Shown here piece after piece: positions 1 to 32,000 of a DNA stretch of 32,000 nucleotides. Made by a program: the position numbers and the translations under genes. Numbering within the stretch: position 1 is the stretch's first letter; each line of letters starts with the position of its first letter. Source of the DNA: Wallemia ichthyophaga EXF-994 (lineage: Eukaryota > Fungi > Basidiomycota); assembly GCF_000400465.1 (NCBI RefSeq), contig NW_008806302.1, positions 30,001-62,000 on the forward strand. The letters run 5' to 3'. Under the pieces are notes generated by a model, which was given only the letters and a program-made list of their open reading frames with translations, did no database searches and was not told the DNA's origin.

Positions 1-511
1 CTGAAACTAGCGCTTGTATCCTTCTCACTGTTAATGACGGATGTATTATCAGTAAAGGCCCACCACTTTGTTTCTTTCTCAGGGAGACTATCGATGTATG
101 GTTTAACGATATCGTTGTATTTCTGAGGCGTTTCTCTGAAGAGTGAGATACTCGCTTTAGAATACTTGTCCACGTGTTTCTGTGTGGCTGGATATATGAT
201 CGTTACTTTCTGATTGTCTAGTTTATCGTTGCGTCTGTGGCTGTCACTAAGCAGGACGTGGTAAATGTCGTTTTGTTGAATCAGCTTGTGTGAAGTGGAG
301 GTTTGTTGCAGCTGTGCATCCACATTCTCATCATCGAATGTCAGCTTCTCCATTATGATCAACGCTAGCTCTTTCTCGGGAGATATTGCAGTGATCGCGA
401 TCCTTTTGGCCAGCGGATCTAGTCAATGTAAGTTGACACACGCTACGGTAATGCGTACAAACCATTATTAATAACCTTTGTATCTTTCAAATTCTTCAAC
501 AGATTTTCCAT
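1..511 (-). CDS. DCS1: m7GpppX scavenger mRNA decapping enzyme (DcpS/HIT family), 5' part; runs off window start
   Basis: ATG at 511; exon 511-463, 44-nt GT..TAG intron 462-419, then an open frame: MENLLKNLKDTKVINNDPLAKRIAIT...QNDIYHVL...KVTIIYPATQKHVDKYSKASISLFRETPQKYNDIVKPYIDSLP. This matches the DcpS N-terminal motifs NDIY, IYPATxxHxxKY and ETPxxYxxxVxPYI. Confidence 0.85.
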
Positions 512-846
512 TGTTGCCTCTGTTTGCTATCAAGATGACGGTAGTTTGAATGAAGTGATAAGAGATAGCTCATGCCTCGTGATAAGCACGTTTTAAATTG
601 AGATTTTAGCTCGTCTGGATAGCAAATTAAGGCTGTTACCTCTCAGTATTTCCAAGGGCATAGCAGAGTCATCTGTTTGCATGGAAGTACGCGGGCATGG
701 AAAGTAGACGAAATGTTTTAGTATCAAGAAATCTGCAAATGCTTATCTTACAGCTCATTATTGCACATAATATCCTCATTCCGTTGGAGTGCTATCACTC
801 CATCATTTCTATTATCTCTTACGCTCAAAACAAAAATCCCACAAGG

Positions 847-1152
847 ATGTTCCAATCCGTTCAATTACCAGCCAAGGCGAACCTTTTATCTCCAAAATCA
901 GGCAACGGTCACTTCAAACCCCTTCCCGATGAGAAGACTTCCAATATCGAAGCAACCAAGTCAAAAGGTCGTCACTGGAAGGATATCTTGCGTGATATGA
1001 GATCCTTCCTCGTGAGCCTTTGCTTCCACTCCGCATTTTCTGCTCTTCCCTGAATTCTTCCGTCTTCTTCCTAGGCAATCGAGGAAAACTACGGCTCCAC
1101 GTACGCGTACGACGTCAGGCCTAGCTCTATAGCTCCCGGTCGTTGCCACTAG
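847..1152 (+). CDS. small hypothetical protein (~80 aa, 2 exons)
   Basis: ATG 847, exon to 1011, GTGAGC..CTAG intron 1012-1074, in-frame exon 1075-1152 ending TAG (MFQSVQLPAK...RSFL/AIEENYGSTYAYDVRPSSIAPGRCH). No family recognised. Confidence 0.45.
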
Positions 1153-1386
1153 ATAGTAAAGTCTCCGTCTGGTTCCTTAAACGCGTCGGTTCGCATGTCT
1201 TATCCCATCCAGGTCATGTTCAATCTCCCTGCACAAAGTGACACCTAATTATCGACAAAGCTACCGGGGAGAAGAAGGGTACAGCAAGCAAGATATAACT
1301 CAAGCCTGTGTCTGTGATTTTCACTGAGTGAGTCGTACTTGTCAGCTACTTAGCTGTCTAGCTGTCCGGCTAATCACGTTCCTAGT

Positions 1387-1939
1387 ATGACAAGTAATAG
1401 CGGCGTAAATGACCTTATCACTTCCCTTAACACATTCGTGAGGTACTGCGCCACCATCGCCCATCCCTCCACGAGGGTTGTCTACTATTGTATAATAGAA
1501 TTTGGCGCAAAGCTGCTCCGGTCTTGTTTCACGTGGGTGTACCGCCTTTCTGTCTTACCCTCTGTCTAAACATTCTGTTTAGGACAACGAGACTGTCCAC
1601 CAACAGTATCATCCTCAACGTCGATATCAGTGTCGTCAAGATGTTGCAAGACAGCCCAATGATACCCTTTTGTCTGACTTGAGAACTTCGAGGATCCACA
1701 TCCCAACACCGGTTCCGTTGCTCGTCTTTATGACAGACCTCGATGATCTGACATATTATTTGGGCGATAAGAGAGATTCATTTTTAGAGCAAGGTGATAC
1801 TGTTATTGCTACTGCTTGTCATAGAGGTATAGATATTGTGGACAAGTACTACAAATTCACGGACAACACTCTATATTGGGCATATAATTGTGGACAATTC
1901 TTAACTAAACGCTCGAATTCTACCTATTATCCGCACTAG
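1387..1939 (+). CDS. hypothetical protein (~148 aa, 3 exons)
   Basis: Exons 1387-1442, 1499-1532 and 1583-1939 joined by GT-AG introns (56 and 50 nt) give one continuous frame MTSNSGVNDLITSLNTFVRIWRKAAPVLFHDNETVHQQ...YYPH. No family recognised. Confidence 0.55.
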
Positions 1940-1974
1940 CGGAAAAAACGTTTAGTTGAAAAAAAAAAAGAATC

Positions 1975-2047
1975 TGGAGATGCCCGGAATTGAACCGGGG
2001 ACCTCTTCCATGCTAAGAAAGCGCCATAACCACTAGACTACATCCCC
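1975..2047 (-). tRNA. tRNA-Ala(AGC)
   Basis: Reverse complement GGGGATG...CTTAGCATG...GGTTCAATTCC...CATCTCCA forms a 73-nt cloverleaf with anticodon AGC and the G3:U70 Ala identity pair. It is followed by a long T-run terminator (A-run at ~1959-1969 on +). Confidence 0.97.
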
Positions 2048-2139
2048 TATGAGAACGTCTCTCTGTTCAAGCATTTTTACCAAAAACGTGACGTAGGAAA
2101 AGAACAATGGGATTAGTGAGAACATTCGGAGAAGTTTGT

Positions 2140-2815
2140 GGGGGAGACGTTTGGAGGTGCTAATGAAGTTCTTCGTGATATTAAGTTGGTCACCGAACGT
2201 CTTTGCTATGTGTTCGTCCATTACTCTCTTAATATCGGCCGGCTTTTAATCATTATCACTCAGCACTGGCTTGGCTGGGTCGGCTTGATGAAGTGTGAGC
2301 GTGATTGCCATTTTTGACGGTACCGTTGGGGTTTCTGCAGCTGCTTTTTGTGCGTACGTTGGTGCTGCAGGCATAAGTTGTGGCGCTACGTTTTGCTCCT
2401 TTAATTCGTGTATTTGCTGCTCGAGTGCCAGGATCGTCTCCTTGAGAGATTTGGCGTAATTGTCCTGTTGCTCACGTAGACACTCTCTCAATGTGTCTCT
2501 CGCCTCTACTTTGAACTTTTCGAGGACTTGCTCCATCGCCTTAGATATTTTCTCCTTTACCGCAGGTGTACGGGGACGACTTTTATAAGCGTGGGTGCTG
2601 GTTCTACGCCTTTAATTTAAATTATCATTGAGCCTTAGGCTCTGTGTCCTCCTGTCTTGCGACTCGGTGAGGTTTTTACGTGGGTCTTGAGCACTTAAAT
2701 CAAACGATATATCGTTTAAAAAGTGCTTCCCGTAAAGTGCGACGCTTGAGGATTCACTGGGAGGACTTTGATGCCCATCCGGCAAAGCAGCCGATTTTCG
2801 ATGATGACCGTCCAT
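2140..2815 (-). mobile_element. decayed 5' part (ORF1/gag-like) of a non-LTR retrotransposon
   Basis: Track ORFs 2612-2815, 2246-2536 and 2033-2221 are one reading frame broken by two TAA stops (2614-2612, 2248-2246). It contains a coiled-coil followed by PTYAQKAAA, typical of fungal LINE ORF1 N-termini. There are no introns, and similarity seems to end near TSKRLP (~2140). Confidence 0.6.
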
Positions 2816-2949
2816 CCCTCCTTTTGTTTGAGTTGATGATGATGAAATCTAAATATATTGTTAAGACGATACATGTTTAAACTGCGTCGATCAATACTTC
2901 TTAAGGCATGAGGAGTCAAAGGGGATGCCGAATTCACTGGAAGCGTTTC

Positions 2950-3725
2950 TTGACTAGCGTCGTAATTTCTGAATTGTTGGTGGTTCTCAATTACGCTGAA
3001 CCACCGGAGTATCTTTGGTACGTAGTCAATTACGGTTTGAAGAACTCGTAAAGGGCTTGTAGAGAGTGTGAGTTTCTGAGTATTGGACCTAATTCGAAAC
3101 GAATATTGATCTTGGTAATCTTTCTTCTTAATGTGATTCTGGCCATTATATGTTTACGGCATATGAAGATTTTATGCGTGATAGTGTCCTCTGTGCCACA
3201 TGCACTGCATTTAGGTGAATCAATCAGTCGGAAACGGTAACGGTAGTACTTAGTCGTAGGGAATTGCCCTGACCGTAGCTGGGTGGCTAGGCATCTCGTT
3301 GCTCTGGGCAGTTCATTGAGTATCTTGGTCGATTTTGCTGCTGTCAGCCTTCCAGCTGATGTTTTTACGGCGTTGGACTTAATGTGTGATATTTTGGAGG
3401 CTTCTACTTTTATGGGTGCTGTATAGCGCTCGCACATTCTGCGTCGCATTGCAGAGTACGAAGTTTTGAGTGTTAGTTGACTCCACATAGCCCGGTGGGT
3501 CGGCCGTGTCCTACCCTCGTTAACGGTTCTGTCGGCTAGTTAGCTACCGTAAATATCCACATGTCCTGCGATCCAGTTTAGTTGGACAACAAAGTTTCTT
3601 CTCTTTGTTTGCTTAATCCAATCAATTTTGTCAAGGACCTGCTTTATCAAATATTGGCCTGTCTTTGTTGATTGCGATTGCACGATCGCTGAAAGAACCG
3701 CCTGACTGTCGCTATTGATAATAGA
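2950..3725 (-). mobile_element. 3' fragment of Tad1/I-type LINE ORF2 (RNase H C-terminus + CCHC knuckle) plus structured 3' UTR
   Basis: Frame reads INSDSQAVLSAI...GQYLI...QLNWIAGHVDIYGS*LAD (RNase H DSQ and WIxGHxxIxGNExAD motifs, stop at 3542-3540). It continues in frame with ORF 3488-3030: LATQLRSGQ...CSACGTEDTITHKIFIC (C-x2-C-x7-H-x4-C). A hairpin lies at 2950-3029 right after the stop. Confidence 0.9.
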
Positions 3726-3803
3726 TTATCTTTGGTAGGGTTTTTATTGTGTTAGGATGGCTCACTAATGAATAAGAATTGGCTGTGGCAGAGGCTTTCA
3801 CAA

Positions 3804-3906
3804 GCTTTCGTGGCTTAGGGGTTATAGCGCCGTGTTAACATCGGCTCACCTTAATAGGTGAACAGTTGCTCCGCGGAGGTCGCCGGTTCGATTCCGGCCG
3901 AAAGCT
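3804..3906 (+). tRNA. tRNA-Val(AAC) with 30-nt canonical intron (3841-3870)
   Basis: Acceptor stem GCTTTCG/CGAAAGC, D-arm GCTT..TAGC, anticodon stem CCGTG/CGCGG with TTAACA, T-arm GCCGG-TTCGATT-CCGGC. The intron lies one base 3' of the anticodon and contains GTT complementary to AAC. A T-run terminator follows. Confidence 0.93.
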
Positions 3907-4150
3907 TTTTTTTTATGTAATGTGAAAATTACATATGTTCTTTAAAAGAAAATCAATAAAAGATTACCAACGATAACGTGTCCGTTGCCGGTGTTCGAAA
4001 TTAAAATTTGCTGTATCTGATAATGTTATTATACAAAATTCAATCATTTACTAAAAATACATTTGACAAGTGGGATGATTTTGAGCGGATTTCGCGGCAA
4101 CGGTTTTTAGGTGACGACACTACGCCTAAAGCATAATTCTCTAGTAACGA

Positions 4151-4428
4151 TTCACTTCCTACATCTCCCAATCCGCGCCTCATATATTTCCCTCCACTTT
4201 CAAACCGCCTCCCTGCCTGCTTAGCCTCCGACACTTCACATGGTACAAATATAAAAGTCTGACTATCGTTCTATTGTATCTTAACGAATTACCGTTACTT
4301 TCTATCTGTTATATCCGCTGGAATTAGCCATTCCTCAAAGCCTAAGTTAACGCAAAGTCTAAACCTTAAGAAGCGTAAAACAAGCTAAATTTCATTATTA
4401 GCGGAGATTGGGAGAAGTGGGAAGTGAA
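4151..4428. repeat. 23-bp long-range inverted repeat (4151-4173 / 4406-4428)
   Basis: TTCACTTCCTACATCTCCCAATC versus GATTGGGAGAAGTGGGAAGTGAA: 22 of 23 positions pair on the + strand (one G:U, one A-A mismatch). Confidence 0.8.
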
Positions 4429-4611
4429 CGGTGATTAAATGCTGGGGGTTGATGCATAGCTTCATCACATAACATCACGTACGTTACATACGAAAACGGG
4501 TACGAACAAGGTCTACGTCATTAACGTAACAAAAGTAATAGCTCTAGCCTCCCGCTGATGTGAATGGTTGATTGTGGAAAGAAATATCCATCTGGATATA
4601 TTTCCACATCC

Positions 4612-6411
4612 CTACACTGTTTTGTCGGCAAAAATTTCATTTAAGAAACTAACCCAATCGCTGTCTAATTCAGCAGCATTTAGGGGGTTGTTGCAATCAC
4701 GCATACATTCATCCAGCCATCCAGTGACTGACGGTGCCAGTGAGGGCTGTGCACATCTCAACTGAAGCGTATCGATCAACCCTTGGAACAATTCGTACGC
4801 CTTGCGCACCACACCATCCGTCAAACTTTTAGCCCTTAGCACTTGCATGGCTATATCAACATAACTCATGTGCTGTTCGTATGGTTGTTGAGCGCTGCGG
4901 AGAGTGCACACACTCAATATCATTATACCACTAGCGGTGATTGGACTCCAGTTTAGAAGCGCATCCGTGTAATTTACAACGAACCCACTTTCGTAATGCA
5001 GATAATAAAGTGTAGATAAAATGCTCTTTGCGGCATCTACACACAAGTTCAGCCCGCTAGTGCTTTGTGTCTTGAGATACTTCTTATTGATGAATATTTT
5101 CACGACACCATATCCTACTACCTTGAGACATTGTTGCTGCGAGGGCAAGTGTAAGGATTTCTGACAGCACCTCTTACCCCACTCATCCAAACGTCCATTC
5201 AAACTATCTACCATATCTACAGACACAACTTTCGATCTTTGCAGCGATACGACATCGGCTACGAGAGCATACAGGTCAATCATATTGTTGAAGTAGGTTA
5301 TTGAAGTGTCTTGTTTTATGTTAATACTCTCAGGTTTGGCCATGTCGATCCCATCTCGTAGTACTCGTCTACCACAGCTAATTGCGTAAGATTTATCGAG
5401 GATATAAAGCCCCCACAGTGCTCGCTTGCCTTCCTCGCACTGCGCTTTATCGAGCCTGCTGTCCTCAGCGAGGAGCACACCCAAGCCAATCACCGACCAG
5501 CAACTGCGGCAGTACTTTTGTGTGTTCTGCATTGCCAGTGCCTCCAAAACGACAGCCTGTATGGAGTGTACGGTGAGCGATGGCATAAGGAGGGCATTTG
5601 GCGCTTTGTGGGAGTACGTGTGCAGATAGGCGTCGGCGGAAGTGTGAGAGTGGTAGAGAGCGCCTAATGCGCATACCAAGAGCAACACACCTCCAAAATC
5701 TGCTGTTAGCTTACTGCTAGACACTCGCGCGAGGAATGCACTTTTGTCGGGAAACAGAGGCAGTGATGGATGGACATGGCTGAAATAGAGGTCTACTAGA
5801 GCGTAAACCAAGCTACTTTCACCGAAATCCGACTCATTGTAGTGCTGGTTGTAGTGCTTTGTGGAGGTAACGACATGACCATTAGCCTTGATGAGCGACT
5901 GGCGACTGTCTACGAATCCAGTAGCGAGAGCGAAGAGACCTTTATTGGATGCCATGCCAAATTCCCGTAGGTTTTCTTGGCTGTGCGGTGTTTGCTCTCC
6001 GCTGAGCCACATGGAACGTACAATATTTGAATACTCGGAATCAGAGTCTGGTTCTTGAGCGTGTGTAGAGCTATAAACAACGCTGTTCACTCTTCTCTTC
6101 TTGTGTAAGCTCTCGCTCGTGCCCACGCCCAGCTTACCCTCGAGCTCTTTCACCCTCTCCTCCAAACTGCGTACGTAAGCATAGGTGTGCCTCTTCTTGG
6201 GCGCACCATCTACGAATGTGCACGGCGTCTCTCTCTCGCCAGAGTGTCTCTTTTCAGCGCAATTGGAGCAAGTTTCTGGGTAGCGTTCGGCTGCGTCGCA
6301 CTTGATTTTCGATCGGCGGCAATAGTCACACTGCAGGAGTCAAAAGGTATTCTAATTTATACATCCACCCACTGCTCTCTTCAGTCGGCCCCTTTTATCA
6401 GATGATGACAT
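4612..6411 (-). CDS. Zn(II)2Cys6 fungal transcription factor with fungal TF (middle homology) domain
   Basis: ATG 6411, exon 6411-6373, 42-nt intron 6372-6331, then CDYCRRSKIKCDAAERYPETCSNCAEKRHSGERETPC leading into the 517-aa ORF (LVDLYFSHVHPSLPLF; KRALWGLYILDKSYAISCGR). Confidence 0.93.
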
Positions 6412-6490
6412 GATGGGATTCTCGGATTAGGGGTGTGATCCGCGAGGGTATATCAGCAGTGGCGGTGGCACCTCTCAAGAAAACAACGAA

Positions 6491-7702
6491 ATGGTCGGTA
6501 AAACAGCACTCGTATTCGGTGCAACTGGAATAAGCGGTATCGCAGCGATAGAGGCGCTCCTCAACGACAGCTCATACAGCCGCATTATAGCCATTAGCAG
6601 GAGGCCAGTTGAGCGTGAATGCGTTGAGCATATCCCAATCGACCTCATCCACTCCACGCCAGCGGAAATTGCTGATGCTCTTGACGCAGGCGGTGCTGGC
6701 TCCTCCACGCACGTCTTCTTCTACGCTTACATTGACTCGAAGAACACGGATGAGCAGAACGCAGTCAACAATCAACTGTTTGAGAGGGTTTGTGTATGTT
6801 GAGCACCCACGCCACCTCTGACACGCTTCCAGTCCATCGAGGGCGTCAGCATGGCATGTACCCGCCTCTCCCACTTCCACCTCCAGACCGGGTACAAGTA
6901 CTACATGCCGGCCTTTACTGCTGAAAAATTTCCTCCCTTGCCTTTCAGAGAAGATGCAGAAAGACAGAGCCACGTGCGCGACTTCTTCTACTATTACCAG
7001 GAAGATAAGCTAAAGGAGGTGAGTGAGAGATGCGGTTGGAAGTGGTCTGTCTCGAGACCTTGCGCTATCACCGGATTCAGCAAGGGTAATTGGATGTCAG
7101 TTGCTGTGACGATGGCGCTGTATATCTTTGCTTGTAGGGAGTTTGGCGAGCATCTGCATTTTCCTGGACCACTGCTGTGTTATTCGATGGATTATGATAA
7201 TTCCACAGCGTCAAACAATGCAGAATTTCAACTACACTGTGCTGAACATGCCAACAATCAGGCATTCAACATTCACGATGGTCAACCTTACCAATTTAAC
7301 ACCCTTTGGCCAAAGGTAGCGGGATACTTTGGGATGGAGGTTCCATCGCCTCCTGCAGAGGACTTGCAAGTGAAGGAGGGCGAGTTCCTTAAGGTCGCGT
7401 TCAGTGTTCAAAATTGGGCAAATAAACATAGAGAAGACTTCCCAGCACTGGTGCACAAGTACAATCTGGATCCACACACTTTCGAGTATGCTAATTGGTG
7501 GGTTGATCGATGGTGTGTAGAGGTGTCTTACTAAATGTCTTACAGGTCGAGTATCGAAATATTAGCTGGATTACCATTCCCTACAATCGCAAGCCTCGAA
7601 GCAGCCAGATCAATTGGATGGACCAAGTCAATTGACACATACGCAGATGGTTACAAAGAGTGTTTCGATAAAATGAGAGAGTGTAATTTACTGCCAAAGT
7701 GA
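6491..7702 (+). CDS. PRISE (progesterone 5-beta-reductase/iridoid synthase)-like / SirQ-like NAD(P)-dependent SDR
   Basis: Exons 6491-6787, 6833-7497 and 7546-7702 (introns 45 and 48 nt). Motifs GATGISG, THVFFYAY, HLQTGYKYY, FFYYYQED and WSVSRPCAITG correspond to PRISE family motifs, including the catalytic Lys and Tyr positions. Confidence 0.9.
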
Positions 7703-8031
7703 ATGAAGCTTGAATAGATGGTTATAAGAAAGAATTACATATCTGAGCATCTAAAATACTACCAGCAGGCCATTCCCTTTTTTTTTTTTTGAAGCTGCTT
7801 ATCAAAAGCTCCGAGACAACCTAATTTGGAAGCGGAGATGGGAGCATCTTCTAGCGTTTGGATGATCCAGCTTTTGCATCCGAGCTAAACATCGACCCGT
7901 CATTACACGGAAATTAAAGAGCGTGTGAAGAAATCAACTACGTAAAAGATATATCTTGTTGGGCGACTTCCACAAGTAGATAATATTTAAGACTTTCTCA
8001 ACTCACACTTACCATTCACTACGGACAAAGA

Positions 8032-8763
8032 ATGCACCAACTTCCAAAGATCTGTATTCCACCGAACACAAGTTTCAAAGAGGCATACATTGACGGCAAC
8101 GTCCTCTTTCTCAGCAAACAGCAACACATTGATCTGAGCATGATCAATCACCACCACATAATCACGCGCTGCGTCGATGAGCTATTTGTACTCCTCTATC
8201 TCCACAACGAGAGACGCTTGAAATTAATACAAAGCTTCACGAAGAAATCTCTCAACTGCCGCTGTATCTTGCACATCAAGACTGTCTCAGAAGACGACGC
8301 CAAGTGGCTCTTGAAGAAGATGATGAAGTGGTTTCATTTGAGTAACGTTGACTACAAAAGGGTTTGTGCGTATGGGATGGCTGGGGAGTACAACAACGTC
8401 TTGCTTTCTGATCAAGTCGATCAAACCTCGAAATTTTCTCTGGAATCTAAATCAATGTCTCAGGTCACCTGCAATGCTTCAATGTCCACGCTGTCTTTAC
8501 AAAGCCGGTCATCCATTTCAACAATCGCCTCAGTTGGCTCCATTTCCACCCACTCACCTACTAATATCCCCTACAAACGCAGCAAGAGCGACAGCACTTC
8601 ACAGCCCAGACACCCTAATCTTGTCTGCTTTAGTGGCCAGAAGTCTCTTCACCAAGAGCGCTCTATCGCGTCTCTCTCAGATAACGTCAAACCGCCTTTT
8701 TTGAGGTCTATTAGCTCACCCAACCAGCAAGAGTTGGATAGGTGCAGATCAGTTGCATTGTAG
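8032..8763 (+). CDS. hypothetical protein (243 aa; globular N-half, Ser-rich C-half)
   Basis: Single ATG-to-TAG ORF with protein-like composition between two genes. No family recognised. Confidence 0.65.
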   Translation: MHQLPKICIPPNTSFKEAYIDGNVLFLSKQQHIDLSMINHHHIITRCVDELFVLLYLHNERRLKLIQSFTKKSLNCRCILHIKTVSEDDAKWLLKKMMKWFHLSNVDYKRVCAYGMAGEYNNVLLSDQVDQTSKFSLESKSMSQVTCNASMSTLSLQSRSSISTIASVGSISTHSPTNIPYKRSKSDSTSQPRHPNLVCFSGQKSLHQERSIASLSDNVKPPFLRSISSPNQQELDRCRSVAL

Positions 8764-8881
8764 GCAGTGAATGTTCATCTATATCCATTATACCACAATT
8801 ACTAGCAGCCATAGCTTTCCTCTCTACAACTTGATTGATTTCATGTGATTATCTTTCTTCGATGCCGTCATCGACTTGTAA

Positions 8882-11232
8882 ATGAAAGACGCCAAAGAAA
8901 AACCTGCAAAGTCACGGAAGCAGAGGCCGCTATATAGCTGCGGTGGTGCGTATCCTTGCGTCAATTATCCCCGCTTACCCGTCACAATCCGCAGAATGCC
9001 GCAGACTCAAGTTGAAATGCGATCGCCAATGGCCATGCAACCAATGCAGACGGAGAGGCTGTTCAGCCATATGTCCGGATGGTACAATGAAAGGCGCAAC
9101 CATGTCCCGCCAGGCGCTCGTCGACAACACAAGCAACTTACTTTCGCGTATCGATCAGCTCGAGAGCAGCATCAGGTCCCAGGGCGGCATAGTCCCTCAC
9201 CCGGCCACTGAGCTCATTTGCAACGCAACTGCAGTGTTTAATTCCCCCAATTCCTCCGCTTACCCAACAACAACCCACAACGGCTTCGAGACGCATCAGG
9301 AGGACTTTGCTGAGAGTTTCGGTGCACTCACTGTTTCCAGAGAGGGCCAATCGCGCTATGTTGGTCCCAGCGCCGGCTCTGAGTGGCTCCAGAATGAGTC
9401 GCTGGAAGATACTGAGCAGGAAATTATTGACGAGAAGCGTCAGATTGGCGAGAGCTCTGATAGTCCGCCCTCCGATTTCCCATTCAGTGCGAGCAATAGT
9501 GGTGAAATCGTTACTGAGTTGTGGAAACAGCTGCCATCTCGAGAGATTGCTGGTGAGCTGACGGAGATCTACTACCGCACTTGCTCGTGTCTCTACAACT
9601 GCGTACAGCGCGATGTTTTCGAAAAGGATCTCGATATACTCTATGTTTATGTTCACCCAGACCCGCACAAGCTCGCTCGACTGTATATGGTCTTTGCGCT
9701 GGGCGTGTACTTCGACACTACCCGCTCTACCGACCACCCTGATTCGCAGCGCTTCTACAGCTATTCCAAATCCCTTCTCTCCGCTGGTGACTTTCTCGTC
9801 AAAAGCAGTATCCCCGCGGCGCAGACGCTGCACATGATGGGTCTCTATCTACTTAATAGGAATAGGTTGAGCGGGGCTGATTCTTATTATCCACTTCTCG
9901 GTGTACAGTTGCGCATTGCGCGTGCAATGGGTCTGCATCGCGACGGTGCGCGCTGGGGATTCACTCAGGCGGAGTTGAATGAGCGGCGGATGACGTTCTG
10001 GGAGACTCAGACGATGGACGTCTTTCAGTCTATCTGTTTTGGTAGGCCTTACTCGACGCAATTGCGCCATGTGGACTGCAAATTTCCCCGCGATGAACAC
10101 CCTGATGCGCAAAATGCAGGGTTTCAGACACTGCGTTACACGCTTGTCAGACTCTTGTGCAAGATCAGCGATGACATTTATAGCGTAAAGCCACCGACAT
10201 ATGATGTTGTCATTGCGCTCGATAGGGAAGTGCGGCAGTATGACAAAGACATACCACCCCATCTGCGCTGCAATGCTGCGGCCGTCGTGCGAAATAGTTC
10301 AAATTACCCTCTCAAGCGGGAAGCAGTGGATGGGGAGGAGTTGATTCTACAGCAGCACACACTCGCTATGAATGTGAATGAATGCCTACTCTATATAAAC
10401 AGACGCTATTTTGCACATGCACTCAAAACTCACCCTCAAAACCCTCTCAAGTCACCCTTCGCGCAGTCGTTCATTGCCGTAATGGAGTGTTGCAGGGTGG
10501 GTAGTTTTCCATGTGTTTGTTGGCTACATATACTCACACTTTCACTAGGTAATGGTCGCACTCGGTCAGAGCATCCACCGTCTCCTCCCGGACCTTTCTG
10601 CGCGGCACTTTTTCTTTTTCTATCATATGTTCAGCTTCGGGGTGTGCTCGGCAGCGTCCTGCATCATCTCGCCTGGATCTTCGATGGCAAGTGATGCGTG
10701 GATGGATCTCAACTCCATCACCGACCTCTGTGCACTACCCAGCGCAGGAAAGCGCGCAAATCAATTCGTACCGGCGCTCAATAAACTTCGGGAGCGTGCG
10801 CTTGTACGCTGCAAAGAACACATAGAAGCTAAGGTGCACAACACGGATGATCACGATAACGAACATATGGTCATGCTAGGTTTGGGAAGCAGGGTGGTGA
10901 CGACGGAAACGCAAACTACGCGTTTCAAAACGCCAACAAGTGGAGGAGTGTTGGATGGATTGTTCGAGAATGACAAGGGCCCCAATCCCTCTGATCAAAT
11001 CTACTCCCAACTCCTCAAACAGACTGAAGGTACACCGAGCAGTGCGGAAATGTTCAATAACCTTTGGAATATCCCAAATGACACCAACTCCGCTTTATCA
11101 CTCAGCGGTAGTACAAACGAATACAACAACATCTTCCCTAGCTCTCTCGACTTCATGGAAATGGATAGCGTACTTAATGGCACACAAAGCGACACAGATT
11201 GGACAGCTGTGCTGAGGAGTATGGGTTTATGA
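8882..11232 (+). CDS. Zn(II)2Cys6 fungal transcription factor with fungal TF domain
   Basis: Exons 8882-8945, 8995-10496 and 10549-11232 (introns 49 and 52 nt). Zn cluster CGECRRLKLKCDRQWPCNQCRRRGCSAIC; LRIARAMGLHRDG and ERRMTFWETQTMDVFQSICFGRP motifs. Confidence 0.95.
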
Positions 11233-11288
11233 AATGTGCCTCCTTTAGATAGTCTTTTTTGTACAAGTGTATCATGCATGTAAAACTA

Positions 11289-12155
11289 TTACTTAAATTT
11301 GTTGATAGAGTACTCATCACATACAGCCACCTTGCCATTCATACAAACAATGTTCTGCGTCGGAGTTTCTCCTTGGGAATGAAAGCGCCTGTATTCCTTG
11401 TACGTACACCACGCCGACGGTGAATGGCTAAACCCCTTGATTTGGATGAATAGGGGTAAATCTGTAGGAAGTTTGGTGAGATAGTCATACACCTCACCGC
11501 TATCCAGCAGTCCACCGCGCCATTGATGTAGAGCAAGATCCATCGGTATGCCTTCTTCCTCGCTTTCTGGCGGACGGTACTCATCGATCATCCTTCTAAC
11601 TCTGCTGTTGTATCGCAGTTCGCTGAATCTGAGTAATGTTATGTTCAGCCATAAAAATGCCTCTCCTATGCTGCCTTTGAATGACGGTACGGCGACGTTG
11701 TTGAGGTAGTATCGGAGATACTTGGCCTGCTGTGCGCGCTCAAGCAGTCTTCTCGAAGTCGCTAACGCAGGCAGCTTAGGCAATCTCCCAATGAGCTTTA
11801 TGTTGTTTATATCAGTGTGTATTTTGTAATAGTCTTCGCCTCTAACTATCCGACCTTCCCTATTAGTGTAAAAGTTATTTAACGATTTGCTGGCATTGAC
11901 GTGCATTTCGAGATCCATAGTGCGCGGGTGCCGCGCTAGGCAGTAGTTGTCGATGCGCTTATTGAATGATATTATTCTGTCGTATTGGTGAGGGTATCGC
12001 AGCGTGTCGATAAGCTTTTCCTTCAGCTCGTAGTATGTGAACTCGCACAGCGGCAGCGCTGCGTCTGAAGTAGTTAATATGTTCACTTCTGAAATGAAAT
12101 CGAGTCTGAATTTTATCTTGGAAAGGTCCTGCACTAAGTACTCTATTGTGTTCAT
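11289..12155 (-). CDS. hypothetical intronless protein (288 aa)
   Basis: Uninterrupted 867-nt ORF convergent with the TF gene. No recognisable family. Confidence 0.7.
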   Translation of the reverse strand: MNTIEYLVQDLSKIKFRLDFISEVNILTTSDAALPLCEFTYYELKEKLIDTLRYPHQYDRIISFNKRIDNYCLARHPRTMDLEMHVNASKSLNNFYTNREGRIVRGEDYYKIHTDINNIKLIGRLPKLPALATSRRLLERAQQAKYLRYYLNNVAVPSFKGSIGEAFLWLNITLLRFSELRYNSRVRRMIDEYRPPESEEEGIPMDLALHQWRGGLLDSGEVYDYLTKLPTDLPLFIQIKGFSHSPSAWCTYKEYRRFHSQGETPTQNIVCMNGKVAVCDEYSINKFK

Positions 12156-13414
12156 GTTTGAGTGTTTCCTGGTGAGAACTAACTGACGTTTGCCGCTCTC
12201 GATCGATCGTTTCCCCGTATAGCTGATGTTGTATCTCGATCACGCATCAATTTTCCCCTGCTTATCCGCAGCTGGGCTTCTTGAGTGGAGTAAATCCGAG
12301 GACGCAGGAATTCCTCCTAATTCCTTGATTGCTCTCAGTACAGCTTGGTGGGGGGAAAATAAGATTCAGGGGCACTGCTGATGCTGTCCGCACACCCTTC
12401 GCAACCCTCGAATCGCAGCTGTCAGCATCTTCGGCTTCTTTATCCTTTAAATAGCTATCGAATTTTGAAAAGACTGGATGCTTTGAGTCTTTAGGTTTAT
12501 GAGCTTCTTCACTTGTCTTATTTCCTCACGATCCCTTTTCAAACAAGACGCGCGACGCGCCTTGTCAATTTTAAGCGAACAAGACTCGTAGCCGATGGCA
12601 AAAATGAAACACAGTCATAAAATAAAGTACATAATTAACTTATCTCAACAAATTGTTTTTCAATTATTGTGATATCTCCACAAAAGTTTTGTAGCACTAG
12701 TGGTATTTCGATTATATAAGACACGTCATGGGAAGAGTAGAATTTTATCAAAAAGAAAAAGCTTCTTTAATATCCTGTCTTCTGAAACTATGACGCGACC
12801 TTACTTGATTCTTTTCCCTCATCATTTAGTTGCTATAAATGCACCTAATGAAGCCAAAACACCGATTTCAGAGTGGATTTGACCCCACTTTCCTTTACAG
12901 TAAACAGTTTTACAAGGCTTATAATGAATTAAAGTTGTCTTACTTTTCCTCTGGGGTCAGGGTTAAGAGCTGGATACACCGCGCGTCGGAAATACATTAC
13001 GTGATTTGAGCGCAGTGTACTTAAGATATATGGAAGCTTGTGGTTTCTAAAAGCCCGATAAGTAATTAGCATCAATGAAGTGTGTGATACTCTCCGTATG
13101 TCTTATGTTGCGTGCGAACTTCCGAGCAGCGTTTAGAGGGCGATAGGAAGCCATGGTAGATAAAACAAGCCAAAAGTACAAATCAAAATTTGGGCTATCA
13201 ATTGAGCTCTTTTGTTTGAAGAATTTCCATTTAGGCAGACGGAAAATTTAACTCTGTGAATACTGGGCATGAGATAGAAATTCGAACAGATCTGAAATGA
13301 TTGAGAGTTCACAAAGTAATAATGCGTCAAAAATTACTCTTTAACACCAAAATTTAATTCACCTTCATACCTCGGCAATCTCTGCCCGCACTAACGCTAG
13401 GGTTACTTTGAGCA

Positions 13415-13422
13415 TATAAAAG
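13415..13422 (+). promoter_or_regulatory. TATA box of U2 copy 1
   Basis: TATAAAAG ~33 nt upstream of the predicted U2 5' end; duplicated at 18032-18039. Confidence 0.65.
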
Positions 13423-13447
13423 CGGCCTCTCTTCATCCTTAATCCTC

Positions 13448-13631
13448 ATCCTCTCTGGCCTTTTGGCTTAGATCAAGTGTAGTATCTGTTCTTCCAAGTT
13501 CGAACAACTTGGATCGCATAACTTATGCGACAAACGTTCGATCTAATTTTTATCTGCGTCCACTCACCCTCACTGCTTGCATAGGGTAAGTGGAAGATGG
13601 CCTTGTGTTGCACTACCGTTTGTGCCGTCAG
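13448..13631 (+). ncRNA. U2: U2 spliceosomal snRNA, copy 1
   Basis: ATCCTCTCTGGCCTTTTGGCTTAGATCAAGTGTAGTATCTGTTCTT (U2 5' domain with branch-recognition GTAGTA). Stem IIa CCAAGTT/AACTTGG has a loop complementary to downstream GTTCGA (IIc). Also present: stem IIb TCGCATAA/TTATGCGA, Sm site AATTTTTA, stem III, and stem IV with TTGCACTACC loop. Ends are approximate. Confidence 0.97.
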
Positions 13632-13864
13632 CGCACATTTATACTCCAACCCCATCACACATTTTAGCATGTCTCTGCTATTCTCACATAGCACTGACTT
13701 GTCGAAAGTTGTGAATTACCTACTATGGCGCCTAGATACTATGAGACGGACGTAAATTCAATTAAATTGACACCAAAGATGTTGTAAGATCATTATCAAA
13801 TGTATTTAGTAAAAGAAATACACAATTATCCGTTTTTATTGCGTATTCGGTGCCTCCAGCGAGC

Positions 13865-14530
13865 CTAACAGACGGAAGTTGCTGCTCCGATGTCCTCCTC
13901 ACGAGAGCCAGCGCCTCTGCTTTCACAACAGTCAACCATGCCTCCTGTGTTAATGCCGTTCACCTTTCCGGATGGTTAGAATGGTTTATTAGCTATCAAG
14001 GGCCATAACTTACGACTTTATAGATTGTCAGAGTGGTTCTCTGCAAAGCTAAGCCCAAACTTACGGACTGCAGATGTCAGAATCATCACTAAGCAAATAA
14101 AATGCTTACTTACGACTAATTGAGTTAGAGCGTTTTGCAAGCAAATTAAACCCCAAACTCAGGGATACATTGATGGAACACTTCCTGATTTTAGTTAGTG
14201 AGTTAAGTCTAATCTTAAATAGCAAGTACACACATCAAAGCGTGTGTTTTGATTGACGGCTGCACAGCAATCCTTAGTGACTAGAAAAGACAATTTTCAT
14301 CAGCTATGATTCACATATCGACCCAACGTACTTTGTCTTTCGACGCTGAATTATATGTTAGAAGGTGCTAATCAGTATGAAAAATTCTTACCAGCCGCCA
14401 CCGCCCGTGCAGACCTAATTATCAATTGGAAATGCTCAGAAGATCATACCGAACTCACCTCAGCTGGGCCACCAGCCGCGACGAGAGTGACGGTTGAGAG
14501 AAGAGCTGAAACAGTGATGAGCTTGAACAT
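13865..14530 (-). CDS. small secreted cysteine-rich protein (95 aa, 8 Cys, 9 exons incl. 2-, 3-, 2-nt microexons)
   Basis: Exons 14530-14459, 14414-14392, 14345-14332, 14280-14234, 14184-14159, 14115-14114, 14067-14065, 14015-14014 and 13963-13865 give MFKLITVSALLSTVTLVAAGGPAEVCTGGGGCVERQITKDCCAAVNQNTRFDEVFHQCIPDLLVNGINTGGMVDCCESRGAGSREEDIGAATSVC*. It has a signal peptide, a TATA (GTATAAAA) ~50 nt upstream, and is collinear with the paralog at 15987-16475. Confidence 0.8.
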
Positions 14531-15424
14531 TGTTGGTAGAATTGAGATGTTTTGAAAAGAGAATATAAAGACAGATTTTATACGTTAGAGAAGCTCGGAA
14601 GTTCCTAGCTTTTTAATTGCGATATATACTGATTCATTCCTCTGCATAATTATAGATTTCGTATAACTTCCGACATTTAGGCGAGGCGAGGGTGTAGCAA
14701 TATGGGCGCATTAGCACCTCAAAATACACTTTCAGTGATTACTAGATAGTCGAAAAGTACAGAAACCATCTTCAAGGCTGCTTGCTTATTCAACTTACGA
14801 CTAGATTAGACATAACTCGGATTTTAAGCGACACAAGATTGTTCCTAAGTCAAAAGAACGCGGAGAAAGAATGGCTGTAAGCATGCCAATTTGCGAATAC
14901 TTGTGATTATTGAGAAGACTTAATGCATTTTCACCTTAAAAGTGAGACTAAAGAAACAACCAGAACAATTATTTTTACATTTTGGATTATTCAAAGCCAA
15001 AATTTCCACTTTCGCTGCATCTTGACAATCTATCGCTAGGTTAGTGCAGGAGTATTCAGTCAGGCAGTATATTTGAAAAAAAAAGTTCGAGGCTTCGTCG
15101 CTTTTTGAACTGCATCTATTCTATCCAAACTTCCTGTGATGTGACAAAAGCATCACGATATCCAAAGATTTGACTCGTAGCTGATGTGATTTTGTAACAC
15201 AATAGTGCTGCATACTCTAAATTCCCTAAAACGATATCCGGTCAATTTAATGAGCCGAAGCGAGATGAGATCAGTAGTTAATATTTGAAATTAGTTATGT
15301 ATTCATTATGAATGTTACGACTGTCTTTAGAACTGCACGACTAAGCTGATCAGCAATCAAGCCTATTCATCTGAAGATCTATTAAATCCAATCAAATATT
15401 GTAGTCAGTAGCACAAGTAGAAAG

Positions 15425-15872
15425 ATGGATAGTAAGTTCAGTCTTTATGACACCAAAGAGCATCCGAAAAAGCTTTTGAGGATGTGCGCCGCCAGGCAGA
15501 TCTTGGTACTCTCATCGTGCACTATGTTCTCATCCCCTGGCAAAATTCTGACAGATCACCTCAAGTGTGTAAATTGCTGGTTTAAGTTGACACTCAAAGT
15601 TAAGCATGGACATCAACTAATCTTATTGCCATCTCGAAATATGATTGTTGAAGGAAAACCTTCTTGTACAAGTGCTCAATAGTAAGGATTTTTGTGTGAG
15701 TGTGATTTTCCGCTTTCGCAAATCAGCTTGCAACTGACTTTAACTATCTCATTCTTTTGCACAAGATCTTTTCGGACATGAAATTGCTACCCTTCCTCGA
15801 CAGTACAAGAGATCTTCTGAAGATGATCATACTAAGGCAAATGTAAACATTGGGCGCTTGGTTTTTACCTGA
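15425..15872 (+). CDS. possible multi-exon hypothetical gene
   Basis: ATGGATA|GTAAGT intron then FEDVRRQADLGTLIVHYVLIPWQNSDRSPQ, with later exon-like pieces ENLLVQVLNSKDF and LFGHEIATLPRQYKRSSEDDHTK...FT*. The middle splice junction is not resolved. Confidence 0.3.
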
Positions 15873-15986
15873 TCACGTGTTTTTTCTTCGAAATTATGAT
15901 AGATTTGAGTCGTGTAAAGATAATTATACAATTGATTCCGCTTGAGATATCCTCGTCTATCTCTTTATTGGTTAAAACTAGCAAGC

Positions 15987-16475
15987 TTAACAGGTTGGGT
16001 TATCAGCTCCAAAGCTTTCTGCGCTGCTACCGGCGCCTCTGCTTTCGCAGCAGCTGACCATTGCGCCGGTATCGACAGAGTTGACGCCATATCTTTCAGT
16101 CGCTGTGAGAATGTCTTGTTGCTGCTAGTAAAAGTAAGATTCACGGTACACATTGGTTCAAACGCTCGTCGAACCTTGCTGATTGATCTTGCGTGAGAGT
16201 TAAAATCATGTCTTAATGTGTTCAAAGGCTTGCTTACCAACTTCAGCGCATCAATCCTTAGTGACTAGAAGGAGAAATTTCCATCAGCAAACATTGTCAA
16301 TTTTGAGTAAACTTACTTTGATACTCAGTGCTAAGCACGTGTAAGTTAGCATGGTCTCTTGATTCAGCATGTTAAACATCTACCATCCGCCTGAATCTGT
16401 GCAGATTTCTGAACCGCCAGCCGCAATGATTGCAAGTGCTGAAAGAAGAGCTGAAAGAGTAGCGATTTTGTACAT
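15987..16475 (-). pseudogene. paralog of the small secreted 8-Cys protein with in-frame TGA at conserved Cys3
   Basis: Exons 16475-16384, 16330-16317, 16264-16238, 16187-16145 and 16092-15987 give MYKIATLSALLSALAIIAAGGSEICTDSGGCTEYQITKD*CAEVDQSARFDERLNQCVPYGVNSVDTGAMVSCCESRGAGSSAESFGADNPTC*. TGA at 16253-16251 aligns to TGC in the paralog. TATA ~50 nt upstream. Confidence 0.8.
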
Positions 16476-17153
16476 TGTTAGATTGCTTGTGATGTATGAG
16501 GAAATAAACGTGAGAAGGCGTGGGTTTTATACTACAAAAGATTAGTTTGAGTGACTCTGAGTAGTTGTAAATAATTTACGCACAATTAATTGAAACAATT
16601 CACCGAATTCAACGATATGTTGCACAGTCGGTTCTGAAGCGACATTTGCATAATTTGTACTGGTGATAGAAAAACGGAATAAATTAATTCAATCCTCAAA
16701 TTCACTATGAGCTTTTCAATTTTATTAAGCCCTCCAGCGTGCTCTAAGAACGCTACCGCAGGGCTCGGAATTTTTAGAACCGTGGGGAACTCTGCGTAAA
16801 TAAACGCATGAACATCGCGGAAGCTTTCAAAAAGCTCCGAAAAAAGTTCCAGTCACAGTCTAGAAGCTGTTATGCATGTATTCAAGCTAAATCGTCTATT
16901 CTAAAGGGCTTTGAGGGCACAAATGATCTTCCCGTTAGCAGAAGGACGGAATGATCCTCCGAGTCAATTGCTGACGAGAGTGCATAGCAAAATTTTTAAA
17001 GACTAGCTGTGCTGTAGCGCAGTACGTGATGCTAATTTGCTTTGATAATAGCGTTACAATACATCGCACATAGCGGCACTCCACACACAAATCCCAAGAG
17101 CTCGTTGATTCATTGTAGAATTGCAAAGTGGCGTTGTCGGCATATGGGCTGAC

Positions 17154-17538
17154 TCAAACATGATTCTGAGCTTCGCCTTTAATTTCCTGGATTTTGTAAG
17201 TGAGACACATGTCAACGCCACTCTAGACCCACCTTGGCAGTACCCTTTGCATCTGTAGAGCAATAGCCAGCAACAGACCCGATGTCTGATTCGCCCTTGC
17301 TTTGGCCTTTTCGGAGGTGCCTTCAGCTGTAGTCTTGGCTTCAGAGGCCTTCTGCTCTGACGTTTACTGGAGTGTGGAATGTGATTATACTAAACCGCAC
17401 CTTATATAAATTAAACTTGGCTTGTTCCTTGATTTCTTCATTCGACTTAGACGAATCGGTGCCGAGAGTGTAGTTGACGAGGTCTTTGCCTTTGAGAATG
17501 CCACCAGAATGCGATTGTGGGTTTGATTCTGAGCTCAT
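17154..17538 (-). pseudogene. degenerate CsbD/Hmp1-like small hydrophilic stress protein
   Basis: Pieces MSSESNPQSHSGGILKGKDLVNYTLG..., EQKASEAKTTAEGTSEKAKA, KGESDIGSVAG...KGTAK and (after intron 17232-17187) EIKGEAQNHV* resemble fungal Hmp1/CsbD-like proteins. Joining them requires a TAA right after intron 1 and a 1-nt frameshift near 17299. Confidence 0.45.
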
Positions 17539-18002
17539 GATTTTCATGGGTAGGGATGTGTATGGCTGCGTGTGAACTGTACCAGCCTGCCAATTGGTTG
17601 GAATTTTTCACAAACCCAACCAGAATGGAAGTGGAGCAAACTGTATTATCACATTATATTTGAATGAAACTATGCCATCATATTGACAATCTCTATTCCT
17701 CTAGAAGAATATTCTTTTACTGGAAGTATCTTTTGTTTGTCGGAGTAAACAGCCCTTGCTAGCTGATAAACACACTCTGCTTCATTAGTATGTAGAGCAG
17801 ACTTTTAGCGTCTTTTATTTCTTTGATGATGTTACTCCGCTTTCTATCTCTTTGATGATATTGCTCGGTGATTCAGATTGGAATGTATGACGAGACTAAA
17901 AATAGCTAGTCCATGGATGAAAAATAACACCATAAAACTGGAGCATTCAGTTTATTCAATTTCAATGCATATTCATTCTTGATCCCCTCTACAATATCAC
18001 AA

Positions 18003-18331
18003 CCGCACTAACGCTAGGGTTACTTTGAGCATATAAAAGCGGCCTCTCTTCATCCTTAATCCTCATCCTCTCTGGCCTTTTGGCTTAGATCAAGTGTAGT
18101 ATCTGTTCTTCCAAGTTCGAACAACTTGGATCGCATAACTTATGCGACAAACGTTCGATCTAATTTTTATCTGCGTCCACTCACCCTCACTGCTTGCATA
18201 GGGTAAGTGGAAGATGGCCTTGTGTTGCACTACCGCTTGTGCCGTCAGCGCACATTTATACTCCAACCCCATCACACATTTTAGCATGTCTCTGCTATTC
18301 TCACATAGCACTGACTTGTCGAAAGTTGTGA
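18003..18331 (+). repeat. 329-bp direct repeat, copy 2 (U2 snRNA gene unit)
   Basis: Matches 13386-13714 with one substitution. Confidence 0.97.
18065..18248 (+). ncRNA. U2: U2 spliceosomal snRNA, copy 2
   Basis: Same sequence and structure as copy 1 apart from C18236 in the stem IV region. Confidence 0.97.
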
Positions 18332-19865
18332 TCTATGTGGCTCATGCATGATTGTTCCTTGATACCCTCTTACGAGATCCATGTGGTTGAGAATATCCCG
18401 ATATAATTGATATTAGTATTGGCTGCCAACACCTCGAAGGGTATTCTGTGCAGCAACCTTACTCCCTATCTAGATGATCGTACTCAAGTATTGGAACAGA
18501 CTTGCTCATCAGCAAGCGAACTCTAGCTATCGCCGCAGTGGTCTGGCAGATGCTTTATAAATATCTGCTTCTCATGCTTGTTGAGTAGCTAGCTGGTCAG
18601 GCAGGCGTTGATATATGTTGAAAGGCACACCAGGACTAATGATAAAACGGAGTTGATGTGCACTCCAGATATGTTGAATCAACCATACAATTCTCACTCC
18701 CGCCTGCAACCAGCTCAGCTATTTCTGCGAATGCGAATGCTAATCTGGGATTGTCGAACAGTTTGAACGCGCCCGCACAGCTCAGATGGATCAGCTTGAG
18801 TCGTTTTGAATCGCCTCTAATTGAACAGAAGTAGACGGTGGCTTTCACCTACAGCGAAATGCGACTCAAGTTTCTTTAGGTTAGCGCATGAGGGTTGCTG
18901 GTGAATTGTGGATCGTGGATAGTACAATGGACATGGCTGTGTGAATACAAGTGGTTCAACCAACTCCCTCACTATCGTTGTTGTTTGCTTCATGCAGTGC
19001 GTCGAGAGGCTATTCAAGCACAATACGCCCACAACGATCACCGCTAATGAGTGATCATGATGATCCACTTGATTATAAAGAATCAGTGTTTAAATATAGA
19101 AAAAGCAGGTACTGGAGAGTATCCATCAGAGTGCCGGACTTGGAGAGCTGCAATTGGAGAACTGCTAGAGGAATGCTAGAGAGACAGCTGCATTCATCCA
19201 TAATATCCGACATCCACACACGCATATTCCGATTATCTTCCGTGTTCTTCGGAGGATGCAAATCAGATCATTTAAGTTACTTTTGACACCTTTACACATT
19301 AAAAACGCAAAATTTAAGCACATTACCATCGGATTACCCTTTTTTCAATGTCACAACTGGTGATTACCGATGCTGTCCTCCGTAAAATTTCCAGGAACGT
19401 TGGATGACTGTGGATGACAGGTGTGTGTCGATGGATTTAATGACGTGCGTGCTAGTGATTTGCGGTGCATGAGACAATTTAAGAGAGCGAGTGTGATAGC
19501 TTGCGCTTCTCGATTTCTGTTTCTGAGACTGCCTTTGTGAAACAGGGTAACGCGGAAACTAACGCGTGACTGCGCAGGCTGAATATTTTCAAAATTTCCA
19601 TTTTACAGCAAACACCGCAGCAGACCAACACACATCTGACACAACCTTGTTACCTCGTCTCACCAACGTTTCACCTCATCTCGGTACCTTAGTCCCTGGC
19701 AGATATCGCTTGCTAATATTTAACCGGACCATCTCATCTGATAGCGAGCGCGGCAGACGACGTCTTTCTTTCAGTCCATCCGAAGCGAAATTAAACCTAA
19801 ATAAATCAAATTAATCCGCTCACACGCACGCACACGCATAAACATAAGCATAAGCACACCAACGC

Positions 19866-20402
19866 ATGATGAAATTGGTTAGCAGGAGCAGCACTAGCAC
19901 CACTCTATCGGAAATAATGGGACAGCGCAGCAAGCGGGATCAGTTTGTAGTCTACCTGCGGGAGAAAGAGAAAAGCATAGAGAATTTGAATGTGAGTGGA
20001 GCAGTATGCACTCCACACATTCCACTAACAAAGTCACAGTTCGTATTGTGGTACGAGGATTATAGCATTCGCTTTCAGTATACCCCACCCGCACAGCAAC
20101 GCAGGGAGATTGAAAGCATCATCGAAACTTATTTTGATAGTCGGTCCATCTCCGAAGTAAATATCGACCAAGAGCGTAAGTTAGATTCACTTAATCAAGT
20201 ACGCCAGTGTTTTGAATCGAATGCATCGATACCGCCGAGGGTTTTCGAGAACATCTACCGCATCTGCCTCAATCTCCTCGAAACTAGCAGCATACCTGCC
20301 TTCCTCAGTTATCGCAAAGCAGAGCGAATGTCATTTCGCACAATTCTCGGTTTGAGAGAGACTTACTCGATAAGTCGCTCATCCAGCAGCTCGACTAGCT
20401 AA
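19866..20402 (+). CDS. RGS (regulator of G-protein signalling) domain protein
   Basis: Removing the in-frame 48-nt intron 19992-20039 gives DQFVVYLREKEKSIENLNFVLWYEDY...IIETYFDSRSISEVNID...PPRVFENI...LLETSSIPAFL, the RGS helical motif pattern. Confidence 0.8.
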   Translation: MMKLVSRSSTSTTLSEIMGQRSKRDQFVVYLREKEKSIENLNVSGAVCTPHIPLTKSQFVLWYEDYSIRFQYTPPAQQRREIESIIETYFDSRSISEVNIDQERKLDSLNQVRQCFESNASIPPRVFENIYRICLNLLETSSIPAFLSYRKAERMSFRTILGLRETYSISRSSSSSTS

Positions 20403-20479
20403 TTCATAGATATAGACTTGATAGATTTACATATAGATATACAACATGTACCCAACGCACAGATTCCCATTTATTGCAT

Positions 20480-22262
20480 TTATGATTGCCTCAATGATAT
20501 CGACGAGCGGCGTGAGTGCATGGGTGTGTTGAGAGGGCTCATTTGGAGATGCGGGCGGAACTTGCCAGATGTCGCGCTAGGCGTGTGATGCATGGCTGGT
20601 GGCAGTGTCGGTAGTGCTTCTTGAGATTGTTCCATCGACGTGAGCAGGAAGGGCGACGCAGGCCATACCTCCTTCGACTTGATAGCCCTGTCGAGCATAC
20701 CCTCCAGCTGTTTACGGTAGGTTTCGTAGCAGACGAGAGTGTATATCTTGAAATGCTGTGAGGTGTTAGAATAGAGTTTACTAACAAACCAGTTTCCTTA
20801 CCTGAGAATGAATTACATTCAACACTTCCACTTTGTTCAGCGCCAGCCAGCACTGCCATAGCTGTATGCGCTCTCTGTCGAGCTGACACGCGCTCTGTAT
20901 GCGCGACAACCTACGCAGGTTAATCTGATCCCAAACTTTCTGGTCCTCTTCCGAAGCGTGTGGTGGGTATGATAGGAAAGGATCAGCTACTGATATGTGC
21001 GTGTGATGCGAGTAACTTCTATTGATTAATGAATTGCTAGATGCGAGGCTAACTGAAGAAGGCGGCACATCGCTAGGTCTGACTGGCAAGAATGATGTCT
21101 CGTCATTATCGTCAAGGTTGACAACAGACGGAGGCGACGACCTCATGCTCACGCTCCTACCCATGCTCATGCTGTTGTCGGCATCCAACGAAGCCACATT
21201 CGATTGCACCGATTTCGTCGGTGAGTTTGGTATCTTTAATTGTGATGACGAGCGTGGACGCGTTTTGACAGAGTTGTTCGAACTGAAGACCTGCGAATGA
21301 TCGGGAACCACAAGTGGAGCGTTCGCTGGACGCTTTCGCAGGCGTATCCACCTCCGTCGGCGCACATAGCTGAATGGACCACCGTGCTGCGTCCAGCCTG
21401 TAGACTTGAACCACGTATTGTACTCCCAGCCCGCCTCGTCTCGTTTGCGGCGGCAAGACATATCGACCAGCATGTGTGGGTGTACCCACTCCCAAAGAGG
21501 ATCCGGAGGCTGGACGGTGTCGGGAGTATAGGGAGATGAGCCACCTTGTCCGTTTGTGTATGGTGATGGATCTATGGGGAGGAGAGATTTGAAAGAGACT
21601 AGGTCGTCGGGTTAGACAGTCTCACAGCAGCAACCTGACCCACAATATCCGGTTCCGAGAAGAAACAAGCCCCGCTGGTTTTCGTAGAGCACCTCTATTT
21701 CAAACACATCCATTTCCCGCATAAACGGAGCATCAGAGCTAGCCGACTCATCGCGATTGCTCATCGCCAGCGACTCAGAGCGCTGCCTCGTCATCGTAGA
21801 CGAGCGTGTGCGCTTCATGGACATGAAATCGTCATTGATTTGAGTGATCGGCGGGACATTTGGCTCTGCTGAATTGGTGTTGGATCTCAAACGACGGAGG
21901 TGACCGAAATGGCTGTTGCTGGTGCGTATACCGCTTTTGGGCTTATAGAGGGGCTCTACGGGTGGCGGAATCCAGTTTTCGTCGTTGGTGCCATCCACTT
22001 CCAATTCCGGGGATGGGGTCAACTGCGGATCTGGAGACATGTGCAGTGCTTTGAGTTTCCTCGCCTTTTTGAAAGTGTATTTAGAGTTAAGCACGCGCTG
22101 GAGATGGCTGAGAGCCTCGTGCTCCCCCGCATCCGGTACTGAGGTGCGGGAGTTGCGTGAGGTGCGCGATCTCGACGTGCGGCTGGCTCTATCGCTGCGT
22201 TGGTTCATCTGGTGTAAATCATCTTTGGACAGCGGCGTGGATTGCTGCCTCTTGATTTTCAT
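20480..22262 (-). CDS. Spo73/Mug65-like dysferlin (DysF/Pex24-type) domain protein
   Basis: Exons 22262-21644, 21598-20802 and 20755-20480 (introns 45 and 46 nt). YENQRGLFLLG..FSFKSLLPIDPSPY...PPDPLWEWVHPHMLVDM...DEAGWEY...SYVRRRRWIRLR is the DysF signature. Confidence 0.8.
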
Positions 22263-22467
22263 AGACGTCGGAGTAGACGTGGATGATCGTGGATGAACAA
22301 CGTGTTAGAAACGATGACGCGGGTCATTTGTAAATGCATTTTGGATGGCTAGCGGGGTTATTAGCCTTGTGCTAGTGGGTTTATTAGCCTTTTGCTCGTT
22401 TTCCATTTCTCCAGCCATGGCCCGTAATTCATAGCCCATAGTTGATAGCCCATGCCAGCAGCCCATC

Positions 22468-23121
22468 GTGCAACATGCACTACAGCCACGCACTTATGCT
22501 AGTAGACGCTACACCAGCACGACGATGTATGATGGCAATCTATCCGCGCTCTCGCTCTCCTCAGAAAGTTCCGGCTGGCGAGAGAAGCTGAATATGCTCA
22601 AACAGCGCAGAGAAGCGAAGCCAGCGCCTGTTTTGCAATTCAGCGCACCCACGCCATCTCCATCGCAGCCCACATCTATGCACACTCCATTGCCGCAGAC
22701 GCCTCAGACGCCAAGTGACACAGCAAAGGACTACGCGCGAATCGACGAGGCCAGTCTGATTGAGGTGAGTGATCGTGTAAGTGAGCTGCTTGCGTCGCTG
22801 ACAACGCAGCAGTCCTACCAGAAGCCAGGACACACCGCTTCAGCCTCCCGCAACAGCCACAGCAGCCGCCATAAGGCAGCTACTTCGAGCACCTTTTCCA
22901 TGCGCGCGCCGATCACCTCCAGAGAATGCCTGCAGAGAGCCACATTTCTCAAGGAACGCGCGCACGATTATCTTCAGGAATCCAGAGCTCTCCTTGACCG
23001 CGCTAGCGTTATGGCTTATCAAGAGGCAGAACATTCTCACGATAAGGCGCGTAGACGTGAAGAGTGGGCACAGAAAGCTCGAAAACATGCTGAGAAGCTT
23101 GATAAAATTATAATCAAGTAG
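22468..23121 (+). CDS. hypothetical protein with C-terminal coiled coil (start may be 22519)
   Basis: 217-aa ORF; low-complexity P/S/T middle; helical charged C-terminus (KARRREEWAQKARKHAEKL). Confidence 0.6.
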   Translation: MQHALQPRTYASRRYTSTTMYDGNLSALSLSSESSGWREKLNMLKQRREAKPAPVLQFSAPTPSPSQPTSMHTPLPQTPQTPSDTAKDYARIDEASLIEVSDRVSELLASLTTQQSYQKPGHTASASRNSHSSRHKAATSSTFSMRAPITSRECLQRATFLKERAHDYLQESRALLDRASVMAYQEAEHSHDKARRREEWAQKARKHAEKLDKIIIK

Positions 23122-23463
23122 TGCATTGAATTATTTGCTCGCGAAATAAGTGAATAGAGCTGTCAATTCAGCTATAATTGACAATTATCATGTATTTTGT
23201 AATTTTCAAGTGTATCTAAGCACATAAGAAATAATTTATTGGTGTTTTGTTCATCTTCCTTTACATTTCAGCCTGTCTTCTCAGGGACCGCTAAGACGAA
23301 GCGATACGAGGAGATAAGATGAGGCGATTTGATTCGCTATATAACCACGTAAAGTCTTCAGAACATCTAATACTGCCACATTAGTCAATTTTCAGACCCT
23401 AATACCGCAGCGAAGGCACATTTCCACTTTACACTGGATTGCGATAGTCCATATCGGCAGCAA

Positions 23464-25219
23464 ATGACAGTTATTAAATCAATATTCAGCGATGCAGATA
23501 TCCCCAAGATTAGCCTCTTCGATCACATTTTGCCGCAGGAACAATCTAAGAACAGCAGTGTGGTCTACGTGGATGCACAAACAGGGCGCTGCTTAACAAT
23601 CTCAGAGCTGCGCAGAGACGCCCTCCGCCTGGCTTATGGACTAAGGAAGTACCACAACATCGGCAGAGGAGATAGCGTGCTTATCGTAAACCACAACTCA
23701 ATTACATATCCAGTACTCTTCTTCGCCGTGATAGCCACTGGCGCAACGGCATCACTCGCCAATCCAGCCAACAAGCACCTCGAAATGTCCCATCAGATAA
23801 AAGATAGCGACATCTCCTTCGTTTTCGCAAATCCTGACAAAATAGAGCTATGCAGTATCATACTGAGGGAAAGAGGCTGGTCGGAGAATAGGGTGAGCGA
23901 TAGGGTAGTATCAGCTACTGAAAACAGCCCTAGAAGTTTCAAATCATACGCTCAACTCCTTTGCAACGACCTGCAGAAGGGTGTTCCTGAGACATTTGCA
24001 GGCGAGGATGCTCACAGTGTTGCCGTCACATGCTATAGCAGTGGTACGACAGGTGTAGCAAAAGGAGTGATGACGACACATTACAATCTCGTCGCCAACC
24101 TCACACAATTAGACTGGTCACGCGCGTACAGCACACAGAAATCAGATGTTGTCTTGGCTGTCCTCCCTTACTACCACATCTTTGGGCTCACATCCCTTCT
24201 ACTCAACTTCCTCAAGAGGGAGAATATGAGTGTAGTCTTGCCCCGCTTCTCCCTTGAAGCTTTCGGTGCTGCTGTCGAGAAATACAGGGTAACGCTCACG
24301 GCGGTTGTACCACCGATTCTCCACTCGATCGCGAAAGAAGATGTGGAAAGGAGGCATGGCATGTCCAGTCTGAAAATTCTCAATGTGGGCGCTGCGCCTG
24401 TCAGCCCCAAGCTGATAGAGCAGATTGGGGAAAAATTCAATAGCAGCGTGCTCGTCTCGAATGGCTATGGTCTCACTGAGACTAGTCCAGTCACGCACAA
24501 ACTGCCACTAGAATACGCCAGGTCACATAGCGGCTATATTGGCAGAATGCTCTCAAACACCACCGCGCGTCTCGTGGATGAAAATGGCAAGGATGTACCT
24601 GGAGATAACAAGTCGAGTGGAGAGTGAGTATTTAGACTTTGTATGGTTCCCATTTCACACCCCACCCCAGACTCTGGATTAAAGGGCCGCAAGTCATGAG
24701 GGGTTATTTGAATAACCCCCAAGCTACAGCCCAGTGCATGACTTCAGACGGATATTTCAAGACTGGCGATATAGCAATATACGATGATCAGACGTTCCTC
24801 TTCAAGATAGTAGGCAGACTGAAGGTTAGTGGGATAGCTACGAAAAAATTCGTAGCTAAAATGTACTCCAGGAAATGATAAAATACAAAGGCATTCAGGT
24901 GGCACCGTCATCTCTAGAAGCGGTGCTTTTATCTCATCCTCAAGTGAATGATGCGGCTGTTATAGGCGTTTACGACGACAGACAGGTGACGGAACTTCCC
25001 AGAGCCTATATCGTGCCTCAGGATGCAGCCAATTTCGACAACCAAGTATTTTGCAATGAAATAGAAGCCTGGGTGGCAGACATAGTTGCAAATTATTCCA
25101 AATTGCGCGGAGGCGTGCACACAATCGACGTCATCCCTAAAACTCCTTCTGGGAAAATTGTCAGAAGACATTTGCACATGCTTGCCGCTCAGCAGCATAT
25201 AGGACTGGCTAAGCTCTAG
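23464..25219 (+). CDS. 4-coumarate-CoA ligase-like acyl-CoA synthetase (ANL family), peroxisomal
   Basis: Exons 23464-24623, 24671-24824 and 24872-25219 (two 47-nt introns). Motifs CYSSGTTGVAKG, VLPYYHIFG, GYGLTETSP, GELWIKGPQVMRGY, YFKTGD, RLKEMIKYKG and IPKTPSGKI. C-terminal AKL is a PTS1. Confidence 0.95.
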
Positions 25220-25462
25220 ACAAATTACAGATTATGCAATGCAGCGATGGTTGCTTTTATGTCAGTAAAGTTTCTAAACTTCTACGTCTTATCAAGGTCA
25301 TTACTCGATTTATAGACTCTTTAGAATTTACTATGTTCAAAATGGCCTACCAATTTCAATACGCAAAAATTATCATTTTTAAATTACAAAGACGAACAAA
25401 ACATAGAATGTGAAATTGAATCCTTAACCTAAACTTAATCCTATCACTTGTTCTTTATCCCA

Positions 25463-26551
25463 TTACTTCCTCAAAGCTGAGAGCGACAATCCTTGAGGAG
25501 CTCCGATTGCGTTTCCTACAGCAGCACTCTTAAGATCGTCTTCAGTGGTATCAGCTGGACAATGAGAGAAGAGGTGCGAATGTGGAAGCTCCCAGAATCG
25601 CTTTGTCGGAATAGGGTTGGAATATTGGCCGTAATCTGACGGCACCTGCGCAGCAGTCGATAAGGTGCGCTGCGTAATAGTCAATGGCACTCTGACGGCT
25701 GCCAATCGAAGTGTGTCCTTCTTGAACATGATGTTAAACTCCAAATAGTGTTTTCTTTGTATTCTACCATGTGAAAATTCCATTGTGGTTGGCTTGATAT
25801 TGTCGTTGGAAGGTAATTGCAATATCCAATGACCGGTAATCGCATCTTGCTCTGAATTTGCTCTGATAAGTGTGCTGTCACGACTTCCTTCAAGTAATAG
25901 TACTTCCTTATCGACAGGTGGTGTCGATATTACCTTGTCTTTGTTTTGAATGACTGTGTGTTGTTCAAACTTGACTTTAACACCCTTAATCTCTAATCCT
26001 GGCGCTGCAGATGGGAGATAAAGGCCGATGTCGATGAAACCTTGGGTCGTAAGGTGTTTTGATTTGAATGACACTTCAAACGATCCGACATCTTCGACAA
26101 AGTCCTGGTGGATGTGCTCGAGTGAAATTTGCTGGCTATCACTTGGACTGCCAACCAGTATAATGAACATGTTGGCAATCAATGGATGCGCGAGAATCTC
26201 GTCGAATTCCACCTTGGCTTCGATATAAGCGGCCACATCACCAGCAGCGAAGCACGGCTGTGATTTGGACACGTGGAAATCAAAATCGTACTTGTGCAGA
26301 CCTTGATCCAAACTCTCGTTCTGCTTAAAGGTGACAACCTCGTGCATGAACATCTTCTCATCACGTTTTGCGTACTTGACAATCTCTTCGGCATTCTTCA
26401 TCTTAATTTTAATAAATTTCACACTTTGCTTTGTTGGTAGATTGAGCTCCACTTGGCCACTAACCCGAACATTGTCTGTAGATGGGCACAGGGTAATTAC
26501 GTTGGTATGGTTGTGCAGTTTGATACTGAGTGTTGGCTTATCTGGTGACAT
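25463..26551 (-). CDS. arrestin-related (alpha-arrestin-like) protein
   Basis: 362-aa ORF with beta-sandwich patterns VSGQVELNLPTKQSVKFIKIKM, LDQGLHKYDFDFHV, and C-domain RKHYLEFNIMF..LRLAAVRVPLTI. Confidence 0.7.
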   Translation of the reverse strand: MSPDKPTLSIKLHNHTNVITLCPSTDNVRVSGQVELNLPTKQSVKFIKIKMKNAEEIVKYAKRDEKMFMHEVVTFKQNESLDQGLHKYDFDFHVSKSQPCFAAGDVAAYIEAKVEFDEILAHPLIANMFIILVGSPSDSQQISLEHIHQDFVEDVGSFEVSFKSKHLTTQGFIDIGLYLPSAAPGLEIKGVKVKFEQHTVIQNKDKVISTPPVDKEVLLLEGSRDSTLIRANSEQDAITGHWILQLPSNDNIKPTTMEFSHGRIQRKHYLEFNIMFKKDTLRLAAVRVPLTITQRTLSTAAQVPSDYGQYSNPIPTKRFWELPHSHLFSHCPADTTEDDLKSAAVGNAIGAPQGLSLSALRK

Positions 26552-26684
26552 TGATGGTGGTGGAAATATAAGAGAAATATCGATTTATCAACTGACGCAA
26601 CCGAGCGCAATCGCTGGTTAGGCGAGTATTCAAGAGAGCGTCAGGTGGACAGAAAAGTATTAAGATCGAGGTTTATAAAACAGT

Positions 26685-27580
26685 TCATTTTAATTTTCGT
26701 TTACGACCCCCAAATAATACAAAAACCTTGATACTTAATGTTCTTTTAGCCGCCTCGGGTATTAGCAAAGGATTTCTTCGAGATTTGAGGGATAAAGCAC
26801 TACCATCGAAGCTCAACTCATTTCTGCTAATCTTGTTGCAAAATTTCCGATCCAGGATGCCGCGGTCAAAAATCTCAGGTTCTATCTCCGTCAAAATGAC
26901 TCATCCATCTTCTCCGTCGAGGTCTGGCGTTCTCCAAAACTGAGTGCAACGTGAGTCAAATAGGCTTGTCAAGTAATAATAACAGAATCCGATCTTACCC
27001 CTGTTCTCATCCATAATGTGTACATGTCTGCCGAAATCGCTATGGCAGCTAAAGGTGAACTTGTACGCGTTGCTGTCTGCTTCAACGCTAGCTGAGCCAC
27101 CCATTAATAATTATCCTTACAATCGAGAGTTTTCAATAATTCTTGTCAAGAAATATTTAGATTGCGCTATATTAACCTCCACATCATTCGTAAGACACCA
27201 TTCCAATGCCGATGAAATATTCATCACAAGGCATTTTTGGCTCTTATAAAGCTTGGTTCGTGAAAGCTCCCGAGAATCAGTGTTGTATGCCTTCAGACCT
27301 GCTTCTAGTTGCAAAACGACTGTATGTCCCTCGTTGTCCTGAATGCGCGCATCGATAACAAAATGTTGTTTATTGAGAGTAATAGAGGTAGCAATAGATG
27401 TGAGATGGAAAAGCGTTGGCTCGGAGATACGAGAGCAAATTGTTTCTCGGAAGATTCATGACCGTCTGTGACTCTTTGAAGAGCCAATCGCCGTATCGCA
27501 GAGCTGCCTGATCGAAGAGCGTTGACGACCTCTACTTTCTCCACGTACATGCCCTTGAAGGCGGTGTACGTATTGTTCAC
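26685..27580 (-). pseudogene. degenerate hypothetical gene
   Basis: Several consecutive same-strand protein-like frames (27580-27305, ~27460-27117, 27104-26901, 26894-26685) and one intron-like segment, broken by stops or frameshifts. No family recognised. Confidence 0.3.
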
Positions 27581-27994
27581 AAATGCAATCCCAGCATCTG
27601 TAAATTGCTTTTTATTATTATTATAAGATCTCGCAATCTCCTTCGCGATGTCATCGTTGCTCAGATAAGGATGTGATGCTTAGATAACGTGACGCCGCGT
27701 GGGGGGGAAGGCTTTAATCTGAAGAATGAGATGTAAATGCCTTTGAGCGTTTCTATAAGTTTTTCAATTACGTCTGTGAGCCTCCACTCCTGTTCCTGGA
27801 ATCATTAAGATTGAATCATTAAATGACGTTATTGACGATAACTTCGGCCTGCAAATGCGTACCGTCTTTCTGCTTATTTTCTACAACCTCAATTACATGC
27901 TACTATGCCTCTCGATTTTCCGGTCATTTTTTTTGTCGATCATGACGGCAGCGCAATTACTTACTCACCTTGCTTTTGCGAAATCAGAATCCAA

Positions 27995-28734
27995 ATGAAA
28001 TTATTTACTTTATCTTTAGCGTTACCTTTGCTTTCCGTCGTCGCTGCAGCTCCTTCGCCTTTGGACGGGCGTAGTGATCATCCAATTGGTGAAGCTCTGG
28101 AGGACTTTGGACACGACGTCGGTGATGCGATCGTGAGTAAATAAATCTCAACCTACTCGCACAAGCTAAGATTGAGAGACAGACAGATATCGGTAACACT
28201 GTTGTCGCTATCGGTGACACAATCTTCCACGAAGACGATAGCAATGACGACAAGATCTCAAAAACATACAATTGGGCCAACGAAAATATCGGAAATGGCA
28301 TCGGAACTCTGTTCGCCGGTTTAGTTGACATGTCCGAAGGTATTGCGCTGAATGATACGAGCGAGGAGAGAGCAGATTCCGTCCGTTCCAAGTACGCAGA
28401 CGCGAATGAAAATCTCGGAGAAGGCTTGACCAACTTCCTCAATGCCACACAATTGTTCGCCGAGGATATCAACAATAAAACCCTCGACTTGGATATATTC
28501 CCACCACAAGTCAAGCAGTACATTCAAGATTATAACAACGCTACCGGTAGTGCCGCTGGGGACTTGCTCAACACTTTTGCTCTTAGCGTTGAGCACGAAA
28601 TTTACGACGAGAACGGCCCAAGCACTGAAGAGGTTAAATCATCATTCAAGAAGACTGTTTCAGAGCTTGGCGACAGAGCGACTGCAGTTCACAAGATCCT
28701 CAAATCAGCTTGGAATGATTTCTTCAACCAGTGA
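27995..28734 (+). CDS. secreted acidic (D/E/N-rich) protein of unknown function (~229 aa)
   Basis: MKLFTLSLALPLLSVVAAAP signal peptide; exon 27995-28132, 50-nt intron 28133-28182, exon 28183-28734 in frame with track ORF 28330-28734; N-glycosylation sequons NDT, NAT, NKT, NAT. Confidence 0.8.
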
Positions 28735-28944
28735 GCTCAACCCTAAATCATGGCAAGGGATTGCCATTAGTATGTAGAATTTCATGTGTATCCTTTTCAA
28801 TGTATACAATACCTATAGACCAGGTAAGGGGAGTTTCACCTGTTCTGTCCATATCTTCTTTTCGCTGAATTTTTTCAAAGTATATTTATAGGTTAAGTTA
28901 CTTATATTAATACAAAGGAGATGTGAAGGAATAATTGAATTTAT

Positions 28945-31102
28945 TCAGCCGTATTGACTTGAATATTGAATGATATCTACCTCATCGATGGATGGATTGG
29001 ATGCGTGACAACTTTGATTGTGTTCTTCCATGTATTTTTCCAGCTCTTCAACTGTAGGTGGATGCGGTGGAGGGTGTGGCGGCTTAAACGCTCTCTTCAC
29101 ACTTTCGGATTCAAAATTGCATGAGTTTCGGATCTTTTCGAGTGTTATTTGAACGGCTGGAGCGTCACATGGATGATATTCGAGTAGCTGCTCAATTGCT
29201 CCTAAGATACCCCTCGCAACATATAGCGCCAGTACTAGATCAGAATCGAGTCCAAATAAATCAAGACATCGCAAAGCTTGTACTGATAACACACCTAGAA
29301 TCATTGGAGCATCACGTATACTGCCTCCGATGAACTTTAAGAATAGTCAAGAGATGCTCAGAGATGGATTGTGTTGTAAAACTCACCTGCCTATAGATGT
29401 AAGAATGATCTTCAAGCCACTTCTTTGCTTGTATTCTGGTGAAGTATCCTCTTTGTCTTATTCTAGAGTCATTCATGCGTTTCAGCTTTGCGGTGAGCAC
29501 TAGCTTTGTGATGAAGAGGGCATTTGAAACTTGCCATCGAGGTATACCGTTATGGCAAGTGTGTTTACCCAGCTCCGCCTCAATATTGTCAGCCTCTTGG
29601 ATTATTTTCAGCGCTCTCAAATGAAAATCCAGTGGCGGTAGTCGCAATCTCATAGCGCCATGACACAGCAGCTTGCCTCGATCTAGCAATGCATACATAG
29701 TGCGCCTTGACCAATCTCGCTCATATTGATCTGGAAGATTAGCAACGAAGTGCTCGGAAGTCAGAAAAATACCGTAGTTGGAGCTGTCGTTAATGTAAAG
29801 AGGGTTGAGTGTTGGCTGAAACATTTGCTGGTACCAGCTTTGGTTGAGCGCGCCCCATACCACTCTTCTAATCTCCTCAGCTTTCACCATATTCTCATCT
29901 GACTCGTCTAATGCGAACCTAGCTAAAAACCGAAACCTGATACCTTCCTTCTTTTGCGTTGATTGCTCATTGTAAGTCCACTTCATACATGGGCAGTCCA
30001 GCTGCGTTGATATCTCTTCAATTTGCGAAAACGAGTGCGATTCTGATACTGGGGTTAGCGGTTCCGGTTGTGCTGGCTGATCCAAATCTGCCGTTTTAAT
30101 CGGTACAGCGTCGTCATCAAGAACGTAAAGCACTTTGTCAGCATCGAGAGTAGTCAGTCCGAGTGTTCTGATGACTGTATCAGCAATTGTCAAGCTGGCA
30201 CCCAACCGTTGTACATCAAAGAGGGGCTTTGGAAGAAACTCATAATACTGCAGACAAACTGCAGCCTGCGCCAAGCCTAGAGATATATTGCTAGTGCTGA
30301 TAGCTGACATTAGGTGGCTATGTGACCTCTCAGCGTAATTCAGAGCCTTGAGTTTCGACTCGGTAGCAAAAGTTTGGTCGCATCTACCTTTAAAAACATA
30401 CGAGATTGCCAGAAGGGCATATATAAGCGCTGGCTCAATAGCGCCTCTCTTTCTTGAGTTCATAATTACTTCGAAGAAGCTAGGTAGGTGAAACATTGTT
30501 GCGATGAAGTCACCTCTTTGAAAGACTAGTGACAGGTCGGCAGCAATAACTTTAAGAGTCGTATTTCTATCCAGCCGAGACTCACTCATTTTTTCACCAA
30601 TCAAGTAATCCCAATACGTGTTCTGCTGGTAATTTCGATCTGGATGAAGAAGAAGTGGAGGCGAAGTGGAGGTCGCATTGTACGACGTCTGGTATGCAAA
30701 CTCAGGAAAGTTGCTAGTGTACAGTATATTCGCATCATTGCTATTTCTTGACTTGAAAAACGGATGCGGTAACGTTGGTTCATTGTCGTCGTGATCGGTT
30801 TCTTCGTAATCCGTGTCAGAATACGTCGTCCCACTAGTACTTGGCCTAGACAAAGCCATCTCTTGGTTCTCGAAGGATGCTGCAGCAGACATTGCTGCTT
30901 GTTTGGCAGCTTCAATCCGCTTAGCGCTAGCTCTTGGCTTGCGATCTTTTCCGCGTCTCTTTATGACGCCTTCAAAGACGCATTCAAGGGCCTTCTTGGT
31001 GCATCTATCACACGGGCCGTCTTGATTAGAGCTGATACACTTGGATTTTGATCTGCGACAGCTCAGGCAAGCGTTGATGCCCCTGCTGGTCTGATTTTGC
31101 AT
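28945..31102 (-). CDS. Zn(II)2Cys6 fungal transcription factor
   Basis: CLSCRRSKSKCISSNQDGPCDRCTKKALEC cluster. The 52-nt intron 29386-29335 (GTGAGT..AAG) joins track ORFs 31102-29312 and 29304-28945 in frame. Confidence 0.92.
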
Positions 31103-32000
31103 CCAAGCTTGAATTTAATCGGTATCAAATCGGTCTAACGTGACGGGAGAAGAACAAGATACGAGATAAGAGGTGAAAAAATATCGAGCATCTTATCATT
31201 TGGTGGTTTGTACATAATGTATTCTCTTCATTGTGGGACAGCAGTGCCAAATCATTGAAGACTGGAAATATTCACACATGACGACGCGAAACTACATCCG
31301 ATAGCTTCGATATTCCGTAACACCTCACGAAGCAAACAGTGAATGGGCCTAAGCCTGTCATTTGCGCTCGCTATGCTCTCCTCCCTCGTGTTCAGTCATC
31401 GGGTATAAATAATAATCAATCAATCAGGTGATAAAGGCCTCATACGCAGTAATTCTTATTTGAAGACAGACGAAGATCCAGTAGCAAGTGCCAGATACTG
31501 GACAAAATTAGAGGGGCCAGTGCTTTCGATGCTATAAGACGGGCAACACACTAGAAAAGCTACTTGATAGAAAGTCAACATCGTTAGAAGAAAGTGTAAT
31601 GAAAATTGAGACAATTCAGATACACTTGTTTTTACTTTTTGCGAATTTTTCCAGTTGACATAATAAGTTTAGAAATTTCAATACTTGTAGCTCTAAACCA
31701 TCATTTGACTGCAGTTTCTTCAATATTCACTATTTTCATTGTTCTACTATTTCTCAGACAAAGATTGTCTATCTCTAGAGCGTACAGACCTGAAACTACA
31801 ATAAGTGTAATATCTCCATCCGCGTCTGTTTAGATTCCGAACAGAATTTAGATCACCTGTAACTTACACTTGCCTATTTCCAACAAATCCTTGAATATTT
31901 TACAATAGAGTTACAAAGGCATGGCTTCTTGGAGTTATTCCCTTACCATCAATGCAGAGCAATATGATATTACAAATCGTTCAATTTTCCACAGATCTCA

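What the first reader, a model, noticed from the sequence alone, without database searches (positions are those of the whole stretch)
13964..14158. Chain of three consecutive 2-, 3- and 2-nt microexons in a secreted Cys-rich protein gene
Seen on the minus strand: TAG|TC|GTAAGT (14115-14114), CAG|TCC|GTAAGT (14067-14065) and AAG|TC|GTAAGT (14015-14014). They are separated by four introns of ordinary length for this genome (43, 46, 49 and 50 nt), each with a CTRAC branch motif near its acceptor. Only with all three included does ..CIP-GA + TC + TCC + TC restore frame (GAT CTC CTC = DLL) into the last exon VNGINTGGMVDCC. Skipping only TCC keeps frame and gives exactly the Cys5-Cys6 spacing of the paralog. 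Skipping one TC frameshifts; skipping all three gives GAG-TGA, a stop. Inference: a ~195-nt locus encodes 7 coding nt and could act as a splicing-controlled switch between long-loop, short-loop and truncated forms of a secreted protein. Microexons are known in fungi, but I am not aware of a described run of three this small.
Basis: partly seen in the sequence, partly recalled or inferred. Interest (0 to 1): 0.9.

Follow-up and report, generated by a model that had tools for sequence, protein, structure and literature searches.

The report
Intron quadruplicated, leaving three 2-3-nt exons

Summary
The window is 100% identical to W. ichthyophaga EXF-994. The gene is J056_002871, a DUF5948 secreted 8-Cys protein.

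Three homologues have one phase-2 intron in the Pro codon, followed by C/A + two codons. In one of them (L003) this reads CC|intron|C CTC CTC. The window has CC..|I1|TC|I2|TCC|I3|TC|I4|GTG, so the microexons spell T CTC CTC. I1-I4 are diverged copies of that single intron. They are 44% identical outside the splice signals and 87% identical within them.

In five other W. ichthyophaga assemblies the first donor is a canonical CC|GTGAGT. There the three microexons give CIP-LL-VNG, the family's exact C-X15-CC spacing.

So the chain is real sequence and almost certainly a set of obligatory constitutive exons. The "splicing switch" idea has no support. All annotated models (109-130 aa) read through the array and look wrong.

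The gene is transcribed and induced 28-fold at 30% NaCl, but no splice-junction data were reachable.

Verdict: a new variant of known kinds (ultra-short microexons; same-gene intron duplication).

The parts
13865..14530 (-). Whole gene (ATG 14530 to TAG 13867-13865). It is J056_002871 / GME4749_g of W. ichthyophaga EXF-994: a DUF5948 secreted 8-Cys protein with 9 exons under the microexon model.
   Evidence: Pfam DUF5948, E 1.6e-19; 100% identity to EXF-994 over 6666 nt; salt-induced expression.
14159..14184 (-). Exon 5 (..EVFHQCIP + GA), ending at the cryptic donor used in this allele. In strains with the intact donor the exon ends at 14162 (..ATCCC).
14161..14162 (-). Site of the polymorphic 1-nt deletion. 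A G is present between these two bases in 5 other assemblies (CC|GTGAGT) and absent here (CCTGAGT).
14116..14158 (-). Intron I1 (43 nt here with donor GTTTGG; 47 nt with GTGAGT in G-allele strains). It sits at the ancestral intron position; branch site CTAAC, acceptor TAG.
14114..14115 (-). Microexon 1, TC.
14068..14113 (-). Intron I2 (46 nt; GTAAGT, CTGAC, CAG), a copy of the ancestral intron.
14065..14067 (-). Microexon 2, TCC.
14016..14064 (-). Intron I3 (49 nt; GTAAGT, CTGAC, AAG), a copy of the ancestral intron.
14014..14015 (-). Microexon 3, TC.
13964..14013 (-). Intron I4 (50 nt; GTAAGT, CTAAC, AAG), a copy of the ancestral intron.
13865..13963 (-). Last exon (VNGINTGGMVDCCESRGAGSREEDIGAATSVC*). 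It is in frame only through the microexon chain.
   Evidence: dN/dS 0.055-0.08 against homologues.

Best explanation
**What it is**
In this DUF5948 gene family, a single short intron lies in phase 2 of the Pro codon after Cys5. In the W. ichthyophaga lineage this intron was copied three more times. The copies landed 2, 5 and 7 nt downstream of the original site and did not change the mRNA. The result is four tandem, homologous introns of about 45-50 nt, separated by exons TC, TCC and TC.

**How it works (inferred)**
- Each copy has its own GTRAGT donor, CTRAC branch site and YAG acceptor.
- Each is recognised by intron definition and removed by an ordinary U2-type splicing reaction.
- Neighbouring splice sites are only 2-3 nt apart, so the four reactions must run one after another. 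Each microexon is simply carried at the end of the growing 5' exon.
- Removing all four is obligatory for the protein. It rebuilds CC-T CTC CTC-GTG, which encodes Pro-Leu-Leu-Val.

**The window's allele**
The window (EXF-994) carries a derived allele that has lost the G of the first donor. The transcript can stay in frame only by using the cryptic GTTTGG donor 3 nt downstream, which inserts one Asp (PDLLV). If that donor is not used, this allele is null.

**Shown versus inferred**
- Shown: the sequence anatomy, homology of the four introns, the single-intron state in relatives, conservation of the signals, the donor polymorphism, and transcription with salt induction.
- Inferred: the actual splicing, its order, use of GTTTGG, and how the copies arose. 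My best guess for the origin is reverse splicing of the excised intron back into its own pyrimidine-repeat mRNA a few bases out of register, followed by reverse transcription and recombination.
For: 1. Single intron in relatives. L003 reads ATT CC|GTAAGT..47 nt..GCAG|C CTC CTC GCA AAC. The microexons read T CTC CTC. J056_002800 and the in-window paralog also have one intron at this same site and phase.
2. With the microexons included, the gene aligns without gaps over 58 codons with 7 homologues.
3. Assemblies with the intact CC|GTGAGT donor give CIPLLVNG, the consensus C-X15-CC spacing.
4. I1-I4 and the L003 intron resemble each other far more than they resemble control introns: mean z 3.2 against 0.4-0.8, Mann-Whitney p 1.3e-5.
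5. Among I1-I4, splice-signal columns are 87% identical and all other columns 44% identical (Fisher p 1.3e-11). This points to long-standing selection on the splicing of each copy.
6. The exon downstream of the array has dN/dS 0.055-0.08 against homologues, at saturated dS.
7. All microexons, donors, branch sites and acceptors are invariant in 10 assemblies, apart from the first-donor indel.
8. The gene is transcribed: RPKM 0.77 at 10% NaCl and 21.4 at 30% NaCl (PMC3849046 Table S6).
9. The intron sizes match this gene's other introns (44-51 nt) and the genome mean of 61 nt.
10. Exons of 3 nt or less are validated by long reads in another basidiomycete (13 of 1 nt, 57 of 2 nt, 27 of 3 nt; bioRxiv 10.1101/2024.05.10.593147). 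A 1-nt exon is confirmed by RNA-seq in Fusarium (PMC12940212).
11. RT-mediated remodelling is active in the family. One homologue has lost both 3' introns and others are intronless.
Against: - No spliced transcript or junction read was available. The predicted spliced proteins are not in the 15-billion-protein collection, and the metagenome scans were empty even for the exon control.
- A clean insertion mechanism would leave the frame restorable on paper even if the insertions had killed the gene.
- The window's own allele lacks a canonical first donor.
- Expression is about 3000-fold lower than that of the paralog J056_002800.
- The neighbouring paralog is decaying.
- dS to every comparator is saturated, so selection cannot be assigned specifically to the period after the intron copies arose.
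- Homology of I2 to the others is the weakest (z 1-2.8).
Confidence: 0.72

Rival explanations
1. Dead locus. The extra intron copies, or at least the later donor deletion in EXF-994, inactivated the gene. The array is not spliced accurately, and transcripts are degraded or encode a truncated protein (..QCIPEFGV*).
For: - The EXF-994 allele has lost the GT of the first donor.
- Reading through I1 hits TAA after 4 codons.
- Expression is modest (RPKM 21, against 59,657 for the paralog).
- The adjacent paralog has an in-frame TGA.
- No transcript evidence for correct splicing exists.
Against: - The ORF and all 8 Cys are intact in 10 assemblies.
- Splice signals of all four copies are kept while the rest of the intron sequence has decayed to 44% identity.
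- dN/dS of the downstream exon is 0.055-0.08.
- GTTTGG keeps G at +5, and GTTTGT serves as a donor in a homologue.
- The gene is still induced 28-fold by salt.

This rival is more credible for the deletion allele alone (about 0.3-0.4) than for the gene in the species as a whole.
Confidence: 0.15
2. Regulated switch. Alternative inclusion of the microexons toggles between long-loop, short-loop and truncated proteins.
For: Skipping TCC alone stays in frame in both alleles. The gene responds to salinity.
Against: - The full chain already gives the family-standard spacing in G-allele strains. Skipping TCC there would give a spacing of X14, which no homologue has.
- Exon skipping was seen once in the whole W. 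ichthyophaga transcriptome and makes up 0.5% of events in C. cinerea.
- All three extra donors are perfect GTAAGT, which argues for constitutive use.
Confidence: 0.06
3. One long 189-nt intron runs from a GTTTAA donor (after CCT GAG TTT GGG) to the acceptor at 13964, giving CIPEFGVNG. On this view the internal GTAAGT/AG pairs are unused relics.
For: It is in frame in the window allele, and EFG resembles the YG of the paralog.
Against: - The donor has A at +5.
- The length is three times the genome mean.
- In the five G-allele assemblies the extended exon reads CCG TGA, an in-frame stop before that donor, so the model cannot be the gene's normal structure.
- Three perfect donor/branch/acceptor sets would have to be ignored by an intron-definition spliceosome.
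Confidence: 0.03

Closest known systems
Ultra-short (1-3 nt) microexons validated in fungi and plants: C. cinerea long-read annotation, Fusarium CYP621A 1-nt exon, Arabidopsis APC11/VPS55 1-nt exons
   Same: - Exons of 3 nt or less are flanked by canonical short introns.
- They are indispensable for the reading frame.
- They lie inside a conserved motif or spacing.
- Annotators routinely miss them; here all models (109-130 aa) read through the array.
   Different: - Here three such exons follow one another directly (2, 3, 2 nt).
- All four flanking introns are paralogous copies of one ancestral intron.
- The published cases are single microexons, or adjacent ones that are larger (rice 5+12 nt; human RPS24 3/18/22 bp).
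- Those cases have transcript proof and this one does not.
Same-gene intron duplication (SGD) / intron transposition within one transcript (Collemare et al., PMC3609843)
   Same: - Introns in one gene are similar in sequence.
- The extra copies are absent from homologues.
- The flanking exon sequence is not duplicated, which in that paper is the class attributed to transposition within the same transcript.
   Different: - The copies lie only 2-3 nt apart, not in distant parts of the gene.
- They are old and diverged (44% identity outside the signals), not near-identical.
- There were three successive gains at one spot. PMC3514964 notes that no general model exists for adjacent intron gains.
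Stwintrons and complex intervening sequences (Flipphi, Fekete et al.; Lipomyces, Hypoxylaceae)
   Same: Several U2-type intron units are packed at one position and must be removed by consecutive splicing reactions. Duplication of intron elements is proposed as the origin.
   Different: In a stwintron the internal intron interrupts a splice signal of the external one and no exon bases lie between the units. Here every unit has complete signals of its own and 2-3 coding bases remain between units.
Introner-like elements (ILEs)
   Same: Both involve intron multiplication as a source of new introns in fungi.
   Different: ILEs occur in many unrelated genes, are longer than regular introns and fold stably. 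Here there are no further copies in 32 kb, the length is ordinary and the folding is unremarkable (z -0.35 to +0.15).
KP6-like small secreted proteins (for the protein product)
   Same: The predicted fold of the family best matches the KP6 alpha subunit and Zt-KP6-1: Foldseek probability 0.89-1.0, TM-scores normalised to query and target 0.52-0.53 and 0.61-0.63. The protein is small, secreted and has four disulfides' worth of Cys.
   Different: - There is no sequence similarity to any PDB chain.
- The model confidence is only moderate (pLDDT 70).
- The Foldseek E-value is 0.055.
- The function is untested.
- It is not a Pfam hydrophobin, despite the UniRef names.

Membership tests
Obligatory ultra-short microexon (3 nt or less) | Flanked on both sides by complete canonical splice signals, with introns of normal size | tested here: met
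   GTAAGT x3, CTRAC with the branch A 9-12 nt from the 3' end, YAG acceptors, introns of 43-50 nt.
Obligatory ultra-short microexon (3 nt or less) | Inclusion is required for the frame and reproduces the conserved protein sequence of homologues | tested here: met
   Only full inclusion (or skipping TCC) is in frame. The PLL residues and the 58-codon gap-free alignment match homologues.
Obligatory ultra-short microexon (3 nt or less) | Junctions observed in transcripts | not testable with these tools
   The spliced proteins are absent from the collection. The metagenome scans were empty, including the control. The published RNA-seq gives only read counts.
Same-gene intron duplication / intron transposition | Sequence similarity between introns of the same gene, beyond the splice signals | tested here: met
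   Within-family z 3.2 against 0.4-0.8 for control introns, p 1.3e-5. I2 is the weakest member.
Same-gene intron duplication / intron transposition | Extra copies absent from homologues (a gain, not a loss elsewhere) | tested here: met
   A single intron at this site in L003, J056_002800 and the in-window paralog.
Same-gene intron duplication / intron transposition | Flanking exon sequence not duplicated (mRNA unchanged) | tested here: met
   CCT CTC CTC GTG here against CCC CTC CTC GCA in L003: the same length, with substitutions only.
Same-gene intron duplication / intron transposition | Mechanism: reverse splicing followed by RT and recombination | not testable with these tools
   Circumstantial only: the insertions are clean, all lie within 7 nt in a YC|TC repeat, and RT-type 3' intron loss is seen in the family.
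Stwintron | An internal intron interrupts the donor, branch site or acceptor of an external intron | tested here: not met
   Each unit's signals are intact, and 2-3 exon bases separate the units.
Introner-like element | Many near-identical copies in unrelated genes; longer than normal introns; stable secondary structure | tested here: not met
   No other copies in the window, normal length, folding z about 0. A genome-wide count was not possible.
Recursive splicing (zero-length exon) | Juxtaposed AG|GT with no retained bases | tested here: not met
   2-3 bases are retained at each site and are needed for the frame.
DUF5948 (PF19373) | Pfam model match above the gathering score | tested here: met
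   70.2 bits against a cut-off of 23.7, E 1.6e-19. All 22 homologues carry PF19373.
Hydrophobin | Pfam hydrophobin match and the C-CC-C-C-CC-C cysteine pattern | tested here: not met
   No hydrophobin hit at E up to 1. The cysteine pattern is C-C-CC-C-CC-C.

The most novel reading that the evidence does not exclude
The array records three successive out-of-register re-insertions of an excised intron into its own mRNA, 2, 5 and 7 nt downstream of the original junction. These would have occurred by reverse splicing, aided by the repeated YC|TC context of CC-TC-TCC-TC, and been fixed through reverse transcription and recombination.

If so, it would be a natural, still-functional example of adjacent intron gain by reverse splicing. 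It would also be the shortest known chain of consecutive exons. The segregating first-donor deletion adds a built-in natural experiment on cryptic-donor rescue.
Probability: 0.3. Interest if true: 0.8.

Novelty: new variant of a known kind. Interest (0 to 1): 0.62.

Why it matters
**Intron gain.** How new spliceosomal introns arise is still argued, and clear cases with a visible donor intron are rare. Here the parent intron and three daughters sit side by side. The pre-gain state survives in relatives, and the mRNA is unchanged. That pattern fits clean insertion (reverse-splicing type) better than tandem DNA duplication, which would add exon bases.

**Limits of splicing.** If confirmed, an intron-definition spliceosome can process four introns separated by 2-3 nt. 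That sets a lower bound for exon chains.

**Annotation.** Every deposited model of this gene (109-130 aa in 10 assemblies) is probably wrong. Gene finders and short-read aligners would miss similar cases elsewhere.

**The protein family.** DUF5948 contains one of the most strongly salt-induced and most highly expressed transcripts of the most halophilic fungus known, and it may have a KP6-like fold.

Tried and rejected
- **Tandem Repeats Finder** found nothing in 13800-14400. The copies are too diverged, so homology had to be shown by pairwise alignment z-scores against control introns.
- **Simple tandem DNA duplication (intron plus flank)** as the origin is rejected as the simplest model. It would add the flank bases to the mRNA, whereas the mRNA has the same length and CTCCTC sequence as in L003.
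- **Single long intron with a GTTTAA donor (EFG model)** is rejected because G-allele strains have an in-frame TGA before it.
- **Exact look-ups of five predicted products** (DLL, DL, EFG and two truncations): none is in the collection.
- **Metagenome scan for the spliced junction**: 0 hits. The exon-only control also gave 0, so the result is uninformative.
The family was modelled from paralog P0009 instead.
- **Introner-like element idea**: no other copies in the window and no stable fold.
- **A second microexon chain in the family** (W. mellicola L017, where annotated models disagree): only ordinary introns at other positions.
- **L001 (strain E3P86) as an allelic intron-less version of this locus**: rejected, because its upstream 1.4 kb does not match the window. 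It is a paralog.

Full report
**1. What is in the sequence**

On the minus strand a small gene runs from ATG 14530 to TAG 13867-13865. With short GT..AG introns it encodes a 95-aa protein with a signal peptide and 8 Cys. This matches Pfam DUF5948 (E 1.6e-19).

Between exon 5 (..EVFHQCIP, 14184-14159) and the last exon (VNGINTGGMVDCC.., 13963-13865) lie 195 nt. They read GA|GTTTGG..TTAG|TC|GTAAGT..GCAG|TCC|GTAAGT..AAAG|TC|GTAAGT..GAAAG|GTG. The branch A lies 9-12 nt from each 3' end.

Of the eight possible inclusion patterns, only all three microexons (PDLLV) or skipping TCC alone (PDLV) reach the normal stop. AG-N2-3-GTAAGT occurs three times within 103 nt here. About 1.6 are expected in the whole window on both strands.

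**2. Where the window comes from**

The best protein hits are all Wallemia. The window is 100% identical over 6666 nt to W. ichthyophaga EXF-994 scaffold KE007252.1. The gene is J056_002871, also called GME4749_g.

Its deposited model (110 aa) and the models from other strains (109, 123 and 130 aa) all translate part of the array, for example ..CIPDRNLGLALQRTTLTIYKVVNG... This roughly doubles a spacing that is otherwise fixed in the family.

**3. Relatives show what the seven bases are**

- A homologue on a Logan contig (L003) has the same five upstream-type introns but only one intron here: ATT CC|GTAAGTTTAGGCTTTAAATGGCTTATAAACCACTCTAATATGCGCAG|C CTC CTC GCA AAC. This encodes CIP-LL-ANG.
- The highly expressed paralog J056_002800 and the paralog inside the window also have one intron at this Pro-codon, phase-2 site. 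One intron is therefore the ancestral state.
- The window's microexons TC+TCC+TC spell T CTC CTC, the same CTCCTC.
- With them included, the gene aligns without a gap over 58 codons with seven homologues.

The three extra introns are therefore clean insertions 2, 5 and 7 nt downstream of the old junction. The mRNA is unchanged apart from point substitutions.

**4. The four introns are copies of the ancestral one**

After removing the donor hexamer and the acceptor, I1-I4 and the L003 intron align with a mean z of 3.2. The L003 intron scores about 5 against I1, about 6 against I4, 3.6 against I3 and 2.8 against I2. Comparisons with six other introns of these genes give 0.4-0.8 (Mann-Whitney p 1.3e-5).

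Among I1-I4, the splice-signal columns are 87% identical and all other columns 44% identical (Fisher p 1.3e-11). The copies are therefore old, and each has kept its donor, branch site and acceptor.

They do not fold unusually. No further copies occur in the window. They do not look like introner-like elements.

**5. The extra Asp is a strain polymorphism, not a hint of skipping**

In five other W. ichthyophaga assemblies the sequence is ATCCC|GTGAGTTTGG. This is a canonical donor at the ancestral position. These assemblies are GCA_004918895.1, GCA_004918315.1, GCA_004918065.1, GCA_004918305.1 and GCA_004918335.1.

In those assemblies CC+TC+TCC+TC+GTG gives Pro-Leu-Leu-Val, the exact C-X15-CC spacing of the family.

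EXF-994 and three further assemblies (GCA_004917865.1, GCA_004918415.1, GCA_004918445.1) lack that G. Because independent assemblies share it, the deletion is real and not a sequencing error.

In this allele the only in-frame route is the cryptic GTTTGG donor 3 nt downstream, which adds TGA to the exon and one Asp to the protein. GTTTGG keeps the G at +5, and GTTTGT serves as a donor in L003, so rescue is plausible but unproven. Without it the allele is null (..QCIPEFGV*).

Everything else in the array is invariant across the 10 assemblies, except one base at position -5 of the I4 acceptor.

**6. Is the gene alive?**

- The exon downstream of the array has dN/dS 0.055-0.08 against L001 and L003. 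dS is saturated, so the signal cannot be dated.
- In Zajc et al. 2013 (PMC3849046, Table S6) GME4749_g has RPKM 0.77 at 10% NaCl and 21.4 at 30% NaCl (5 against 143 reads, log2 4.8).
- Its paralog GME4675_g (J056_002800) goes from 2582 to 59,657.
- That paper reports a mean intron length of 61 bp. Alternative splicing there is dominated by intron retention, with a single exon-skipping event genome-wide.
- No junction-level data were reachable.

**7. Mechanism**

How it works (inferred): there are four independent short introns, each defined across the intron. Adjacent sites are 2-3 nt apart, so they are removed one after another. Each microexon rides at the end of the growing upstream exon. 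This is the same logic as for the validated 1-nt exons of Arabidopsis and Fusarium. It also applies to the 97 exons of 3 nt or less in the long-read annotation of C. cinerea.

How it arose (inferred, weaker): tandem DNA duplication of intron plus flank would lengthen the mRNA, which is not seen. Clean insertion fits intron transposition within the same transcript, the class described by Collemare et al. (PMC3609843). The four junction contexts are CC|TC, TC|TC, CC|TC and TC|GT, within the run CC-TC-TCC-TC. This suggests re-insertion a few bases out of register.

RT-mediated remodelling is evidently active in this family. L001 has lost both 3' introns, and L004 and L005 are intronless.

**8. 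The protein**

A family model built on paralog P0009 (pLDDT 70, pTM 0.58) best matches the KP6 alpha subunit and Zt-KP6-1. Foldseek probability is 0.89-1.0, the TM-scores normalised to query and target are 0.52-0.53 and 0.61-0.63, and the E-value is 0.055 or above.

There is no PDB sequence hit and no hydrophobin match. The residues coded by the microexons fall in the loop between a strand and the second helix, where one extra residue may be tolerated.

**9. Verdict**

- The microexon chain is very probably real and obligatory (0.72).
- The 'switch' interpretation is not supported.
- The case extends two known kinds, ultra-short microexons and same-gene intron duplication. I found no described run of three consecutive exons of 3 nt or less, but the literature search was limited.
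- Direct cDNA evidence is the missing piece.

Noticed in passing
window 13448-13636 (+) and 18065-18253 (+); direct repeat 13386-13714 / 18003-18331; L008 179-370 (-): Two U2 snRNA genes (Rfam, 108-111 bits) sit inside a 329-nt, 99.7%-identical direct repeat that brackets both DUF5948 genes. A third U2 gene lies just upstream of the paralog J056_002800 on another scaffold. U2 and DUF5948 genes therefore seem to have been duplicated together.
   Followed up: partly
window 15987-16475 (-); TGA at 16253-16251: The second DUF5948 gene in the window has TGA in place of the first Cys of the invariant TKDCC motif. Two of its donors have A at +5 (GTAGAT, GTGAAT), where J056_002800 has GTAGGT and GTGAGT. 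It looks like a decaying pseudogene.
   Followed up: partly
window 14795-14812 (-): About 270 nt upstream of the ATG there is another ..CTAATCTAG|TC|GTAAGTTGAATAAGC.. that resembles the I1/microexon-1/I2 junction. It could be chance, a 5'-UTR intron boundary or a stray fragment of the intron family.
   Followed up: no
L001 1501-1925; L002 1501-1946; L004; L005; L017 801-1177: Intron positions in this small gene family vary greatly. One W. ichthyophaga paralog keeps the three 5' introns but has none in the 3' half. A W. hederae copy has an intron inside ANG|INT. W. mellicola-type copies are intronless or have introns at other sites.
   Followed up: partly
P0009 / L008 1501-1990 (J056_002800, GME4675_g): This DUF5948 paralog reaches RPKM 59,657 at 30% NaCl (23-fold induced) in the published transcriptome. 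That places it among the most abundant salt-induced transcripts, yet the family has no known function. The predicted fold is KP6-like.
   Followed up: partly
window gene 13865-14530 in 10 assemblies (L006, L007, L010-L016): The same gene is annotated as 109, 110, 123 or 130 aa in different W. ichthyophaga assemblies. Each model reads through a different part of the intron array, and UniRef propagates the name 'Hydrophobin' without Pfam support.
   Followed up: yes
window 3804-3906 (+) and 1975-2047 (-): One tRNA hit spans 103 nt, probably an intron-containing tRNA that ARAGORN in bacterial mode missed. There is also a tRNA-Ala(AGC).
   Followed up: no
window 4612-6165 (-), 8943-10694 (+), 29312-31102 (-): The window holds three long ORFs with fungal transcription-factor domains (Fungal_trans, Zn2Cys6). 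There is also an AMP-binding enzyme fragment at 23464-24627.
   Followed up: no

What the first reader, a model, noticed from the sequence alone, without database searches (positions are those of the whole stretch)
13964..14113. Microexon-flanking introns look like tandem duplicates of one ancestral intron (intron gain caught in progress)
Seen: introns C (GTAAGTTTGGGCTT..AACCACTCTGACAATC..AAAG) and D (GTAAGTTATGGCCCTT..AACCATTCTAACCATC..AAAG) share a 5' end, a 13/16 match around the branch point and the rare AAAG acceptor. Intron B shares GTAAGT, GCTTAG and TCTGACA(A)TCT with C. The period is ~48-52 nt. The paralog has just one intron at this spot (16144-16093, ending CATTCTCAC..GAAAG, resembling D). 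The two paralogs also differ at other intron positions: one has an intron after PAE, and they differ between EV-G and FD. Inference: repeated tandem duplication of an intron plus 2-3 exonic nt created new introns and microexons, and this small gene family has rapid intron turnover.
Basis: partly seen in the sequence, partly recalled or inferred. Interest (0 to 1): 0.75.

Follow-up and report, generated by a model that had tools for sequence, protein, structure and literature searches.

The report
Four tandem copies of one intron

Summary
The window is W. ichthyophaga EXF-994. The gene is J056_002871 (minus strand, 14530-13865), a DUF5948 8-Cys secreted protein induced about 28-fold at 30% NaCl.

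Introns B, C and D (14113-13964), together with intron A (14161-14116), have canonical GTRAGT...CTRAC...HAG signals. Of 191 canonical splice paths, only the four-intron path yields CIP-LL-VNGIN, which matches relatives that read CIPLLANGIN.

A closer relative (Logan contig L010) has one 47-nt intron at the same CC| site. All four array introns resemble that intron more than any of 30 unrelated Wallemia introns do. The same-genome paralog E1 has none there.

Three details are not:
- The total exonic sequence is still 7 nt, so the event was not a simple tandem duplication of intron plus exon bases.
- The copies are old (51-63% core identity) and invariant across resequenced strains, so this is not a gain in progress.
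- The B-C similarity alone is not significant.

The reference sequence also lacks the first G of intron A. Splicing is inferred only; no RNA reads could be examined. Public gene models are wrong at this spot.

The parts
13865..14530 (-). Gene W1 = J056_002871 / GME4749_g. It encodes a DUF5948 (PF19373) 8-Cys secreted protein. Coordinates run from ATG to stop. The CDS of about 285 nt holds 8 introns.
   Evidence: Gene model. Pfam DUF5948 E=1.6e-19. Identified as EXF-994 J056_002871. RPKM 0.77 at 10% NaCl and 21.4 at 30% NaCl in Zajc et al. 2013 Table S6.
14162..14184 (-). Exon 5 (GAAGTGTTCCATCAATGTATCCC). It ends in CC of the Pro codon, which is the ancestral 'e' intron position (phase 2).
   Evidence: W2, E2, X1 and H6 have an intron at the same position.
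14116..14161 (-). Intron A, 46 nt in this window and 47 nt in other strains. The window lacks the first G of the GTGAGT donor. A cryptic GTTTGG donor at 14158 keeps the frame and would add one Asp.
   Evidence: Alignment with L004-L007. It is the only indel in 3.7 kb. It is 31/47 identical to the single L010 intron, with a core score of 10, above all 630 null pairs.
14114..14115 (-). Microexon 1 (TC)
14068..14113 (-). Intron B (46 nt; GTAAGT...TTCTGAC...GCAG). It is the most diverged copy.
   Evidence: Score against the L010 intron is 3 (empirical p=0.009-0.013; shuffle z=2.7).
14065..14067 (-). Microexon 2 (TCC)
14016..14064 (-). Intron C (49 nt; GTAAGTTTGGGC...AACCACTCTGAC...AAAG). Its insertion context TCC^TC is identical to that of intron A.
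   Evidence: A-C scores 8 (above the null maximum) and C against the L010 intron scores 5 (p=0.008, z=3.5).
14014..14015 (-). Microexon 3 (TC)
13964..14013 (-). Intron D (50 nt; GTAAGTTATGGC...AACCATTCTAAC...GGAAAG)
   Evidence: D against the L010 intron is 35/50 identical, with a core score of 11 (above the null maximum, z=5.5).
13865..13963 (-). Last exon (VNGINTGGMVDCCESRGAGSREEDIGAATSVC*)
14185..14233 (-). Intron d (after RFD|E). It is shared with X1 and absent from the same-genome paralog E1.
15987..16475 (-). Paralog W2 (introns b, c, d', e). It has a single intron at the CC| spot (16144-16093) and an in-frame TGA at 16253-16251.

Best explanation
**What it is.** The ancestral 'e' intron of this DUF5948 gene sits after CC of the Pro codon in the motif C-I-P-L-L. 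In the W. ichthyophaga lineage it was copied three more times into sites 2, 5 and 7 nt downstream. The result is four homologous U2-type introns (A-D, 46-50 nt) separated by microexons TC, TCC and TC.

**How it is spliced (inferred).** Each intron keeps a full signal set: GTRAGT, YTCTRAC 9-12 nt from the 3' end, and HAG. I infer that each is removed separately, giving CC+TC+TCC+TC+GTG = CCT CTC CTC GTG (P-L-L-V). With exons of only 2-3 nt, neighbouring spliceosomes cannot assemble together, so removal must be one intron after another, in a recursive-like manner.

**How the copies arose (inferred, not resolved).** The copying left the exon unchanged at 7 nt. It was therefore either a precise insertion of an intron copy, or a tandem duplication of intron plus k nt followed by loss of the k downstream bases.
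- A precise insertion could occur by microhomology-primed templated repair at the TC-rich run. It could also occur by reverse splicing followed by reverse transcription and recombination.
- In the tandem-duplication route, the duplicate would first be spliced as one large intron. The internal cryptic microexon would be adopted only after the downstream bases were lost.

**Related changes.** The same-genome paralog E1 lost intron d and the e site precisely. That pattern fits cDNA-mediated loss of 3' introns. In the EXF-994 reference, a 1-nt deletion removes the GT of intron A.
For: **Homology supports the splice model.**
- Of 191 canonical splice paths through the region, 11 keep an ORF. Only the four-intron path gives EVFHQCIPLLVNGINTGG, with the family's invariant P-x-x-x-N spacing.
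- The 7 microexon bases, TCTCCTC, match X1 (CCTCCTC) at 6 of 7 positions and E1 (TCTTCTT) at 5 of 7. All differences are synonymous.

**A single-intron state exists.** X1 in L010 is the closest outgroup. CDS identity is W1-E1 85.8%, W1-X1 80.3%, E1-X1 79.1% and W1-W. hederae 75%. X1 has introns a-e, with one 47-nt intron at the e site.

**The copies are homologous.**
- Scores of A, B, C and D against X1_e sum to 29. For any reference intron, the best cherry-picked four unrelated introns sum to at most 12.
- The result holds with the branch motif masked and with a composition-matched background.

**Signals and population data.**
- The signals are intact in all four copies, and B, C and D are 3 of only 6 strict intron patterns in the 32 kb.
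- The array is invariant in four other assemblies.

**The gene is expressed.** It is transcribed and induced by salt.

**Exons of this size are documented.** Long-read data for the basidiomycete Coprinopsis cinerea show 57 exons of 2 nt and 27 of 3 nt (PMC12230235). Fusarium has a 1-nt exon (PMC12940212).

**Insertion contexts repeat.** A and C, the most similar pair within the array, share the context TCC^TC. B and D share CCTC^. This is read directly from the sequence.
Against: - No RNA evidence for the junctions was available. No protein of any splice model is in the 15-billion-sequence collection, and the spliced junction is absent from JGI metagenome contigs.
- All public annotations use a different model.
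- Similarity within the array is modest (51-63% core identity against a null of 48.5 +/- 4.8). B is only marginally related to the others.
- The background set of introns is small (30-38 introns, mostly from the same gene family).
- Polarity rests on one outgroup locus of unidentified species (Logan run SRR25399871).
- The EXF-994 copy has a broken donor in intron A and its neighbour W2 carries a stop codon, so the locus could be decaying in this strain.
- None of the proposed copy mechanisms is demonstrated.
Confidence: 0.7

Rival explanations
1. The four-intron array is ancestral and the other genes lost introns. On this view X1 precisely lost B, C and D but kept A, and E1 lost everything, so nothing was gained in W1.
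For: Divergence within the array (pooled 56% core identity) is at least as deep as between W1 and E1 introns (65%) and similar to W1-X1 orthologous introns (55%). The array may therefore predate the W1/E1 duplication. Intron loss is clearly frequent in this family: E1 lacks d and e, the W. hederae copies lack a-e, and the W. mellicola copies have no introns.
Against: X1 would have had to lose three introns lying 2-3 nt apart while keeping A, only 2 nt from B, and intron d, and leaving the 7 exonic bases intact. The paralog clade (W2, E2, H6) also has just one intron at this site. The mutual homology of A-D still requires a multiplication event at some point.
Confidence: 0.1
2. The units are not spliced individually. 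Either the public model is right (cryptic donor, exon TCGTAA, most of intron C translated as a 16-aa insert), or the block is removed in some other way, or W1 is a decaying gene and the array is a non-functional local duplication.
For: All deposited annotations (J056_002871, E3P81_04134 and others) use such models. The EXF-994 allele has lost the GT of intron A. The neighbour W2 has a premature TGA. Expression is modest at 21 RPKM, against 59,657 RPKM for E2.
Against: The annotated model inserts RNLGLALQRTTLTIYK into a region where the other aligned homologues have exactly three residues (one distant homologue, P0021, has a few more). It is what ab initio predictors produce because they cannot-3-nt exons (the genomes were annotated with MAKER, Augustus and SNAP). 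All 12 splice signals of B-D are intact although about 40-50% of the other positions have diverged. The only path that restores P-L-L-V-N uses all four introns. Other strains have the canonical GTGAGT donor.
Confidence: 0.12
3. The introns are copies of a dispersed introner-like or transposon-derived element that inserted repeatedly here, not local copies of the resident intron.
For: Introner-like elements and multi-copy introns are known in fungi (PMC3609843; PMC9860276 listed). Only about 75 kb of Wallemia DNA could be searched here.
Against: The diagnostic motifs AACCAYTCTRAC and GTRAGTTTRGGS occur nowhere else in the window or in the fetched Wallemia loci except the orthologous L010 intron. 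The units are 46-50 nt, shorter than the genome's mean intron (61-68 nt). They have no stable fold (z=-0.03), no terminal repeats and no target-site duplication. The oldest copy sits at a position shared with paralogs.
Confidence: 0.05
4. The similarity is chance plus shared splice signals and AT-rich composition.
For: Several individual pairs are not significant: A-B, B-C, A-D and B-D have p=0.07-0.17. One unrelated pair (C against X1_a) reaches a score of 7. TRF reports nothing.
Against: The joint statistics exclude it. None of 20,000 random quadruples reaches the within-array sum. The sum against X1_e is 29, compared with at most 12 for any cherry-picked control. The result holds after masking the branch motif and with a composition-matched background.
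Confidence: 0.03

Closest known systems
Same-gene intron duplications (SGD) in fungi (van der Burgt et al. 2012; Collemare et al. 2013, PMC3609843)
   Same: Related introns occur at different positions of one gene. [quoted passage not shown]
   Different: The described SGDs are near-identical and were found by BLASTN. Here the copies are old (51-63% core identity). There are four in direct tandem, 2-3 nt apart, and they create microexons. SGDs were not reported from Wallemia or other basidiomycetes in that survey (C. neoformans had 0 SGD).
Ultra-short microexons (1-3 nt) in fungi: Coprinopsis cinerea long-read annotation (PMC12230235) and the Fusarium CYP621A 1-nt exon (PMC12940212)
   Same: Exons of 1-3 nt are flanked by canonical short introns. 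They are needed to keep the frame and a conserved motif. Gene predictors miss them, and they are inferred by alignment with intron-poor relatives.
   Different: Those reports do not show that the flanking introns are copies of each other. The Fusarium paper proposes frameshift rescue by a cryptic exon inside an intron. Here three microexons lie in a row and the flanking introns are homologous, which points to how they arose. Transcript proof exists for those cases and not here.
Stwintrons and complex intervening sequences of fungi (Flipphi, Fekete and co-workers; e.g. PMC7138796, PMC6616335)
   Same: Several U2 intron units are packed together and must be removed by consecutive splicing reactions. 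Local duplication of splice elements, through double-strand-break repair, is proposed as their origin.
   Different: In a stwintron one intron interrupts a splice signal of another and nothing exonic remains between them. Here the units abut through 2-3 exonic bases that must stay in the mRNA, and each unit has complete signals of its own.
Intron gain by tandem genomic duplication of an AGGT-containing exon segment (named here from general knowledge; tandem duplication is listed among the proposed gain mechanisms in PMC7138796)
   Same: It is a local DNA duplication that leaves the mRNA unchanged.
   Different: In that model the new intron consists of duplicated exon sequence. Here the new introns resemble the pre-existing intron and not the exon.
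Recursive splicing at ratchet points (Drosophila long introns; general knowledge)
   Same: Removal is stepwise, and each splice recreates or exposes the next 5' splice site directly after a 3' splice site.
   Different: Ratchet points have zero-length exons inside very long introns. Here 2-3 nt are retained at each step and the units are about 48 nt.

Membership tests
U2-type spliceosomal introns (fungal short-intron class) | 5' donor GTRAGT/GTNNGT | tested here: met
   B, C and D start with GTAAGT. A starts with GTGAGT in four other assemblies; the window lacks the first G.
U2-type spliceosomal introns (fungal short-intron class) | Branch motif CTRAY a short distance upstream of an HAG acceptor | tested here: met
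   CTCTAAC, TTCTGAC, CTCTGAC and TTCTAAC lie 9-12 nt before TAG, CAG, AAG and AAG respectively.
U2-type spliceosomal introns (fungal short-intron class) | Actually removed from the transcript | not testable with these tools
   No read-level RNA data were available. The only support is indirect: the frame and the P-L-L restoration, and the fact that the gene is transcribed.
Same-gene intron duplication (SGD) | Introns of one gene are significantly similar to each other | tested here: met
   The within-array sum is reached by 0 of 20,000 random quadruples. A-C and C-D are individually significant. All four match the single outgroup intron. They are not near-identical, however (51-63% core identity).
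Same-gene intron duplication, segmental type | Flanking exon sequence is duplicated together with the intron | tested here: not met
   Total exonic sequence between CC and GTG is 7 nt, as in X1 and E1.
Introner-like elements / introners | Many near-identical copies in unrelated genes | tested here: inconclusive
   There are no other copies in the 32-kb window or the fetched Wallemia loci. The whole genome was not searchable.
Introner-like elements / introners | Longer than regular introns, with a stable predicted structure | tested here: not met
   The units are 46-50 nt, against a genome mean of 61-68 nt. The fold z-score is -0.03.
Stwintron (nested spliceosomal twin intron) | An internal intron interrupts the donor, branch or acceptor element of an external intron, and no exon bases remain between the two | tested here: not met
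   Each unit has complete signals, and 7 nt must be retained to keep the frame.
Ultra-short microexons (<=3 nt) | Needed for the reading frame and a conserved motif, and flanked by canonical AG/GT | tested here: met
   unique path to CIPLLVNGIN; family alignment.
Ultra-short microexons (<=3 nt) | Transcript reads that contain the microexon | not testable with these tools
   Searches were negative look-ups, which are uninformative.
DUF5948 (PF19373) small cysteine-rich secreted proteins | Significant match to the Pfam model; 8 conserved Cys; signal-peptide-like N terminus | tested here: met
   E=1.6e-19, 70 bits against a cut-off of 23.7. Family alignment. No solved structure exists.

The most novel reading that the evidence does not exclude
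The array may be a sequence-level footprint of a spliceosomal intron re-inserting into its own gene at sites that mimic its original exon junction. A and C share the context TCC^TC, and B and D share CCTC^. The route would be reverse splicing, or microhomology-templated repair. If so, this would be a general route by which the 1-3-nt exons now being found in basidiomycetes arise.
Probability: 0.2. Interest if true: 0.85.

Novelty: new variant of a known kind. Interest (0 to 1): 0.62.

Why it matters
How new spliceosomal introns arise is still argued over, and clean cases are scarce. This locus offers three states of one site:
- four homologous introns in W1;
- one intron in X1 and in the paralogs;
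- none in E1, in the same genome.

The exon sequence is held constant throughout, which rules out the simplest duplication model. It narrows the options to precise copy-insertion, or duplication followed by adoption of a cryptic microexon.

The locus also suggests an origin for the 1-3-nt exons recently documented in fungi. It can be tested directly with existing W. ichthyophaga RNA-seq data and simple RT-PCR.

On the practical side, every public model of this gene is wrong. That includes the RefSeq/UniProt entry of the type strain.

Tried and rejected
- **TRF on 13500-14700** found nothing. The copies are too diverged.
- **A crude semi-global score with shuffles** made only A-C significant. 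I replaced it with an empirical null built from introns of other positions.
- **ORF-constrained intron finding in the window** gave only 7 candidates. That is too few for a background, so I used introns of family members and neighbours from other loci.
- **A single 188-nt intron (GTTTAA donor, giving CIPEFGVNGIN)** looked attractive in the window alone, because it resembles the paralog's YGVN. I rejected it once the other strains showed the GTGAGT donor at CC| and the orthologues showed LLA.
- **L008 and L001 as 'another lineage'** was my first reading. Cluster membership showed that the window itself is EXF-994 and that L008 is a paralogous locus of the same genome.
- **Exact look-up of four candidate proteins** and a **junction search in metagenome contigs** both found nothing.
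- **RNA folding of the array** showed no structure.
- **Intron d as a further copy of e** is not supported. W1_d against A scores 5, but X1_d against X1_e scores -6.
- **The duplication order among A-D** cannot be resolved from about 40 informative columns.

Full report
**What the window is.** Protein searches place the window in Wallemia (Basidiomycota, Wallemiomycetes). Cluster look-ups show that it is the type-strain reference genome, W. ichthyophaga EXF-994. The window's own proteins sit on a 73,418-nt contig together with J056_002871.

The gene in the finding, called W1 here, runs on the minus strand from ATG 14530 to stop 13865. It encodes a ~94-aa signal-peptide-bearing protein with 8 Cys, of family DUF5948/PF19373 (E=1.6e-19). 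No relative has a solved structure. In Zajc et al. 2013 (PMC3849046, Table S6) it is GME4749_g. Its RPKM is 0.77 at 10% NaCl and 21.4 at 30% NaCl. Its relative E2 (GME4675_g = J056_002800) reaches 59,657 RPKM.

**Checking the observation.** The minus strand reads:
- exon 5, ending ...TGT ATC CC at 14162;
- intron A (14161-14116);
- TC;
- intron B (14113-14068, 46 nt);
- TCC;
- intron C (14064-14016, 49 nt);
- TC;
- intron D (14013-13964, 50 nt);
- GTG AAC GGC...

The paralog W2 (16475-15987) has one intron at 16144-16093.

The strict pattern GTRAGT..CTRAC..HAG occurs only six times on both strands of the whole window. Three of those occurrences are B, C and D.

**A missing base in the window.** Four other W. 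ichthyophaga assemblies cover this locus (L004-L007, 99.5-99.8% identical; one contig is shared by six samples). They read ATCCC-G-TGAGTTTGGGG where the window reads ATCCC-TGAGTTTGGGG. This is the only indel among 28 differences in 3.7 kb.

With the G, intron A starts with a canonical GTGAGT directly after CC, the same phase-2 position as the paralog's intron. Without it, a weak GTTTGG donor 3 nt downstream keeps the frame and adds one Asp. If intron A is retained, the frame runs into a stop (...CIPEFGV*). None of the resequenced strains' deposited proteins carries that extra Asp. The missing G is therefore either private to the reference culture or an assembly error.

**Is the microexon model right?** I enumerated 191 splice paths through the region using canonical donors and acceptors. 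Eleven keep an ORF. Only the four-intron path gives ...EVFHQCIPLLVNGINTGG..., with the family's P-x-x-x-N spacing.

The close relatives read CIPLLANGINTGG, and three of them encode it without interruption: E1 in the same genome, W. hederae and W. mellicola. The seven microexon bases, TCTCCTC, match X1 (CCTCCTC) and E1 (TCTTCTT), and all the differences are synonymous.

The public models (P0030, P0001 and others) use GTAAGC inside intron B as the donor and the AAG of intron C's own donor as the acceptor. They then translate intron C as RNLGLALQRTTLTIYK. That is a predictor artefact, because MAKER, Augustus and SNAP cannot-3-nt exons.

Exons of this size are real in basidiomycetes. Long-read annotation of Coprinopsis cinerea has 57 exons of 2 nt and 27 of 3 nt (PMC12230235). 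A 1-nt exon in Fusarium is confirmed by SRA reads (PMC12940212).

I could not see RNA reads for W1. Exact look-ups of four candidate proteins and a search for the spliced junction in metagenome contigs found nothing. Splicing therefore remains inferred.

**Relatives and polarity.** W. ichthyophaga has a second, paralogous locus (L008, contig KE007249). It carries E1, then a U2 snRNA gene, then E2 (= P0007), then a delta-12 desaturase.

A Logan assembly of run SRR25399871 (L010) carries X1 next to the desaturase orthologue. CDS identities are:

| Pair | CDS identity |
|---|---|
| W1-E1 | 85.8% |
| W1-X1 | 80.3% |
| E1-X1 | 79.1% |
| W1-W. hederae | about 75% |
| W1-W. mellicola | about 68% |

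X1 is therefore the closest outgroup to the W1/E1 pair. Intron content is as follows:

| Gene | Introns |
|---|---|
| X1 | a, b, c, d, e |
| W1 | a, b, c, d, e(=A), B, C, D |
| E1 | a, b, c only (d and e precisely absent) |
| W2, E2 | b, c, d', e |
| W. hederae P0006 | a, b, c, e, f', g |
| W. hederae L002 copies | f (one copy also has b and c) |
| W. mellicola copies | none |
| Two agaricomycete homologues | one intron, at a further position |

That makes 13 intron positions in about 285 nt. The e position is shared across both Wallemia clades, so it is ancestral. B, C and D are unique to W1.

**Are A-D copies of one intron?** X1's single e intron is GTAAGTTTAGGCTTTAAATGGCTTATAAACCACTCTAATATGCGCAG. 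I scored intron pairs by global alignment with the donor hexamer and acceptor triplet removed. The null was 630 pairs of Wallemia introns from different positions (mean -7, maximum 7). Results:

| Pair | Score | Empirical p |
|---|---|---|
| A-X1e | 10 | above null maximum |
| D-X1e | 11 | above null maximum |
| A-C | 8 | above null maximum |
| C-X1e | 5 | 0.008 |
| C-D | 5 | 0.008 |
| B-X1e | 3 | 0.013 |
| A-B, B-C, A-D, B-D | -2 to 0 | not significant alone |

- **Joint tests.** The six within-array scores sum to 10, against -45 +/- 15, and 0 of 20,000 random quadruples reach that. The four scores against X1e sum to 29, whereas the best four cherry-picked unrelated partners of any intron sum to at most 12.
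- **Robustness.** The result survives masking of the branch motif and a composition-matched background. Shuffle z-scores are 4.9, 2.7, 3.5 and 5.5.
- **Dispersed copies.** The diagnostic motifs occur nowhere else in the window or in the fetched loci. The array has no unusual fold (z=-0.03). Within the limited DNA searchable, there is no sign of a dispersed introner family.

**Age of the copies.** Core identity within the array is 51-63% (pooled 56%). Against X1e it is 55-66%. W1-E1 introns are at 65%, W1-X1 orthologous introns at 55%, and the alignment-optimised null is 48.5 +/- 4.8%.

The copies are therefore old. They are roughly as old as, or older than, the W1/E1 duplication, unless they diverged faster than other introns. 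They are invariant in the strains for which this locus was fetched. This is a completed gain, not one in progress. If the array predates W1/E1, then E1 lost intron d and the whole array at once. That would fit cDNA-mediated loss of adjacent 3' introns. This step is inference.

**Mechanism.**
- **Shown.** The total exon length is unchanged at 7 nt.
- **Consequence.** A plain tandem duplication of 'intron + k exonic nt' would add k bases per event (2+3+2 = 7, a frameshift). It cannot be the whole story.
- **Option (i): precise insertion of an intron copy at the DNA level.** A break in the TC-rich run CCTCTCCTC would be repaired by microhomology-primed copying of the adjacent intron.
- **Option (ii): reverse splicing.** The excised intron would re-enter a nearby site of the transcript, followed by reverse transcription and recombination.
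- **Option (iii): tandem duplication plus compensation.** The duplicate would first be spliced out as one large intron. A later slippage loss of the k downstream bases would then make the internal cryptic microexon obligatory. This resembles the rescue idea proposed for the Fusarium 1-nt exon.
- **Insertion contexts.** A and C, the most similar pair within the array, share TCC^TC. B and D share CCTC^. This fits options (i) and (ii).
- **Splicing order.** With 2-3-nt exons, neighbouring spliceosomes cannot sit side by side. Removal must be sequential. This rests on established knowledge of spliceosome footprints and was not tested here.

**Comparison with known systems.** Same-gene intron duplications are known in fungi, but they are near-identical, rare and not in tandem (PMC3609843). 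Stwintrons are packed, consecutively spliced units, but they are nested and leave no exon bases (PMC7138796). Ultra-short microexons are documented, but their flanking introns have not been shown to be copies of each other. I found no report of tandem homologous introns separated by 2-3-nt exons. The library searched is limited to open-access papers.

**Verdict.** I rate it a new variant of known kinds. Its interest is moderately high for intron evolution, and it depends on RNA confirmation that existing data could supply.

Noticed in passing
window 13448-13636 (+) and 18065-18253 (+); repeats 13386-13685 = 18003-18302; L008:2679-2870: Two U2 snRNA genes lie within 300-nt stretches that are 100% identical and bracket the W2-W1 gene pair. 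A third U2 gene sits beside the paralogous gene E1 at the other locus. The relative in L010 has none nearby. The gene order looks like a circular permutation of gene1-U2-paralog, which suggests a segmental duplication with U2 at the junctions.
   Followed up: partly
window 16251-16253 (-), within W2 (16475-15987): The paralog W2 has an in-frame TGA in place of the first Cys of the conserved CC motif (ITKD*CAEV). It is not annotated in EXF-994. It is probably a pseudogene or a reference error. Other strains could not be checked because the fetched contigs end at 16030.
   Followed up: partly
window between 14162 and 14161 (-): The EXF-994 reference lacks the G that begins intron A in all four other assemblies. 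This is the only indel in 3.7 kb. No resequenced strain's deposited protein shows the resulting extra Asp. It may be a reference error or a private donor-site mutation.
   Followed up: partly
window 13865-14530; public proteins J056_002871 (P0030), E3P81_04134 (P0001), P0002, P0009, P0014: All public gene models of W1 are wrong around the array. They translate intron C, and in some cases other introns, which gives products of 109-130 aa instead of 94.
   Followed up: yes
L008:4001-4490 (E2 = J056_002800 = GME4675_g) and neighbouring desaturase: The paralog E2 is among the most highly expressed genes at 30% NaCl (59,657 RPKM, 23-fold induced). The adjacent delta-12 desaturase is induced as well. 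The DUF5948 family seems to be a major salt-response product of unknown function.
   Followed up: no
window 3804-3906 (+): Rfam reports a 103-nt tRNA match, presumably containing an intron, that ARAGORN does not report. ARAGORN finds only tRNA-Ala(AGC) at 1975-2047 (-).
   Followed up: no
L003 (W. mellicola), L012 (Logan ERR12743351), L002 (W. hederae, three tandem copies): W. mellicola-type homologues have no introns at all. W. hederae has three tandem copies with one intron at a different site (N-G|I). One W. hederae copy appears to have a GC-AG or decayed intron c (GCTAGT...).
   Followed up: partly
window 2839-2955 vs L008:4764-4893 and L009:1721-1850; window 15457-15546 vs L008:6181-6270: Short stretches of about 90-130 nt, 77-83% identical, are shared between otherwise unrelated parts of the two loci. 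They may be small dispersed repeats.
   Followed up: no
window 4612-6165 (-), 8943-10694 (+), 29312-31102 (-): Three ORFs match fungal transcription-factor domains: two match Fungal_trans and one matches the Zn(2)-Cys(6) binuclear cluster. An AMP-binding enzyme ORF is at 23464-24627.
   Followed up: no
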